Below, in pieces: positions 1-64,000 of a DNA stretch of 64,000 nt. The notes below the pieces were generated by a model, which did no database searches, had not been told where the DNA came from, and saw only the letters and a list, made by a program, of their open reading frames with translations. Position 1 is the stretch's first letter; every line of letters starts with the position of its first letter. Origin of the DNA: Candidatus Marinacidobacterium sp. (GTDB taxonomy: Bacteria > Acidobacteriota > Vicinamibacteria > Marinacidobacterales > Marinacidobacteraceae); the NCBI GenBank assembly GCA_965220965.1, contig OZ244852.1, positions 416,001 through 480,000 on the forward strand, given 5' to 3'. Made by a program: the position numbers and the translations under genes.

Positions 1-288
1 CACGAACTCCGCGTCGGGAAGTTCCCCTTCGCGGCCAACAGCAAGGCGAACATCCTCGCGGACCTCCACGGCTTCGTGAAGATCGTGGCGGAGGCGCGTT
101 ACGGCGAGGTTCTCGGGGTCCACATCGTGGGCCCTCACGCCACCGACCTGATCGCCGAGGCGGTCGTGGCGCTCGAGCACGAGGCGACGCTCGAGTCGCT
201 GGCGCGCAGCGTCCATCCGCATCCCACGCTCTCGGAGGCGGTCGCCGAAGCGGCGCTCGCGGCGCTCGGGTCCCCGCTTCACGCCTGA
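1..288 (+). CDS. lpdA: Dihydrolipoyl dehydrogenase (E3), C-terminal part; gene starts before the window
   Basis: Frame 1 is open from base 1: VGKFPFAANSKA...GFVKIV...GVHIVGPHATDLI...HPHPTLSE (E3 dimerisation domain with the HPTxxE catalytic motif). Confidence 0.95.
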   Translation, partial: HELRVGKFPFAANSKANILADLHGFVKIVAEARYGEVLGVHIVGPHATDLIAEAVVALEHEATLESLARSVHPHPTLSEAVAEAALAALGSPLHA

Positions 289-301
289 TCGCTTCCGGTC
301 G

Positions 302-1072
302 GTGGCTGCAGCGGGACGCCGGGCGCCCGGGCCCGCGGACTCCGGCGCCCCCGTCTGGCGGCTGGACCACCGTCCGCTGGAGTATGCCGACGCGCTCCGC
401 CTCCAGCGCGAGCTCGTCCGGAGGCGGCGGCGGGGCGACGTTCCGGATGTGCTCCTGCTGACCGAGCACCCGCCGGTGTTCACGCTGGGAACGACCTCCT
501 CGCCGGAGCATCTCCTTGAACCGGAAGCGCGCCTGCGCGCCGACGGCGCCGAGGTCTGCGCCACCGACCGGGGGGGCGATGTCACCTTCCACGGACCCGG
601 GCAGCTCGTCGTCTACCCCATCGTGGACCTGGCGGCGTGGAAGCGGGACCTCCACGCCTACCTCCGGGCGCTCGAGGCGGTCGTCATCGCCGCCGCCGCC
701 GGATGCGGGGTCCGGGCGCAGAGGCGGGCGGGCCTCACCGGGGTCTGGTGCGGCGCGCCGGGCGATGAGCGGAAGCTGGCCTCCATCGGGGTGAGGGTGT
801 CCCGCTGGGTCGCCTCCCACGGGGCCGCGGTGAACGTGACGACGGACCTCGACTGGTTTTCGCGCATCGTCCCCTGCGGAATCCGGGACTGCCGGGTCAC
901 TTCGATCGAGGTCGAGACCGGCGCCCGGCGGTCGCTGGACGAGATGGCGGACCGGGTGGCCGCGGCCTTTCGCCGTGAGTTCGGGCGGCGGGAGACGCCG
1001 GCGCCGTCCGGACTCGTCGAGGACCTGCTCTCCGCCGCCAGCCGGCGCCCGGCCCTGCGAGGCGCCGCGTAG
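302..1072 (+). CDS. lipB: Lipoyl(octanoyl) transferase
   Basis: EHPPVFTLG, RGGDVTFHGPGQLVVYPI, KLASIG, HGAAVN, IVPCGI motifs. Confidence 0.95.
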   Translation: MAAAGRRAPGPADSGAPVWRLDHRPLEYADALRLQRELVRRRRRGDVPDVLLLTEHPPVFTLGTTSSPEHLLEPEARLRADGAEVCATDRGGDVTFHGPGQLVVYPIVDLAAWKRDLHAYLRALEAVVIAAAAGCGVRAQRRAGLTGVWCGAPGDERKLASIGVRVSRWVASHGAAVNVTTDLDWFSRIVPCGIRDCRVTSIEVETGARRSLDEMADRVAAAFRREFGRRETPAPSGLVEDLLSAASRRPALRGAA

Positions 1073-1084
1073 GAGCTTCGGGGC

Positions 1085-2065
1085 ATGGTCACGTATCTGG
1101 AAGCGATCCGGCGCGCGCTCCACGGGGAGATGAAGCGCGATCCGCGCGTTCTGCTGCTGGGCGAGGACATCGGCCTCTACGGCGGGGCGTTCCGCCTCAC
1201 CGAGGGGTTCCTCGAGGAGTTTGGTCCCGACCGGGTCTTCGACACCCCGATCAGCGAGGAAGGGTTCACCGGGGCGGCGGTGGGGGCCGCGCTCCAGGGT
1301 TTCCGACCGGTGGTCGAGTTCCAGTTCCTCGACTTCGCCGCGAGCGCGTTCAACATGATCACGAACTTCGCCGCCCGCTGCCGATACCGCACGGGCGACG
1401 GCGTTCCGCTGACGCTCCGGGGTCCGGCGGGCGGCGGCGTCCGCGCCGGGCCCTTCCACTCCCAGAACCCCGAGGTCGCCTTCGTTCACACCCCGGGCGT
1501 CAAGGTCGCCGCGCCGGCGACGGTGGCCGACGCCGCCGGCCTGCTGCGCTCCGCTGTGCGGGACGAGGATCCGGTCCTCTACCTGGAGCACAAGCGGCTC
1601 TACCGGAGCCTCCGGATTTCCGAAAGCGAGTTCCGGGCGGCGCCCGAGGTGGTCCCGCCCGGCCGCCTGGCCGTGCGGCGGCCAGGCGACGTCCTGACGC
1701 TGGTGGCCTACGGGGCGGCGGTCGGGCTGGCGCTGGAGGCCGCCGACCGGCTGCGGGATGAGGACGGCGTCGAGGCGGAAGTGCTCGACCTGCGCTGGCT
1801 CGTCCCGCTCGACGAGGAGGGCCTCCTCGAGTCGGTGCGCCGCACGAGCCGGGTCGTGATCGTCCACGAGGACCACCGGAACGCCGGGTTCGGGGCGGAG
1901 ATCGCCGCCCGGATCGCCGAATCCGCGTTCGACGACCTGGACGCGCCGGTTCTTCGGGTGGCCGCGGCCGACGTTCCGGTCCCCTACGCGGGGGAACTCG
2001 AAGACGCCGTCCTGCCGGGGGCCGACGACGTCACCGCCGCCTGCCGCCGACTGCTCCGCTACTGA
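1085..2065 (+). CDS. 2-oxoacid (pyruvate or branched-chain) dehydrogenase E1 beta subunit
   Basis: GEDIGLYGGAF, DTPISEEG, PVVEFQFLDF, GPFHSQ, LEHKRLY, EVLDLR motifs. Confidence 0.92.
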   Translation: MVTYLEAIRRALHGEMKRDPRVLLLGEDIGLYGGAFRLTEGFLEEFGPDRVFDTPISEEGFTGAAVGAALQGFRPVVEFQFLDFAASAFNMITNFAARCRYRTGDGVPLTLRGPAGGGVRAGPFHSQNPEVAFVHTPGVKVAAPATVADAAGLLRSAVRDEDPVLYLEHKRLYRSLRISESEFRAAPEVVPPGRLAVRRPGDVLTLVAYGAAVGLALEAADRLRDEDGVEAEVLDLRWLVPLDEEGLLESVRRTSRVVIVHEDHRNAGFGAEIAARIAESAFDDLDAPVLRVAAADVPVPYAGELEDAVLPGADDVTAACRRLLRY

Positions 2066-2086
2066 CCGCCGGCCGGTCGGCCGGTC

Positions 2087-3010
2087 TCAGGCGGCCGGAG
2101 CGTCCTGCGGGATCTGGTTCGCCGCGTGGTACGAGGACCGCACGAGCGGTCCCGCCTCCACGTGGCGGAGCCCCAGGGCCCGTCCCCGGGCCGCGAGCGC
2201 GTCGAACTCCTCGGGGGGGACGTAACGCTCGACCGGGAGGTGCGCCGGGGTCGGCCGCAGGTACTGGCCGGCGGTCAGGATGTCGACTCCGATCCCGACC
2301 AGGTCCCGGATCACCGCGTCCAGTTCCTCCGCGGTCTCCCCCAGCCCCAGCATGACGCCGGTCTTGGTGAGCGCTTCGGGTCGGAGCCGTTTCGCCTCTT
2401 CGAGGATGGCGAGCGACCACCGGTAACGGGCGCCCGGACGGACCCGCCGGTAGAGCCGGGGGACGGTCTCGATGTTGTGGTTCAGGATCTCGGGCCCCGC
2501 CGCCATGACGGTTCCGAGCGCCTTCAGGTCGCCCCGGAAGTCGGGGATCAGCGTCTCCACCGTGGTCCCCGGCGTCCGCCGCCGGACGGTCTGGATCGTC
2601 TCGGCGAAGATCCGGGCGCCCGCGTCCTCGAGGTCGTCCCGGTTCACCGACGTGATGACCGCGTGGCGAAGGCCCATCACCTCCACCGCATCGGCCACCC
2701 GCCGGGGTTCCTCGAGGTCGAGTCCGGTGGGCCGCCCGGTGGTGACCGCGCAGAACCGGCAGGCGCGGGTGCAGATGTCCCCGAGGATCATGAACGTCGC
2801 CGTGCCTTCGCCCCAGCACTCGGCGAGGTTGGGACAGCGGGCCTCCTCGCACACCGTGTGGAGATCGCTGGCGCGGAGCAGCTTGCGGAGCCGCGACCAG
2901 GTCGGACCCGCCGGGAGCCGGACGCGCAGCCAGTCGGGGCGGCGTCCCTCGGGGATGGGGGCCCCCGGTCCGCCCCCGACGACCGGAAGCGGGATTTCGC
3001 CGGCGCTCAC
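2087..3010 (-). CDS. lipA: Lipoyl synthase (radical SAM)
   Basis: [20 protein letters not shown] and RSSY motifs. Confidence 0.97.
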
Positions 3011-3017
3011 CGGCGGC

Positions 3018-4319
3018 TCACGGCTCCCCGTCGGGCCAGTCTTCGAGGCGGCGCTTCACCTCGGCCAGGAACTGGTCCGCGACGGCGCCGTCGATCAGCC
3101 GGTGGTCGAACGAGAGCGCCAGGAAGACCATGGAGCGAACCGCGATCGCGTCCCCCTCCACGACGACCGGACGCTTGTGGACCCCGCCCACGCCGAGGAT
3201 CGCCACCTGCGGCTGGGCGATGATGGGGGTGCCGAAGAGCGCGCCGTAGGGGCCCGGGTTCGTGATCGTGAAGGTGCCTCCCTGGACCTCCGAGGGCGCC
3301 AGCTCCCCGGAGCGCGCCCGTGACGCGAGGTCGTGGAGCCCGCGCGCGAGGCCGGCGAAGTTGCGTTCGTCGGCGTGGTCGAGCACCGGCACGATGAGGC
3401 CCTCGGGCAGCGCCACCGCGATCCCGAGTCCCACATGGCGGTGGTGGACGATCTCGTCGCCCGAGATCGAGGCGTTCAGCGTCGGGAACCCGCCGAGCGC
3501 CTCGAGCGCGGCGCGGGCGAAGAACGGCGTGAGGGTCAGCTTCACGCCGGTGCGCGCCAGGAACCGCTCGGCGTTCGCCGCCCGGATCGCCACGACCCGG
3601 CTGACATCCACCTCGAAGACGGTCGTGACATGCGCCGAGGTCTGGCGCGAGCGCAGCATGTGCTCCGCGATCGTCCGCCGCATGTGCGACATCGGCTCGG
3701 TCCGGTCGCCGGGGACGGCGTCGGGCGATGCCGGCTCCGGCCTCGGGGGCAACTCGACCGGGACTTCGACCGGAGGAGTCTCCGGGGGGAGCTCCGGAGC
3801 GTCGGGGGCCGCGGGCGCGGCCTTCTCGCCGGCCTGTTCGATCCAGTCCAGCATGTCCTGTTTGCTGACCCGACCGCCCTCGCCGGTGCCGGGAACATCC
3901 GCCAGGTCGATGCCGTGTTCGCGCGCCATCCTCCGGACGAGAGGAGAACTGCGCGGGCGCCGGGACCGCGCCGGTTCGGAAGGCGCCGGCGCCGGCGCCT
4001 CCTCGCGAGGAGGCTCGGCTTCGGCCTCCGCGGGCGCGTCGGTCGCCTCGTCGGCGCTGTCTCCGGGAGTCCAGACCTCGCCTTCGGCGGCGATGCGGCC
4101 GACGACCGTGTTCACCTCGACCGTCTCGCCCTCGGGCACGAGGACTTCGACCAGCCGGCCGGTCAACGGGGCCGGGACCTCGGTGTCCACCTTGTCGGTC
4201 GCGATGTCGAACAGCGGATCGTCCCGTTCCACCGCGTCGCCGACGTTCGAGCGCCACTTCGTGATCGTGCCCTCGGTGATGCTCTCGCCCATCTGGGGCA
4301 TGATCACGTCGGTGGGCAC
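3018..4319 (-). CDS. 2-oxoacid dehydrogenase E2 (dihydrolipoamide acyltransferase)
   Basis: Lipoyl domain (TDKV), E3-binding [18 protein letters not shown], catalytic DHRLIDG. Confidence 0.93.
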
Positions 4320-4362
4320 GGCGGCGGAAGTGTAGCGACGGGTTCTTTCGTCTTCGGAGGCC

Positions 4363-6411
4363 TCAGCCGACTGGGAGGTGAAGCGAGAGGAACTCGAGCG
4401 TTCGCTGCATGAAGGCGTGGACCGCGCCCCGGTCGGTTTCCCAGCGAAGGAGCGAGCGGCCCATATCCCCCCGGAAATACAGCTCGACGAGGGGGTAGTC
4501 GGGACGCGCGCGCAGTTCGTCCAGGAACTCCTCCTTGGCGGCGAACGGCGCTTCCGGAACCTCCTCCCCGTGGAACGAGAGCAGCGGGGCCTGGATCGCC
4601 GCGCCTTCCCCGTTCAGCGAAAGCCGGCGGTAACGCTCCAGGTTCCCGCGCAGCGGTCCCAGCCGACGCTCCAGCCCGGCCCGACGCTCCGGCGGCAGGG
4701 TTCGATGGAGCCGTTCGAGGTCGGCGGTTCCCAGGGCCTCGACCCCGCAACCGAAGCGCTCGGGGTGGCGGGCGAGGGCGGCGAGGGTCAGGAATCCCCC
4801 GTAACCCACCCCCAGGAGGCACGGGGGGTCGGACCCGATTCCCGGCAGCGCCTGGGCGGCGTCGACGGCGGCCATCAGGTCCTCGAGGTCCCCGCCGCCC
4901 CAGTCTCCATGGCTGGCGGCGGCGAACGCGGCGCCGCGACCGCGGGCGCCGCGCAGTTGCGGCGCCAGCACCGCGTAGCCGCGGCGGGCCAGCACCTGGA
5001 CCACCGGATCGAAACCGTCCCGCCAGTCGATCCCCCATCCGGCGCCAGGCGCCCCCCGGAGATGCACGAGCAGCGGCGCCTCCGCCGCCTCGTCGGTCGG
5101 CCGGTAGAGCAGCGCGTCCACCCGGGGTCCTCCGGGCGCCCGCGATTCCACCCGCTCGGGCCGGGAGAACGTCCGCACATCGAGTTCGGGGAAGAGGGTT
5201 TCGCTGACGCGTTCCCGGCCCCCCTCGAGCGGAAATCCCCAGACATCGCGAGCGAACGCCGCCGACTCGTGGATCGCAAAGAGCCGGGCGCCGTCGTCGG
5301 CCCAGCGGAGTCCCTCGTGGACTCCCGACCCCCGGGTCATGACCCGGATCCGGCCCTGCGGGGCCCACCGTTCCTCGTCGTCCCGGTCGAGCCGCGCCCG
5401 GTGGATCCGGTGACTCCCGCGGTCCGCCCCCAGCCACGCCAGCTCGAGGCCGTCCCCGGTCACCGGTCGGAACCGGGGTTCCGACAGGTCCCCGGCGCGC
5501 CGCCCGTCGCCCGCCACCAGGCGATACGGCGCCCCTTCCGACGTCAGGTCGGCGAAGTGCACCGCGTCGAAGCCCTCGCTCGCTCCGCCGCAGTCCGGGT
5601 CGCAGTCGGTCGCGGTGGTCCACGCCAGCCCGGTCCCGTCCGGGGTCCAGGTCGGCGTTCCCCGCGCCGACCGGTCGGGGAGGAGCAGGCGCCGCGCTTC
5701 CGGCGCGTCCCCGGTCGCCGGCGCGACCGCGACGCCCCGGCGGTCCTCTCCGGGAGCCAGCGCCGCGTAGGCGATCCGGGAGCCGTCGGGAGCCCACGCC
5801 GGCGGCCCTTCGTCCCCGGGGTCCCGGCTCCAGCGGCGTGGTTCGGCTCCTTTCGCCAGATCCATCAGCCAGACGTCGAAGCCGGTCTCCCGGTCGGTTT
5901 CTTCGCGGCGCCCGAGGAACGCCACCCGGGTTCCGTCGGGCGAGGGGGCCGGCGACCGGATCAGGAGGTCGGGCGGCGTGAGCGCCTCCGGTTCCCCGCC
6001 CGGAGCGATCCGGAAGAGGCGCCCCGCCTCCGGTTCGTCACCCCGCGGCCGCCGTCCGGAAACGAAGACCGCGGAGAGACTCTCCCCGAGGAAGCGGGGC
6101 GCCGAGTCCCATCGCCGCCCGTCAGTCAGTCGTCCCGGCCGCGCGCCGGGGGCGGTGAGGAAGAGGTTCGCCCGGTTGCCGATCGCGATGGCGGCGACCG
6201 CCCGCCGGGCGTCCGCCGAGACATCGAACCCGAGCAACAGGGGGAGGGCGAGCGCCGTCCCCGGTTCGAGGCCCTCGCTGGGCTCGATCCGGGCGCCGGG
6301 CGCCGGCGCCTGCGCCGCGCGGATCTCGTCCCCGGACATGAGCAGCCCCAGGGTCAGGACGACGGGAGGCCAGCGTCGAAAGATTGCGCCCGGGAGCGAA
6401 CAGCGGGGCAT
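4363..6411 (-). CDS. Secreted S9 (prolyl oligopeptidase-like) protein with PD40/TolB-like propeller; catalytic triad appears substituted
   Basis: SPDGTRVAF/WAPDGSRIAY/WTPDG repeats; PLLVHLRG, RGYAVLAPQLRG, GDWGGGDLED; nucleophile elbow reads GVGYGG. True start uncertain. Confidence 0.85.
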   Translation of the reverse strand: MPRCSLPGAIFRRWPPVVLTLGLLMSGDEIRAAQAPAPGARIEPSEGLEPGTALALPLLLGFDVSADARRAVAAIAIGNRANLFLTAPGARPGRLTDGRRWDSAPRFLGESLSAVFVSGRRPRGDEPEAGRLFRIAPGGEPEALTPPDLLIRSPAPSPDGTRVAFLGRREETDRETGFDVWLMDLAKGAEPRRWSRDPGDEGPPAWAPDGSRIAYAALAPGEDRRGVAVAPATGDAPEARRLLLPDRSARGTPTWTPDGTGLAWTTATDCDPDCGGASEGFDAVHFADLTSEGAPYRLVAGDGRRAGDLSEPRFRPVTGDGLELAWLGADRGSHRIHRARLDRDDEERWAPQGRIRVMTRGSGVHEGLRWADDGARLFAIHESAAFARDVWGFPLEGGRERVSETLFPELDVRTFSRPERVESRAPGGPRVDALLYRPTDEAAEAPLLVHLRGAPGAGWGIDWRDGFDPVVQVLARRGYAVLAPQLRGARGRGAAFAAASHGDWGGGDLEDLMAAVDAAQALPGIGSDPPCLLGVGYGGFLTLAALARHPERFGCGVEALGTADLERLHRTLPPERRAGLERRLGPLRGNLERYRRLSLNGEGAAIQAPLLSFHGEEVPEAPFAAKEEFLDELRARPDYPLVELYFRGDMGRSLLRWETDRGAVHAFMQRTLEFLSLHLPVG

Positions 6412-6580
6412 GCCGCCAAGTTAGCAGGCTGGTGACAAGGACAAACGAGCTGAACCGGTGTTCGATTGCTGGCTCAGGCGGTGTGAGCGACGGGGCGGCT
6501 TCAGGAATCCGCATGCGCGTCGCCGAGGATCAAGAGCGCCGCCCCGTCGCTTACACCGCGATAGTCTGCGGGAGTCGCCG

Positions 6581-8230
6581 ATGGAAGCCAAAGCCCTGCC
6601 GCCGATTTCCTTCGAGACCCACCCCGGGCGCTACCGGCACTGGAGGCTGGATCCGGAGGGGGCGGTGGCGTCCCTGACGCTCGAGGTGGATCCGTCCGGG
6701 GGGCTCCGCCCGGGCTACTCCCTGAAGCTGAACAGCTACGACCTGGGGGTCGACATCGAGCTGGCCGACGCGGTGGAGCGGCTCCGCTTCGAGCACCCCG
6801 GCGTCCGCTGCGTGGTGATCCGCAGCGGCATGGACCGGGTGTTCTCCTCCGGCGCGAACATCTACATGCTGGCCGGGTCCTCGCACGGCTTCAAGGTGAA
6901 CTTCTGCAAGTTCACGAACGAGACCCGGCTTGCGATCGAGGACGCCAGCGCGCGGAGCGGGCAGCGCTACCTCGCGGCGCTCTCCGGCGCCTGCGCCGGC
7001 GGCGGCTACGAACTCGCGATGGCCGCCGACGAGATCCTGCTGGTGGATGACGGCAGTTCCTCGGTTTCGCTCCCCGAAGTCCCCCTTCTCGGCGTGCTCC
7101 CCGGCACCGGCGGCCTCACCCGGCTGCTCGACAAGCGGGGCGTCCGGCGCGACCGCGCCGATGTCTTCTCCACCCTGGCGGAGGGGATCCGCGGCCGCCG
7201 CGCGCTGGAGTGGGGCCTGGTGGACGCCCTGGCCCCGAAGAGCTCCTTCGAAGCGCGGGTCCGGGAGCGCGCCGAGGCGCTCGCCACTTCGGCGGAGGCC
7301 GGTGTCTCCGGGCCCGGCGTCGCCCTCGATCCGCTGGACCCGGAGGAAGAGGAAAACCGGCTCCGTTACCGCTACGTGGAGGTCGCGCTGGACCGCGCCG
7401 CCCGCTGCGCCGACCTCATCGTTCGGGGCCCGGTGGATCCGTTCCCGGAGACCCCCGACGCGCTTGCGGCCGCCGGGACCGGAGTGTGGCACCTGCGGAT
7501 GGCGCGCGAGCTCGACGACGCGCTCTGCCGGTTGCGCTTCAACGAGCCGGAGATCGGCGTTGTCCTCCTTCGTCCGGCGGGGGACCCCGACGCCGTCCGG
7601 GAGGCCGACGAGCGGCTGGACGCGATGCCGGACGCCTGGCTCGCGCGCGAGACCCGGCTGCGGGTGGCGCGGACGCTGCGGCGGCTCGACCAGACGGCGC
7701 GCAGCTTCTTCGCGGTCGCTGAGGCGGGAGAACGGTTCACCGGCACGCTCGCCGAACTCCTCCTTGCCGCCGATCGCTCGTTCCTGTGCGACGACCCCGA
7801 CCGTCCGGCGGCGGTCGAACTGACCCCGCTCAACTTCGGGGCGTACCCGATGGGGAACGGACTCTCGCGTCTCGAGACCCGCTTCTACGGGGAGCCCGGC
7901 CGCGTCGACGCGCTCCGGGGCAACGGGGTGGTCCCGGCCGCGGACGCCCCGGGACGGGGACTCGCCACCTTCGCTCCCGACGATCTCGACTGGGAAGACG
8001 AGCTTCGGCTGGCCATCGAGGAGCGCGCCCGCTTCTCGCCCGACGCGCTCACCGGGATGGAGGCGTCCCTGCGCTTCGCCGGGCCGGAGACGATGGAGAC
8101 CCGGATCTTCGGGCGGCTCTCGGCCTGGCAGAACTGGATCTTCCAGCGTCCGAACGCGATGGGGGAAGCGGGAGCCCTGACGCTCTACGGCCAGCCTCGC
8201 CGCCCGTCGTTCGACTGGAACCGCACCTGA
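6581..8230 (+). CDS. boxC: 2,3-epoxybenzoyl-CoA dihydrolase (crotonase fold)
   Basis: LKLNSYDLGVDIEL, FSSGANIYML, KVNFCKFTNETR, LPGTGGLTR, IFGRLSAWQNWIFQRPNA. ATG 6581 follows GGGAG. Confidence 0.93.
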   Translation: MEAKALPPISFETHPGRYRHWRLDPEGAVASLTLEVDPSGGLRPGYSLKLNSYDLGVDIELADAVERLRFEHPGVRCVVIRSGMDRVFSSGANIYMLAGSSHGFKVNFCKFTNETRLAIEDASARSGQRYLAALSGACAGGGYELAMAADEILLVDDGSSSVSLPEVPLLGVLPGTGGLTRLLDKRGVRRDRADVFSTLAEGIRGRRALEWGLVDALAPKSSFEARVRERAEALATSAEAGVSGPGVALDPLDPEEEENRLRYRYVEVALDRAARCADLIVRGPVDPFPETPDALAAAGTGVWHLRMARELDDALCRLRFNEPEIGVVLLRPAGDPDAVREADERLDAMPDAWLARETRLRVARTLRRLDQTARSFFAVAEAGERFTGTLAELLLAADRSFLCDDPDRPAAVELTPLNFGAYPMGNGLSRLETRFYGEPGRVDALRGNGVVPAADAPGRGLATFAPDDLDWEDELRLAIEERARFSPDALTGMEASLRFAGPETMETRIFGRLSAWQNWIFQRPNAMGEAGALTLYGQPRRPSFDWNRT

Positions 8231-8236
8231 GAACCC

Positions 8237-9643
8237 ATGTCGGAACTCGATTCACGCATCCCGAACAACGTCGACCTGTCCCAGGATCCCCGGCTTCAGC
8301 GCGCGCTGCTGCGCTGGCAGCCGGCGTTCCTGAGGTGGTGGAGCGAGATGGGGCCGGAGGGGTTCCAGGGGGACGATGTCTTTCTGCGCACCGCGGTTTC
8401 CGTGGAGCCCTCGGGCTGGTCGCAGTTCGACTACGTGCGGATGCCCGACTACCGATGGGGGATCTTCCTCGCCCCCGCCGAGGAGGATCGCCGGATCGGC
8501 TTCGGGGACCACATCGGCGAGCCGGTGTGGCGCCAGGTTCCCGGGGAATACCGCGCGGACCTGCGGCGGCTCATCGTGACCCAGGGCGACACCGAGCCGG
8601 CGAGCGTCGAGCAGCAGCGCATGCTGGGCAAGACCGCGCCCAGCCTCTACGACCTGCGGAACCTGTTCCAGGTCAACGTGGAGGAGGGGCGGCACCTGTG
8701 GGCGATGGTCTACCTGCTCCACTCCTGGTTCGGCCGCGACGGCCGGGAGGAGGCCGACGCCCTGCTCGCCCGCCACAGCGGCGACGAGGACCGGCCCCGG
8801 ATCCTCCAGGCGTTCAACGAACCCATCGACGACTGGCTGAACTTCTACCTGTTCACGATGTTCACCGACCGCGACGGCAAGTACCAGCTCCTCGCGCTCG
8901 CCGAGAGCGCTTTCGATCCGCTGTCGAGGACGACCCGGTTCATGCTCACCGAGGAGGCCTTCCACATGTCGGTCGGCGAGACCGGGGTCGGCCGGATCAT
9001 CGAACGGACGGCGGCGCACATGGCGGCGAGCGACGCCGACCCCCGGGATGCGGGAGTGTTCGACCTGCCGCTGATCCAGCGGCACATCAACTTCTGGTTC
9101 ACCGCCTCGCTCGACCTGTTCGGGGGGGAGATCTCCTCGAATGCGGCGCACTACTTCGCCTCCGGGCTCAAGGGGCGGGCCCGGGAGGCCGCGCGCGACG
9201 ACCACGAGGCGCTCGACGGAATCAGGGCCATGGAGATCCCCGAGGAGGGCGCTCTCGTCCGGCGCGAGGTTCCCCTGCGGAACGCCATGAACGAGATCCT
9301 CCGGGACGACTACATCCGGGACTGCGAGCGCGGCCTGGAGCGCTGGAACCGGATCCTCGAATCCGCCGGTCTGCCCGATCGCCTCACCCTCCCCAGCCGC
9401 CGCTTCCATCGCCGCATCGGGGCCTACGCCGGTCACGACTTCGATCCGGACGGGAACCTGATCCCCGCTGCGACCTGGGCCGCCCGGCGGGACGAGTGGC
9501 TCCCGACCGAAGACGATCGCGACTATGTGCGCAGCCTGATGGTTCCGGTGACCGAACCGGGCCGGATCGCCCACTGGATCGCCGAGCCCCGGTCCAGGGT
9601 CGACGGCAAGCCGTTCGGATTCGAGTACGTCCGCCGGGCCTGA
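8237..9643 (+). CDS. boxB: Benzoyl-CoA 2,3-epoxidase di-iron subunit
   Basis: IPNNVDL, LIVTQGDTEPASVEQQ, VNVEEGRHLWAMVYLL, DRDGKYQL, MLTEEAFHM (two ExxH motifs). Confidence 0.94.
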   Translation: MSELDSRIPNNVDLSQDPRLQRALLRWQPAFLRWWSEMGPEGFQGDDVFLRTAVSVEPSGWSQFDYVRMPDYRWGIFLAPAEEDRRIGFGDHIGEPVWRQVPGEYRADLRRLIVTQGDTEPASVEQQRMLGKTAPSLYDLRNLFQVNVEEGRHLWAMVYLLHSWFGRDGREEADALLARHSGDEDRPRILQAFNEPIDDWLNFYLFTMFTDRDGKYQLLALAESAFDPLSRTTRFMLTEEAFHMSVGETGVGRIIERTAAHMAASDADPRDAGVFDLPLIQRHINFWFTASLDLFGGEISSNAAHYFASGLKGRAREAARDDHEALDGIRAMEIPEEGALVRREVPLRNAMNEILRDDYIRDCERGLERWNRILESAGLPDRLTLPSRRFHRRIGAYAGHDFDPDGNLIPAATWAARRDEWLPTEDDRDYVRSLMVPVTEPGRIAHWIAEPRSRVDGKPFGFEYVRRA

Positions 9644-9677
9644 CCCGGAGAGCGCCGCCGCAATTCGCAGCGCTCGA

Positions 9678-9705
9678 GCCGGAACCTGACCCGACAGGTT
9701 CCGGC
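9678..9705. terminator. Perfect 11-bp hairpin between convergent boxB and mltG
   Basis: GCCGGAACCTG-acccga-CAGGTTCCGGC; no clear U-tract. Confidence 0.55.
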
Positions 9706-9713
9706 GCCTTGGA

Positions 9714-10778
9714 CTACCTCGACCGGAAGTACTCCACCTGCCACCGTCTCACGGCGCGGTTGTGGTCGCGGAGGGTCCGGTTGAACTCGTGGGTCCCGTC
9801 GTTCCGCGAGACGAAGTAGAGGAAGTCGGTCTCTTCGGGTTCGAGCACGGCGTCCAGCGCCGCGACGCCGAACGAGGCGATCGGGCCGGGGGGAATGCCG
9901 CCGACCTGGTAGGTGTTCCAGGGGGAGTCGATCCGGAGGTCCCGCCGGCGGATGTTGTTGCCCCGGTCCCCGGCCCTCCGCATCGCGAAGAGGACGGTCG
10001 GGTCCGACTGGAGCGGCATCCCGATCCGCAAGCGGTTCCAGAACACCGAGGCGATCCGCGGACGCTCCTCCGGGCTGCCGGTCTCCTTCTCGACGATCGA
10101 GGCGAGCGTGGCCAGCTCGCGCAGCGAGCGGCCCAGGGAGCGGGCCTTCCGCCGCCGGTCCGCGTTCCAGAGGCTCCGGAACTGGCCGACCAGGACTCCC
10201 GCCACCACCTCGGGCTGGATCTCGGGGGACAGCCGATAGGAGCTGGGGAACAGGTACCCCTCGAGGTCCCGGGCCTCCGGATCCAGATCTCCGATGAGCC
10301 GCCTGGCGGTCGCTTCGTCGGAGAAGAGTTCCAGCAGGGCGTCCCGGTCGCCGAAGCCCTGTCGCGCCACCGCCTCCGCCGTCGCCTCGAGGTCGAGGCC
10401 CTCCGGAAGCAGGAGACGGGTCGTCGCAACCTCCCCCCCGGCGATGACGTCCATGACCTCGATCCCGGTCAGCGGCGCGCTGAAGCGGTAGAGCCCGGCC
10501 TGAAGACGGCGGTCGAGTCCCCGGTCCTCGACGCCCCACGCGAAGGCCCTGCGGTCCGCGACGATTCCCACCGCGGCGAGCCGCTCGGCGAGCGAGTCCA
10601 CGCTCGAGCCGGACCCCACCCGGAACATCACCTGCCCGCGGTGCGCGGCGTAGGGCTCGGCGAGGATCCGCTCGAACTCCTGGAAGCGGCCCAGCCATCC
10701 GGACGCCGCGGCGAGCGCGGCCGCGGCGAACGTCGCGAGCAGCCAGACCGCCGGGGAGCGGGAACTCCACGCGGACAC
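9714..10778 (-). CDS. mltG: Endolytic transglycosylase (YceG family)
   Basis: N-terminal TM; LEGYLFPSSY, LASIVEKET, NRLRIGMPLQSDPT, SPWNTY, PPGPI, LYFVS. Confidence 0.95.
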   Translation of the reverse strand: MSAWSSRSPAVWLLATFAAAALAAASGWLGRFQEFERILAEPYAAHRGQVMFRVGSGSSVDSLAERLAAVGIVADRRAFAWGVEDRGLDRRLQAGLYRFSAPLTGIEVMDVIAGGEVATTRLLLPEGLDLEATAEAVARQGFGDRDALLELFSDEATARRLIGDLDPEARDLEGYLFPSSYRLSPEIQPEVVAGVLVGQFRSLWNADRRRKARSLGRSLRELATLASIVEKETGSPEERPRIASVFWNRLRIGMPLQSDPTVLFAMRRAGDRGNNIRRRDLRIDSPWNTYQVGGIPPGPIASFGVAALDAVLEPEETDFLYFVSRNDGTHEFNRTLRDHNRAVRRWQVEYFRSR

Positions 10779-10803
10779 GGCTGGAGTTCCCGTTTGTCCC
10801 GGG

Positions 10804-12102
10804 TCAGCCGGCGGCGGCGTCCTCGTCCAGCCGGTGGCGCAGCAATCGCAGCGCCAGCTCCAGCCAGGGGTCGTCCGCTTCGAGATCCGCTGGCCGGAAC
10901 CCCAGCATCTCCTCCAGCTCGCCAGCCGAAAGCGTGGCCGGCACGCCGGTCGTGAGGATGTCCTCCCCGTCCGGCGTCTGGTAGTGGGCGCTCGAGATCA
11001 GGAGCGCGTCCCCCGCGGGGAGTTCGATCAGCTCCGGCGCGCCGGTCCGCCCGGCGGTGCGCGGCCCGATGATGTCGAGGTCCGGACGGGAAGCCAGCGC
11101 GGCCGCCAGCACCTCTCCCGGACAGACCGTGCCGCCATCGACCAGCACGACCACCGGGCCGGACCAGGACTCGTCGGGATTCCCCTCCGGAATCGGAACC
11201 GGGGTCTGCTCCTCCCCGCCGCCCGGGCCGCGGCGGGTGAGCTGCGCTCCCGTCCCCGAGGTGAACGGCGCGGCGGCGTCCGCGCCGGCGCCGCAGCCGA
11301 CGCCGTCATCCCGACTGCGCCGCAGGTCCAGCAGCAGCCCGCGCGCTCCGTCGGCCCGGAACCCGGCGATGGCGGCCCCCAACTGGGCGGGCGTCGCCTC
11401 GTGGAACCGCTGGATGCGGGCCACCGCGAGGTCCGTATCGACAACCTCGGCGCTCACCGGATGCGCTTCCAGAACCGCCCGCTCGACGGTGACGGTCTCC
11501 AGCTCGCTGTCGGCTTCGTTCCGGATCGCGAGCTCCACCGGCGTCCCCGGGAGGCCCTGGAGCAGAAGCCGGGCCGCCGGGATCCGCAGGTCCCTGGTGT
11601 AGACCCCGTCGATCGAGACGATCGCCGCGCCCGCCTCGATCCCGGCGGCGTCCGCCGGCGAACCGGGCAGGGCGTGGTCGACATGGAGGTAGTAGCGCTT
11701 TTCGAGGCCGATTCCGAGCGACGCCGGGTAATCACCCCGCGCGCGGTAGCGCTCGGTCTCGGCGGCGCTCAGGTAGGTGCTGTCTTCGTCGAGCGCGTCG
11801 AAGACGCCGCGGACAGCGCCCTCCATGAGCCCCTCGGCCTCGACCGGCTCGAGGTACTGCTCGCGCACCAGCATGACCGCGCCGTGGAACACCTCGAGCG
11901 CCTGGTAGACATCCCGCTGGAGCGCCGCGGCCACCGGGGTCGAAGAGGGCCTGATGGCGGCGGCGCCCGCCGAGGGACCGGTTTCGGCGGAGATCCGCGG
12001 ATCCGGTCCGCGGGCGCCGACCAGAGCGGTCGCCAGGACGCCGCCGGCCAGAACGCCGACGAGAGCGGCGGGGAGTCTCCCCGGATTCCCGAAACGGATC
12101 AT
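10804..12102 (-). CDS. S41A C-terminal processing peptidase-like protein with PDZ domain; catalytic dyad substituted
   Basis: LDEDSTYL, GIG, GSPADAAGI (PDZ), LLLDLR, VVVLVDGGTVCPGE, TAGR, YQTPDG, GV. Confidence 0.8.
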   Translation of the reverse strand: MIRFGNPGRLPAALVGVLAGGVLATALVGARGPDPRISAETGPSAGAAAIRPSSTPVAAALQRDVYQALEVFHGAVMLVREQYLEPVEAEGLMEGAVRGVFDALDEDSTYLSAAETERYRARGDYPASLGIGLEKRYYLHVDHALPGSPADAAGIEAGAAIVSIDGVYTRDLRIPAARLLLQGLPGTPVELAIRNEADSELETVTVERAVLEAHPVSAEVVDTDLAVARIQRFHEATPAQLGAAIAGFRADGARGLLLDLRRSRDDGVGCGAGADAAAPFTSGTGAQLTRRGPGGGEEQTPVPIPEGNPDESWSGPVVVLVDGGTVCPGEVLAAALASRPDLDIIGPRTAGRTGAPELIELPAGDALLISSAHYQTPDGEDILTTGVPATLSAGELEEMLGFRPADLEADDPWLELALRLLRHRLDEDAAAG

Positions 12103-12208
12103 GGATCGAACGTCCTCACCGGTGATGTTCGCGGCTGGCGCATCCGGGGAGGTCCGCCCCGGGCCGGCTGACCCGGGACGGACTCAACAGCGCCGCCCGC
12201 GGCGCCTC

Positions 12209-13780
12209 TCAGGACCCGGAGACCTGGAACTCGACGACTTCGGTGACCGACTGACCGCTCACCTGATCGTTCACCGTGATCTCCGCGGTGTAGTCCCCGG
12301 CCTCGAAGGGCTCGCGCCGTCCGTCGGCGAACAGGCGCGCGAGAGGCACGTCCACGATCGCGATGGCGAGCTCCGGCGCGGCCATGTTGAAGCCGGTCGG
12401 GTTGTAGCGGAGGTACTGATCCCCGTCCTTCTTGAACGTGATCTGCCAACTGAGACTCGCCTGGTCGCCGTCCACGCCGTACCCGTAGGCGTTGAACACC
12501 AGGCGGAACGCGGAGTCCGGCTCGTAGACCCGGGACACCTTGGGGATGAAGTGGAAGCCGCCCACGAGCAGGGCGCGTCCGGGGACCGGAGTGAAGTCCT
12601 CGATCCGGCTGCCGTCGCTGAACCGCGCCATGGACGAGATGCTGAGGGTCTGGGCAGTGAAGTCGGGCGACTCCAGCTCGACGTTCGCAGTGCCGTACGC
12701 CTCGCTGCGGGGATCCCGGATTCCGATCCGCACCGTGTAGAGGCCCGCCGGCATCTGCATCGGCAACTCGATCATGGCGCCCCCGTCGGGCGTCCGGACC
12801 AGGTCCACTTCCTCTTCCGCCTGGCCGATCACGGTGCCCAGCGCGTCCTCCACGCTGTAGAAGCTCTGGACCCGGTCCGCCAGTCCGGAGGCGTCCGGGA
12901 TCTCCAGGACCACCGCAACATAGGTGTCGTCCGTGTTGGAGCGGAAGAACGCGAAGTCGGGCGTCATCGGGATGGCGGTGCTGACTTCGCCGCCCTCCCG
13001 CAGCGCGTTCAGGATCTGCTTGGCGGGGCTGTTCGGGTCGAACAGGTCCTCGAGTTCGCGCAACCGTCCTTCTTCATCCCGGGCGTAGTTGATGCTGGGC
13101 CAGGCGATCTGGCGCTGGCGGGCGCGTTCGAGCGCCGCCTCGATCTGCTCGTTCCGGATCAGCCGCAGACCCAGGTTCGTGGTCCGGAACTCGAGTTCGA
13201 GCCCATCGGGCATGCCCCGGTCCGGGTTCGGGACGTAGGTGAACTTCATCCCGCTGCCGCCCGGGCCGCCCATGCCGCCTCCGCCGCCGAAGCCGCCGCC
13301 ACCGCCGGCGCCCGGAGAGCCGCCGCCCTCACTGACCGGGTTGTTCCCGGTGGCGCCCGCCGGAGGACCTCCGCCCCCCGGTCCGGCGCCCCGGCCGCCG
13401 GTCCGCTCCTGATTGTCGGGGGGACCCAGCAGGAGCATGACGAGCGCCATGTCGGTCTCGGAACCCTTCCGACCCCGCTGGCCGAACTGGTCGTCCGCCT
13501 GTTCGCGCCAGTTCTCGAAGGCGTCGCGCGCCTCGTTGTTCCGGTTCGTCGGCGTCGGATCGCGCCGGGCCCAGAACAGGTCCCGGAACAGGTCCCGGTC
13601 GTCGCGATCGATCTCCTGGAACAACTGGCGCTCCTGCGCCGTAATGATCGGGTCGACCTCTTCCAGCCAGCGCCGGTCGCCCCGGCTGAGGTTGTCCTGC
13701 GCGACGGCCGAGGCGGCGAGTCCGAGACCCGCCGCCGCGACGAGAAGGAAGGAGGTCAGGGCTCCCGGTGTCTTCTTCAT
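12209..13780 (-). CDS. Secreted GWxTD-domain protein with Gly-rich insert
   Basis: Signal peptide; WLEEVDPIIT..ER, FWARRDPTP, GSETD..VMLLLGPP. ATG 13780 follows GGAGAG. Confidence 0.82.
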   Translation of the reverse strand: MKKTPGALTSFLLVAAAGLGLAASAVAQDNLSRGDRRWLEEVDPIITAQERQLFQEIDRDDRDLFRDLFWARRDPTPTNRNNEARDAFENWREQADDQFGQRGRKGSETDMALVMLLLGPPDNQERTGGRGAGPGGGGPPAGATGNNPVSEGGGSPGAGGGGGFGGGGGMGGPGGSGMKFTYVPNPDRGMPDGLELEFRTTNLGLRLIRNEQIEAALERARQRQIAWPSINYARDEEGRLRELEDLFDPNSPAKQILNALREGGEVSTAIPMTPDFAFFRSNTDDTYVAVVLEIPDASGLADRVQSFYSVEDALGTVIGQAEEEVDLVRTPDGGAMIELPMQMPAGLYTVRIGIRDPRSEAYGTANVELESPDFTAQTLSISSMARFSDGSRIEDFTPVPGRALLVGGFHFIPKVSRVYEPDSAFRLVFNAYGYGVDGDQASLSWQITFKKDGDQYLRYNPTGFNMAAPELAIAIVDVPLARLFADGRREPFEAGDYTAEITVNDQVSGQSVTEVVEFQVSGS

Positions 13781-13930
13781 GATCTCTCCGGTCGGGCTTC
13801 GAGGCGGCCTGGGGGCTGGCCACGTTTGCGAAGCGGCAATCCCGAAGAATACGCTTCGCAAGGCCCCCCCGCAACAGACGACGGCTCCCGCGAACGGGCG
13901 CCGTTGCTGGCGCTAAACTGGATTTTCCTG

Positions 13931-15157
13931 ATGACGACACATCGTTCAACCACCCCGCTGGCGGAGCGCTCATCGCTCCCCGGGCGCGACAGCGTCCGAC
14001 GTCTTGGCCTCGTCACGCTGGCGGCGGCCGTCCTCGGCGGCGCCGCGTGCGGGACCGCGCCCAAGCGGACGTGGTCCGTGGAGGAAATCCGCGCGGACCT
14101 GAACCACCGGATCACCCCCGAGGTGCTGGCGCGCGTCGAGATCCCGTTCGAGATCGATGACGAGATCCGCGAGCTGGCCTTCCGGGTCACCGAGAACCTC
14201 CGGACCGACAAGGAGAAGATGCGGGCCATCGTGCGCGCCATCCGCGCGCACACCGGCGGGGCGATCTCCTACGACTGGCTCTCCAACAAGACCGCGAAGA
14301 GCGTGTTCCGCGAAGGCCGGGGGAACTGCCTCGCCTACACGAACCTCTTCGTCGGCATGTCGCGCGCGGTGGGCGTGGAGGCCGTCTACGTGGACGTCAC
14401 CACGATCGAGAAGGTGACCCGCGAGGCCGAGGTCATCGTCAACAGCGGCCACATCACCGGGGGCATCAAGGACGGGCCGGATCTGATCTTCGTGGACTTC
14501 ACCGCGAACCCCGAGCGGGAGTACGCCGGAGCGAAGATCATCGACGACTTCGAAGCCATCTCGAACTTCTACAACAACCAGGGCTTCCTCTACGGGTACT
14601 TCGCCGAGGCGCTCGCGGACCAGGGCGGCTTCGATCCGCTCGCCCGCGAGATCGAGATGTATGAACTCGCGCTCTCGATCCGGCCCTCGTTCAACCGCGC
14701 CCGGAACAACCTGGGCGTCGCCTACAAGCGGCGCGGGCGGGTGGACGACGCCATCGAGCAGTACGAACTGGCGCTCGAACTCGAGCCGAGCTTCACCGAG
14801 GCCCGCGCCAACCTGGCCAGCGCCTACTACTCGATGGGCGACACCGACCAGGCGATCCAGGAATTCCTGGTGGCGGCGCGCAACGACGACTCGAACGCCT
14901 ACGTCCAGTACCACCTCGGTGTGCTCCACTACCACCAGGAGGACTACCGCCGGGCGGCGGACTACTTCCGCCGGGCCATCTCCCGCGACCGCGGGATGGC
15001 GGACGCCCGGTTCTTCCTGGGCGAAACGCTCCTGAAGCTGGGGGACGAGAAGGGCGCCATGGAGGCGTACGAACGGGCGATCGACATCGACCCGAACTAC
15101 ATCGCCGCGCGCGCCAAGCTGGATCTGCTTCAGGACGCCCTGGCCTCCGGTCGCTGA
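13931..15157 (+). CDS. Putative lipoprotein: transglutaminase-like domain plus TPR repeats
   Basis: Lipobox GGAAC; GNCLAYTNLF, SGHIT, FVDF; TPR motifs ARNNLGVAY, ARANLASAY, YHLG, FFLG. The 11954-15157 ORF call is over-extended. Confidence 0.85.
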   Translation: MTTHRSTTPLAERSSLPGRDSVRRLGLVTLAAAVLGGAACGTAPKRTWSVEEIRADLNHRITPEVLARVEIPFEIDDEIRELAFRVTENLRTDKEKMRAIVRAIRAHTGGAISYDWLSNKTAKSVFREGRGNCLAYTNLFVGMSRAVGVEAVYVDVTTIEKVTREAEVIVNSGHITGGIKDGPDLIFVDFTANPEREYAGAKIIDDFEAISNFYNNQGFLYGYFAEALADQGGFDPLAREIEMYELALSIRPSFNRARNNLGVAYKRRGRVDDAIEQYELALELEPSFTEARANLASAYYSMGDTDQAIQEFLVAARNDDSNAYVQYHLGVLHYHQEDYRRAADYFRRAISRDRGMADARFFLGETLLKLGDEKGAMEAYERAIDIDPNYIAARAKLDLLQDALASGR

Positions 15158-15184
15158 GCGGCTCCGAAGAAGCGCTAACCGCCC

Positions 15185-16933
15185 TTGCCGGTCCAGGGCG
15201 AGACTTCGGGCCTGAAGGCCCGTGACCGGCGGGTTCTCGAGAAGCTCGGAACCCGTCGGCTGCCTCCGGCCGCGCTCGTCACCCCCGAGTTCGCGCGTCA
15301 GCTCGCCGCGATCTCGCGGACCATCCGGCGGCAGGTCGGCGTTCTGGTGGACCGCAAGGGGGCCGTCACCTGGGTCGGCGTCGGCGACGCCCACCGGATC
15401 GAGCTCCCCGACCTGAAGCGGCAGCGCGTCGCCGGCGGTCGCCTTCGCGGACTGCGCTGCGTTCATACGCACCTGGGCGGGGAACCGCTGACCCGCGACG
15501 ACCTGGCGGACCTCGCGCTTCTCCGTCTCGACCTGATGGCGGCGCTCGAGGTGCGGGAGGACGGGTTTCCCGGCGTCGTTCACGCCGCCCACCTGACGGC
15601 GCCGGGCCCTTCGGGGCGGGAAGACGACGGGGAGGAGGCGCCGTGGCGACTCCTCGACCCGGCGCCCCCCTGGGAACTGGAGCTCGACTGCGCGGCGCTC
15701 ATCGCCGACCTCGAACGCGCGTTCGCGCGAATTGCTCCGGAGCGCCCTCCCGGCCGCCGGTTTTCCGGACGGGCGATTCTGGTGGGCGCCGGCGAGCGGC
15801 GGGACGGCGACGTCCGCCTCGAGGACGCGGTGCGGGAACTTGGCGAGCTGGCCCGCGACGCGGGACTCGTCGTCGTGGACTCGGTCCTTCAGCGGCGCGC
15901 CCGTCTCGACCCCCGGACGCTGCTGGGGAAAGGCAAGCTCGAGGCGCTGGTGATCCGGGCTCTCGACCGGGGCGCCGACGTGATCCTCTTCTCCTGCGAT
16001 CTGACGCCCTCGCAGGCGCGGAACCTCGCGCGGGCGACCGATCTGAAGGTGCTCGACCGCAGCCAGCTCATCCTGGATGTCTTCGCCCGCCGCGCCACCA
16101 GCCGCGAGGGAAAGCTCCAGGTCGAGCTGGCCCAACTGCGCTATCGACTTCCCAGGCTGGTCCAGCGGGACACCTCGCTGTCCCGCCTTGGGGGCGGGAT
16201 CGGTGGCCGGGGTCCCGGCGAGACCCGGCTCGAAGTGGACCGGCGGCGCGCCCGCCGGCGGATCGGTCGGCTCCAGCGGGATCTCGAGGGGATCGCGGCC
16301 CACCGCGCGTTGCGTCGGCGCCGCCGGGATTCCCGCGGACTGCCGGTGGTGTCGCTGGTCGGGTACACGAACGCGGGGAAGTCCACGTTGCTCAATCGGC
16401 TCACCCGCAGCGAGGTGGCCGCGGGGAACCGGATGTTCGAGACGCTGGATCCGGCGAACCGCCGCCTCCGGGTCCCTGTGGAGCGCGAGGTTCTGCTGGC
16501 GGACACCGTGGGGTTCATTCACGACCTGCCGCCCGATCTGATCGAGGCCTTCCGGGCGACGTTCGAGGAGATCTCCGCCTCCTCCCTGCTGCTTCAGGTG
16601 CTCGACGCGAGCGACGCCCGGATGCGGACCCGCTCGGCGGCGGTGGAGGCGCTCCTGCGCGAGCTCGGCTTCGCGGATATCCCGCGGCTCGTCCTCCTGA
16701 ACAAGGTGGACCTTCTCGACCGGGCGGCTCGCGCCGACCTCCCCCGCCGGGTCGCCGGCGCCGAAGCGCTGGCGATTTCCGCCGGGACCGGCGAGGGCCT
16801 TGGCCAGCTCCTCGAAGCCATCGCGCGCCTCATCCCGATGCGGTCGCCCCAGCGAGGCAAGGCGCCGGCCTGGCTCCCCGTCGGGCCCCTTTCCGAAGCG
16901 GGCGACGACGCGCCCTCCGTCACGGAGATCTGA
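15185..16933 (+). CDS. hflX: Ribosome-associated GTPase (long form)
   Basis: EGKLQVELAQL, GGRGPGET, GYTNAGKST, FETLD, DTVGF, NKVD. Confidence 0.95.
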   Translation: MPVQGETSGLKARDRRVLEKLGTRRLPPAALVTPEFARQLAAISRTIRRQVGVLVDRKGAVTWVGVGDAHRIELPDLKRQRVAGGRLRGLRCVHTHLGGEPLTRDDLADLALLRLDLMAALEVREDGFPGVVHAAHLTAPGPSGREDDGEEAPWRLLDPAPPWELELDCAALIADLERAFARIAPERPPGRRFSGRAILVGAGERRDGDVRLEDAVRELGELARDAGLVVVDSVLQRRARLDPRTLLGKGKLEALVIRALDRGADVILFSCDLTPSQARNLARATDLKVLDRSQLILDVFARRATSREGKLQVELAQLRYRLPRLVQRDTSLSRLGGGIGGRGPGETRLEVDRRRARRRIGRLQRDLEGIAAHRALRRRRRDSRGLPVVSLVGYTNAGKSTLLNRLTRSEVAAGNRMFETLDPANRRLRVPVEREVLLADTVGFIHDLPPDLIEAFRATFEEISASSLLLQVLDASDARMRTRSAAVEALLRELGFADIPRLVLLNKVDLLDRAARADLPRRVAGAEALAISAGTGEGLGQLLEAIARLIPMRSPQRGKAPAWLPVGPLSEAGDDAPSVTEI

Positions 16934-16945
16934 GGCGCGAGGGCG

Positions 16946-17968
16946 TCAGGCTTCGTCGAGGTCGGCGAAGCCGGTCGTGAGGCCGCCCGCCTCGGCGGCA
17001 AGACGCAGGAGGCTCTCGCGCCGGGACGCATCGGCGTCGCCCGAGGCGACCGCCGCCTTGACCCCGCAGCCGGGCTCGGTGTCATGGGCGCATCCGGCGA
17101 AGCGGCAGTCCGACGCGAACCGGGACAGGTCCGGATAGGCGGCGCGGACCCGTTCCGGAGTCAGCCCGTCGATTCCCAGGGCGCGCACCCCGGGGGTGTC
17201 CACGATCTCGCCGCCTCCCGGCAACCGGATCGCCTCGGAGCTGGTGGTGGTGTGCCGTCCGCGGCCCCGCCGGTCCACCGCGCCGCTCCGCCGGCCCGGA
17301 ACGCCGAGCGCGGCGAGCAGCATGGTCTTTCCGACCCCCGAATGCCCGAACAGCACGGAGCGCCCCCGTCCGGCGGCCGTCCGCAGCGCTTCGATCCCGT
17401 CCCCGGTCAGCGTGCTGGTCCGGTACACCTCGAGATCCAGAGCCCGGTACTCCCGGAGGTTCTCGTCGAGCCGCTTCAGGTCTTCCGCCTCCGCGAGGTC
17501 CAGCTTGTTGAAGACGAGCGCGGGCTTCACCTCGGCGTCGTGGGCCACCACCAGCGAGCGATCCACGAATCCGGTCCGGTAGGGCGGCTCGCGGAACGCC
17601 GAGACGATGAAGAACCGGTCGAGGTTCGCGGCGAGCACCCGGAGCTGGCGGCGTTCCGGAGGTCCGACGGCCCGCCGCAGCTCGTTCCGGCGAGGCCGCA
17701 CCGCCACGATGCGCCCCCCGTCGTCGACCCGCTCGATCTCCACTTCGTCGCCCACGACCAGGCGGCCGGCCCGGTCGCGATCCCCGGCGCCGAAGAGCCG
17801 CCCTCCCGGGGAGCAGCGCAGCAGCCGGTCTCCCGATTCCTCCGGGGCGATGCGCACCACGATGTGGCGTCGCGCCAGGCGCACCACGACGCCAACGTTC
17901 GCGGACGCCTGCGCCTGGTCCGACGATCCGCCGGCCCCGGACGCCGGACCGGAGTCGCGCTCGCTCAC
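16946..17968 (-). CDS. rsgA: Ribosome small subunit-dependent GTPase
   Basis: VVGD, NKLD, GHSGVGKT, GRHTTT, DTPG, CRFAGCAHDTEPGC zinc site. Confidence 0.95.
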   Translation of the reverse strand: MSERDSGPASGAGGSSDQAQASANVGVVVRLARRHIVVRIAPEESGDRLLRCSPGGRLFGAGDRDRAGRLVVGDEVEIERVDDGGRIVAVRPRRNELRRAVGPPERRQLRVLAANLDRFFIVSAFREPPYRTGFVDRSLVVAHDAEVKPALVFNKLDLAEAEDLKRLDENLREYRALDLEVYRTSTLTGDGIEALRTAAGRGRSVLFGHSGVGKTMLLAALGVPGRRSGAVDRRGRGRHTTTSSEAIRLPGGGEIVDTPGVRALGIDGLTPERVRAAYPDLSRFASDCRFAGCAHDTEPGCGVKAAVASGDADASRRESLLRLAAEAGGLTTGFADLDEA

Positions 17969-18029
17969 GTCCTCGCGACGCCGCGTCGCGGCCCGGGACG
18001 CGTTGCCCCGGGCGACTCCGACCGGGCGC

Positions 18030-21029
18030 TCAGTCCTGGGCGAGCGCCCGGGCGGCCGCCTCGAGACGCTCGCGAAGCGCCGCGAAGCGGCGCTGGTGTG
18101 CCGGAGTCGGCGGATGGAGCGTCCCCTGGCGAACCTGGTCGCCGGTGAACTCGCCGTAGAGGCGGGCCAGCCGGGAGAGCGCCGAGGGATTGCGGAAGCC
18201 TCCGCCGCCGCGCAGATCGCGCAGAGCCTCGGCCAGCTCGCTGCTCAGGCCGTCCGGATTGCCGGCTGCGGCGGCCGCCCGGCACGCGGCGCCGATCGCC
18301 CCGCGGACCTCGACGAGGAAGGCCGAGCGCTCGGCGTACTGCTCCGGCGTCACGCCGGCGTTGGGGGCCAGCCGGACCTCGAGCTGCACGCTCAGGGTCG
18401 GCTCGCCTTCCTCCGCCGCTTCCGCCGATCCGTCCACCAGCCGAACCTCGTAAGAGCCCGCGGCGACCCGCGGGGCCGGAAGCGAACAGACGCCGCGGGC
18501 CTCGCGGCTTCCACCCTCCAGCGCCGAGGAGCGAAGGTCCCACACGATCCGCTGGAACCCGGGTCGGGGCTCGACCTCGGGGCGGGCCACGACCGCGCCG
18601 TCCTCGTTGCGGATCTCGAGCGCAGGAGACTCCAGCGCCCCGTCCGGCAGGAAGACCGTGAGCAGCGCGCCGTTCGGGGGGTTCTCCCCCGCGAAGCGGG
18701 CCTGCCCCTCGTAGCTCTCGTCCTTCCAGGGAAGGAAGACGTAGGCGGCGCGGGGAAAGAAGAGCTCGGGCGTCGTCGCGCCCGGGCGGTGGCGGGCGAG
18801 CGGAGCGCTGTCGTCGAGGATGTAGATCGAGCGTCCGTGGGTTCCGAACACCAGGTCGCGTTCCCTGGGGTGGACCTCGATGTCATCCACCGGAACGTGC
18901 GGAAGCCCTCCGCCGACCCGCATCCAGGCGCGGCCGCGGTTGAAGCTCCAGAAGGCGCCGACCTCCGTGCCGGCGACCAGGAAGTCCTCGCCCTCGGGGT
19001 GCTCGACGATGTCGTTCACCCAGCCGGGCGGAAGCTGCCGACCGATCCGCTGGAAGGAGACCCCCCGGTCGTCGGAGACGAACAGCAGCGGCGAGAAGTC
19101 ACCGAGCTGGTGGCGATCCAGCGCCACGTAGACCCGGTCCTCGTCGTGCGCCGAGGGGGTCACCCGGGAGACGGTGGCCCGCCGGGTGTCCACCGGAAGG
19201 CCTCCCTCGATGAACTCCCAGGTCTCGCCGCCGTCGTTCGAGACCGAGAGGCGCCCGTCGTCCGTCCCCACGTAGAGCAGACCGGCGACCAGCGGCGATT
19301 CGGCGAGGGTGGTGATGGCGCCCCAGTCGCTGACGCCGTCATGCATCGAGAGCATCCCCTCGGCGGGGAGGACTCCCAGGATCGGAATCTCGCTCCGGTC
19401 TTCCTGGCGGGTCAGATCCGTGGTGGCGCGCCAGTCGCTCCCCAGGTCGTCCGAGATGAACAGCCGGTTTCCCCCGAAGTAGACGCGGTTCTCGACGTGC
19501 GGGGAGAGCGCCACCGGCGACAGCCAGTGAAAGCGGTAGCGGTCTTCGTCTTCCGCCGGGAAGGGGCGGATCGGCGTGCGGTTGCCGGTGGCGGTGTCGA
19601 AGCGGACCAGGTTGCCGTTCTGCGACGCCACGAGCGCCACGCCCGGATCGTGCGGCGTCGCCTCCTGGTCCAGCCCGTCGCCGAAATTGGTCTGCTTCCA
19701 GTCGTCGTTCAGGATCCCCGCCTGGCGGTAGGTGGCCGACGGCCCGACCCAGGAGTGGGTGTCCTGGGCGCCTCCGTAGATGTTGTAGGGGAACTCGTTG
19801 TCCAGCGAGATGGCGTAGAACTGGGTCAGCGGCAGGTTGTTCATCTTCCGCCAGTTCAGCCCCCGGTCCCACGACTCGTATACGCCTCCGTCGTTCCCGA
19901 GGAGCAGGTGGTCTCCCAGCTCCGGGTCGATCCACAGCGCGTGGTGATCCCCGTGGACGCCGATGTCGTAGGTCGGCGTCATGCTGCGGTTCACCCGGAA
20001 GGTGCTCCCCTCGTCGTCCGACATGTGGAGCTGGGCGCCCAGCACGTAGACCTGCCGGATGTCGCCCGGGTCCACCTCGATGTGCGAGTAGTACATCGGG
20101 CGGGGATTCAGGTCCGAGATCCGGGTCCAGGTGGCGCCGCGGTCGCGCGACCGGTAGAGGCCCGACTCGGTGGCGTGCTCGACCAGCGCGAACACGTTGA
20201 GCGGATCGGACTCCGCGATCTCGAGGCCGATGCGGCCGATCGAACCGCCCGGAAGCCCGTTCTCGAGGCGCTCCCAGGTCGTCCCGCCATCCTGGCTGCG
20301 GTAGATGCCCGACTCCGGCCCGCCGCCGTTGAAGCCCCACGGCTGGCGCCGCCGGGTGTACGCCCCGGCGTAGAGGATCGAGGGGTTCCTCGGGTCCATC
20401 TCGAGATCCACCACCCCGGTGTCGTCCGAGATCTCGAGGACCGCCTCCCAGGTCCGCCCTCCGTCTTCGGTCCGGAACACCCCGCGCTCGCCGCCGCTCC
20501 GCCAGAGCGGTCCGAGCGCCGCCACGAACGCCCGCAGCGGGCGTTCCGGATCCACCACGATGCGCCCGATGTGGTGGCTGTCGGCGAGTCCGGCGTGTCG
20601 GAACGAGTCGCCGCCATCGAAGGAGACATGGACGCCGTTGCCGAACGCCGAACTCTGGCGGTTCGTCGGCTCCCCGGTCCCCACCCAGAGGATCGCCGGA
20701 TCCGACGGCGCCAGCGCGATGGCCCCGATCGAGGTCACGCCGTGGGTGTCGAAGATCGAGTCCCAGGTGACGCCGTTGTTCCGGGTGCGGAAGAGCCCGC
20801 CGGAGGCGGTGGCCACGTAGAACTCGTGGGGTCGCCCGGGGACGACGGCGAGTTCCGTGACCCGACCCGCCATCACGGCGGGCCCGATGGCGCGAAGCGG
20901 GAACTCGTCCATCACCGGAAGCGTCGAGCCCCCCGTCTGGCCCGCCGCCGGGACGGCGAACAGCGCCGCCAGCGCGAACGCCCCGGCGAGTCGCCATCCG
21001 GCGCGGTGAACCCTGTTCTGGTGGATCAT
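18030..21029 (-). CDS. Secreted VPS10/BNR (Asp-box) beta-propeller protein, glycosyl hydrolase-like
   Basis: Signal peptide; RAIGPAVMAGRV, WVGTGE, repeated SxDGGxTW, DHHALWIDP, GNDGG, GTHGRS. ATG 21029 follows GGAGA. Confidence 0.88.
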   Translation of the reverse strand: MIHQNRVHRAGWRLAGAFALAALFAVPAAGQTGGSTLPVMDEFPLRAIGPAVMAGRVTELAVVPGRPHEFYVATASGGLFRTRNNGVTWDSIFDTHGVTSIGAIALAPSDPAILWVGTGEPTNRQSSAFGNGVHVSFDGGDSFRHAGLADSHHIGRIVVDPERPLRAFVAALGPLWRSGGERGVFRTEDGGRTWEAVLEISDDTGVVDLEMDPRNPSILYAGAYTRRRQPWGFNGGGPESGIYRSQDGGTTWERLENGLPGGSIGRIGLEIAESDPLNVFALVEHATESGLYRSRDRGATWTRISDLNPRPMYYSHIEVDPGDIRQVYVLGAQLHMSDDEGSTFRVNRSMTPTYDIGVHGDHHALWIDPELGDHLLLGNDGGVYESWDRGLNWRKMNNLPLTQFYAISLDNEFPYNIYGGAQDTHSWVGPSATYRQAGILNDDWKQTNFGDGLDQEATPHDPGVALVASQNGNLVRFDTATGNRTPIRPFPAEDEDRYRFHWLSPVALSPHVENRVYFGGNRLFISDDLGSDWRATTDLTRQEDRSEIPILGVLPAEGMLSMHDGVSDWGAITTLAESPLVAGLLYVGTDDGRLSVSNDGGETWEFIEGGLPVDTRRATVSRVTPSAHDEDRVYVALDRHQLGDFSPLLFVSDDRGVSFQRIGRQLPPGWVNDIVEHPEGEDFLVAGTEVGAFWSFNRGRAWMRVGGGLPHVPVDDIEVHPRERDLVFGTHGRSIYILDDSAPLARHRPGATTPELFFPRAAYVFLPWKDESYEGQARFAGENPPNGALLTVFLPDGALESPALEIRNEDGAVVARPEVEPRPGFQRIVWDLRSSALEGGSREARGVCSLPAPRVAAGSYEVRLVDGSAEAAEEGEPTLSVQLEVRLAPNAGVTPEQYAERSAFLVEVRGAIGAACRAAAAAGNPDGLSSELAEALRDLRGGGGFRNPSALSRLARLYGEFTGDQVRQGTLHPPTPAHQRRFAALRERLEAAARALAQD

Positions 21030-21109
21030 GGGTGGTCTCCTGTTGGGCGCCCTGCGGTTCGTCCGGAACCCGGCGGGGATCCCGTCGCCGGGCGCGCCGG
21101 ACTCGCTCA

Positions 21110-22153
21110 TTATCCGATGCGGACCCGGCGGAGGACGCGGGCGAGGCCCTGGCGGGTCAGCCCCAGGTCCCGGGCCGCCCGGGCGCGGTTTCCGGCGGCG
21201 CGCTCCAGCGCCCGAAGCACCAGGAGGCGCTCGAATGCGAGCCGGGCGACGCCCAGCCGGCGCAGGGCGAGAAGGCGTGCGAGCTGCGGAGGGTCGGCGC
21301 CCGCGCCGGGTTGCTGAGGCCGCACGAGGATCCGGTCGAAGTCCCGGGCTTCGAGTTGCGCGGCCCCGGGACGGCGGAGGAGCGCGGCGGCGAGCGTCGA
21401 TTCGAGTTCGCGCACGTTCCCCGGCCAGTCGTGTGAAATGAGCCTCTCGAGCGCGCCGGCGTCGATCCCGGGCCGAGCCACCCGGTGCCGGCGGGCGAGA
21501 CGCTCCAGAAGCGTCGTGGCGAGGACGGGAATCTCCTCCGGCCGCTCCCGGAGCGGAGGCAGCGACAGCCGGATGACCTGAAGGCGATAGAGCAGGTCGG
21601 GACGAAAGGCGCCGGCGGCCGCGAGCTCCGCGAGCGGGCGCTGGGTGGCGGCGATCAGCCGGAAGTCGGACCGTCGGGTGCGCGTCTCCCCCACCCGCCG
21701 GAACTCGCGTTCCTGGATCGCCCGCAGCAGCAGGGTCTGGCCCCGGGCGGAGAGTTCGCCCACCTCGTCGAGGAACAGCGTTCCGCTCCCGGCGGCCTCG
21801 AGCAGGCCGCGGCGGTCGGTCCGGGCGTCGGTGAACGCGCCCCGCGCGTGGCCGAACAGCTCGGCTTCCAGCAGGCTCTCGGGCAGCGCCGCCGAGTTGA
21901 CCGCGACGAGCGGCCTGTCCCGCCGCCGGCTGTGGCGGTGGACGAAGCGGGCCAGGAGTTCCTTGCCGGCCCCGGTCTCCCCCTCGATCAGAACCGGGAC
22001 GTCGAACCGGGCGATCCGCGCCGCCTCGGCGAGCAGCCGCTTCGTGGGTTCCGACGCGGCCACGAACTCCGGCGCGCTCACCGGTTCGTTCCCGGGGGCC
22101 TCGAGTCGACCGGAGGAACCGGCCGGGGCGTCCTGGACCGTTTTAGCGCTCAC
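21110..22153 (-). CDS. Sigma-54-dependent Fis-family activator lacking an N-terminal input domain
   Basis: GETGAGKE, ELFGHARGAFTDA, LFLDEVGE, FRPDLLYRL, WPGNVREL, C-terminal HTH. Confidence 0.9.
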   Translation of the reverse strand: MSAKTVQDAPAGSSGRLEAPGNEPVSAPEFVAASEPTKRLLAEAARIARFDVPVLIEGETGAGKELLARFVHRHSRRRDRPLVAVNSAALPESLLEAELFGHARGAFTDARTDRRGLLEAAGSGTLFLDEVGELSARGQTLLLRAIQEREFRRVGETRTRRSDFRLIAATQRPLAELAAAGAFRPDLLYRLQVIRLSLPPLRERPEEIPVLATTLLERLARRHRVARPGIDAGALERLISHDWPGNVRELESTLAAALLRRPGAAQLEARDFDRILVRPQQPGAGADPPQLARLLALRRLGVARLAFERLLVLRALERAAGNRARAARDLGLTRQGLARVLRRVRIG

Positions 22154-24623
22154 CGCGCGCGGCGCGGGGGGATGGCGCGCCCGGCGCAGCCTCGCCGGTT
22201 CCGCGGACGACGGCGCCCAGGCTGGCCCGGACCCGCTTCAGGATGCCGCGCCGGATCTTGACGAGATCCTTCTCCCCGAGCGTCCGGTTCGGCGCCTGGT
22301 AGCGGACGGCGACCCCGAGCGAACGGGCGCCGGGCGCCGCTCCCGCTTCGCCGTCGAGCGCGTAGTCGTCGAAGACGCGCGCTTCCACCACCAGCGGATG
22401 GTTCGCGACTTCGCGGACGAGGTCGGCGGCGAGGATCCCGGGCCCGACGACGAACGCGAAGTCCTCGGTGGCGGAGGGATGGCGCGGCAGATCGGCGGCC
22501 GGGACCGGCGCGGTGGTGGCGGGGGCCAGCGAAAGGAGGAGGGTCAGGTCCAGCTCCCACACGAAGGCCTCGAGTTCGAGCCCGAACGCGGCGGCGGTGT
22601 CCGGGTGGGCCTGTCCGGCGAATCCGATCACGCCGCCCGCCGCCTCCACCTCGGCGGCCCGACCGGGGAGCATCCCGAATCGGGTCACCGGGCGGAACCG
22701 CGCCTCCAGCCGGAGACCCTCGAGGATCCGCTCCAGGCCCGCCTTGAGGTCGAAGAAGTCCAGGGCGTCGGTCGTGGGGCTTCCGAACCGGTCGGACCGG
22801 ACGCCGGCGACGAGCGCGACCGCGCGCTCCTCCTCCCGAGGCCGTCCGTCGGGATCGCCGGGCGCCGGCAGGTAGACCCTCCCCACCTCGAACAGCCCGA
22901 CGGACCGCGCGCCCCGGTCGAGGTTCAGCGCGGCGGCGCGGAACACGCCGGGCAGCAGCGACGTGCGCAGCGTGTCCCGGGCGCGGCCCATCGGGTTCTG
23001 GACCGTCAGCGGCGCCGGGTTCGCCAGCTCCGCCTCCGGGAGGACCGCGCCGAGATCCTCCCGGGAAACCAGCGAGTAGGTCTGGACCTCGAAGAGGCCG
23101 GCGTTCGCGGCGAGGTCCCTCACCCGTTCGCGAAGATCGCGCGCTGGAAGCAGGGGGTGGTGGGGGACGGCGCCCTCGAGCGGCGCCGCCGGGAGGTCGT
23201 CGTACCCGGTGATCCGGGCCACTTCCTCGACCAGGTCGTCCGGGACCCGGATGTCGCGGCGCCAGTGCGGAACCTGGACCTGGAGCGCCCCGCCATCGGG
23301 CGTGACGCCGAACCCCAGCCGGCGCAGCGCTCCCTCGGTCGCTTCGGCGGAGACCTCCATGCCCAGCACCTGCGAGACCCGCGCGCGGCGGAGCCGGACA
23401 TGGGTCGGAGTCTCCGGCTCGGGCCAGTAGTCGAGGATCCCGCTGGCGACGCGGCCGCCGGCGAGCTCGGCGAACAGGTTCGAGACCCGGGCCGAAGCGA
23501 GCGGCGCGAGTTGCGGCGGAAGACCCCACGCGAAGCGCCGGGCGGCGTCCGAGAACAGATCCAGCGCGCGCGCGGTGCGGCGCACGTTCGCCGGATGGAA
23601 GTTGGCGACCTCGAGAAGGATGTTCCGCGTCGAATCGGTCACCTCGGTCTCGACGCCGCCCATGACCCCCGCCAGCGCGATCGGTCCCGAGGGGTCGGCG
23701 ATCACCAGACGCTCCGGGTCGAGCTTGCGGAGCTTGCCGTCGAGCGTCGTCAGCGTCTCGCCGACCTCGGCGCGGCGCACCAGGATCCGCCGGTCGCGCA
23801 CCTTGTCGGCGTCGAACGCGTGGACCGGCTGCCCCAGTTCCAGCATCACGTAGTTCGTGATGTCCACCAGATTGCTGATGGGGCGCATGCCGGCCGCGGT
23901 CAGGCGTTCCCGCATCCACGCCGGAGACGGGCCCACCCGGACATCCTCGATGAGGGCCAGGGTGAAGCGGTGACACAGGTCGGGCGCGGCGACGTCGATC
24001 CCGGCGCGCCCGGAAATCTGGGGGCCGTCGCCACGGGCCTCGGTGTCCGGAAGGCGGAGCGGAGCGCCGGTGAGCGCGGCGACCTCGCGCGCCACGCCGA
24101 GGACGGAGAGCGCGTCCGAGCGGTTGGGAGTCAGGTCGAAGACGAAGACCCGGTCTCCCAGAACATCGGCGAGTGGCTCGCCGGGGGCGGGGGATCCCTC
24201 CAGCACGAGGATCCCGGCGTGCTCGGCGGAGAGGCCGAGCTCGGCTTCGGAGCACACCATGCCCGCCGACACGACGTCCCGGATCTTCGATTTCTTGAGC
24301 CGGCGGGGCTGACCGGTGCGCGGGTCGGTGAGGATCGCGCCTTCGCCGGCGAAGGCGATGTGCTGCCCGGCGGCCACGTTCGGCGCTCCGCAGACCACCG
24401 TCTGCGTGGCGCCGCCCCGGTCCACCGTGACGAGGCGCAGCCGGTCCGCATTCGGGTGCGGCTGCACCTCGAGGACGCGGCCGACGACGACACCCTCCCA
24501 TTCCCCGCCGATCCGGTCGATGTCCGTGACCTCGAGTCCGGCGAGGGTCAGGCGGTGCGCCAGCGCCGGGATGTCCTCCGGCAGGGGAACGAAGGTTTCG
24601 AGCCAGCTCAGCGGAACGCGCAT
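22143..24623 (-). CDS. pheT: Phenylalanine--tRNA ligase beta subunit
   Basis: MRVPLSWL, HPNADRL, VCGAPN, TPNRSD, VDITNYVMLELGQPVHAFD, DLVEEVARI, LRTSL, FDX-ACB tail. Confidence 0.97.
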   Translation of the reverse strand: MRVPLSWLETFVPLPEDIPALAHRLTLAGLEVTDIDRIGGEWEGVVVGRVLEVQPHPNADRLRLVTVDRGGATQTVVCGAPNVAAGQHIAFAGEGAILTDPRTGQPRRLKKSKIRDVVSAGMVCSEAELGLSAEHAGILVLEGSPAPGEPLADVLGDRVFVFDLTPNRSDALSVLGVAREVAALTGAPLRLPDTEARGDGPQISGRAGIDVAAPDLCHRFTLALIEDVRVGPSPAWMRERLTAAGMRPISNLVDITNYVMLELGQPVHAFDADKVRDRRILVRRAEVGETLTTLDGKLRKLDPERLVIADPSGPIALAGVMGGVETEVTDSTRNILLEVANFHPANVRRTARALDLFSDAARRFAWGLPPQLAPLASARVSNLFAELAGGRVASGILDYWPEPETPTHVRLRRARVSQVLGMEVSAEATEGALRRLGFGVTPDGGALQVQVPHWRRDIRVPDDLVEEVARITGYDDLPAAPLEGAVPHHPLLPARDLRERVRDLAANAGLFEVQTYSLVSREDLGAVLPEAELANPAPLTVQNPMGRARDTLRTSLLPGVFRAAALNLDRGARSVGLFEVGRVYLPAPGDPDGRPREEERAVALVAGVRSDRFGSPTTDALDFFDLKAGLERILEGLRLEARFRPVTRFGMLPGRAAEVEAAGGVIGFAGQAHPDTAAAFGLELEAFVWELDLTLLLSLAPATTAPVPAADLPRHPSATEDFAFVVGPGILAADLVREVANHPLVVEARVFDDYALDGEAGAAPGARSLGVAVRYQAPNRTLGEKDLVKIRRGILKRVRASLGAVVRGTGEAAPGAPSPRAARGER

Positions 24624-24636
24624 TTCGGTTGCCCGA

Positions 24637-25665
24637 TCAGAACTGCCGCAGGAAGCGGAGGTCGTTCTCGTAGAAGCGCCGGATGTCGCGGATGCCGTGG
24701 CGGAGCATGGCGATCCGCTCGACGCCGAGGCCCGCGGCGAAACCGGTGTAGACCTCGGGGTCGTAGCCCATCCGCTGCAGGATCTCCGGGTGGACCATCC
24801 CGGCCCCGAGGACCTCGATCCAGCCGCCGGGGCTGCTCACCGAGACCTCGACGCCAGGCTCGACGAAGGGGAAGTAGTCGCATCGGAAGCGGATCTCCCG
24901 GTCCTCCCCGAAGAGGCGCCGCGCGAACTCGAAGAGGGTCCCCTTGAGGTGGGCGAGGGTCAGACCGCGGTCCACCGCCAGAACTTCGGTCTGGGTGATC
25001 ATCCACTCGTGGGTGGCGTCGGTGGCTTCGTTCCGGTAGGTGCGCCCGGGCGCGATCAGCCGGATCGGCGGATCGTTGGCCTCCATGAACCGGATCTGGT
25101 TCGGCGACGTGTGGGTGCGCAGCAGCAGCGGCCGGGGACGTCGGTCTGCTCCGGGCGGCGGCGGCTCCAGCCAGAAGGTGTCCATCGCGTCGCGGGCCGG
25201 GTGGTCCGCCGGGATCCGGAGGGCCTCGAAGTTGTAGTAGTCCAGCTCGACTTCGGGGCCCTCGATGACGTGGAATCCCATCGAGGCGAAGGCGGCCACT
25301 ACGGCGCGTTCCGTCAGGGTGATCGGATGCAGGCCGCCCTCGGGAAGGGGACGCCCCGGGAGGCTCACGTCGAGCGCGGCGAGGCCCTCGGTGCGGCGGG
25401 TCTTCAGCTCCTCGAGCCGGCCGTGGACCGCATCGGTGAGGGTCTTCTTGGCCTCGTTCAGGGCGCGCCCGGCGGCGGCCCGCTCTTCGGGGGGCAGCTT
25501 GCCGAGGCCGCGCAGCGCGAGGGCCAGCCGCGAGCGGCGCCCCAGCCAGCGGACGCGCCAGGCATCGACGTCCGTGTCGGAAGCGGCGTCGGCGAGTTCG
25601 GCGAGCGCCTCCGGAACCTCGCCTCCGGAGAGAACGGGTTCGGTCGGTGTCTCGGAAGGAGTCAT
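24637..25665 (-). CDS. pheS: Phenylalanine--tRNA ligase alpha subunit
   Basis: [53 protein letters not shown]. Confidence 0.97.
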
Positions 25666-25782
25666 GGGGACGGAGCGGAGGCTGGGAGGCCCGCCGGCCG
25701 GCTGGCCGGACTCACGGGGCGGCAGGTCACGCGCCGCCCCTTCCGCCTCGGGAGGCCGCTCCCCGGAGAACGCGCGCGACGT

Positions 25783-26733
25783 TCACCCGCGTCGCCGCGC
25801 CGCCGTATCGTAGCCGAGCGGCGCCCTTGCGGAACCGGCGATTCCCCCGTCCGCCGAAGCGAAGGCGAGCACGAGACTCATCCACAGCGCCTGCGCCACG
25901 CCGAGGTGGATGAGCTGGAGCCACCCCGGGGCGCCGAGCGCGATGTTCACCGCGCCGATGGCCGTTTCCGCGACGGTCAGCAGGAGCGCCCCGCGGGCCC
26001 ACCGATTCGCCTCGATTCGTAGCAACCAGACGAGATAGATCGCGGCGCCCACCGCGACCACCGGATGGATCACGCGCAGCCGGACGAGGAAGTGGTTCCC
26101 GGCGGAAATGTCCGCGAGCACTTCGGCGAGGAAGACCCCGCCATCGGACACCGGCTGGGGAAAGAGGGTGTCTCCGAGCGCCGTCACCGCTCCGGTCATC
26201 GCGGTCGCCACCACAACGCCCAGCCCGACCGCGAAGGCGGCGCGTCGGCGACGCGAAAAACCGACCCGTCGGAGATCGCCGGCGCGCCAGGCCGCCAGCG
26301 CCGCGCAGGCGGTCAGCGCGAGGGTGTTCGTGAGGTGGAGCGCGATGACCACGGCGCGCGCCGCCGAGTCGTCGTCGCCGGTCAGACCCCCAAGGACCAG
26401 ACCGGCGCCGATCGCCCCCTCGAACACGATGAAGAGCAGGGTGAGCCCGACGGCGGTCGTGACCGGGCCGCGTCCGTAGCGCCGCCAGGACCACAGCAGC
26501 AGGAGGATGCCCCAGAGCCCGCACAGGGCGCTGGTCACCCGGTGGGTGAACTCGATGCGGGTCGCATCGGAGGGGTCTTCGGGAAGGACGACGCCCTGGC
26601 AGGTCGGCCAGTTCGCCCCGCAGCCGTCGCCGGAGTGGGTGATGCGCACCCACGCGCCGAACAGGATGACCCCCAGCAGATAGAGCGTGAAGAGCCACGC
26701 GACGGCGGGGAACCAGGACGGCCGGGCGGACAA
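25783..26733 (-). CDS. ctaA: Heme A synthase (COX15/CtaA family)
   Basis: GAWVRITHSGDGCGANWPTC, IEFTHR, further conserved TM histidines, about 8 TM helices. Confidence 0.88.
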   Translation of the reverse strand: MSARPSWFPAVAWLFTLYLLGVILFGAWVRITHSGDGCGANWPTCQGVVLPEDPSDATRIEFTHRVTSALCGLWGILLLLWSWRRYGRGPVTTAVGLTLLFIVFEGAIGAGLVLGGLTGDDDSAARAVVIALHLTNTLALTACAALAAWRAGDLRRVGFSRRRRAAFAVGLGVVVATAMTGAVTALGDTLFPQPVSDGGVFLAEVLADISAGNHFLVRLRVIHPVVAVGAAIYLVWLLRIEANRWARGALLLTVAETAIGAVNIALGAPGWLQLIHLGVAQALWMSLVLAFASADGGIAGSARAPLGYDTAARRRG

Positions 26734-26789
26734 GCGCCGTCATCCTACGCGGCGCGCGGCGGGGAGCCCGTTTCGCCCCCGCTGGCCCG

Positions 26790-26798
26790 TGTTAGACT
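26790..26798 (+). promoter_or_regulatory. Possible extended -10 element for tRNA-fMet
   Basis: TGtTAGACT 15 nt upstream of the tRNA, in otherwise GC-rich DNA. Confidence 0.4.
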
Positions 26799-26813
26799 GC
26801 GATCACCTCTGGC

Positions 26814-26891
<78 letters not shown>

Positions 26892-27010
26892 GTTGGTCGT
26901 CTCCACCGCGCCCGGGAAGGAAGGCGCGGTCGTTTGCTGGTTCCGTTCCGGTCGGGTGGTCCCGGAGTCCGGACCGTCCCGGTGAGCGTTCCGGGTCGAC
27001 GCGCGGCGTG

Positions 27011-28063
27011 ATGGCGACTTCGCGAGGGGGCCGGGGCCGCCGGCTGGACGTCGAGGGGCGCCTCGCCTCGCTGATCCCGCCCTCGCTGGCGGTTGCGGCG
27101 TTCGTTGTGGCGGTCGGGACCTCGGGTTACATGGTTCTCGAGGGCTGGTCGCTGCGCGAGTCGCTCTACATGACCGTGATCACGCTCTCGACGGTCGGGT
27201 TCGGGGAAGTCCGACCGCTTTCCGAGGGCGGCCAGATCTTCACCGTGGGCTTGATCCTGGGCGGCGTCGCCGCGCTCGGCTTCGCCCTGGTGGCGGTCGG
27301 CGAGCGGGTGGCCGACGCGCCCCGCAGGCGTCTCGAACGGAGGGTTCGCCGGATGAACGACCACGTCATCGTGTGCGGTTACGGGAGGATCGCCCGGACC
27401 GTGATTCCCGGGCTGCTCCGTCAGGGCTACCGGGTGAACGTCATCGAGCAGGCGGCGGAGCCGGCCGAGGCGGCGCGCCGCGCCGGCGTCCCGGTGCTGC
27501 GCGGGGACGCCACGGTCGAGGAGAACCTCGAGCAGGCGGGGGTCCGGCGAGCCGCGGTGGTGGCGGCGCTCCTGCCCCACGACGGCGACAACCTCTCGAT
27601 CACGATGACCGCGACCGCGCTGCGTCCGGGGATCCGGGTCGTCGCCCGCTCCGAGGAGGAGCGCTCGGTCGGGAATCTCCGGCGCGCCGGCGCCCATCCC
27701 GAGGATGTGGTTTCGCCCCACCGGACGGCGGGACAGGTCGTGCTCCGGATCCTCACGCAGGACGGCGGAACGCCGCTCACGCCGGACCTCCGGGAGGTCG
27801 CCGACGGCCATTTCGAGACCGGAACCCTGACCCTCGACGAAGACTCCCGGTGGATCGGGAAGAGCGTGGCCGAGGCGTCGATCGGCGCCGGGGCCAACGT
27901 GCTGGTGGTCGCCGTCACCGATCCGTCCGGCTCGACGCGCGTGGCGCCTCCGGGCGACCAACGGCTTCAGGCGGGGGACCGCCTGACCCTCATGGGGCGC
28001 GCCGAGGATCTCGAGACGCTGGGCGCGCGGCGCGGAAACGCCGAAGCGAAGCCCGGCGACTGA
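27011..28063 (+). CDS. Potassium channel with RCK (TrkA-N/TrkA-C) domains
   Basis: Two TM with TLSTVGFGE filter, HVIVCGYGR, GDAT, RCK-C tail. Confidence 0.92.
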   Translation: MATSRGGRGRRLDVEGRLASLIPPSLAVAAFVVAVGTSGYMVLEGWSLRESLYMTVITLSTVGFGEVRPLSEGGQIFTVGLILGGVAALGFALVAVGERVADAPRRRLERRVRRMNDHVIVCGYGRIARTVIPGLLRQGYRVNVIEQAAEPAEAARRAGVPVLRGDATVEENLEQAGVRRAAVVAALLPHDGDNLSITMTATALRPGIRVVARSEEERSVGNLRRAGAHPEDVVSPHRTAGQVVLRILTQDGGTPLTPDLREVADGHFETGTLTLDEDSRWIGKSVAEASIGAGANVLVVAVTDPSGSTRVAPPGDQRLQAGDRLTLMGRAEDLETLGARRGNAEAKPGD

Positions 28064-28090
28064 ACGGCCAAGCGGCGGCCCGTCCCCGGG

Positions 28091-28162
28091 AGCCGGCGAG
28101 TGGATTTGAACCACCGACCTGCTGATTACGAATCAGCTGCTCTGCCCCTGAGCTACACCGGC
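28091..28162 (-). tRNA. tRNA-Thr (CGU), CCA not encoded
   Basis: Minus strand GCCGGTG TAGCTCAG...CTGAT-TCGTA-ATCAG...GGTTCAAATCC...CGCCGGC T. Confidence 0.95.
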
Positions 28163-28268
28163 AACCCGTGAGAACCGAACGGTCCGCGTCGCGCCAGCCA
28201 GATGCCCAGTCGAAGCGTTCTGGCGGGCGTCAACGGGACCGCCCCTGATCCCGTGGCGACCCTCCGCC

Positions 28269-28343
28269 ATTCTATTGTGTCCACTGGCAGCCCGCGCCCC
28301 GAACCCTGGCGAGATCTCCGGGGAGACCGTCGCCGGGTAGAAT
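28269..28343. promoter_or_regulatory. Divergent TAGAAT -10 boxes flanking an imperfect palindrome
   Basis: TAGAAT on minus (28269-28274, towards tRNA-Thr) and plus (28338-28343, towards the DUF2946 ORF); CCTGGCGA..TCTCC/GGAGA..TCGCCGGG between them. Confidence 0.4.
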
Positions 28344-28446
28344 CGGAAGCGCGCAGCCCGGTCTCCAGATCGCTTGGCTGGCAGTCCGGCCTCCGTCGCC
28401 GGCTCTGTGATCCAGCGACGAGAGCGATGAGACCCGCAACCGGAAG

Positions 28447-28770
28447 ATGACGAAACCCGCCACGAGGCCTGGCTGGCTTCGGGCGTGGTCCCCTGCTGGC
28501 GGGCCGTCGCCTCTTGCAGCGGCGCTGGCGGCTTGTGTTCTGCTCGCGACCGGATGCCTCGCCGTCTCTCACGGTCATGACGAAGAACCGGGCGGTGGGA
28601 GCAGTCAGGACTGCGTAACGTGCGCCCTCGGGCATCACACGCTCGCAGGTTCGACCGGCGCCGCGCTCCCCGGTCCGAACGCCACGGCCGTCGCGGTCTC
28701 CGAGGACGGCGGGCCGGCGCGCCCTGACGCCCGGCTGGCGGTCCATGCCGCCCGCGGCCCCCCCGCGTAA
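28447..28770 (+). CDS. DUF2946/CruR-like metal-responsive leader protein with RAPP-type arrest motif
   Basis: Hydrophobic segment, SHGHD, CVTC..HH, low-complexity spacer, terminal ARGPPA-stop; lies directly upstream of a TonB-dependent receptor. Confidence 0.8.
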   Translation: MTKPATRPGWLRAWSPAGGPSPLAAALAACVLLATGCLAVSHGHDEEPGGGSSQDCVTCALGHHTLAGSTGAALPGPNATAVAVSEDGGPARPDARLAVHAARGPPA

Positions 28771-28893
28771 CAACCCCCCAAACGCCATCGGCGCCACCGC
28801 TCCGTCAGCGGGGCGGACCGCGCGCCGTCCCGTCGCGTGCGTCGGGAGTTTTCCGGTCGCCGGAATTCGGCGGCCGTCGGGAGGTTTTGTTCC

Positions 28894-31338
28894 GTGTCTG
28901 TCTGTCGTTCCCTTCTACCTGCGGTCCTCGTTCTGAGCGCCGCCACAGCCCTGAGTCCGAGTCTCGCCCGCGGGACGCCACAGGAGGGCTCCATCCATGG
29001 AACTGTCGTGGCCGCCGAGAGCGGAGCGCCGGTTCCGTCCGCGCTCGTCTTTCTCGACGGTACGACCCTCTCGGCCATCACCGCCGCCGATGGATCGTTC
29101 GTCATCGACGCTGCGCCGTCCGGCGAACATCTGCTGATCGTCCGGGAAGCGGCGTTCCGGGAGCTGGCGTGGCCGGTCACCGTGGTCGCCGGCCAGCCAG
29201 TGAGACTCGACCTGAGTCTCAGCATCCTGCAGTTCGAAGAGAGCGTCGTGGTGACCGCGACGCAGACGGAACGGGCGGTGACCGAGGTGGCGGCCAGCGT
29301 CACGATTCTCGACGCGGACGCGATCGCCGCTTCGTCGGCGCGCAATCTCCAGGATCTGCTTCGGCAGACGCCGGCGCTCGATCTGGCGGAGACCTCGGGA
29401 ATGGCCGCCCGCGCCAACTCGTCGCTCATCATGCGCGGGGTCCCGGGCACGAAGCGGGCGCTGTTCCTGGTCGACGGGATGCCTGCCAACGATCTGGGCC
29501 ACGGAAGTCTCGCCGGGCTGAGCCTCGTTCCGGTCGAATCGGTCGAGCGCGCCGAGGTGGTCCGCGGCCCCTTTTCGAGTCTCTACGGGGCGAACGCCTT
29601 TTCCGGCGCCATCAACGTCATCACCCGACCTGGCGAAGGGCCTCCAGCCGCCGACTTCTTCGCCAGCGGCGGCTCGGCCGGCTACTACCAGTTCGGCGCT
29701 TCGGTGCGTGGCGCATCGGGACCTGTCGCCTACACCTTCACTGCGGATCGCCGCCAGATCGACAACGTCTACAACCGCGACACCCGCATGGTTCCGGTGA
29801 TCGGCGAGGACGGCGGCATTCTGCAGCGGGAGGTCCCGCTTACGAATGTCGGGTACGAGGACACCCGGCTCAACGGTCGGCTCGACATCGACATGTCGGA
29901 CGCGTGGCGGCTGACCCTGCTGCCGAGGATCACCCGCTACGAGACGGGGCTCGATCTGTCGTCACGACTGCCGGCGCCGGTCGAGGAATCCAAGCAGGAC
30001 ACCGCCTTCAACCTCGGCGGCGTCCTCAGCTATGGCGGGGAGGGGGCGCTTACGGCCCGGCTGCGGGCGAGCTACCGCTACTCGACGCAGAGCCTCTTCC
30101 AGGAGAACTTCACGCTTGCCCCGACGCGCCAGACGATCATCGTGGATCCACCGGGTCCCGCCATCAGTGAGTCGGTGACCCGAGGCGTGTTCCCCTTTGC
30201 GGCGCTCACCGGGCAGGAAACCGATTTCTTCACTCTCCTCCTCGAGCCGCAGTTCACGTGGACGCCGAACGCCGACCACACGGTCGTTTTCGGCGCCAGC
30301 TATACCCGCGACCATGGCGCTTTCGGCGAGAGCAGGATCGCGGACGCCTCGAATCTGGTCGGCTCGGACGCCACTCTCGCCGGGATCGCCCGGGGCATCC
30401 AGGCGGGCATGGCGGCGGGCGGAGCGCCCAACCCGAGCGTCACGTTTGTGCGCGACCCGGCCATTGGCGAGATCTTTCCCCTCTCGGACGGGCAGGAGGA
30501 GCAGTTCGACATCTTCTCGGCCTACGTTCAGGACGAGTGGGTCGTGGCCGACCGGCTGCGGTTCGTCCCGGGCCTTCGCTTCGACCACCACGCTTCCTTC
30601 GGGTCCGTCGCTTCTCCCAAGGTGGCGCTGCTGTACTCGCTGGCGCCGACCACGCGGGTGCGCAGCTCCGTCGGGCGCGCCTTTCGGGCTCCGAGTCTCT
30701 TCGAACTGTTCGGCAACGTGGTCTTCCACGGGCCCATTCCCGGCCTGCCGAACGCCGATCTGAAGCCCGAGTACATCAGTTCGTTCGACGCCGGGATCCA
30801 GCACGAGGTCAGCCGCGCCTTGCGGGCCGAAGTGAACGTCTTCTACAACGACATGACGGACCTCATCCAGCTCGTCATTTCGCCGGAGCGCGACCACTTC
30901 GACTGGGTCAACGTGGCCGAGGCGCGCTCCACCGGTCTCGAACTGGTGGCGAATGGTGACGCCGCGTCGTGGTTGGGCTACTACGCCAACTACGCGTACA
31001 CCGACAGCGAGGATCGGGCCACCGGCAACGCGCTGGCCCTCGTGCCGCGTCACAAGGCCAACGCCGGACTCCGGTTGCGGGGCGACGTCGGGTCATGGCG
31101 TTTCACCGGTTCCCTCGACCAGCGCTGGGTTGGCGCGCGAACGCAGAGCTCGCAGGGCGTTCCGGTGGGTCTTGACGCCTACGGACGCACTGATCTCGCC
31201 GTCTACCTGCACCCCACCAGTCGCCTCCGCCTCGGGCTGCAGGTGCTCAACCTCATGAACGCCGACTACCAGGAGACGGCCGCCAGTCCCACGCTCGGCC
31301 GGCTGATCTCGGTAGGCCTGACGGTCACTCCGTTCTAG
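28894..31338 (+). CDS. TonB-dependent receptor with N-terminal carboxypeptidase-regulatory-like domain
   Basis: Signal peptide, ESVVVTAT TonB box, plug (MRG, LVDG, ERAEVVRGPFSSLYG, GAINVIT), FRAP, PNADLKPE, NLMN, terminal F. GTG 28894 follows GGGAGG. Confidence 0.93.
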   Translation: MSVCRSLLPAVLVLSAATALSPSLARGTPQEGSIHGTVVAAESGAPVPSALVFLDGTTLSAITAADGSFVIDAAPSGEHLLIVREAAFRELAWPVTVVAGQPVRLDLSLSILQFEESVVVTATQTERAVTEVAASVTILDADAIAASSARNLQDLLRQTPALDLAETSGMAARANSSLIMRGVPGTKRALFLVDGMPANDLGHGSLAGLSLVPVESVERAEVVRGPFSSLYGANAFSGAINVITRPGEGPPAADFFASGGSAGYYQFGASVRGASGPVAYTFTADRRQIDNVYNRDTRMVPVIGEDGGILQREVPLTNVGYEDTRLNGRLDIDMSDAWRLTLLPRITRYETGLDLSSRLPAPVEESKQDTAFNLGGVLSYGGEGALTARLRASYRYSTQSLFQENFTLAPTRQTIIVDPPGPAISESVTRGVFPFAALTGQETDFFTLLLEPQFTWTPNADHTVVFGASYTRDHGAFGESRIADASNLVGSDATLAGIARGIQAGMAAGGAPNPSVTFVRDPAIGEIFPLSDGQEEQFDIFSAYVQDEWVVADRLRFVPGLRFDHHASFGSVASPKVALLYSLAPTTRVRSSVGRAFRAPSLFELFGNVVFHGPIPGLPNADLKPEYISSFDAGIQHEVSRALRAEVNVFYNDMTDLIQLVISPERDHFDWVNVAEARSTGLELVANGDAASWLGYYANYAYTDSEDRATGNALALVPRHKANAGLRLRGDVGSWRFTGSLDQRWVGARTQSSQGVPVGLDAYGRTDLAVYLHPTSRLRLGLQVLNLMNADYQETAASPTLGRLISVGLTVTPF

Positions 31339-31351
31339 AGGAGGGTCCCCC

Positions 31352-34300
31352 ATGAAGAACAGCAGCAAACCGGCCCCACGCGGGCCGGTCCGGGCGTTCG
31401 TCGCCGGGCTCTGGTCCCGGCGGCGACGGATTGCGGCCGCCACGCTCGCGGTGGCCACGCTCTGGATCGGGTTCTCGCAGTATGAGCGTCACCTTGCGGT
31501 GACGCGGGTGGCGTTCGTGAATTTTCCGGGCTTCCAGCTTGCCCGCATCGAGCGCGCGCGCCAGAGCGACGCGGTCCGGATCGAGTCGCTGGACCTCGCG
31601 GCGCTCGACCGGGCGGCCGACTACCCGGTCGTCTTTGTGTTCGGGCGCGGCCTGCAGCTCGACGAGACGCAGCTCGGCCACCTCCGCGAAGCGGGCCGCC
31701 GCGGGGCGCGGCTCTTCGTGCAGGGCGCCACGAACCCTGCGCTCGATGTCACGAACCTGCGCGGTCCGCAGCTCGACGCCACCAACGCATACCTCGAGTT
31801 CGGAGGGGCGGAGAACTACGCCCGGCTCCTCAACTTCTCGCGAGTCGAACTCGACGGCAAGACGCTTCGGTCGGATCCGGTGCAGCCTCCCGTCGAACTC
31901 TCGATGGATGTGCTGTTTCATCTGGATGATGACCTGACGTTCGAGACCGTCGATGCGTTCGACGCCTGGTACGCGGGCGAGGGCCTCGTGAAGAGCGCAA
32001 GGCCGACGATCGCGCTGCTCACGAGCGTCCCCGGTCCGTTCAACGCAAACCGGGATCACGTCGATGCGTTCATCCGGTCGCTCGAAGGCCGGGACTGGAA
32101 TGTCTATCCGATCGCGAGCACCGAGAAGCGGCTCGATTTCCTGCGGGAGATCGATCCCGACCTCGTGGTGCTCATGCCGCACGGGCGGCTGACGCTCGGT
32201 CGCGCCGACGAGGCGATCGCGTGGCTCCAGGAGCGGAATATCCCGATGCTCACGCCCCTGTCCGTGTTCGAGAACCACGAGGAGTGGGTGAGCGACCAGC
32301 AGGGCATGGCTGGCTCGATGCTCACGATGAGCGTTGTCCTGCCGGAACTCGACGGCGGGATCGCGCCCTACGCGGTTGCGGCGCAGTTCACCGATGCGGA
32401 TGGCTATGAGATTTTCGACGCGCTGCCGACCCGGCTGGAAACGTTCACCGATCTGGTCGAGCGGTGGCTCGCTCTCAAGGAGAAGCCCAACCGCGAAAAG
32501 CGTGTCGCCATCTACTACTACAAGGGACCCGGAAAGAACGCCATGACCGCCGGCGGCATGGAGGTGGCGCCCAGCCTGCTGAACCTGCTGCGCTCGCTTC
32601 GGGATGCCGGCTACGCCGTCGAGGGGCTTCCCGAGACCGATGACGAGTTCCAGGATCTCATCCAGAGGAAGGGACCGGTCCTCGGACCGTATGCCCGCGG
32701 CCTGTTCGAGGAGTATGTGGCCAACGGCGATCCGGCGCTCGTATCCGCCGGCGACTACGCGGAGTGGATGGCCGAGGATCTCGAGCCCGCCATGCGGGAA
32801 GCGGTCGTACAACAGTACGGCCCGGCGCCGGGCGAGTACATGACGGTCGGCGAAGGTGACGCGACCGCGCTCGCGGTTGCGCGCGTGCGGTTCGGCAACG
32901 TCGTCATCCTGCCGCAGCCGCTGCCGGGGGTCGGCCAGGACACCTTCCGTCTGGTGCACGGCGCGCAAAAGGCGCCGCCGCACCCCTATGTCGCCTCCTA
33001 TCTGTGGACCCGCAACGCGTTCGAGGCGGACGCGGTCATGCACTTCGGCACCCACGGCAGCCTCGAGTTCACTCCCTGGAAGCAGATCGCGCTCTCGGCC
33101 TTCGACTGGGCGGACGCGCTCGTTGGCGGCCTCCCCCACGTCTATGTCTACGTGATGAGCAACGTCGGCGAGGGGATCATCGCCAAGCGGCGGTCCTACG
33201 CGGCCACGGTGACGCACCTGACGCCCCCGTTCATGGAAGGCGGGCTCCACGAAGGTCTGCGGCCGCTGCAGGACGCGCTGGACCGGTATCGCAACGCCGC
33301 CGACGGCCCGGTCCGGATGGAGCACAGAAAGACTATCCAGCGCCTGGCCACCGGGGCGAACCTCCACGTGGATCTCGGTCTGGATGCGGGCGCGGAGTGG
33401 TCGGCGGACGAGATGTTCCGCCTGAGCAACCACATCGAGACCATCGAGGGAGAAAAGGTCACGCAGGGTCTCTACACCCTCGGCGGCCCCTTCAGCGTGG
33501 ACGAAGTCAACTCCACCGCGGAGCTCATGGCCCTCGACCCGATCGCCTACGCGATGGCGCGCATCGACACCGTGCGGGGGGACGTCAAGGCCTCCGATCT
33601 CGATGATGAGGTCTTCTTCGAGCGTCGCTACCGGCGGCGGGCGCGCAGCGCCTATGCGCAACGGGTCGCCGGCGAGGACGCCGGGCTCGTGCTCGCCGGG
33701 CTGGTCTCGGACTCCGACCTCGGTCGGGCGCACGCCTGGCGCGAGGCGACGCGGCGGCCCTCGGACGACGACATCATCCGTGGGTTTATTTCCATGGGCG
33801 CAGGCTCGCGCGGGCGACCGGAGACATCCGCGTCCCGGGCTCTGGCTGGTGAACTCGAGGACCTCGTGGCGCGCATCATGCCTCACCCGCGCCGCGTGGA
33901 GTTTGTCGAGCGGCTGCGTTCCGAGCAGGAGTTCGCCCGGACATCGCAGATTCTGGATCCTGCGCAACTCGAGCGGGCGAAGACGATTGCGCTCGTCGTT
34001 CCGCCCATGGCGGAGGCGCTCGAGATCGCCCAGATTCCGGATGTCTACGCCCTTCTGGAGGCGATGCAGGATGCGGAGACCCGCGAGCGGGTGTTCACCC
34101 TGCTGGAGGATCCCGGGCTCGTGGACCGGGTGGAGGCCGAGAAGCGGCGGTTGGCCGCGGAACATCGGGCCCGCGCCCTCGACCCGGCGCATCTGGATGC
34201 GCTCGAGCAGACCTGGCGCGACGACTGGGCCGGCGGACTCGCAAAGGTTTCCAGCGACGGGATCGAGCGCGCGATGACGGCGGTGGCCTTCTACCGGGAG

Positions 34301-36145
34301 CAGCGCGCCACGCTGCGCGAGGAGCTCGACGGCATCGGGACCCCCGCGGCGGAAGGAGTGCTCAGGATCCTCGCGGATGCGGCGTTCGACACCCGTCTTG
34401 ACGCTGCGGTCGCCGCCGCCGAGGCCGAACTCGACGCCCGCGCCGAACGGGACGCCGAGTTCGCCCGCGCGGTGCTGACGCTGGAAGCCAGCGTCACCTC
34501 CATTGATCTGCATCGGGAGGGCCTTCGCGACAGCTCGGGCCTCGAGCTCGAGGGTGTGACGCGAGCCCTCGCCGGCGGCTATGTCGAGCCGTCTTCCGGG
34601 GGTGATCCCATCGGCAACCCGGACGCCATCCCGACCGGACGCAACCTCTTCTCGATCGACGCGGAGAAGACCCCCTCCCCCGAGGCGTGGAAGGTCGGAC
34701 GACAGCTCGCGGAGACGCTCCTCGAAGAGCACCGGGGCAGGCGTGACGCGTATCCCAGGAAGGTCGCGTTCACGCTCTGGCCGAGTGACTTCATCAGCAC
34801 CGAGGGGGCCACGATTGGCCAGATCTTCTACCTGCTCGGCGTGGAGCCGGTGTGGGACGCGTTCGGCCGCGTCGCCGACCTTCGCCTCATGTCCGCGAAC
34901 GACCTCGGGCGGCCTCGTATCGACGTGGTCGTCCAGACCGCCGGGCAGCTTCGCGACCTCGCCGCGTCGCGCCTCGCGCTCATCAACCGCGCCGTCGCCA
35001 TGGCCGCCGAGGCGCGCGACGTGGAGGCGCACGCCAACTTCGTCCAGGAAGGACGCCTCCGCGCCGAGGAAGTGATGAAGGAGAAGGGGCTCTCGCCCGC
35101 TGACGCGCGACGCTATTCGACGTTGCGAGTGTTCGGCGGCGTCAATGGCAACTACGGGACCGCGATCATGGGAATGGTGGAGCGGGGAGACCGCTGGGAG
35201 GAGGAAACCGAGGTTGCGAGCCAGTATCTGCGGAACATGGGCGCGGTCTACGACGAAGGAGAGCTCTGGAGCTTCTATGCCGACGGCGTGTTCGAAGCGG
35301 CGCTCGCGGATACCGAGGTTGTCGTGCAGCCGCGCGAGAGCCACACCTGGGGGGCGCTGAGCCTCGACCACGTCTACGAGTTCATGGGCGGGTTGAGCAT
35401 GGCCGTCCGCCACGTGACGGGTCGGGACGCTGATGCTTACTTCAACGATTTCCGCAATGCGCAGCGGCCGCGCGTAACCGATCTGAACGAGACCGTCTGG
35501 ACCGAAGCGCGATCCACGCTCCTGAACCCCGCCTACATCGGAGCGATGCAGGAGGGCGGCGCGTCATCGGCCGAGACGTTTGCCGAAACGTTCCGCAACA
35601 CGTACGGCTGGAACGTGATGAAGCCGGCCGCGATCGACGACGCGCTCTGGGACGAGCTTCACGAGGTCTATGTCGACGACCGCTACGACCTCGGCGTCGA
35701 GGACTTCTTCCGTCGCGAGAACCCCTACGCCCTTCAGGAAATGACGGCCGTGATGCTCGAAACCGTCCGAAAGGGACTCTGGGAGGCTTCTCCCCGACAG
35801 GTCGCCACCCTGGCGGAGCTCCATGTCCGCCTGGTCAACGAGTTCGAGGCGGGCTGCAGCGGGTTTGTCTGTGACAACGCCGCCCTCACGACGTTCATCG
35901 CCGACCAGGCTCCCGCCGAACTCGCCAGCGCCTATCGCGGCGAGCTTCAGCGGGCGCTGACGTCGAGCGTCGAGCTGACGGACGCCAGCGTGGTTCTGGC
36001 GGAGCGGGAAGCCGAGTCGCGGCCAGCCAGCGCCAATACGGATCCGATCGGTCCGTCGCGGGCGGCCTGGCTGGGCCTGGCCGCTGTTGCGGCCCTGTTC
36101 GGCCTCGCGCTCCTTGCGCTCCGGAGGCGGCGGCGCGCGCCGTGA
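31352..36145 (+). CDS. CobN/magnesium-chelatase H family protein, HmuS-like, membrane anchored at both ends
   Basis: PELDG, PPHPYVASYLW, HFGTHGSLEFTP, GEGIIAKRR, GGDP..NPDAIPTGRN, RPRIDV, DHVYEFMGG, LLNP, NPYALQ; N-terminal TM and C-terminal TM followed by RRRRR. Confidence 0.92.
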   Translation: MKNSSKPAPRGPVRAFVAGLWSRRRRIAAATLAVATLWIGFSQYERHLAVTRVAFVNFPGFQLARIERARQSDAVRIESLDLAALDRAADYPVVFVFGRGLQLDETQLGHLREAGRRGARLFVQGATNPALDVTNLRGPQLDATNAYLEFGGAENYARLLNFSRVELDGKTLRSDPVQPPVELSMDVLFHLDDDLTFETVDAFDAWYAGEGLVKSARPTIALLTSVPGPFNANRDHVDAFIRSLEGRDWNVYPIASTEKRLDFLREIDPDLVVLMPHGRLTLGRADEAIAWLQERNIPMLTPLSVFENHEEWVSDQQGMAGSMLTMSVVLPELDGGIAPYAVAAQFTDADGYEIFDALPTRLETFTDLVERWLALKEKPNREKRVAIYYYKGPGKNAMTAGGMEVAPSLLNLLRSLRDAGYAVEGLPETDDEFQDLIQRKGPVLGPYARGLFEEYVANGDPALVSAGDYAEWMAEDLEPAMREAVVQQYGPAPGEYMTVGEGDATALAVARVRFGNVVILPQPLPGVGQDTFRLVHGAQKAPPHPYVASYLWTRNAFEADAVMHFGTHGSLEFTPWKQIALSAFDWADALVGGLPHVYVYVMSNVGEGIIAKRRSYAATVTHLTPPFMEGGLHEGLRPLQDALDRYRNAADGPVRMEHRKTIQRLATGANLHVDLGLDAGAEWSADEMFRLSNHIETIEGEKVTQGLYTLGGPFSVDEVNSTAELMALDPIAYAMARIDTVRGDVKASDLDDEVFFERRYRRRARSAYAQRVAGEDAGLVLAGLVSDSDLGRAHAWREATRRPSDDDIIRGFISMGAGSRGRPETSASRALAGELEDLVARIMPHPRRVEFVERLRSEQEFARTSQILDPAQLERAKTIALVVPPMAEALEIAQIPDVYALLEAMQDAETRERVFTLLEDPGLVDRVEAEKRRLAAEHRARALDPAHLDALEQTWRDDWAGGLAKVSSDGIERAMTAVAFYREQRATLREELDGIGTPAAEGVLRILADAAFDTRLDAAVAAAEAELDARAERDAEFARAVLTLEASVTSIDLHREGLRDSSGLELEGVTRALAGGYVEPSSGGDPIGNPDAIPTGRNLFSIDAEKTPSPEAWKVGRQLAETLLEEHRGRRDAYPRKVAFTLWPSDFISTEGATIGQIFYLLGVEPVWDAFGRVADLRLMSANDLGRPRIDVVVQTAGQLRDLAASRLALINRAVAMAAEARDVEAHANFVQEGRLRAEEVMKEKGLSPADARRYSTLRVFGGVNGNYGTAIMGMVERGDRWEEETEVASQYLRNMGAVYDEGELWSFYADGVFEAALADTEVVVQPRESHTWGALSLDHVYEFMGGLSMAVRHVTGRDADAYFNDFRNAQRPRVTDLNETVWTEARSTLLNPAYIGAMQEGGASSAETFAETFRNTYGWNVMKPAAIDDALWDELHEVYVDDRYDLGVEDFFRRENPYALQEMTAVMLETVRKGLWEASPRQVATLAELHVRLVNEFEAGCSGFVCDNAALTTFIADQAPAELASAYRGELQRALTSSVELTDASVVLAEREAESRPASANTDPIGPSRAAWLGLAAVAALFGLALLALRRRRRAP

Positions 36146-36157
36146 AGCAGGGGCGCC

Positions 36158-36838
36158 ATGGAGGCAGTACTCGACATCGTCGCGGGGACCGGTGTCGTCC
36201 TCTTCCTCCTCGCGACGGCGTTCATCGGGTCGTTCCGGGGTCGGTTGCTGGCCTTCACGCTCGTCGCCGCGGGCGCCTGGTTTCTCCATCCGTTCGCGGT
36301 CCGGCAGAGTCTCTCCTCCCTGATCGGCGGACTGGACGCCGGCGGGCTGCAGGCGCTCGCCGCCGTCCTGACGCTCGACGGCGTGCTTGGCTCGTTCGGG
36401 GCCGCCCGCCTTCTGCGGGTCCGGGATGGCGCGCCCATCCCCCGTCTTCGCGGACTGGCGGCCCACTACATTGGCCTGTCGCCAGTCCCGGCGCTCCTCT
36501 ACCTCGAGATGAAGGCCTTCGACGCATCGTCGTGGTCCTTTGGAACGACCGCTCTGGCGCTCTGCCTGACCATCGTCGCCGCGGGCCTGGCCGGGAGCGA
36601 GTTGCTTCGAAGGGTTCTGCCGGACCGGGATGTGCGGATCGAGCTGCGACTGCTGGTGCACGTCGGTCAGGTTGCGCTGGCCGCCGCGCTCACGGCGTTC
36701 GCCCTCGGGGGCGCCGCGAGGAGCAACTCGATGGCGCCGGAAGCGGGCCCTCACGCCGTTGTCGCCGGAGCGGTCGTGGGCGGGATCCTGATCGGCGCCT
36801 GGATCCATCGGCGGCGCCAGCGCCGCATGGCGGGCTGA
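36158..36838 (+). CDS. Polytopic membrane protein (HmuT-like by position)
   Basis: About 7 hydrophobic segments; lies between the CobN-like and ExbB-like genes. Confidence 0.7.
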   Translation: MEAVLDIVAGTGVVLFLLATAFIGSFRGRLLAFTLVAAGAWFLHPFAVRQSLSSLIGGLDAGGLQALAAVLTLDGVLGSFGAARLLRVRDGAPIPRLRGLAAHYIGLSPVPALLYLEMKAFDASSWSFGTTALALCLTIVAAGLAGSELLRRVLPDRDVRIELRLLVHVGQVALAAALTAFALGGAARSNSMAPEAGPHAVVAGAVVGGILIGAWIHRRRQRRMAG

Positions 36839-36842
36839 GCTC

Positions 36843-37460
36843 ATGGAACTTCTGACCCGCGCGCTCTACGTGCTCTCGACGGGCCTGCTGGTCCCGGTCA
36901 TTGTCATTCTGCTCGTCCTCTTCGTCCGGGCGCTGCTCGTCGCCGGACAGACCTATGGCGCCTGGCTTTCGCGGTTCCGGTTCCGGTCCGCGCTGCAGCC
37001 ACTCCTCGCCCGACTCGACAGCGACAATGTGGGGACGCTTCTGCAGGAGGCCGAACTGCCGCCGGAACCACGGTGGAAGCCGGCGCTCGGGCGACTCATC
37101 GAACACGGAGCGTCGGCGGCTCAACGCGAGAAAGCGCTCGCCGACTTCGAGTCGGGTTGCGAGACCGACCTGGCGCCGGCGAAGTCCATGGCCCGGCTCG
37201 GCCCGATGCTCGGCCTCATGGGAACGCTCATACCGATGGGACCGGCGCTCGTGGGTCTGGCCGCCGGCGACATCGCGGCGATGGCCGAGAACCTGCAGGT
37301 GGCGTTCTCGACGACGGTCGTGGGACTGTTCGTGGGCGCCGTCGGTTACGCCGTTCAGCAGGCCAGGCAACGCTGGCAGGCCGAGGCGCTCAGCAATCTC
37401 GAGTTCGTGAGCGAGCTCCTCGGCGAAAGCGCATCCCGACCGAAGGGAGGACACGAATGA
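36843..37460 (+). CDS. MotA/TolQ/ExbB proton channel family protein (HmuU-like)
   Basis: LGPMLGLMGTLIPMGPALVGL, AENLQVAFSTTVVGL. Confidence 0.9.
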   Translation: MELLTRALYVLSTGLLVPVIVILLVLFVRALLVAGQTYGAWLSRFRFRSALQPLLARLDSDNVGTLLQEAELPPEPRWKPALGRLIEHGASAAQREKALADFESGCETDLAPAKSMARLGPMLGLMGTLIPMGPALVGLAAGDIAAMAENLQVAFSTTVVGLFVGAVGYAVQQARQRWQAEALSNLEFVSELLGESASRPKGGHE

Positions 37461-37813
37461 CATCCAGACGACGGCGGCGCAGAATGGGCGGCGGGCTTCA
37501 CGACGACAGTGATCCCCTCGCCGCCATCGCCAATCTGTTCGATGTGGCCATGGTCTTCGCCGTGGCGCTCATGGTCGCGATGGTCAGTCGCTGGCAGTTG
37601 ACCGAGTTCCTCACCCGTGAGGACTTCACGATGGTCAAGAATCCGGGGACAGCGGAGATGGAGATCATCACGCAGGAGGACGGTGAGATCACCCGTTACC
37701 GCGCTGAGGACGCGGCGGACGCTGCGGGTCGGCGCGGCCGCCGGGTCGGCGTCGCCTACCAGCTCGAGAGCGGCGAGATCATTTACGTGCCGGAAGCTCC
37801 TGGCGCCGAGTAG
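37457..37813 (+). CDS. DUF2149 protein (HmuV-like)
   Basis: DPLAAIANLFDVAMVFAVALM, VKNPG, G.AYQLESGEIIYVPE; ATGA overlap with upstream gene, GGGAGG RBS. Confidence 0.9.
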   Translation: MTSRRRRRRMGGGLHDDSDPLAAIANLFDVAMVFAVALMVAMVSRWQLTEFLTREDFTMVKNPGTAEMEIITQEDGEITRYRAEDAADAAGRRGRRVGVAYQLESGEIIYVPEAPGAE

Positions 37814-37842
37814 ACGCTTCCTCGGGCGCTGAGGACTTCCCG

Positions 37843-38655
37843 TCAGTCGCGTTCGCCGAGGCGGATCAGGATGCCGAGGGTGAGCGCCGAGACGCTCGCG
37901 ACGTCGGTTCCGCCCTCGGAGAAGACGAGGGGTTCCGCCGCCGGGTAGCGCATGAACCGGTAATCGAACGAGAGGGCCACCGGGAACAGCGGGAACACGA
38001 CCTTCATCCCGGCGCCGACAACGATGGTGCCGGCGCGAAATGGCGCGTCCTCCCCGATGTCCGACTCGCGCCACCCGTACCCGACCGTGGCGTAAGGCGT
38101 CATGGCGGCGAGCGGGATCTGCGCCACCGCCGAGGCGCTGAACTCCTGGCTCTCCTGCCGGATTCCGTCCTCGAAGACGGTGAGCCCGGCCTCCTCGTCC
38201 TCGACCGAGATCTCGAACACGCTCCTGGTCCGGGTGTATCCCGCCTCGACCCCGAAGTGGCGGTTCACGAACACCGAGCCGCGCGCCCCGTAGTGCTCCC
38301 CGAACCCCACGTCTTCGGCCTGTGCGGAGACCGTCTGGAAGATGTTCCGCGAGAACCCGAGGTCCTGGTTCACCCGCTGTCCCCCGATCTGGGCGCCGAG
38401 CTCGACGCGGGCCCAGACGCCGCCGGGAGTGAACACCGGGCCGCCCCGGGTGCGCTGGATGGCGCCGGGCTGCGTCGAAGCGGCGCCGTCGCCGCCGGAG
38501 TTGAGGCTCCCTCCCGCGGCGCGCGCCCGCGCCAGCAGACTCGCGGGCCGGGCCGCCTCACGCGCCTCCCCGGGACTTGGGGCGGTCTCCGCCGCCAGGG
38601 GCGCCGCCGCGCAGCCGCACGCCATCACGACGGCCGCCAGCGGCGGCCGGATCAC
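37843..38655 (-). CDS. Outer-membrane beta-barrel (OmpA/OmpW-like) protein
   Basis: Signal peptide; amphipathic strands HFGVEAGY, MTPYATVGYG, GAGMKV, LSFDYR; GTGA overlap with upstream gene. Confidence 0.65.
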   Translation of the reverse strand: MIRPPLAAVVMACGCAAAPLAAETAPSPGEAREAARPASLLARARAAGGSLNSGGDGAASTQPGAIQRTRGGPVFTPGGVWARVELGAQIGGQRVNQDLGFSRNIFQTVSAQAEDVGFGEHYGARGSVFVNRHFGVEAGYTRTRSVFEISVEDEEAGLTVFEDGIRQESQEFSASAVAQIPLAAMTPYATVGYGWRESDIGEDAPFRAGTIVVGAGMKVVFPLFPVALSFDYRFMRYPAAEPLVFSEGGTDVASVSALTLGILIRLGERD

Positions 38656-39653
38656 GGACGGACCTCGATGTCCACCTCGGTGAAGCCGTCCCGCCGGACC
38701 GTGACCAGGCGCGGCAGGATCGTCGTGCTGAAGTCGGTGTCCACCTGATTGAATCCGAAGAAATAGGTGGACGGCGCGTGGCCGGTGGGGAGCGGGTTGA
38801 CCCGGAGGACATACCGTCCGGGGACCAGGCCGCCGATCTCGAAGGTTCCGTCGTCGGCGGCCCAGTTGCCGACGAGGTGGTCCTCCTGCGGTTCGTAGGC
38901 CACCACATGGGCGTGCGCCACGCCGGCGCCGTCGTCGCGCAGCACCCGGCCGCGGATGCCCCCGGCATTTCGGGCGGGGCCGGGGTAGAGGACCGAGATG
39001 CCCGCGACATCGTCCGCAGTCAGCGTCCGACCCAGGCTGCTGCCCCGGCCGAACGAGAAGGGCCACATGACGGCCGAGCCCGCGAGCACGCCCTCGTCGG
39101 TGCTGCGGCCCACGCTCGAGTGTCCGAGGCCGAGGAAGTGCCCGGCCTCGTGGACCACCAGCGAGCGGTAGTCCCAGCCGCCCCGCTCGGGCGTATCGGT
39201 CCAGTTGTACGCCGGGTTGACCAGGATGTCGGATTCGACGATGCGACCGGTGTCGGCCGCCACCAGCCAGCTCGTCACCGCGAGCGTCGCCTCCGCCACG
39301 CCGAGTTCCCGGAGGTGCTCCCGGGTGGAGAAACCGATCGTGTTCGTGAAGTCGAAGAACTCGAAGGGTCGCTGGTTCGTGAGCCCCTGGTAGGTCAGCG
39401 AGAGATCGGCCTCGGCCACCGCGTCCCAGGTCCCCACCGCGGCGCGCGTCTGCGCCACGACCTCCTCGACGGTCATCCAGTTGTCGTCCCGGTTCGCCAC
39501 CCAGTACGGGATCGACGCCACGCCGGGAGCCCACCGGAACTGGGGCGCTCCGAGGAGCTGGTAACCGGACGCCGGAGGGGGACCGCCGAGAGGCAGCGCG
39601 AACGCGAGGATCACCGCGGCGACGAAGGGACGGAGCATCACCCGGTCGTTCAT
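38652..39653 (-). CDS. Secreted matrixin (M10) zinc metalloprotease with C-terminal carboxypeptidase-regulatory-like domain
   Basis: ESDILVN, HEAGHFLGLGH, Met-turn SAVMWP, LTADDVAGISVLYP. Confidence 0.9.
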   Translation of the reverse strand: MNDRVMLRPFVAAVILAFALPLGGPPPASGYQLLGAPQFRWAPGVASIPYWVANRDDNWMTVEEVVAQTRAAVGTWDAVAEADLSLTYQGLTNQRPFEFFDFTNTIGFSTREHLRELGVAEATLAVTSWLVAADTGRIVESDILVNPAYNWTDTPERGGWDYRSLVVHEAGHFLGLGHSSVGRSTDEGVLAGSAVMWPFSFGRGSSLGRTLTADDVAGISVLYPGPARNAGGIRGRVLRDDGAGVAHAHVVAYEPQEDHLVGNWAADDGTFEIGGLVPGRYVLRVNPLPTGHAPSTYFFGFNQVDTDFSTTILPRLVTVRRDGFTEVDIEVRP

Positions 39654-40252
39654 TGCCGGCCGGTGAGCGCGGCGCGCACCACGCCTTCGACATGCGAAAG
39701 CGCCACCGGCTCCGCCTCCTGGTGCGCGAGCGTTCGGCCCGACTCGTCGGCGAGGTTCAGTCCGGCGAGCCCGCGGTGGAGCACCCGCTCTCCGGTCCCC
39801 GGGTCGGTCTCCAGCCGGAACTTGCCCTGCGCCAGCCCGAACACGGTGGGAACCCGCGCCGCGCCGCCATCGGTGAATACGAGCACTTCCTCGTCCAATT
39901 GGAACGACGGAGCGCCCGCGACGACCAGCCGGTAGCCGCCGGCTTCTCCGCCGAGAACCCGCAGCGTCACGAGCGAGCCGCCGCGCCCTCCCTTGAGCCA
40001 CTGGTCCACTTCGATCGTGACGAAGGTGTGGATGCTCGTGCGGCGCGCGCTGACCTGGCTGCGCACGCCCACGACGCGGCCGGTCAGGATCTGGTCGGCG
40101 CGACGGGCCATCTCGTCCAGCGGGACGGCGAGGACGGTCGAAGCGTCGAGCGGGGGCGGCGCGATCGCGAGCGCGGCGAGCGCGGCGGCGAGGGCGAGGG
40201 CGCCTGCACCGGCGCCGCGCCGCCGGGGAGCTCCTTCCGCCATGCCCGCCAT
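39650..40252 (-). CDS. Secreted hypothetical protein of the kind found next to or fused to matrixins
   Basis: Signal peptide; LDEMARRADQILTGRV, V...LKG, GG, GAPSF..EEVLVF, GLAQGKF; ATGA overlap with the matrixin. Confidence 0.75.
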   Translation of the reverse strand: MAGMAEGAPRRRGAGAGALALAAALAALAIAPPPLDASTVLAVPLDEMARRADQILTGRVVGVRSQVSARRTSIHTFVTIEVDQWLKGGRGGSLVTLRVLGGEAGGYRLVVAGAPSFQLDEEVLVFTDGGAARVPTVFGLAQGKFRLETDPGTGERVLHRGLAGLNLADESGRTLAHQEAEPVALSHVEGVVRAALTGRQ

Positions 40253-40367
40253 GACCCGCACGGAAACTTAGCAGTCCGTTGATGAAGTCCCGGCGGTGGC
40301 GACCGAGGCCCCGGGAGGAGCCAGCAAGGCGAACGCGCCGCGCGCCGTACCATTCCGGGCCGGCGGC

Positions 40368-41186
40368 ATGCGCGACGACAACGGATCGGTTCCGTTCCCC
40401 GACGGCGGCGCCGCGCCGGACCTGAACCTCCGGTTCCTGGACGCCGAGCGGCCGGGGCAGGCGAGACTCGCCGCGACCTGTGTTCCCGGCGCCGGGCCGG
40501 GCAAGCCGGTCTGGGTCTTTCTGCACGGACTGGGCGGAAGCCGGTTGGGCGACAAGGCCCGAAGGTTCCGCGACTGGCTGTTCGGCCGGGGGCCCGGCTT
40601 CTTCGCGCTCGACTTCACGGGGCACGGCGACTCCGGCGGAGACTGCCGCGGCCTCACGCTCTCGCGGAACCTGGAGGACATCGACCGGGGCGCGCGCTTC
40701 CTCGAAGCGGAGGCCCCGGGCGCCGAGCTGGTGCTCGTCGGGTCCTCGATGGGAGGGGTGGCGGCGCTGTGGTACGCCGCGCTTCATCCGGCCCGCGTGC
40801 GGCTCGTGGTGGCGATCGCGCCGGCGCTGCGGATGGCGGCGCGGGTGGCTGCGAGCCTCTCCGCGGAGGAACGGCGGCGTTGGCGGGAACGCGGGTTCCT
40901 ACCGGTCCCGATCGGCGAGGACACGCTCGAGATCGGCCCGGACATCGTGGCTGACGAGGACGACTTCCTCCCCGACCGCCTCGCGGCCACCCTCCGCGCG
41001 CCGACCCTCATCCTGCACGGAACCGACGACGCCGTCGTGCCAATCGGACTGTCGCGCAATTTTGTGGAGGAGTGCCCCTCGGCGCGGCTTCAGGAGATCG
41101 AAGGGGGCGACCACCGGCTCCAGGAGCACCGGGACTTCCTGTTCGAGGCGGCCTGGGAGCGCGACCGCGAACTGGCCGCCGGCTAA
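40368..41186 (+). CDS. Alpha/beta hydrolase
   Basis: FLHG, DFTGHGDS, GSSMGG, LHGTDDAVVP, GGDHRL (complete Ser-Asp-His triad). Confidence 0.9.
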   Translation: MRDDNGSVPFPDGGAAPDLNLRFLDAERPGQARLAATCVPGAGPGKPVWVFLHGLGGSRLGDKARRFRDWLFGRGPGFFALDFTGHGDSGGDCRGLTLSRNLEDIDRGARFLEAEAPGAELVLVGSSMGGVAALWYAALHPARVRLVVAIAPALRMAARVAASLSAEERRRWRERGFLPVPIGEDTLEIGPDIVADEDDFLPDRLAATLRAPTLILHGTDDAVVPIGLSRNFVEECPSARLQEIEGGDHRLQEHRDFLFEAAWERDRELAAG

Positions 41187-41191
41187 GCGCC

Positions 41192-42307
41192 TTGTTCTCC
41201 TCCCAGCCGCTGCTCCAGGCGGTAGTGCTCGAAGCGGCGGTTCTGTTCGCGGCTTTCGCCGCCGGGCTGCTTCTGGAGAGGGCGCTGCGTCGGTGGGCGC
41301 GCCGTCACGCGGCGCGCACCGCCACCGGGTGGGACGACTGGCTCGTCGAGCGCGGCTTCCACTGGGTCCCGTCGGGGCTGCTGGCGGTTGTCTCGCTCCA
41401 CCTGTTCCGGCTGCTTCGGCCCGATGGCGTCGAAGCCCCCTTTCTCACCGGGGTCGCCCAGATCCTGCTCCTGCTCGCCGGGATCCGGGTCGCGGTCGAC
41501 CTCGTGCTCGCAAGCCTTCGATTCCGCCAGCAGCGCTTCGGGCTCCCGGCGGCCTCGATCCTTCGCAACACCGTCCTCTCGGTGGCGGTGGTGGCGGCGG
41601 TGCTCGTCGTCCTCGATCAGGCGGGCGTCTCCATCGGGCCGCTTCTCGCGACCCTCGGCGTCGGAGCGCTGGCGCTGGCGCTCGCGCTCCAGCCGGCGCT
41701 CGGCAACCTGTTCGCCGGGATCCAGCTCATGGCGGCGGGCCACTTCAAGGTCGGGGACTTCATCCGGATGCGCGACCTCGATGGTCTCGAGGGCTTCGTG
41801 ACCGACATCGGCTGGCGCAGCACGACGCTCCACACCCTCCTCGACAACACGATCACGATCCCGAACTCGCGGCTCGCGGAAGCGGTGCTCACGAACCTGA
41901 ACTCCCCGGACCCGAAGCTCCGCATTCTGGTTCCGGTCGGCGTCCACTACGACAGCGATCTGGACGAGGTGGACCGGGTCACCCGGGAAGTGATCCGGGA
42001 GGTCCAGCAGTCGTGTCCGGTCCTGGTCTCCGACTTCGCGGGGGATGTCCGCTGGACCGCGTTCGCGGACTCCGCGGTGACGTTCGACGCGATCCTGCTG
42101 GTGAACCAGCCGCGCGACCGCTTCGAAGCCGCCAGCGTCTTCATCCGGGCGATCCATCGGCGGTTCGGCGAGGAAGGGATCGAGATCCCCTATCCGATCC
42201 GCAACCTCTACCTGCGCGGCGTCGAGAAGGGCTCCGGGTTCCCCGTTCCGGGGGCTGACCGCGCGGAGGTGGCGCCGAGCGACGACCGAACCGCGGAGCG
42301 CCGGTGA
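41192..42307 (+). CDS. Mechanosensitive channel, MscS family
   Basis: LGVGALALALALQ..LGNLFAG, FKVGDFI, IGWRST, IPNS, GIEIPYP. Start approximate (TTG). Confidence 0.9.
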   Translation: MFSSQPLLQAVVLEAAVLFAAFAAGLLLERALRRWARRHAARTATGWDDWLVERGFHWVPSGLLAVVSLHLFRLLRPDGVEAPFLTGVAQILLLLAGIRVAVDLVLASLRFRQQRFGLPAASILRNTVLSVAVVAAVLVVLDQAGVSIGPLLATLGVGALALALALQPALGNLFAGIQLMAAGHFKVGDFIRMRDLDGLEGFVTDIGWRSTTLHTLLDNTITIPNSRLAEAVLTNLNSPDPKLRILVPVGVHYDSDLDEVDRVTREVIREVQQSCPVLVSDFAGDVRWTAFADSAVTFDAILLVNQPRDRFEAASVFIRAIHRRFGEEGIEIPYPIRNLYLRGVEKGSGFPVPGADRAEVAPSDDRTAERR

Positions 42308-44061
42308 GCCGCAGCTCGCCAGCGGGGCCGGGGGGCCGTCCGGCATCGCGCATCCGCTACCAGCCGAACGAGCGGCCGCCGCCGCTGCTCTCCCTGGGCC
42401 TCGCGTTCCAGACGATGCTGGTGCAGGTCGGGGGGATCGTCCTCACCCCGCTCATCGTGGTGCGCGCCGCCGGCAGCGCCGTCCCGGACGGCTACCTGAA
42501 CTGGGCGCTCTTCGCGGCGCTCGTGGTGAGCGGCGTCTCCACCGTGCTTCAGGTGCGCGGCGTGGGCCGTCTCGGCGCCCGGCACTCGCTGACGATGGGC
42601 ACATCCGGCGCCTTCATCGGGGTGAGCGTGGCGGCGCTCGTCACCGGCGGCCCCGCGCTGCTCGCCGCGCTCGTGCTGGTCTCTGCGCTCTTCCAGTTCC
42701 TGATCGCGTTCCGTCTGTCCTGGCTGCGGCGGATCCTCACGCCGACGGTGGCGGGCGTGGTGCTCATGCTCATCGCCGTTCCGGTGATGCCGATCCTCTT
42801 CGGGATGATCACGGATGTCCCGGAAGCGGCGCCGCCGTGGGCGGCCACCGTCACCTTCCTGGTGACGCTCGCCACCGTGGCCGGGTTCGCGATCCGGGGA
42901 GGCCGGTCTCTCCATCCGTGGTCCGTCGGCCTCGGGCTCGTCGCGGGCGGAATCACCGCGGGGTGGTTCGGCATCTTCGACCTGGCCTCGGTGGGGGAGG
43001 CCGGCTGGCTCCGGCTGTTGCCCGCCGGCTGGCCCGGAGTCGACGCCTCGCTGGGCGCGGAGTTCTGGGCCCTCCTCCCGGCCTTCGTCTTCGTGACCCT
43101 CGTCGGCGCGATCGAAACCCTGGGGGACGCGATCGCGATCCAGCGGGTCTCCTGGCGGGACCGCCGGGTCGCCGACTACCGGGTCGTCGAGGGCGCCGTC
43201 GCCGCCGATGGCGCCGGGAACCTCCTCTCCGGCCTCGCCGGGACCGTTCCAAACACCACGTATTCGACCAGCGTCTCGATCACCGAGCTGACCGGGGTGG
43301 CTTCGCGCCGGGTGGGCGTCCTCGTCGGCGTCATCCTCGCCGCGCTGGCGTTCTTCCCGAAGTTCACCGCCTTCTTCGTGGCCATCCCGAATCCGGTGAT
43401 CGCCGCCCTCGGCCTGTTTCTGATCGCCATCCTCTTCACGACCGGGTTCCGGCTGGTCGCCTCGGACGGGATGTCGATGCCGAAGGCGGTCATCGTGGGG
43501 GTCTCGTTCTGGCTCGGATCAGCCTTCCACGCCCGGATGGTGTTCCCCGGGGAGTTCGACGGCATGGTGGGGTCGCTGCTATCGGACGGCATGACCGCTG
43601 GCGGCCTCACGGCGCTGGCGCTCGTCTTCTTCTCCGAGTGGACCGGCCCGCGTCCGCGCCGGCTCTCGATGCCGCTCGACGCCGGGGCCGGTCCGGGCAT
43701 CGTGGAGTTGCTGACCGCGGTCTCGACCCGCCGCCGCTGGGACGCCGGGTCCTCCGCCCGGCTGGTGGCGGCGGCCGAGGAGGCGCTCCTGACCCTGCTG
43801 GACGAGTCGGAGGACCGGGGCGGGGCGCGTCGGCTGCGGTTCACCGTCCGCGCCGGCCGAGGCTCCGCCCAGCTCGAATTCGTGGCCGCCGGCGGCGGCG
43901 AGAACATCGAGGACCGGCTGGCGCTTCTTTCCGATCAGCCCGAGGCCCCCGAGGAAAGCGAGCTCTCGCTTCGGCTGCTGCGCCACTACGCGAGCTCCGT
44001 GGAGCACCGCAAGTACACCGATCTGGACATTCTGACCGTCCACGTGGAGGCGGGCCGCTGA
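42304..44061 (+). CDS. NCS2 (xanthine/uracil) permease-like protein with about 130-aa C-terminal HATPase-like extension
   Basis: MGTSGAFI, RRILTPTVAGVV, AIETLGD, AVAADG, PNTTYS, TGVASR, FPKF; soluble tail AEEALLTL...LSLRLLRHYASSVEH. Confidence 0.82.
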   Translation: MSRSSPAGPGGRPASRIRYQPNERPPPLLSLGLAFQTMLVQVGGIVLTPLIVVRAAGSAVPDGYLNWALFAALVVSGVSTVLQVRGVGRLGARHSLTMGTSGAFIGVSVAALVTGGPALLAALVLVSALFQFLIAFRLSWLRRILTPTVAGVVLMLIAVPVMPILFGMITDVPEAAPPWAATVTFLVTLATVAGFAIRGGRSLHPWSVGLGLVAGGITAGWFGIFDLASVGEAGWLRLLPAGWPGVDASLGAEFWALLPAFVFVTLVGAIETLGDAIAIQRVSWRDRRVADYRVVEGAVAADGAGNLLSGLAGTVPNTTYSTSVSITELTGVASRRVGVLVGVILAALAFFPKFTAFFVAIPNPVIAALGLFLIAILFTTGFRLVASDGMSMPKAVIVGVSFWLGSAFHARMVFPGEFDGMVGSLLSDGMTAGGLTALALVFFSEWTGPRPRRLSMPLDAGAGPGIVELLTAVSTRRRWDAGSSARLVAAAEEALLTLLDESEDRGGARRLRFTVRAGRGSAQLEFVAAGGGENIEDRLALLSDQPEAPEESELSLRLLRHYASSVEHRKYTDLDILTVHVEAGR

Positions 44062-44162
44062 CACGAGGGGCCGGGAGGCGGAGGGTGGTATATCCTCGCT
44101 GGAACGCCCCGGCGCGGCCCGGTGGGGTGGTGGGTACGGCGGCGGGACGGGAGGAGAGACGC

Positions 44163-47100
44163 GTGAGGTTCTTCGTCGCCGCAGGCCGGTGGTCGGTTCC
44201 CCTGCGAACCCTGGGATTCGGTTTCATCGCCGCGCTGGGGTCGGTCACGACCGCGGCCGCGGTCCAGAGTCCCGAGCAGGTGGATTCGGTCCTGAACCGG
44301 CTCGAGTGGCGGGACATCGGGCCCGCGATCATGGGCGGCCGGATCGACGACCTGGCGGTCGTCGAGAGCGACCCCCGGGTGTTCTGGGTGGCGACCGCGT
44401 CCGCCGGGGTGTGGAAGACCGAGAACCAGGGCGTCACCTGGATCCCCCAGTTCCAGCACGAGGAGGTCTCGTCGATCGGGTCCATCGCGGTGGCCGCGTC
44501 GGACCCGTCCGTGGTCTGGGTGGGGACGGGGGAACCCGCGAACCGCCAGAGCAGCTCGTGGGGGAACGGCGTGTATGTCTCGCGGGACGGCGGGACCACC
44601 TGGACGCACCGCGGCCTGTCCGACACCCACCACATCGGCCGCGTCCTCGTGCACCCTCGGGACCCTGACACCGTCTACGTCGCCGCGCTCGGCCACCTCT
44701 GGGGCCCGAACGAGGAGCGGGGCGTGTTCCGCACCCGCGACGGCGGGGAGACCTGGGACAAGGTGCTCTACGGCGACCCGGACACCGGCGCGGTGGAGCT
44801 CGCGATGGACCCGCAGAGTCCCGACATCGTTTACGCGGCGCTCTATCAGCGGCGGCGGCGCGCCTACGGCTTCGCCGGCGGGGGACCCGGGAGCGGCATC
44901 CACCGGACGACCGATGGCGGGGACACCTGGACGAAGCTGGCCGGCGGACTCCCCGAGGGGGACACCGGCCGCATCGGGCTGTCGGTCTACCGGAAGGATC
45001 CGAGGGTGGTCTACGCGATCGTGGAGAACGCTGACGGCGGCGTCTTCCGCTCCGAGGACCGCGGGCTTACCTGGACCCGCATGAGCGACACGAACCCCCG
45101 GCCGATGTATTACAGTCAGATCCGCATCGATCCGAACAACGACCAGCGGATCTGGGTTCTCGGCACCCGGATGCACTACTCGCAGGACGCCGGGCGCACC
45201 TTCGACACCGACTGGGTCCAGCGGATCCACGTGGACCACCACGCGCTCTGGATCAATCCGGCCAACTCGGACCACATGGTGCTCGGGAACGACGGCGGGA
45301 TCCACCTGTCCCTCGACCGGGGCCGGAGCTGGGACTTCGTGAACACGATCCCGCTCTCCCAGTTCTACGAGATCGGCTACGACCTGCGGGTCCCGTATCT
45401 CGTCTACGGCGGACTCCAGGACAACGGGAGCTGGGCCGGCCCCTCGCGGACGCTCTTCCGCCAGGGCATCAGCAACGAGGACTGGTTCCGGATCGGCGGC
45501 GGAGACGGCTTCTACACCCAGGTCGTCCCCGACGACCCCGACACCGTCTACGTGGAGTCCCAGAACGGGAACCTGCGGCGGCTGAACCGGGCGACCGCCG
45601 AGACCAAGACGATCCGGCCCCGCGAGGAGCCGGGAGACGGGGACCGCTACCGCTTCGACTGGAACAGCCCGATCGTCGTCTCTCCCCACGACCCCGACAC
45701 GGTCTACTACGGCGGGAACCGTCTGTTCATCTCGCGGAACCGGGGTGACGGCTGGACCCGGACCGACGACCTGACGAAGCGGCTCGACCGCGACGAGATG
45801 CCGATCATGGGCGCTCCGGTCACCGACGAGACGCTCTCGCGCAACGACGGGATCTCCACCTTCGGACAGATCACGACGCTCGCCGAGTCACCGGTCGAGG
45901 CCGGCGTGCTCTACGTCGGGGCCGATGACGGGAACCTTCAGCGCAGCCGGGACGGCGGCGCCACCTGGGACAACATCACCGGCAACCTGCCCGGAGTCCC
46001 GGACCAGACCTATGTGACCCGGATCGTCGCGTCCGCCCACGCCGCCGGCCGGGTCTACGTGACGCTCGACGGTCACCGCAACGACGACTACGCGACCTAC
46101 GTGTTCGCGAGCGACGACTACGGCGACACGTTCCGGTCGCTGGCGGCCGATCTGCCCCCCGAGGCGGCGCTCAACGTGATCCGGGAGCACCACGACAACG
46201 AGGATCTGCTCGTCGTGGGCGGTGAGTTCGGCGCCCATCTGACGCTGGATCGGGGCGCGAGCTGGCGCCGGATCGAAGGGGAGTTCCCCACGGTTCCGGT
46301 GGACGACCTGGCGATCCACCCCGTGGAGAACGACCTCATCATGGGAACTCACGGACGCGGGGTCTGGATCGCCGACGACATCACCACGCTTTCCTCGCTC
46401 GAGGCGGCCGATTTCGAGCGGGATCTCCATGTCTTCCCGATCCGCGACGCGGTGGCGTGGAGGATGTACACCCACAAGGGGAACACCGGGCACAAGTTCT
46501 TCATCGCCGAGAACCCGCCGGAAGGGGCCCTGATCCACATCCTGGCGGAGGAAGCCGGCGAGGTCGGGATCACCGTGCTCGCCGCCGACGGCGCCACCAT
46601 CCGTTCGCTGACGGCGGACCTCGAACCGGGACTCAACCGGACGAACTGGGATCTCCGGCACGACCCGCCGATCCCCGGCCAGGGCGGGGGCTTCGGCGGC
46701 CCGCCGTCGGGACCCCGCGCGCTGCCCGGGACCTACACGGTGCGGGTGACCCGGGGTGACGCCACCGCCGAGGCGAGCGTCCAGGTGTCCGAGGACCCGA
46801 GGCTGGGCCTCTCCGAGGGCGACCGGCGCGCCAACCACGCGGCGCTGATGCGGCTCGCCGGCATGCTGAGCCGGATGGCGGGAGCGCACGAGACCGCGGC
46901 CGCCACCGCCGCCGAAGCCGCGGCGCTGCTCGAGGACTTTCCGGAGGGCGCCGCCGGCGAGCTGCGCGACCAGGTGAACGCTTTCCGCGAGGCGGCCGAA
47001 GCGGCCGCGAACGGTCTCTCGCGCAACGAGGGGCGCCCGGGCTTCAGCGCCTGGCCGCGCCCGCTCTTCGCGCGGATCAGCGCCGAGGCCCGCAACCTGG

Positions 47101-47273
47101 ACGCCTACACCGAGGCCCCGAACGCCGACACTCAGGCCCGGATCGACGCCATGGAATCCGAGCTGGGAGCGCGCCTGGCCGCCTGGGAGGCGGTTCGCGG
47201 GCAGATCGACGGACTGAACGAGGCGCTGCGCAGCGGGGGCCCGCCCCGGCTGACGCCGCGTCCGGGCGAATGA
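44163..47273 (+). CDS. Secreted VPS10/BNR beta-propeller protein (paralogue of 18030-21029)
   Basis: WRDIGPAIMGGRI, WVGTGE, SxDGGxTW repeats, DHHALWINP, GGLQDNG, GTHGRG. Confidence 0.88.
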   Translation: MRFFVAAGRWSVPLRTLGFGFIAALGSVTTAAAVQSPEQVDSVLNRLEWRDIGPAIMGGRIDDLAVVESDPRVFWVATASAGVWKTENQGVTWIPQFQHEEVSSIGSIAVAASDPSVVWVGTGEPANRQSSSWGNGVYVSRDGGTTWTHRGLSDTHHIGRVLVHPRDPDTVYVAALGHLWGPNEERGVFRTRDGGETWDKVLYGDPDTGAVELAMDPQSPDIVYAALYQRRRRAYGFAGGGPGSGIHRTTDGGDTWTKLAGGLPEGDTGRIGLSVYRKDPRVVYAIVENADGGVFRSEDRGLTWTRMSDTNPRPMYYSQIRIDPNNDQRIWVLGTRMHYSQDAGRTFDTDWVQRIHVDHHALWINPANSDHMVLGNDGGIHLSLDRGRSWDFVNTIPLSQFYEIGYDLRVPYLVYGGLQDNGSWAGPSRTLFRQGISNEDWFRIGGGDGFYTQVVPDDPDTVYVESQNGNLRRLNRATAETKTIRPREEPGDGDRYRFDWNSPIVVSPHDPDTVYYGGNRLFISRNRGDGWTRTDDLTKRLDRDEMPIMGAPVTDETLSRNDGISTFGQITTLAESPVEAGVLYVGADDGNLQRSRDGGATWDNITGNLPGVPDQTYVTRIVASAHAAGRVYVTLDGHRNDDYATYVFASDDYGDTFRSLAADLPPEAALNVIREHHDNEDLLVVGGEFGAHLTLDRGASWRRIEGEFPTVPVDDLAIHPVENDLIMGTHGRGVWIADDITTLSSLEAADFERDLHVFPIRDAVAWRMYTHKGNTGHKFFIAENPPEGALIHILAEEAGEVGITVLAADGATIRSLTADLEPGLNRTNWDLRHDPPIPGQGGGFGGPPSGPRALPGTYTVRVTRGDATAEASVQVSEDPRLGLSEGDRRANHAALMRLAGMLSRMAGAHETAAATAAEAAALLEDFPEGAAGELRDQVNAFREAAEAAANGLSRNEGRPGFSAWPRPLFARISAEARNLDAYTEAPNADTQARIDAMESELGARLAAWEAVRGQIDGLNEALRSGGPPRLTPRPGE

Positions 47274-47322
47274 ACCGGGGCAGGAGACCGCCGCCAACCA
47301 CTTACGACGAGGAGGACCACCG

Positions 47323-49035
47323 ATGCCAGCATTGACACGAGCCGAGTTCCTGAAACTCTCGGGCGCCGCCGCCGCGGCGGGGCTCACCACCGCGGCCGGA
47401 TGCCAGACCGCCGGATCCGGCGCCCGGCCCGACATGATCGTGCGGAACGCCCGGGTGTACACCGCGGAATACACAAACGGCGGCCCCACGATGGACCAGG
47501 CCGAGGCCTTCGCGGTCCAGAACGGCCGCTTCTCCGCTGTCGGTTCGAACGACGAGATCTCGAACCTCGCGGGGCCGGGAGTCGAGGTCGTGGACGCCGG
47601 CGGCATGACGGTCGTGCCGGGGTTCATCGACGCTCACTGCCACCCTGGCGGGATGCGCGACCTGTTCGAGGTGAACCTCGACGTGCGGACGATCGACGAC
47701 ATCAAGCTGGCGATCCGCGCCGCCGCCGCCGACACCCAGGCGGGCTACTGGGTGGACGGCTTCAAGTACGACGACACCAAGGTCACCGAGAACGGCGTCT
47801 ATCGGCGGATCAACCGGCAGGATCTGGACGAGGCGGCCCCCGACCACCCGGTCCGGGTCTCGCACCGGGGCGGCCACATCGCCTGGTACAACTCCAAGGC
47901 CTTCGAGATGGCCGGCGTGGACCGGAACATCGCCGACCCTCCGGGCGGACGGTTCGAGAAAGACCAGGACGGTGAACTCACCGGACTCGTCGAGGAGAAG
48001 GCCCAGGACGTCTTCCGGGGCGTCGGCAGCCGGCGCGTCTACGGCCGCCGGGAGTTCCAGCAGGGCGTGGCCCACATGTCGAGGCTCATGACCGCCGCCG
48101 GCATCACGAGCGTCCACCAGACCGGCGGGGACAGCGACGGTCTGCGCGCGCTCGAGGACGCCTACGCCGCCGGCGAACTCCGCTACCGGATGTACTACTT
48201 CACTTCGGCGGGCGCGGATCTCTACCCCGCGCTCAAGACCGCCGGGATCCACCGCGGGTTCGGGAACGAGTGGCTCCGCATCGGGGCGGTGAAGTACGGC
48301 GCCGACGGTTCGGCGTCGGGCCGCACGATGTACATGAGCACGCCCTACGAGGGGACCGATGACCACGGGATCCTCACGATGACCCCCGAGGAGATCATGG
48401 AGGCGGTCGAGGACGCCCACGCCCACGACTTCCACATCGGGATCCATGCGAACGGCGACCTGACGATCGGATACGTCCTCGACGCCTACGAGAAGGTCCT
48501 CGCCGAAGCGCCGCGCGACGCCCGGCACCGTCTCGAGCACTGCTCGCTGGTGAACCCCGATCTGCTCGCCCGGATCCGGGATACCGGCTCGATCCCGACC
48601 CCGTTCTGGACCTACGTCCACTACCACGGGAACAAGTGGGTGGAGTACGGCGAAGAGAAGATGAAGTGGATGTTCGCCCACCGCTCCTTCCTCGACTACG
48701 ACATCAAGGTGGCCGGGGCTTCGGATTACGTGCCGGGTCCCTACGAGCCGATGATGGCGCTCCAGGCCATGATCACCCGCAAGGACACCGAGGGCCGGAT
48801 CTGGGGGGAGAACCAGCAGGTCACCATGGACGAGGCGCTCCGCATCGGGACGATCAACGGCGCCTGGGCCTCCTTCGAGGAGAACCTCAAGGGCAGCATC
48901 AAGACGGGCAAGCTCGCCGACTTCGTGATGCTCGAGCAGGATCCGCACGACGTCGCGGCGTCGGACCCGGACCGCCTCAAGGAGATCATCGTCCACCGCA
49001 CGGTCGTCGGCGGCATGACGATGCACCAGGTCTGA
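47323..49035 (+). CDS. Amidohydrolase_3 family protein, exported (Tat-like lipoprotein)
   Basis: TRAEFLK..AAGC; PGFIDAHCH, HANGD, HRLEH, GASD, GKLADFV. Confidence 0.9.
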   Translation: MPALTRAEFLKLSGAAAAAGLTTAAGCQTAGSGARPDMIVRNARVYTAEYTNGGPTMDQAEAFAVQNGRFSAVGSNDEISNLAGPGVEVVDAGGMTVVPGFIDAHCHPGGMRDLFEVNLDVRTIDDIKLAIRAAAADTQAGYWVDGFKYDDTKVTENGVYRRINRQDLDEAAPDHPVRVSHRGGHIAWYNSKAFEMAGVDRNIADPPGGRFEKDQDGELTGLVEEKAQDVFRGVGSRRVYGRREFQQGVAHMSRLMTAAGITSVHQTGGDSDGLRALEDAYAAGELRYRMYYFTSAGADLYPALKTAGIHRGFGNEWLRIGAVKYGADGSASGRTMYMSTPYEGTDDHGILTMTPEEIMEAVEDAHAHDFHIGIHANGDLTIGYVLDAYEKVLAEAPRDARHRLEHCSLVNPDLLARIRDTGSIPTPFWTYVHYHGNKWVEYGEEKMKWMFAHRSFLDYDIKVAGASDYVPGPYEPMMALQAMITRKDTEGRIWGENQQVTMDEALRIGTINGAWASFEENLKGSIKTGKLADFVMLEQDPHDVAASDPDRLKEIIVHRTVVGGMTMHQV

Positions 49036-49631
49036 CCGGGGAGAAACGAGGCGCGCCGGCGTCCGCTGGCGCGCCGACCTCCAACGAAGAAGCGCTCGGG
49101 GCGCTCGCGGGGCTGATCCTCCGCCGGAACGAAACCGAGGCCCGGATCGCCGGGCTGATCGGCCGTCCCGGCCTCGTGGGTCACGTCGGCGAGTTCATCG
49201 CCAGCCGCATCTTCGACATCCGGCTTCACGTAGCCGCCACGCATCGAGGCGGCGACGGGGTGTTCCGCGATGGTCCGTACGCCGGGGACAGCGTGAACGT
49301 CAAGTGGTACCCGAAGCGCGAGGGGCTGCTGGATATAGGGAAGTACCGGCCGGACTGGTACCTGGTCCTCGCCGGACCGCGAGTTCCCGCCACCTCATCG
49401 CGGGGGGCGCGGCGACCGTGGGTCATCGACGAGGTGTTCCTGTTCCGCGCGGAGGCGCTGATCGACGAACTCGAGCAGCGCGAAGTCAGGATCGGGATCG
49501 CGACCGGGCTCCGGGCGGCGGACTGGGAGGCGGCGCGGCTGGGGGCCGGCCCGGGACCACGCCCCCCAAGCCCGCCGCTCGAACTCACCGATCGGCAGCG
49601 GGCGCTGCTCCGGCTCTTCCGCCCGAACTGA
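49032..49631 (+). CDS. Hypothetical protein, possibly PD-(D/E)XK-like
   Basis: GHVGEFIA...GGDG...VNVKW...PDWYLVL; no ATG near the start, CTG overlaps the upstream TGA. Confidence 0.55.
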   Translation: MTGEKRGAPASAGAPTSNEEALGALAGLILRRNETEARIAGLIGRPGLVGHVGEFIASRIFDIRLHVAATHRGGDGVFRDGPYAGDSVNVKWYPKREGLLDIGKYRPDWYLVLAGPRVPATSSRGARRPWVIDEVFLFRAEALIDELEQREVRIGIATGLRAADWEAARLGAGPGPRPPSPPLELTDRQRALLRLFRPN

Positions 49632-49693
49632 CGCTGGGCCGGGGGCAACCCCTTCCGGCGACAATGGCGCTTCTTCAGCCCCGGGAGGCTTCC

Positions 49694-51091
49694 ATGGTTC
49701 GCACTCTTCTTGCGCTCGCTCTGCTGCTCGCCATCGCCCCGCCAGCCGCCGCCCAGCCGCCCGACACCCAGCGGCAGGTCGTGGACCGGAGGCAGTTCCT
49801 CGGGCAGGTCCCGACCTCGGACGACCCGCGCCGGGTTCCGGCGCCGCCGGGGGAACGCGGCCCGGAGGGCGTCCGGGTGCTCTTCGGGGGCTTCGTCTTC
49901 GACGGAACCGGCGCCGATCCGGTTCCGGCCAGCGTGGTCATCGACCGGAACCGCATCGCCGCGATCCTCCCCGAGGGGGACACCGGCTGGCCCGAGGACG
50001 CGCAGGTTCTGGACGTTCGGGGGCACACCGTTCTCCCCGGGCTGATCGATCTCCACACCCATCTCACTTACACCGAGCCGGGCGTCCCGCAGGCGCTCGC
50101 CATCGACCCGGCGCACCAGACGCTCCGGGCGATGGAGCGGCTTCACGTGTTCCTCGGCGCCGGGATCACCTCGATCCGCGACACCGGTTCCGCCGGAACG
50201 GTCCCCTTCATCGTGAAGGACTGGGTCAACCAGGGCCGCCTTCCCGGACCGCGGGTCTTCGCTTCCGGTTCGCTCATCACCGGGACCGGCGGCCACGGCG
50301 CCGAGGGGCTCTCGATCCACCACCCGCTCTACGGCGGGATCATCGAGGCGTCCGGTCCGGACGAGTTCCGGGACGCGGTGCGTCAGCAGTTCAAGATGGG
50401 CGCCGACCTGATCAAGATCGCGAGCCACTACTCGCGGGAGGAGATCGCCGCGGCGGTTGATGAAGCGCACGCTCTCGGCCTCAAGGTCACGGTGGACTCG
50501 GAGACCTTCTACACCGGCTGGGCGGTGGAGGCCGGGGCGGACACGATCGAGCATCCGCTCCCCCGGACCGACGAGGTGATCGCAATGATGGCCCGGCAGG
50601 GGACGGCCTCCGTCCCCACGATCATCACCTACGACTACATCTTCAACGAGCGCGGCAGCTACCACAGCTCGACCTCCCGCCGCTTCGAACTGAACGGCGA
50701 GATCAGCCGCGCGATGCTGCGCGAGCTGAAGGAGGCCGGCATCCTGATCGGGGTGGGGACCGACCTCATCCTCGAGAACTACCGCGACCTCCCCTACGCC
50801 TACGTCTGGGAGCTCGAGGCCTACGTGGAGGCAGGCTTCACGCGCTCCGAAGCGCTGGTCGCCGCCACCCGCGACAGCGCCCGGATCCTGGGGATGGACG
50901 ACAAGCTAGGCACGATCGAGCCGGGCAAGCTCGCCGACATCCTCATCGTGGAGGGGGATCCGCTGACCGACCTGGGCGCGCTCGCGAACGTGGCGGAGGT
51001 CTTCCGCGACGGCTACTGGGTCGTCCGGCGCGGCGAGGTGCGCCCCACCCCGCCCGAAACCCGGATCCGCCCCGGCCCGGGCCAGGAGTAG
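49694..51091 (+). CDS. Secreted metal-dependent amidohydrolase
   Basis: Signal peptide; PGLIDLHTH, GADLIK, TIEH, GTD, GKLAD. ATG follows GGGAGG. Confidence 0.9.
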   Translation: MVRTLLALALLLAIAPPAAAQPPDTQRQVVDRRQFLGQVPTSDDPRRVPAPPGERGPEGVRVLFGGFVFDGTGADPVPASVVIDRNRIAAILPEGDTGWPEDAQVLDVRGHTVLPGLIDLHTHLTYTEPGVPQALAIDPAHQTLRAMERLHVFLGAGITSIRDTGSAGTVPFIVKDWVNQGRLPGPRVFASGSLITGTGGHGAEGLSIHHPLYGGIIEASGPDEFRDAVRQQFKMGADLIKIASHYSREEIAAAVDEAHALGLKVTVDSETFYTGWAVEAGADTIEHPLPRTDEVIAMMARQGTASVPTIITYDYIFNERGSYHSSTSRRFELNGEISRAMLRELKEAGILIGVGTDLILENYRDLPYAYVWELEAYVEAGFTRSEALVAATRDSARILGMDDKLGTIEPGKLADILIVEGDPLTDLGALANVAEVFRDGYWVVRRGEVRPTPPETRIRPGPGQE

Positions 51092-51151
51092 CGGAGACGC
51101 CGGCGCCCGCTTCTGGCAGGATGCGCCTGACCCACCGGCGGGTCGTCATCA

Positions 51152-51406
51152 ATGGTTCTGCGCATCGAGGATCCCGAGGCCGAGCGACTCGCCCGGGAAC
51201 TCGCCCAGGAGCGCGGTACGACCCTCACCGAGGCGGTCGTCTTCGCCCTCTCCGACGCGCTGCGGCGGGCGCGCGGCCGGCGGAAGTCGGAGTCGCTCCG
51301 GGCCGCCATCCTCGAGATCTCGGAGCGCTGCTCCCGGCTGCGCGATCTCGACGCCCGGTCGGCTGACGAGATCCTCGGTTACGACGAGCGCGGCGGGTTC
51401 CGCTGA
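51152..51406 (+). CDS. VapB-type antitoxin (Rv0623-like), orphan
   Basis: LRIEDPEAERLARELA...TLTEAV..AL...DEILGYDERG pattern. Confidence 0.85.
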   Translation: MVLRIEDPEAERLARELAQERGTTLTEAVVFALSDALRRARGRRKSESLRAAILEISERCSRLRDLDARSADEILGYDERGGFR

Positions 51407-51445
51407 GGCCCTTCGGGACTCCGGCGACGCGGCGGCCCGGTGAGG

Positions 51446-51519
51446 CCCGGCTCGGGTAACCGGCGAACAGCCCGCGCGTTTCCTGGACCAGATGGATCCC
51501 GCTGTAGGGGCGGGGCAGG
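51446..51519 (-). repeat. 74-bp direct-repeat copy of an internal part of the GH109 gene (56831-56904)
   Basis: Manual alignment: 69/74 identical, no gaps. Confidence 0.93.
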
Positions 51520-51694
51520 AGTCGGGACCAGTCCCGAGGGCTCATTCGAAAGTCCGAGGCTCGCGACGGGCTCGCCGTTCCAATGGTGTCTCTCGGCCTG
51601 GCCGGCGTTCCGCCGGCAAACGGTGTGCACCTACACAGGGCGTTTGATGCGCCACGTTCCGGTCACCTATTCTCCGATCTGAACGAGGGGAGAC

Positions 51695-52558
51695 ATGTCT
51701 GTAGGGATCCGTCGAACCGTAGCCATCGCCTCGCTGGCGGTGCTGGTCGGACTCGTCGTCTGGACCGTGCTGCGGCCGCCAACCGGCGAGGAGGACTGGC
51801 GGCCTGGCTCCGAGTCCGTGAGCGACCGAACGGATCGGGCCGGAGCGGGCGACGTTCATGACCACGCAACCCACGAGGACTCCGCGTCCAGGGACGGCGC
51901 TGCGGACCAGGAGCCTCTATCCGAGGACACGACTCCTGTCGGTCGGCTCGTCCGGGCAGCCTCCGCGGATGATGTCAGCGTCGTTTCCGCCTTGATTGAG
52001 GACGGCGTGCCAGCGGATGCCGAGGACTCAAGGGGACACCGAGCGCTGCATCAGGCCGCCGCCAACGACGCGGTTCGCGTAATACGGTTCCTCGCAGAAC
52101 ACGGCGTGGATCTTGATGCTCCGGATGGGATCGGCTGGACAGCCTTGACTCGGGCCTCCCACTTCGGTTCCCTGTCCGCGGCCAGGGAGCTACTGGCCTA
52201 CGGAGCTGACCCCGACGCCCAACATGCTCCGAATTGGGTTACACCGTTGATGCAGTTGATGGGAGGCTGGCATCAGGCGGTGGATGGTGATGCTAAAGCT
52301 CCCCCATTCAGGGAGAAGGACCGGGTCGCCCTGGCTGCGGCGCTCTTTCAGGCGGGCGCGGATCCCAACCTGGAGGGGGGCGGTAGTCTTCCCATGCACA
52401 TCGTGCTGTTCATGGACAACATTGAGTTGCTGACTCTGTTCGTCAATGGCGGTGCACGTGTCAGCACAAGTCCGAGCGCCAGGATCATGGCGCATTGGCC
52501 GGGTCCGTGGGGCGATCTGGTTCGGAGCGCCTTCGAACGTGAGGGTGTGTCCTGGTGA
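51695..52558 (+). CDS. Membrane-anchored ankyrin-repeat protein, copy 1
   Basis: GAGGGGAG RBS; N-terminal TM; GHRALHQAA, GWTALTRAS, GADPD, VTPLM, GADPN. Confidence 0.9.
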   Translation: MSVGIRRTVAIASLAVLVGLVVWTVLRPPTGEEDWRPGSESVSDRTDRAGAGDVHDHATHEDSASRDGAADQEPLSEDTTPVGRLVRAASADDVSVVSALIEDGVPADAEDSRGHRALHQAAANDAVRVIRFLAEHGVDLDAPDGIGWTALTRASHFGSLSAARELLAYGADPDAQHAPNWVTPLMQLMGGWHQAVDGDAKAPPFREKDRVALAAALFQAGADPNLEGGGSLPMHIVLFMDNIELLTLFVNGGARVSTSPSARIMAHWPGPWGDLVRSAFEREGVSW

Positions 52559-52725
52559 TCGGGCAGTCCGGGCGATATCGCCTTCTCGTTCTTCCTGACT
52601 CATGGAGGTTGACTCAAGAGAAGGCAGTGTGTGTGAATCTGGCTGTGGGCGTGCTGCTGACCTGCGGAGCGCTCTTCCTGCTGTCGGCTCCTGCTGAGGC
52701 TCGGGAGTCGAATCTCGTAGAGTGA
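52555..52725 (+). CDS. Micro-ORF copy 1: signal peptide plus 7-residue tail (probably truncated)
   Basis: ...VNLAVGVLLTCGALFLLSAPAEA-RESNLVE-stop; GTGA overlaps at both ends. Confidence 0.5.
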   Translation: MIGQSGRYRLLVLPDSWRLTQEKAVCVNLAVGVLLTCGALFLLSAPAEARESNLVE

Positions 52726-53570
52726 AGCTGTTCCGTATTTCCGCGACGGGGCTGCCTCGGCTTCGTTGGGTAAGTCGTCTGTTGCTCGGGGGTGGCCTGG
52801 CGTTCCTGGTCGCTGTGGCGTTCTGGCGGAATGGCTCCGAGTCCGTGAGCGACCGAACGGATCGGGCCGGAGCGAGCGTGGATCACGAGCGCTCCGCGTC
52901 AAGGGACGACGCTGCGGACCGGGAGCCTCTACCCGAGGACACGACTCCTGTCGGTCGGCTCGTCCGGGCGGCCTTCACGGACGATGTCAGCGTCGTTTCC
53001 GCATTGATTGAGGACGGCGTGCCGGCGGATGCCGAGGACACAAGGGGATACCGAGCGCTGCATCAGGCCGCCGCCAACGACGCGGTTCGGGTAATCCAGT
53101 TCCTTGCAGATCACGGCGTGGATCTTGATGCTCCGGATGGGATCGGCTGGACAGCCTTGAGTTGGGCCTCCTACTACGGTTCCCTGTCCGCGGCCAGGGA
53201 GCTACTGGCCTACGGGGCTGACCCCGACGCCCAACATGCTCCGAATTGGGTTACACCGTTGATGCAGTTGATGGGAGGCTGGCACATGGCGGTGGACGGT
53301 ATTGCTGATGCTCCCCCATTCAGGGAGAAGGACCGGGTCGCCCTGGCTGCGGCGCTCTTTCGGGCAGGCGCGGATCCCAACCTGGAGGGGGGCGGTAGCC
53401 CTCCCATGCACATCGTGCTGTTCATGGACAACATTGAGTTGCTGACCCTGTTCGTCAATGGCGGGGCACATGTCAGCACAAGTCCGAGCGCCAGGATCAT
53501 GGCGCAACGGACGGGCCCGTGGGGCGATCTGGTTCGGAGCGCCTTCGAACGTGAGGGTGTGTCCTGGTGA
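52722..53570 (+). CDS. Membrane-anchored ankyrin-repeat protein, copy 2
   Basis: Same ankyrin core as copy 1, different N-terminal TM. Confidence 0.9.
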   Translation: MKLFRISATGLPRLRWVSRLLLGGGLAFLVAVAFWRNGSESVSDRTDRAGASVDHERSASRDDAADREPLPEDTTPVGRLVRAAFTDDVSVVSALIEDGVPADAEDTRGYRALHQAAANDAVRVIQFLADHGVDLDAPDGIGWTALSWASYYGSLSAARELLAYGADPDAQHAPNWVTPLMQLMGGWHMAVDGIADAPPFREKDRVALAAALFRAGADPNLEGGGSPPMHIVLFMDNIELLTLFVNGGAHVSTSPSARIMAQRTGPWGDLVRSAFEREGVSW

Positions 53571-53797
53571 TCGGGCAGTCCGGGCGATATCGCCTTCTCG
53601 TTCTTCCTGACTCATGGAGGTTGACTCAAGAGAACGCAGTGTGTGTAAATCTGGCTGTGGGCGTGCTGCTGACCTGCGGAGCGCTCTTCCTGCTGTCGGC
53701 TCCTGCTGAGGCTCAGGACGATTGCCGATTCGAGGTCCACTGCACTGTCACACCCAACGGGGGTGGCTGCTGCGATGGACACCTCTGCTGCTTCTGA
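53567..53797 (+). CDS. Secreted cysteine-rich peptide precursor
   Basis: Hydrophobic core + AEA cleavage site, then QDDCRFEVHCTVTPNGGGCCDGHLCCF (27 aa, 6 Cys). Start could also be TTG 53621 or GTG 53639. Confidence 0.7.
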   Translation: MIGQSGRYRLLVLPDSWRLTQENAVCVNLAVGVLLTCGALFLLSAPAEAQDDCRFEVHCTVTPNGGGCCDGHLCCF

Positions 53798-53919
53798 GGC
53801 AGGTCCGCGCCGGACACGCCTGAAGCGGTAACCGGCGCGATCTCGAGAGTGGCGGGGCGAATCCCCGGACAGCGGACTATCCTTTTCCGCCCTTGGCGCC
53901 GTCAGGGGTGATTGTGGTG

Positions 53920-56313
53920 ATGTCTGTTGTTCGGGGTCGTGTCGCGTTCCGTCTGGGCGCCTCTCGCATTCTGAGCGGTGGCGCGCCCGCAGTTGTGGGC
54001 GCGCTTGCTGTTGTGGCGTGCGCCAGCCACACGGTATGGATGATCTGGGGGTTGCTGATCGAACACCCCTTGCCCTTTCCGGAGGCCAGCGAGCTTGTTG
54101 AGCTTGTGGTTGAGGACGTGGCGCCCGGTACGCCGGCTGTCCTGCTGGATCGGGAGGCGGATCTTCTGGCGCGTGAGGCGGCTTCCTTCCAGTCTCTGAG
54201 CACCTGGGCGCCTGGTGTCGACATCCTCGAAACAGCGGCGGGGGCGGAGGAGGTTCGCTACGCAGAGACTGGCCCTGGCATGTTCGACATGTTGGGGGTG
54301 TCCCCCGCCGGCGGGCGACTCTTTCGGGTTGACGATCACGAGGCGGCTGCTGCGGGCGAAAGACTGCTGCTACTCAGCCATCGACTCTGGCGCACAACCT
54401 TCGGGGCGGCCCCCGAAGTCGTGGGCTTGCGAATTCCTTTCGGCGGCGCCCCCGCCCGGATCCTCGGAGTCATGCCACGTGGGTTCCAGTTTCCGGCGCC
54501 GTCGTTTGATCTCTGGGTTCCCGCGCCAGCGCGCGTTCCGGGGCCGATGCGCGGCAACCTGCGACTGCAATCTGTCCGACTGGTTGGACGTCTGTTGCCG
54601 GATGTCTCTGGTGCGGCGGCGGCTGCGGAGGCGACGACTCTCGTTCGTAACGCTGGTCTTCCCGAGTCTCTCCAGCGTGACCAGGTGACGATCGGGGCGC
54701 TTGGCCTGACGCGGCAGGTGTCGGCCTCCTTTCGGCCGGCCCTCGAAATCGTCCGTGTCGGGATTGCGCTGCTGTGGGTCGTCGGCATGGTCGCGGCGTG
54801 TTCCCTGCTTGCTTCGGCTGCTCTGGGCGGACGTCGAGCGACCAGCATTCGTCGGGCCCTGGGGGCGCAAGACCCGGACGAAGCCGGAGTCGTGGGCTCG
54901 CGGATTCTGCTGTTGGGCCTTGCCGTTGGCGCCGCCGCCGCCGTCCTCTCGCTCGGTATTGCGAAGCTGGCTCGACCGGCGCTGGACCAACTTGCGACCT
55001 CGTCGCCGGAAGGGCCGGGTTGGTCAGGCGTTGGGAATCTGTTCCTGATGGCGGTGGTCGGTGTAGCGGTCGCCGAGTGTCTCGCCGTGGCGGTCGCGCG
55101 CCGCGTGGAGCCCGGGCTCGCGCTCGGACGGAGCGGGACTCGCCGTCGCGCGACGCCGGCGTTTGTCCTCGTGGTGTGCGGTACCGCTGCGGCCGCTGTC
55201 CTTGCCTCCGGAAGCATGCTGTTGTCTTCTGGCGCACTGGATGTGCTCCGCGGAGAAGGAAGCTATCCGTCGCGCGGCCTTGTCCACCTGACGCTGGACC
55301 ATTCGGCGCCTCGGCCCGGCGTCGTCGGCGCTCGTTCGCCTCTGGAAGTGAACGCGTTGCGGGACCGGCTGCTGCTCGTCCCCGGTGTCGTGGAGGCCGG
55401 TTATGCGGAGAGCCTGCCTGACCGTCCTGGCGGTGAGCTCCTCCGGGACGAGTCGCTTTCCGGATCCGAACCGGTTGTCGTGCGTCGGGTTGGGCCAACG
55501 CTGTTTTCGACCCTGCAGCTTCCCCTCGTCCTGGGTCGAGGAATCCAGGAGACGGACGCCAGACCGGCAGAGCCCGCTGCAGTCGCCGACCGGACCCTGA
55601 TTCGCCGTCTCGGCATTACGGATCCTGTTGGCCATGTCGTTGGGCGAGGTCGCAATGCCTACCGAATCGTCGGCGTCGTCCCGGATGTCGCCGTGTATCC
55701 GCGCGGCCCCCTGCAGACGGCCGGGACCCTGTATGCGCACCACTCCCAGAGATCTCATGCATCCGCGATGCGGTGGAGGTACGTAGTCCGGTTCCGTGAC
55801 TCTCCGGGACCTGAGCAGCTCACCGCGGTTCGCCGACTTGTCGAAGAGTCGGAGATGGGTCTGCGCATTCTGAGGCTTGAGACGGATCAGGATCGACGGG
55901 TTGCGCTGCTCGGCGCCGGACTGTTGACTACGATCGCAGTCTCCGTCTTCGGTGTGGCGGGACTCCTGCTCACGCTCCTTTGTGTGCTTGGCCAGGTCGC
56001 GAACGAAGCATCACGCCAGCGACACGCACTGGCCGTTCGGCAAGCGCTCGGAGCGTCAACCGGAAGTCTCGTGCGTGAGGCCGTACGTCGGGTCGCCGTC
56101 GCCGGAGCGATTGGGGTGGCGTTGGGAGCCGGGCTCTCTTGGCTGCTCGCACGGTTTGTCGCGCGCCGGATGCCATGGGTGGAGGCCGCCGATCCGATGC
56201 CATACCTCCTTCCGGCCCTGTTGATCACCGCCCTCGTCGTAGTCGGGTGCGCCGTTGGCGGAGGGATCCTGATCCGGCGCGAGCAGCCCTGGAGAATTCT
56301 GCAGGCTGCATGA
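53920..56313 (+). CDS. Divergent duplicated MacB/FtsX-type ABC permease (ADOP-like)
   Basis: PLPFPEASELV, FDMLGVSP..GR, ILGVMPRGFQFP, IRRALGA, LVLGR, IVGVV.DV, VRQALGA. Start approximate. Confidence 0.85.
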   Translation: MSVVRGRVAFRLGASRILSGGAPAVVGALAVVACASHTVWMIWGLLIEHPLPFPEASELVELVVEDVAPGTPAVLLDREADLLAREAASFQSLSTWAPGVDILETAAGAEEVRYAETGPGMFDMLGVSPAGGRLFRVDDHEAAAAGERLLLLSHRLWRTTFGAAPEVVGLRIPFGGAPARILGVMPRGFQFPAPSFDLWVPAPARVPGPMRGNLRLQSVRLVGRLLPDVSGAAAAAEATTLVRNAGLPESLQRDQVTIGALGLTRQVSASFRPALEIVRVGIALLWVVGMVAACSLLASAALGGRRATSIRRALGAQDPDEAGVVGSRILLLGLAVGAAAAVLSLGIAKLARPALDQLATSSPEGPGWSGVGNLFLMAVVGVAVAECLAVAVARRVEPGLALGRSGTRRRATPAFVLVVCGTAAAAVLASGSMLLSSGALDVLRGEGSYPSRGLVHLTLDHSAPRPGVVGARSPLEVNALRDRLLLVPGVVEAGYAESLPDRPGGELLRDESLSGSEPVVVRRVGPTLFSTLQLPLVLGRGIQETDARPAEPAAVADRTLIRRLGITDPVGHVVGRGRNAYRIVGVVPDVAVYPRGPLQTAGTLYAHHSQRSHASAMRWRYVVRFRDSPGPEQLTAVRRLVEESEMGLRILRLETDQDRRVALLGAGLLTTIAVSVFGVAGLLLTLLCVLGQVANEASRQRHALAVRQALGASTGSLVREAVRRVAVAGAIGVALGAGLSWLLARFVARRMPWVEAADPMPYLLPALLITALVVVGCAVGGGILIRREQPWRILQAA

Positions 56314-56501
56314 GACCTCGTGGCGTCATGGGCGCGCATCGCCTCCACGAGGCCGGCTGAGGCCGCGCCGTTCTCACCGACAGTCTGCACTGTGGCGAAG
56401 GGACGCCTCCTGGGATCGGGCCGCGGCCAAGGCCCAACCAGGCGCGACATCAGCGTTGAGCCCGGATCGCCGAGCCCGGGTTCCGGTCCGGCGCCCGGGA
56501 C

Positions 56502-57926
56502 TCAGTCCGTGACGACGGGCAGGGCGGGGAAGCGCTCCCAGCCGCCGCGGGTGAAGTCGGGGAAGTCGCGGGGACGGCTGCGGTCGGCGACCGAGCGCTC
56601 GCTGAGCTCGGTCACGGCGCTCAGCGCCGCGGCGTCGTAGACGTTCATCTCGGTCGGCAGCCCCTCCTGGAGACACCGGATGAGCCGGTAGTCCTCCAGG
56701 TAGTCCATCCGGCCGTGTCCGAGTTCTTCGCCCGGGGAGGCCACGTTCCGCCAGAGCGGGTGCTCGTACTCGGGAAGCCAGGTTTCGGCGTCGTCCCAGC
56801 GGTGGGACTCGCTCTGGCCCTCGACGTAGACCCGGTTCGGGTAGCCGGCGAACAGCCCGCGCGTTCCCTGGACCAGGTGGATCCGGCTGTAGGGGCGGGG
56901 CAGGTTCGTGTCGTGGACGACGGTGATCGTGCGGCCCCTTGCCGTCTGGATGAGGCTCAGGTTGACGTCGCCGAGCACGAACTTCTCGTCCCGCTCGGGC
57001 GCGCCATCGGGGAAGTGCTCGCGGGCGTACTCCTGGAGGCCCCGGGACGGCCCGCTCATCGAGACGAGATAGTCGAACCGGTCGCCGCGCCCGATGTCCA
57101 TGCAGTTCGCCACCGGGCCCAGCCCGTGGGTCGGGTAGAGGTTCGCGTTGCGCTCCCGCGAGTGCGCCCGTCGCCAGAGGCCCTCGCCCCGGTCGGAGAA
57201 CTTGACCCCGCGCAGATCGTGGAGGTAGCCCCCTTCGGCGTGGAGCACTTCGCCGAACACCCCTTGGCGCACCATGTGGAACACCGCCATCTCGAACCGC
57301 CCGTAGTTGCAGTTCTCCATCATCACGCAGTGCCGTTCGGTGCGCTCGGCGGTCTCCACCAGCGCCCAGCACTCTTCGAGCGTGGTCGCGGCCGGCACTT
57401 CGGTGGCGGCGTGCTTCCCGTTCTCCATCGCCGCGAGGCACACCGGGACGTGGAACCGCCAGGGCGTCGCGGTGAAGACCAGATCGAGATCCTCCTCGGC
57501 GCACATCCGCTCGAAGTCGGTTTCTCCCCGGGTGTAGAGGGTGGGCTCGGGACCACCGGCCTCCCGGATCCATTCGCGGGCCCGCTCGGCGTGCTCCTCC
57601 CGGATGTCGCAGACCGCGCGGATCTCGACGCCGGGAGACGCCTTGCCCACCGCTAGCAGGTTCCGCACGTGGACGGACCCCATGCCGCCGACGCCGACGA
57701 ACCCGATGCGGACCGTCGGGATGGGGTCGACCGCGAGGAGCGAGGCCGGGGCGGCCTGGGCCGACGCCCTGCGACCAGTGGCGAGGCCCGAGACTCCGGC
57801 GACCGTGGAGGCCGCGAGGAGCTCCCGCCGGGTCCAGGCGCCGCGAGGGCGCGACGGCGGGGACGCCGGGTTCGTCCCGACGACTTCCGGTTGTGGGGGG
57901 GAGCCTCGATGCCGCCGATTCGTCAT
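56502..57926 (-). CDS. Tat-exported Gfo/Idh/MocA protein, GH109 (NAD+-dependent N-acetylhexosaminidase)-like
   Basis: TRRELL; GFVGVGGMG, ATPW..H, EVP, MMENCNY, GGYLHDLR, YPTHGLGP, GHGRMD, FPDFTRG. Confidence 0.88.
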   Translation of the reverse strand: MTNRRHRGSPPQPEVVGTNPASPPSRPRGAWTRRELLAASTVAGVSGLATGRRASAQAAPASLLAVDPIPTVRIGFVGVGGMGSVHVRNLLAVGKASPGVEIRAVCDIREEHAERAREWIREAGGPEPTLYTRGETDFERMCAEEDLDLVFTATPWRFHVPVCLAAMENGKHAATEVPAATTLEECWALVETAERTERHCVMMENCNYGRFEMAVFHMVRQGVFGEVLHAEGGYLHDLRGVKFSDRGEGLWRRAHSRERNANLYPTHGLGPVANCMDIGRGDRFDYLVSMSGPSRGLQEYAREHFPDGAPERDEKFVLGDVNLSLIQTARGRTITVVHDTNLPRPYSRIHLVQGTRGLFAGYPNRVYVEGQSESHRWDDAETWLPEYEHPLWRNVASPGEELGHGRMDYLEDYRLIRCLQEGLPTEMNVYDAAALSAVTELSERSVADRSRPRDFPDFTRGGWERFPALPVVTD

Positions 57927-58678
57927 GGCTGGAGCGTAGCGGCGCCGGCGTTCTCGTCGGGGCGGCTCAGCGCCAGAGTCGCGCTCTCCGGCGGCTCGAC
58001 GGCGACGCCAATCTTCCGGCCGGCGGTTCCGATCAGAGCGCCGGTGACGCTGAACGCCCAGAACGACAGGGGCGCCGTCACAGCGAAGGGAAGCGCCATC
58101 AGGACTTCAGTGGGGATCCAGAGGCTCGCGCAACCGGCGGCGAGCAGGGCGCACAGCAACGGGCGTCGCCAGACCCGCCGCAGATGTCCGGGCAGGTTGA
58201 ACGCCTCGCCAAGTCGGCCGGCGGCGATCTGCTGCGCGGCCAGCGGCAACAGAAGGTAGAAGAGGGCGAGGCTGCCCACCACGAGCGCCTGGAAGGCGGG
58301 GTGAAGCGTCTGGCTGGTCCCCTGGCCCGAGCCGGCGCTGTTGAGCCACTGCGCGATGAAGAACACGGGGAGCCTGAACACGCCGTGGAACAAGATCCAC
58401 ACCGCGAAGACCCGGAAGCAGTCAATCGCAAACCCGCGGAGATCCTCCCAGGCCGGCAGAGTCTCCGGTTCGGCGCCGAGCGCTGACCGGGCGACGCGCA
58501 CCTGGTAGCCCCCCAGCAGGGTCCAGCCGACGAACGGAACGAGCGCCGCGGCCAGCCCGAAGAGCCACTTCGAGAGGAGCCCGGGTCCGCGGAACGGCAG
58601 CAGGGCGAGCCGGCCCAGCTCCCCGAGCGTGAAGCCCGACCGTTCCCTGGACGCAGAAGATCCGCTGCTCTCGCTCAT
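57923..58678 (-). CDS. DUF4013-like membrane protein, copy A
   Basis: KWLFG...VPFVG...GYQVRV...LPAWED; several TM segments. Confidence 0.72.
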   Translation of the reverse strand: MSESSGSSASRERSGFTLGELGRLALLPFRGPGLLSKWLFGLAAALVPFVGWTLLGGYQVRVARSALGAEPETLPAWEDLRGFAIDCFRVFAVWILFHGVFRLPVFFIAQWLNSAGSGQGTSQTLHPAFQALVVGSLALFYLLLPLAAQQIAAGRLGEAFNLPGHLRRVWRRPLLCALLAAGCASLWIPTEVLMALPFAVTAPLSFWAFSVTGALIGTAGRKIGVAVEPPESATLALSRPDENAGAATLQP

Positions 58679-59433
58679 TCTTCGGTGCGGGCTTCGGTCA
58701 CCGGGTCAACCTCGCGGCGCAGCGTCAGTTCGGCGTCCAGGTTCGTCGGTTCGAGGGCGACGCCCATCTTCCGGCCGGCGGTCCCGATGAGCGCCCCGGT
58801 CACGCTGGCCACCCAGAAGGTGAACGGAGCGGTGACGATGAAGGTAAGCCAGTCAATCAGCAGGAGCTCCAGATCTGTGTCCATCGTGTCGATCGGGTAG
58901 GTGAGCGCTATTTCCGCGGCGACGATGATGAGACACAGGAAGGGGTGTCTCCGGACCCGGCGCGCGTGGCCGACGATGTTGAAGGCGGCGCCGAACCGGC
59001 CGGCGGCGATCTGCTGGGTGGCCAGGACCGTCAGCAGGCCGGAGAGGCCGAGGATGACCGCGCTGATCGCCATGTCCCCCGGAGTCTCGGGCGCGACCCA
59101 AAGGCCCACGGTCCACCCGAGGAGCAGGGAAGCCGGGAGCAGGAAAGCAAGCATCACGACGCCGAGCCGCGCGCAATCCAACGCGAGCCCCAGGAAGTCG
59201 TCCCAGACAGGCAGCGTCTCCGGCTCGGACTCGAGCGCCCGCCTCGCGACCCGCACCTGGTAGCCGCCCAGCAGGAACCAGCCGACGAAGGGAACCAGCA
59301 CGGCGGCGATCCCGAAGAGCCACTTCGAGCGGAGGCCGGGTCCGCGGAACGGCAGCAGGGCGATCCGGCCCAGCTCCTGCAGCGTGAAGCTCGCCCGCTC
59401 CGGAGGAGCAGGCGCCCCGGCGTGTCCGTTCAT
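58675..59433 (-). CDS. DUF4013-like membrane protein, copy B
   Basis: Paralogue of copy A: ALLPFRGPGL.SKWLFG, GGYQVRVAR, LPVWDD, QQIAAGR, VTGALIGTAGRK. Confidence 0.72.
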   Translation of the reverse strand: MNGHAGAPAPPERASFTLQELGRIALLPFRGPGLRSKWLFGIAAVLVPFVGWFLLGGYQVRVARRALESEPETLPVWDDFLGLALDCARLGVVMLAFLLPASLLLGWTVGLWVAPETPGDMAISAVILGLSGLLTVLATQQIAAGRFGAAFNIVGHARRVRRHPFLCLIIVAAEIALTYPIDTMDTDLELLLIDWLTFIVTAPFTFWVASVTGALIGTAGRKMGVALEPTNLDAELTLRREVDPVTEARTEE

Positions 59434-61358
59434 TCCGCTGCGAGAACGTCGTTGACCGCCCGATGCGCCTCCCGGATCGACGCGTCGGTGTGCGGGCTCG
59501 CCGCCGCATCGGAATTCGCGATGCCGATCCGGCCGAACGGCTGGCGGGCGCGCACCACCGGACGGTCGTCGCCGGCCTCGAACGCCCACTCCGGCGGGTC
59601 GAAGAGCGGGTTGTAGGAATAGGTGTAGCCGTGCGGCCAGCGGTTCACCGTGATCGCGGCGATCTCGCGGTCGGGGTCGAACCCGGCCCCGCCCAGCATC
59701 CGTCCCAACTGGTCGCGGAGGTTCGCCTCGACGGTCTCGAACGTCGTGTGGAGCAGCTCCATCCGGCCGATCCGGTGCTGCTCGCGGCGCGACAGGCCGG
59801 GCTCGCCCGGGTAGCGGTTCATCCGCACCACGAGCGGCTCGTCGGGACTCTCCGAGGTGCGGTAGTCGCCGAGCGCCAGCGGGGGCGCAAGCGCCACCGA
59901 GGTGCAGAAGCTGCCCGGAGCGGCGATCGAGGAGACGCCCGCCTCCACGAACGCCCGCCAGCTTCGCACCAGCACCGAGGTGTACTGGAGCGGCGACTTC
60001 ACCGGCCAGGCGAGCGCGTCCCGCTGCTCCTTCGGGAGCTCGGGGATCAGGTAGGGAATGATGTTGTGCCAGCAGGCCATCACCACCCGGTCGGCGTTCA
60101 CCCGGTGGCCCTCGTCGCCCCGGACGTAGGTCACCCGGGCCGGACCGGCGCCTCCCGGCTCCACCCGGATCACCGTCGAGGAGAGGCGGATCCGGGTGGG
60201 CGAGTCGGGCTCGTCCAGCCGGGTGTAGTCCAGCGGGGCGAGGATGATGTCGTCGAGGGTGGATCCGGGGACGGCGCGCGGGATGGCTTTCCGGACGAGC
60301 AGCCGCGCGATCGTGGCGTTCCCGTCGGGGAAGTAGAGATCGGGGATCCCCTCGTCGGCGCGCGCCTGGTTTTCGCGTCCGTGCTGTCCGCCGGGTTCGT
60401 CGGCGAGCGCCTCTCTCGGCGTCTCCGGGATCTCCATCCCGGAGAATCCCGGCCACCCCTCCTCCCAGGCGTAGCGGGCGGGGAGCGCGTCGATCCCGGT
60501 GCAGAAGATGCTCCGCGGCCGGTGGTCGAAGAACCAGATGACGCCCGGATCGCACCCCACGTGCTTCACCAGGAAATCGGCGTAGCTGATCGTGGCGAGG
60601 TAGGTCTTCTTCTGGACCGGGTCGAGGTCCGGGAGGTAGTCGGGCTGTTCGGCGGCGTGGAGGCGAAGCAGATCCCGCTGGACCGCCTCCGGCATCGGGG
60701 AACCGGCGAGGAAGGCCTCGAGCCCGACGCCCCTCGGCCCCTTCACCAGCCGGTCTTCGCCGAACGTCTCGCGCTCGAAGAACATCCCCGAACCGAGGCC
60801 CAGCCGGGGGTAGAGGTCGCGGACTCCGGCGAGGCTGTCGTGGTAGGCCTGCGCGTCGATCCCGAGCTCGAGGAGGAGCCCCCCGGCGATCTCCCCGAAC
60901 TGGGAGGGCGCCTCGACGTTCAGCGTCCCGCCGTTCATCAGGTAGGTGCGCCCGTCCATCCGGAACTCGTTCCGCTTGGCGTGGCCGCCGAAGTCGTCAT
61001 GGTTGTCCAGAACGAGGATCCGCGCGTCCGGACCCGCCTGCTTCCGGAAGAAGTGGGCGGCGGCGAGACCCGAGATCCCGCCGCCGACCACGACCAGGTC
61101 GTAGGCCTCGCCGGTGTCCGCGGCGCTCCACTCGCGCCCCTCCTGGGTGAAGCCGTGGGCCACTTCGAACGAGCCCGGATGCGAGCCGCGCATCCCGGTG
61201 CGCAGCGGCGGATAAGGGGCGGACCCTTCGCGCTCGATGGCCGCCTGGAACTCCGGGACGTCGCCGCAGGAGAGCGCCGCGCCGGTGAGCGCGACGGACA
61301 CCCCGGAGAGGAAGTCCCGGCGGTTCACGCCGGCGGGGAAGGATCGGTTCCGTTTCAT
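59430..61358 (-). CDS. Tat-exported FAD oxidoreductase, spermidine dehydrogenase (SpdH)-like
   Basis: NRRDFL; YPPLRTGMRGSHPGSFEVAH, GGGISG, DNHDDFGGHAKRNEF, FPDGNATIARLLV, ITVNRWPHGY, IANSD. Confidence 0.85.
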   Translation of the reverse strand: MKRNRSFPAGVNRRDFLSGVSVALTGAALSCGDVPEFQAAIEREGSAPYPPLRTGMRGSHPGSFEVAHGFTQEGREWSAADTGEAYDLVVVGGGISGLAAAHFFRKQAGPDARILVLDNHDDFGGHAKRNEFRMDGRTYLMNGGTLNVEAPSQFGEIAGGLLLELGIDAQAYHDSLAGVRDLYPRLGLGSGMFFERETFGEDRLVKGPRGVGLEAFLAGSPMPEAVQRDLLRLHAAEQPDYLPDLDPVQKKTYLATISYADFLVKHVGCDPGVIWFFDHRPRSIFCTGIDALPARYAWEEGWPGFSGMEIPETPREALADEPGGQHGRENQARADEGIPDLYFPDGNATIARLLVRKAIPRAVPGSTLDDIILAPLDYTRLDEPDSPTRIRLSSTVIRVEPGGAGPARVTYVRGDEGHRVNADRVVMACWHNIIPYLIPELPKEQRDALAWPVKSPLQYTSVLVRSWRAFVEAGVSSIAAPGSFCTSVALAPPLALGDYRTSESPDEPLVVRMNRYPGEPGLSRREQHRIGRMELLHTTFETVEANLRDQLGRMLGGAGFDPDREIAAITVNRWPHGYTYSYNPLFDPPEWAFEAGDDRPVVRARQPFGRIGIANSDAAASPHTDASIREAHRAVNDVLAAE

Positions 61359-61735
61359 GCCGTCTCCTGAATGTCTGTCGAGGCGTCCCCCGGCTCCCAC
61401 ACGCGCCGCTCGAGCCGCACCCGGCCCCGTTCATCGAACGGGACGCGCTCCTGCTCGAGCAGCGCGCGCTGGAGTCCTGGCGGACACAGCCCGCGTTCCT
61501 CCGCCGAGAGCGCGCCAAGCGCGCTGACGACCCGGTGCCAGGGGGCGCCCGGCGGACAGCGCCGCATCGCCCACCCGGCGGCGCGCGCCGAGAGCGGGTA
61601 GCCGTCCGCGGTGACCTGGCGGGCGAGCCGACCGTAGGTCGTGACCCGGCCCCTCGGGATGCGGCGCACGAGTGCATGGACGCGGGCGAACTTGCCGTCC
61701 GCCTCGTCCGGAGCGAGGAGCAGGGAGGGTTCCAC
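61355..61735 (-). CDS. Alkyltransferase-like (ATL) DNA-binding protein
   Basis: IPRGRVTTYG, AR.AGWAM, PWHRV (Trp in place of the MGMT Cys), Q..LL..E. Confidence 0.88.
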   Translation of the reverse strand: MEPSLLLAPDEADGKFARVHALVRRIPRGRVTTYGRLARQVTADGYPLSARAAGWAMRRCPPGAPWHRVVSALGALSAEERGLCPPGLQRALLEQERVPFDERGRVRLERRVWEPGDASTDIQETA

Positions 61736-61794
61736 GGCGGTCCCCTGCTTGTACCACACGGCGGAGCGGACGAACGGTATGTTCCGGTTCCGGC

Positions 61795-62508
61795 ATGAGC
61801 CTCACGCCCTCGGAAGATCTCCGCCACCCCTGGGACCTCACCCCCCGGGAGGCCGCCGAGATTCAGCGGCGTCTGGCCGGTCGGGTGGAGACCGCCCCTC
61901 CGCCCGGCTTCCAACCCCGCTTCGTCGTGGGGGTGGACGCCGCCTTTCCGCGCCCCGACCCCGGGGCGCCGCGCGAGGTCGTGGCGGCCGCGGTCGTCTG
62001 GGACCTCAGGGAGCAGCGCGCGGTGGAGGAGCGCCTCGTCCGGAGACCGCTCGCCTTTCCCTACGTCCCCGGCCTGCTCTCCTTTCGGGAAGCCCCGGCG
62101 GTTCTGGACGCTCTCGCCGGGCTCACGACGACTCCCGACGCGCTCCTCGCCGACGGGCACGGCCTCGCGCACCCGCGCCGCTTCGGCCTCGCCTGCCACC
62201 TCGGCGTCCTGACCGGCCTTCCCTCCGCCGGGTGCGCCAAGAGCGTCCTCGTCGGAGCGCATGAGGAGCCCGGCCCGGAACGCGGGGCGCGGACGCGGCT
62301 CGTCCACCGCGGCGAGCTCGTGGGGGCGGCGCTCCGCACCCGGTCCCGGGTCCGACCGGTCTTCGTCAGCGTCGGCCACCGGCTCGATCTCGAGTCGGCG
62401 GTCCGGCTCGTTCTCGCCTGTGGCGGCGGCCGGCGCCTCCCCGAGCCGACTCGTCTCGCCGACGCGGGTGTCGGCCGGCGTTCCCAGGGGGTCGCGGCTT
62501 CTTCGTAG
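61795..62508 (+). CDS. nfi: Endonuclease V
   Basis: GVD, FPYVPGLLSFRE, DGHGLAHPRRFGLACHLG, AKS, PVFVSVGH, LPEPTRLAD. Confidence 0.95.
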   Translation: MSLTPSEDLRHPWDLTPREAAEIQRRLAGRVETAPPPGFQPRFVVGVDAAFPRPDPGAPREVVAAAVVWDLREQRAVEERLVRRPLAFPYVPGLLSFREAPAVLDALAGLTTTPDALLADGHGLAHPRRFGLACHLGVLTGLPSAGCAKSVLVGAHEEPGPERGARTRLVHRGELVGAALRTRSRVRPVFVSVGHRLDLESAVRLVLACGGGRRLPEPTRLADAGVGRRSQGVAASS

Positions 62509-62519
62509 ACTCGCGGCGA

Positions 62520-63701
62520 ATGCCCGCTCCGAGAATCTCCCGCTCCCGAACCCTCCCCACCTTCGCCGTCTTCGCCCTCACCCTGGCCTGCGGCCCCCCC
62601 ACCGACACCCTGGAGATGTCCGACACCGAAGAGACCCCGGCAATCCCGGCGCTCACCGAGGCGGACGCCGCCGCCTTCGCAGCGCTGGCGCTCGACTGCG
62701 TCCTCAAGGAATACCCGAACCAGGTCGCGCTGCGGCTTCGCAGCGACGAGGACCTCGCTCCGCCCCGGGAGCTGACGCCGGTCTTCTACGGCTGCTACGA
62801 CTGGCACTCGGCGGTCCACGGCCACTGGCTGCTGGCCCGGCTGACCCGCCGGTTCCCGGAGGCGGAATTCGCGGCGGGGGCGAGGGAAGCGCTCGACCAC
62901 AACCTCACGGCGGAGCGGGTGGCGGGGGAGCTGCGCTACGTCTCGGTCGAGGGCCGCCGCGGCTTCGAGCGCCCCTACGGTCTGGCGTGGCTCCTTCAGC
63001 TCGACGCCGAACTCGGCGAGTGGGCGGGCGACACCGCGTCCCCGCCGGAGGACCGCGGGCGCGCCGCCCGCTGGCGCGAAACGCTCGATCCGCTGGTCAC
63101 GAACGCCGTCGAGCGGCTGAACGACTTCCTCGGCAAGCTGGAACACCCCCTCCGGGTGGGGGAGCATCGCCAGACCGCGTTCTCGGCGGGCCTGATCCAC
63201 GACTGGGCGGCCTCAACCGGCCACGCCGAAACCAGCGATCTGCTCGCCGCCCGCGCCGAGGTCTGGTATCGCGGCGATGTCCGGTGCCCGGTGGGCTACG
63301 AGCCCGCCGGGCAGGACTTCCTGTCGCCGTGCCTGGGAGAGGCCGACTTCATGCGCCGGGTTCTCCCGGGGGAGGAGTTCGGCGCCTGGCTGGACGCCTT
63401 CCTCCCCGGTCCGCTGCCCGGGACGCTGGAGCCGGTCCGGGTCCCCGAGGACGAGGAGGACGCCTTCGGGCACCTCCACGGTCTCCACCTGAGCCGGGCG
63501 TGGATGGCGCGGGGCGTCGCGTCGGCGCTACCGGAGGAGGATCCCCGCGGACGGGCGCTTTCGGCGCTCGCCGCCCGAAACGCCGCCGCCGGGCTCGCCG
63601 GGGTCGACCCGTCGAACTACACCGGCAGCCACTGGCTCGGGAGCTTTGCGGTCTACCTGCTGACGGACCGCGGCCTCCCCCAAAGGGCGGGTCAGGAGTA
63701 G
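62520..63701 (+). CDS. DUF2891 family protein, putative lipoprotein
   Basis: LAC lipobox; EYPN, FYGCYDWHSAVHGHW, FERPYGLAW, DFLSP, HLHGLHLSRAW, HWLGSFA. Confidence 0.85.
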   Translation: MPAPRISRSRTLPTFAVFALTLACGPPTDTLEMSDTEETPAIPALTEADAAAFAALALDCVLKEYPNQVALRLRSDEDLAPPRELTPVFYGCYDWHSAVHGHWLLARLTRRFPEAEFAAGAREALDHNLTAERVAGELRYVSVEGRRGFERPYGLAWLLQLDAELGEWAGDTASPPEDRGRAARWRETLDPLVTNAVERLNDFLGKLEHPLRVGEHRQTAFSAGLIHDWAASTGHAETSDLLAARAEVWYRGDVRCPVGYEPAGQDFLSPCLGEADFMRRVLPGEEFGAWLDAFLPGPLPGTLEPVRVPEDEEDAFGHLHGLHLSRAWMARGVASALPEEDPRGRALSALAARNAAAGLAGVDPSNYTGSHWLGSFAVYLLTDRGLPQRAGQE

Positions 63702-64000
63702 AGGAGCGCCGCTTCGCGGTCGGGGTCGAACGCGGCCCCTTCGGCGTCCCCGGCGTCCGCGATCTCCGCCGGCGGCCGACCGGCCTCGATCCCTTCCCGG
63801 AGTTCGGGGTTGCCGAACAGGATGTCGATCGGGAGCCGCACCGTTTCGTACTCGTAGGGCGGGGGACGCCAGGCGAACTCCGCCGGCCAGAGACGGCGGA
63901 TGTGGCTCAGCAGCGCGATCCCGGTGCGCCACGGCCGGTAGGTCCTGCGGTCGATGACGTGCTGCATGACCCCGCCGCATTCCTCGTCGTGGAACTTGTG
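63692..64000 (-). CDS. DUF1343 / exo-beta-N-acetylmuramidase (NamZ-like) C-terminus, partial
   Basis: HKF...CGGV, FAWRPPPYEYE..RLPIDILFG, R..ALLY; runs off the window end. Confidence 0.8.
   Translation of the reverse strand, partial: HKFHDEECGGVMQHVIDRRTYRPWRTGIALLSHIRRLWPAEFAWRPPPYEYETVRLPIDILFGNPELREGIEAGRPPAEIADAGDAEGAAFDPDREAALLYS

Follow-up and report, generated by a model that had tools for sequence, protein, structure and literature searches.

A short open reading frame (ORF) of the DUF2946/CruR type precedes an Hmu-like uptake operon in Candidatus Marinacidobacterium sp., and the two occur together in related loci of two phyla. The ORF lies in the window, the whole stretch of 64,000 nucleotides that was analysed (contig OZ244852.1, positions 416,001 to 480,000). 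We consider it likely that the leader acts as a nascent-chain metal sensor whose stall at RGPP unmasks the ribosome-binding site of the receptor gene, and that the Hmu-like operon imports a tetrapyrrole-like metal complex.

Gene content of the locus

An ORF and translation check of the window placed the leader and all five genes of the operon in 28447–37813 (Table 1). The parts described in an earlier note on this DNA, namely a 107-aa ORF with a transmembrane segment, HxH, CxxC, HH and RGPP, followed by five genes, are all present, and its claim of gaps no longer than 13 nt after the receptor agrees with the coordinates (13, 12 and 4 nt, then a 4-nt overlap). The likeness to hmuRSTUV that it had drawn also held: the order is the same, R-S-T-U-V, and all five downstream products are homologous to those of hmuRSTUV as judged from Pfam, HHalign and the HmuS comparison. 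Pfam assigned the CobN/Mg-chelatase (CobN-Mg_chel, E 6e-295) and DUF2149 (E 1e-29) families that had been expected, and the DUF2149 gene is single copy in the genome. The receptor contains CarboxypepD_reg, Plug and barrel domains, and in NCBIfam it matched TonB-hemin (192 bits) and TonB-B12 (182 bits) best, each score lying under the cut-off of its model. Its start is most likely the GTG at 28894, behind the GGGAGG, rather than 28837, and the leader-receptor intergenic region is therefore 123 nt long. The 226-aa membrane protein had no match in the Pfam search; HHalign aligned it to Bacteroidales HmuT-position proteins over 198 columns (probability 98.7%, E 2.7e-16).

Table 1. Features of the putative leader and the Hmu-like operon (positions in the window).
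Feature	Position	Strand	Description
Leader ORF	28447..28770	+	107 aa; divergent DUF2946/CruR-type by comparison; translated C-terminus ...ARGPPA-stop
Putative metal-binding stretch, leader residues 42-64	28570..28638	+	HGHDEE...DCVTCALGHH; CxxC at 28612-28623
RGPP arrest-type motif, leader residues 103-106	28753..28764	+	43 residues past CxxC; 1 residue before stop
Structured intergenic region, 123 nt	28771..28893	+	C-rich anti-Shine-Dalgarno-like head 28771-28782; receptor SD GGGAGG 28879-28884
TonB-dependent receptor, HmuR-like	28894..31338	+	N-terminal CarboxypepD_reg; ORF open from 28837
HmuS-like CobN-family protein, 1597 aa	31352..36145	+	"Arg79/His254" clade; hydrophobic segments at N- and C-terminus
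HmuT-like membrane protein, 226 aa	36158..36838	+	HHalign to Bacteroidales HmuT-position proteins
HmuU-like MotA/ExbB-family protein, 205 aa	36843..37460	+	PF01618, E 9.6e-11
HmuV-like DUF2149 protein, 118 aa	37457..37813	+	PF09919, E 1.2e-29; start overlaps preceding stop by 4 nt

The leader and the DUF2946 family

The leader begins with a hydrophobic N-terminal segment, followed by HGH (residues 42–44), CVTC (56–59), HH (63–64), RGPP (103–106), an alanine and the stop. Since the DNA has 72% G+C and the G+C content at the three codon positions of the ORF (0.77/0.69/0.75) gives no coding signal, a lone 107-aa ORF is uninformative, and the weight rests on the comparative evidence, which indicates that the leader is real and not a chance ORF. 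Across 25 leaders, which share 20–46% identity with the window's copy, the motifs C-x-x-C and R-[GA]-P-P are invariant (C56, C59, R103, P105 and P106), and H44 and D46 are nearly so. The spacer between CxxC and RGPP varies in sequence and is 43 residues long in 20 loci and 44 in two. The 34 residues around CxxC in hmu-linked leaders contain on average 5.2 His, 5.5 Asp plus Glu and 2.9 Cys. Among the 12 permutations of the motif, RGPP is the least frequent in the genome's likely-coding ORFs, with seven occurrences against a median of 41, a depletion of about 6-fold. Five loci of this genome fit C..C-x(38-50)-R[AG]PP-x(0-6)-stop, and the other 13-wide spacing bins match 5, 1, 0, 0, 2 and 0; four further leaders of the same type stand ahead of other uptake genes, with intergenic regions of 99–183 nt behind them.

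The DUF2946/CruR family is defined by CXXC, a C-terminal RAPP and 45 ± 1–2 residues in between (Roy 2022, PMC9426467). The earlier note had assigned the leader to DUF2946; the motifs and the ruler bear this out, as do 23 of the 25 leaders, which match the profile at E ≤ 1 (best 3.5e-5), but the window's own copy reaches only 11.9 bits (E 0.4, profile positions 47–117 of 117), below the Pfam cut-off of 23.7. A word-based search with the window's leader found no homologue. The leader profile gave 192 matches at E ≤ 1e-3 among 1.84 billion proteins; in the 150 of these that were listed, 140 have the arrangement CxxC-x(41-49)-R[AGS]PP-x(1-9)-end, most often with a spacing of 44, and 59 match DUF2946 at E ≤ 0.01. 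The nearest listed relative scores 25.1 bits against DUF2946, above the cut-off. By its motifs and ruler, the leader is identified as a divergent DUF2946/CruR relative.

Conservation ahead of orthologous operons

The DUF2149 gene was used to fetch 39 Acidobacteriota loci, in 24 of which the operon head is visible: 22 are intact with a leader, one is a remnant with a leader (L076), and one has no leader (L069). Of the 23 Vicinamibacteria loci that are intact and could be evaluated, 22 thus have a leader homologue directly 5' of the operon. Two low-G+C loci of Cyclobacteriaceae (L091, L098) show the same design, so that the motifs and the spacer length are kept in 24 other loci from two phyla. 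Conservation upstream of orthologous operons, on which the earlier note had made its reading depend, was therefore found. DUF2149 was present in only three of 41 related genomes, each of which has the operon and, immediately 5' of it, the leader. No leader was found before one orthologous operon (L069) and before three of five Cytophagales operons. The Cyclobacteriaceae versions of the operon also encode an HmuY-domain protein.

The HmuS-like enzyme and the cargo

The match of the 1597-aa protein to the HmuS heme dechelatase (PDB 9d26_A) reaches 1230 bits, that to ChlH 375 bits. The protein retains HFGTHG and LSLDHVYEFMGG, as well as the catalytic residues His568, His1340 and Glu1343 and an equivalent of His254. 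Met-79 and a Met-rich insertion are among the features described as HmuS-defining (Nath 2025, PMC12583661). All 30 Acidobacteriota sequences have Arg at the Met-79 position, and the insertion cannot be called methionine-rich, having about 5–6 Met in roughly 270 residues. In the tree, an "Arg79/His254" clade unites the window's protein with Cytophagales enzymes and is separate within the family (support 1.0); leaders occur in this clade only. By phylogeny, the operon's dechelatase-like enzyme is a member of a separate branch, as yet uncharacterised, within its family.

The cargo may also be read as an ordinary heme/iron Hmu system, in which the enzyme takes iron from heme and the leader senses iron or gives a copper cross-check. 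The high score against HmuS, the retained catalytic residues, TonB-hemin as the receptor's best model and the HmuY-domain gene of the sister Cytophagales operons all fit it, yet it appears doubtful, because two of the HmuS-defining features are absent and the enzyme sits in a clade of its own. Moreover, the characterised leaders of the CruR/CutF class respond to copper, and a Pseudomonas aeruginosa operon of equal gene content responds to zinc (PMC4542158, PMC9431628). Copper is suggested as the candidate metal by likeness to CruR/CutF, zinc by likeness to PA1922–PA1925, and iron by likeness to Hmu.

The intergenic RNA and the proposed mechanism

Minimum free energy (MFE) folds of 20 of 20 Vicinamibacterales intergenic regions close with a helix between the nucleotides right after the leader stop (the head) and the Shine-Dalgarno (SD) sequence. 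Paired cells make up 84% in register and 48–62% when the helix is slid, and inspection found CCUCC no more than 12 nt past the leader stop in 16 of 20 loci. Covariation in the helix was not above that of shuffles (146/500 and 376/500 shuffles reach the observed values), and the closing helix was absent from the RNAalifold prediction. Pairing with the SD persists when the C-rich heads are shuffled, duplexes formed across loci come close in stability to the cognate ones (−12.6 vs. −14.1 kcal/mol), and blocking the first 13 nt leaves the SD with a predicted pairing of 47–91%. G015 and G018, the two closest relatives that carry the operon, had no predicted head-to-SD pairing. It is conserved complementarity, and not covariation, from which the anti-SD helix is predicted.

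In the proposed mechanism, the 107-aa ORF would be translated as a regulatory leader of the DUF2946 (CruR/CutF) class with an N-terminal export or anchor segment, and its His/Asp-rich C-x-x-C stretch would bind a transition metal on the nascent chain. We infer that translation halts at R-G-P-P while the first Pro codon occupies the P site and the second Pro codon the A site, at a constant distance of 43 residues past the metal site. Arrest has been demonstrated in vitro for CruR, and among RAPP-like motifs the RGPP arrest is described as the most stable and as EF-P-resistant (PMC12992588). The putative stall site lies 12 nt ahead of the C-rich anti-SD element, which begins directly after the stop codon of the leader. 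Stalling there would thus open the long-range helix that hides the receptor's ribosome-binding site, and the five-gene operon would be expressed. Metal binding may alter the duration of the arrest. As the downstream operon is an uptake operon, CruR logic is favoured as the more likely direction: metal would relieve the arrest and switch the operon off. The ExbB-like and DUF2149 proteins would power the receptor's import of a tetrapyrrole-like metal complex, from which the HmuS-like enzyme, anchored in the membrane, would strip the metal.

Both modes of RNA control have precedents, as an SD-masking stem-loop is the demonstrated mechanism of CutF (PMC9973294), whereas CruR works via Rho (PMC9426467). 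It is unlikely, but by no means far-fetched, that the same leader acts as CruR does, across a 162-nt intergenic region, on a TonB receptor (PMC9426467): the stalled ribosome would keep Rho from reaching or loading onto the long intergenic region, release of the arrest would lead to premature termination before the receptor gene, and the SD-masking helix would be incidental to G+C-rich RNA. The C-rich nucleotides directly past the stop, the helix without covariation and the two relatives without head-to-SD pairing agree with this, but the position of CCUCC in 16 of 20 loci and the fixed distance from stall to anti-SD speak against it, and the intergenic RNA is predicted to be almost wholly base-paired (MFE −63.9 kcal/mol over 132 nt). 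Heavily paired RNA is a poor substrate for Rho loading.

Improbably, the small ORF could encode a stable exported accessory that binds metal or ligand, such as a periplasmic chaperone or an HmuY-like lipoprotein, instead of a regulator. It has a hydrophobic N-terminal segment, His/Cys-rich motifs and the position of HmuY in Bacteroidales operons (PMC12583661), and the window's copy has a lipobox-like LLATGC, but the Cys of the latter is not conserved (LLPAGF or LLSAGF in orthologues) and the Pfam search gave no HmuY match. The inter-motif segment keeps its length and not its sequence, which is unlike a folded domain, and the C-terminus is the strongly avoided RGPP. Cytophagales operons carry the leader plus a separate HmuY-domain protein, and CruR and CutF are reported as undetectable in vivo as proteins (PMC9426467, PMC9973294). 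A chance frame over a conserved RNA or DNA element, for which the missing codon-position signal and overlapping ORFs of similar length on both strands might speak, is hardly credible and is contradicted by the comparative data, as frame, stop and amino-acid motifs are kept from 72% G+C Vicinamibacteria to low-G+C Cyclobacteriaceae while nucleotide and spacer sequences diverge, and the architecture recurs in 140 of the 150 listed library relatives.

Comparison with known systems

CruR (Bp2923) of Bordetella pertussis is a DUF2946 uORF and the first small gene before the TonB-dependent transporter gene bfrG; it shares with the window's leader the N-terminal export signal, CXXC, the C-terminal R-x-P-P, a fixed ruler and a TonB receptor next (PMC9426467). 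The ruler is 45 residues in CruR and 43 here, the intergenic region 162 and 123 nt, and the motif RAPP with three trailing residues and RGPP with one. In contrast to CruR, the CxxC context here is His/Asp-rich, the window's copy is under the Pfam cut-off, and the host belongs to the Acidobacteriota, while the family members surveyed in the CruR paper are mostly from Proteobacteria. The cargo of CruR is a TBDT plus PepSY_TM and its RNA mechanism Rho termination (PMC9426467), against an Hmu-like operon and what looks like SD masking here.

In cutFOG of Rhodobacter capsulatus, the nascent exported CutF peptide senses metal, and ribosome stalling on it unfolds a stem-loop in which an anti-SD covers the ribosome-binding site of the next gene, as proposed here (PMC9973294, bioRxiv 10.1101/2025.02.05.636593). 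Unlike the window's leader, CutF has CxxxC and an EF-P-sensitive PPP motif, which corrects the earlier note's statement that it uses CxxC plus a RAPP-type motif. Copper induces stalling in CutF and switches on a detoxifying oxidase (same sources); for an uptake operon such as the one here, the reverse logic is to be expected.

RAPP/RGPP uORFs with a localisation signal and the motif near the C-terminus, the class to which the window's leader belongs, are described as widespread ahead of TonB-dependent receptors across Gram-negative phyla (PMC12992588). Chelatase, CobN and heme each have zero occurrences in the main text of that paper, and no published description of a CruR-type leader paired with an Hmu-like operon was found. 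The pairing had been put forward as an undescribed system; its novelty is confined to this specific combination and is smaller than supposed, the RAPP/RGPP uORFs before such receptors being already in print.

The hmuYRSTUV operon of Bacteroides thetaiotaomicron and Porphyromonas gingivalis shares the R-S-T-U-V order and homologous products with the operon here (PMC12583661, PDB 9d26), and HmuS shares HFG(T/A)HG, LSLDHxxEFMGG, His-254 and membrane anchoring with the enzyme. The present operon differs in lacking a HmuY gene, whose place at the head the leader peptide takes, and its enzyme differs from HmuS in Arg for Met-79, the insertion of ~270 residues that is not methionine-rich and the separate clade with Cytophagales enzymes (PMC12583661). 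PA1922–PA1925 of P. aeruginosa is likened here by gene content (TonB receptor, CobN-like, ExbB/D-family and DUF2149), neither a leader nor an HmuT-like gene being listed for it. Its expression is likewise governed by a transition metal, as part of the Zur regulon, but the control is transcriptional, with a Zur box and a 147-fold induction upon zinc depletion (PMC4542158, PMC8456098, PMC9431628).

Organization of the locus

Six plus-strand genes span window positions 28447-37813 in the source genome (3.25 Mb, 72% G+C), whose named relatives belong to the class Vicinamibacteria of the Acidobacteriota. Their arrangement agrees with the description in the earlier note, and profile searches bear out its CobN/Mg-chelatase and DUF2149 assignments (see the table). 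The intergenic gaps downstream of the receptor gene are 13, 12 and 4 nt, followed by a 4-nt overlap, so that none exceeds the 13 nt claimed. The receptor most likely starts at a GTG codon with GGGAGG nine bases upstream, which leaves 123 nt between it and the small ORF.

A tRNA-Thr gene ends 284 nt before the leader ORF, and a tRNA-Met gene lies further upstream. These two tRNAs were the only hits of an Rfam scan of the window, which revealed no riboswitch, cobalamin or other, ahead of the operon. The 284-nt region contains no recognisable sigma-70 promoter or metal-regulator box, a promoter and terminator scan returned nothing convincing, and the aligned upstream regions of the operon loci share no conserved Fur- or Zur-like operator. 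A terminator-like hairpin at 28866-28881, followed by UUUUGUU (to 28890), was rejected; it overlaps the Shine-Dalgarno (SD) sequence and its spacer to the start codon, and occurs only in the intergenic region of the window, being absent in orthologues. PQQ_2/BamB-like beta-propeller genes recur beside the operons, lying upstream of the leader in L065, L067, L071 and L072 (L numbers denote compared loci) and upstream of the receptor in L069, and in several loci only 50-60 nt separate the end of a beta-propeller gene from the leader that follows. In L044 and L075, a second CobN-like gene is located upstream.

Features of the locus and of the compared loci (bare positions refer to the window, G000:C1:416001-480000; G000 is the source genome)
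Feature	Location	Strand	Match or remark
Leader ORF, 107 aa	28447-28770	+	
TonB-dependent receptor	probable start GTG 28894	+	CarboxypepD_reg, Plug and barrel domains (Pfam)
CobN/Mg-chelatase-family protein, 1597 aa		+	PF02514, E 6e-295
Membrane protein, 226 aa		+	no Pfam match
MotA/ExbB-family protein		+	Pfam, E 1e-10
DUF2149 protein		+	Pfam, E 1e-29
tRNA-Thr(CGT)	28089-28162	-	
tRNA-Met	26814-26891	+	
Four further leaders of the source genome (L037-L040)	G000:C1:116389-116826; 1397428-1397793; 2758501-2758779; 2304444-2304911		
Paralogue cargo: siderophore-type TonB receptor			TIGR01783, 240 bits, above cut-off
Paralogue cargo: receptor, then amidohydrolase			best receptor model ZnuD (208 bits, far below cut-off)
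Paralogue cargo: ABC ATPase and two DUF3526 permeases			
Paralogue cargo: 390-aa protein			no Pfam match
Tandem leaders before an Hmu-like operon	L052:306-1132; L074:172-1263; L073:1021-3142		
Leaders with receptor fragment and DUF2149	L076:7798-10321		
PQQ_2/BamB-like genes beside operons	L044:12-5625; L075:15-8478		
Arg/Met Bacteroidales loci	L080-L092, L095, L101, L104-L106, L114, L119		

Conservation of the leader ORF

Taken alone, the leader ORF is unconvincing, as its codon-position G+C is flat. None of the 87 candidates from a word-index search with this one leader was significant, and a single-leader search of the genomes of 41 relatives gave weak, mixed matches, mostly noise in G+C-rich frames. 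The counts reported here therefore rest on a locus-based comparison and a profile search, and not on these searches.

DUF2149 occurs in three of the 41 related genomes, namely the source genome, G015 and G018, with G033 among the 38 negatives. The five-gene operon recurs in both G015 and G018, headed immediately by a small ORF that ends in ARAPPA-stop or PRAPPS-stop. A DUF2149-seeded scan with one genome per species yielded 374 relatives, 80 of which were included in the locus comparison (39 Acidobacteriota loci and 41 others, mostly Bacteroidota). Among the Acidobacteriota loci, the leader lies immediately upstream of 22 intact operons and is also found at one remnant (L076); it is absent at one operon (L069), and 15 loci do not show the operon head, seven being on short contigs and eight being cut by the 10-kb flank or lying behind a second CobN gene. 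Among the 41 non-Acidobacteriota loci of this set, the leader was found only in Algoriphagus jejuensis (at L091:121-450) and in L098 from a Cyclobacteriaceae MAG, and neither the sister Cytophagales loci L102, L103 and L111 nor the Bacteroidales loci have one. The leader is thus conserved upstream of orthologous operons, as the earlier note required of its proposal.

All 25 aligned leaders share M1, C56, C59, R103, P105 and P106, and almost all keep R7, H44, D46 and G104. The spacer between CxxC and R-[GA]-P-P is free in sequence, but its length is fixed at 43 residues (20 Acidobacteriota loci) or 44 (two). Such an in-frame length ruler, persisting across very different base compositions, is a constraint on a translated product rather than on the RNA or DNA, and this comparative evidence settles that the small ORF is real.

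The pattern C..C/R[AG]PP alone yields false positives. The matches in L041, L049, L062, L063, L070 and L077 were rejected as an out-of-frame stretch of one conserved gene. Single matches on the minus strand of L044 and, with a spacing of 52, in L069 were also dismissed. All of these lie away from operon heads and do not share the His-rich design with a signal peptide. A lipoprotein reading of the leader was discarded too, since orthologues do not keep the Cys of LLATGC.

Two different RGPP leaders precede the Hmu-like operon in tandem in L052, L074 and L073, an 'HxHxAD...DCDACHFRH' type with a spacing of 44 coming first and the usual type with a spacing of 43 second. In L073, a beta-propeller (SGL/NHL) gene separates the two leaders, and the second is followed immediately by the CobN-like gene, without an intervening receptor. 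Two further cases look like deletion remnants. Behind the leaders of L076 comes a short N-terminal receptor fragment and then directly DUF2149, and the library protein P0027 joins the N-terminal half of a leader to the C-terminus of a DUF2149 protein.

Relationship of the leader to DUF2946 peptides

DUF2946-class leaders are represented by the arrest peptides CruR of Bordetella pertussis and CutF of Rhodobacter capsulatus. The earlier note had placed the small ORF in this class, and a DUF2946 search upheld this at the level of the family and not for the window copy itself, which scored 11.9 bits (E 0.4) against PF11162, below the Pfam gathering cut-off of 23.7, in an alignment covering profile positions 47-117 of 117, that is, through the last position. 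At E<=1, 23 of the 25 orthologous leaders match DUF2946, the best at 3.5e-5. A profile built from the 25 leaders and searched against 1.84 billion representative proteins retrieved 192 proteins at E<=1e-3, of which 16 reached E<=1e-10. Among the 150 listed of these 192, 140 show the architecture CxxC-x(41-49)-R[AGS]PP-x(1-9)-end, with spacings of 43 (18 proteins), 44 (75) and 45 (38) and with the motif RGPP in 81, RAPP in 55 and RSPP in four; 59 of the same 150 match DUF2946 at E<=0.01. The nearest library relative among the matches listed, P0009, reaches 25.1 bits against DUF2946 and exceeds the cut-off. Given the orthologue matches, the architecture retrieved by the profile search and the score of P0009, the leader is read as a peripheral, His-rich branch of DUF2946.

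Several family traits are present as well. The CXXC motif is CVTC (residues 56-59), and the C-terminal RAPP-type motif is RGPP (residues 103-106 of 107), with Gly or Ala at its second position in orthologues. The spacing between them is 43 residues, as in a paralogue from the same genome, and a family spacing of about 45 (+/-1-2) residues has been reported (Roy 2022; PMC9426467). The leader is the first gene of its operon, and a long intergenic region separates it from the receptor gene; in the family, the gene that follows is metal-related and often encodes a TonB receptor. Inspection by eye suggests a candidate Sec signal or membrane anchor in all 25 leaders, in which about 18-20 hydrophobic residues come after a basic N-terminus. 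Comparison of motifs, ruler and position lends good support to a DUF2946-type leader.

Putative translation arrest and RNA-level control

According to a 2025 study (PMC12992588), no other RAPP-like motif arrests ribosomes as stably as RGPP, whose arrest resists EF-P; RGPP is also the most under-represented tetrapeptide in ten bacterial groups, and RGPP/RAPP uORFs with signal sequences precede TonB receptors throughout Gram-negative bacteria. The same study found that CruR arrests in vitro, its two Pro codons then occupying the P and A sites. In the source genome, RGPP occurs seven times in 1422 likely-coding ORFs, versus 18-45 times for the other eleven permutations.

When the 20 Vicinamibacterales intergenic regions were folded singly, every minimum free energy structure contained a closing helix between the nucleotides right after the leader stop (the head) and the SD region of the receptor, with two or three hairpins inside. 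Most loci have CACCUCC as the head and GGAGGUG as the SD region; the corresponding window sequences are AACAACCCCCC and GGGAGGUUUUGUU. If a ribosome stalled while Pro105 occupied the P site, it would cover about 15 nt of downstream sequence and so extend into the head that is predicted to pair with the SD. Such head/SD masking has been shown for cutF-cutO (PMC9973294), whereas it is predicted here.

With the helix in register, 84% of cells are paired, versus 48-62% when it is slid. Three approaches gave no covariation support for the anti-SD helix. Its covariation does not exceed that of shuffles, and RNAalifold recovers the inner hairpins and no closing helix. Shuffled C-rich heads still pair with the SD, cross-locus head/SD duplexes are almost as stable as cognate ones, and the head-to-SD pairing is absent in G015 and G018. 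Conserved complementarity is the only argument for the putative anti-SD helix, and its support is limited. Rho-dependent attenuation in place of SD masking, as in CruR, is a live alternative.

The HmuS-like enzyme and other cargo

The closest solved relative of the CobN-like protein is the heme dechelatase HmuS (9d26_A, E 0, 1230 bits), followed by ChlH (375 bits) and CobN (334 bits). The HmuS body motifs, HFG(T/A)HG (His-538) and LSLDHxxEFMGG (His-1209, Glu-1212) (PMC12583661), are kept in the window enzyme as HFGTHG with His568 and LSLDHVYEFMGG with His1340 and Glu1343. Nath et al. (2025; PMC12583661) defined HmuS by Met-79, His-254 and a methionine-rich insertion. In the window enzyme, the axial heme ligand Met-79 of the head/neck site is replaced by Arg99, and Arg stands at this position in all 30 Acidobacteriota and four Cytophagales sequences. 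The head/neck residue His-254 (His-Gly-Arg) is retained as His277 in MPHGRL, and the Arg/His state is common to these 30 and four sequences. The domain IV insertion lies in the same place and has about 270 residues with only 5-6 Met, compared with 21 Met per 120 residues in B. theta HmuS (PMC12583661). In a FastTree phylogeny of 35 sequences and 1310 columns, the Arg/His proteins form one clade (support 1.0), which is the sole leader-carrying clade in this tree.

The Bacteroidales proteins are either of the Met/His type (nine sequences with the true HmuS pattern) or of the Arg/Met type (15, plus three variants). The latter is a second DUF2149-linked CobN-like type of about 1300 aa, with Arg at Met-79 and Met at the His-254 position; it forms its own clade (support 1.0), distinct from bona fide HmuS, and its TonB receptor gene is often downstream of DUF2149.

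The 226-aa membrane protein matches the proteins at the HmuT position in Bacteroidales (HHalign 98.7%, E 2.7e-16), which makes the order R-S-T-U-V homologous gene for gene. Of the six-gene hmuYRSTUV operon, the locus holds R, S, T, U and V; none of its six products matches HmuY (PF14064). The best models of the receptor are heme/hemoglobin and B12 receptors, both under their cut-offs. In the Cytophagales loci L091, L098, L102, L103 and L111, the operon encodes, in this order, a TonB receptor, an HmuY-domain protein (356 aa, PF14064, E 3.5e-21), an Arg/His CobN-like protein and the T, U and V products. Instead of a leader, L102 and L103 have the C-terminal end of a CobW_C (COG0523-type metallochaperone) gene immediately ahead of the operon.

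Metal, substrate and novelty

Copper as the sensed metal is suggested by analogy with CruR and CutF. Ozturk et al. argued that some family members sense other metals (PMC9973294). Iron is suggested by homology with Hmu. The PA1922-PA1925 operon of P. aeruginosa combines the same four families (TBDR, CobN-like, ExbB and DUF2149) as the window operon (PMC9431628, PMC4542158) and is induced up to 147-fold by zinc depletion via Zur (PMC4542158, PMC8456098, PMC9431628). In one speculative and rather improbable reading, the Arg79/His254 clade found in soil Vicinamibacteria and Cytophagales would not dechelate heme iron. Its enzymes would instead serve in salvage, taking a different metal (Zn, Cu, Co or Ni) out of metallo-tetrapyrroles present in the environment, for example chlorophyll derivatives, corrinoids or F430-like compounds, and a nascent-chain sensor of the same metal would switch the operon; the same chemistry would explain the Zur-regulated PA1922-PA1925 operon of Pseudomonas. 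If the leader reports copper only and the enzyme removes only heme iron, the locus is an ordinary extension of two known systems. The cultured carrier A. jejuensis JCM 16112 makes tests feasible.

The earlier note had taken the pairing for a probably undescribed system. The leader itself belongs to an already published class; its link to an Hmu-like operon, together with the distinct enzyme clade, is the undescribed part. Within the accessible text of the sources, the terms DUF2946 and DUF2149 occur together only in PMC9431628, there for different loci. 'CobN' and 'chelatase' are absent from the main text of PMC9973294 and PMC12992588, and 'cobn' from that of PMC9426467, whose supplementary context tables, like the supplementary tables of the former two, may list such loci.

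Few metal-sensing arrest peptides have been worked out, CruR and CutF, both proteobacterial and copper-linked. The present locus places the putative arrest-leader device in Acidobacteriota and Cytophagales and ties it to a dechelatase-type operon whose enzyme is without the heme-specific features of HmuS. Nath et al. (2025; PMC12583661) raised the question of what the many chelatase-superfamily members that are not HmuS, CobN or ChlH do, and the locus offers a concrete handle on their role and on the purpose of the zinc-regulated TBDR/CobN-like/DUF2149 operon of Pseudomonas.

Paralogous leaders in the source genome

A pattern search of the source genome detected five leader-type ORFs, in all of which the N-terminus is hydrophobic and CxxC is preceded, at a distance of about 12 residues, by H-x-H; other spacing bins held mostly 0-2 ORFs, but the 0-12 bin held five. 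The four leaders other than that of the Hmu-like operon follow CxxC-x(42-44)-R[AG]PP and lie 99-183 nt upstream of their cargo genes. One genome uses five such leaders before five different uptake cargoes.
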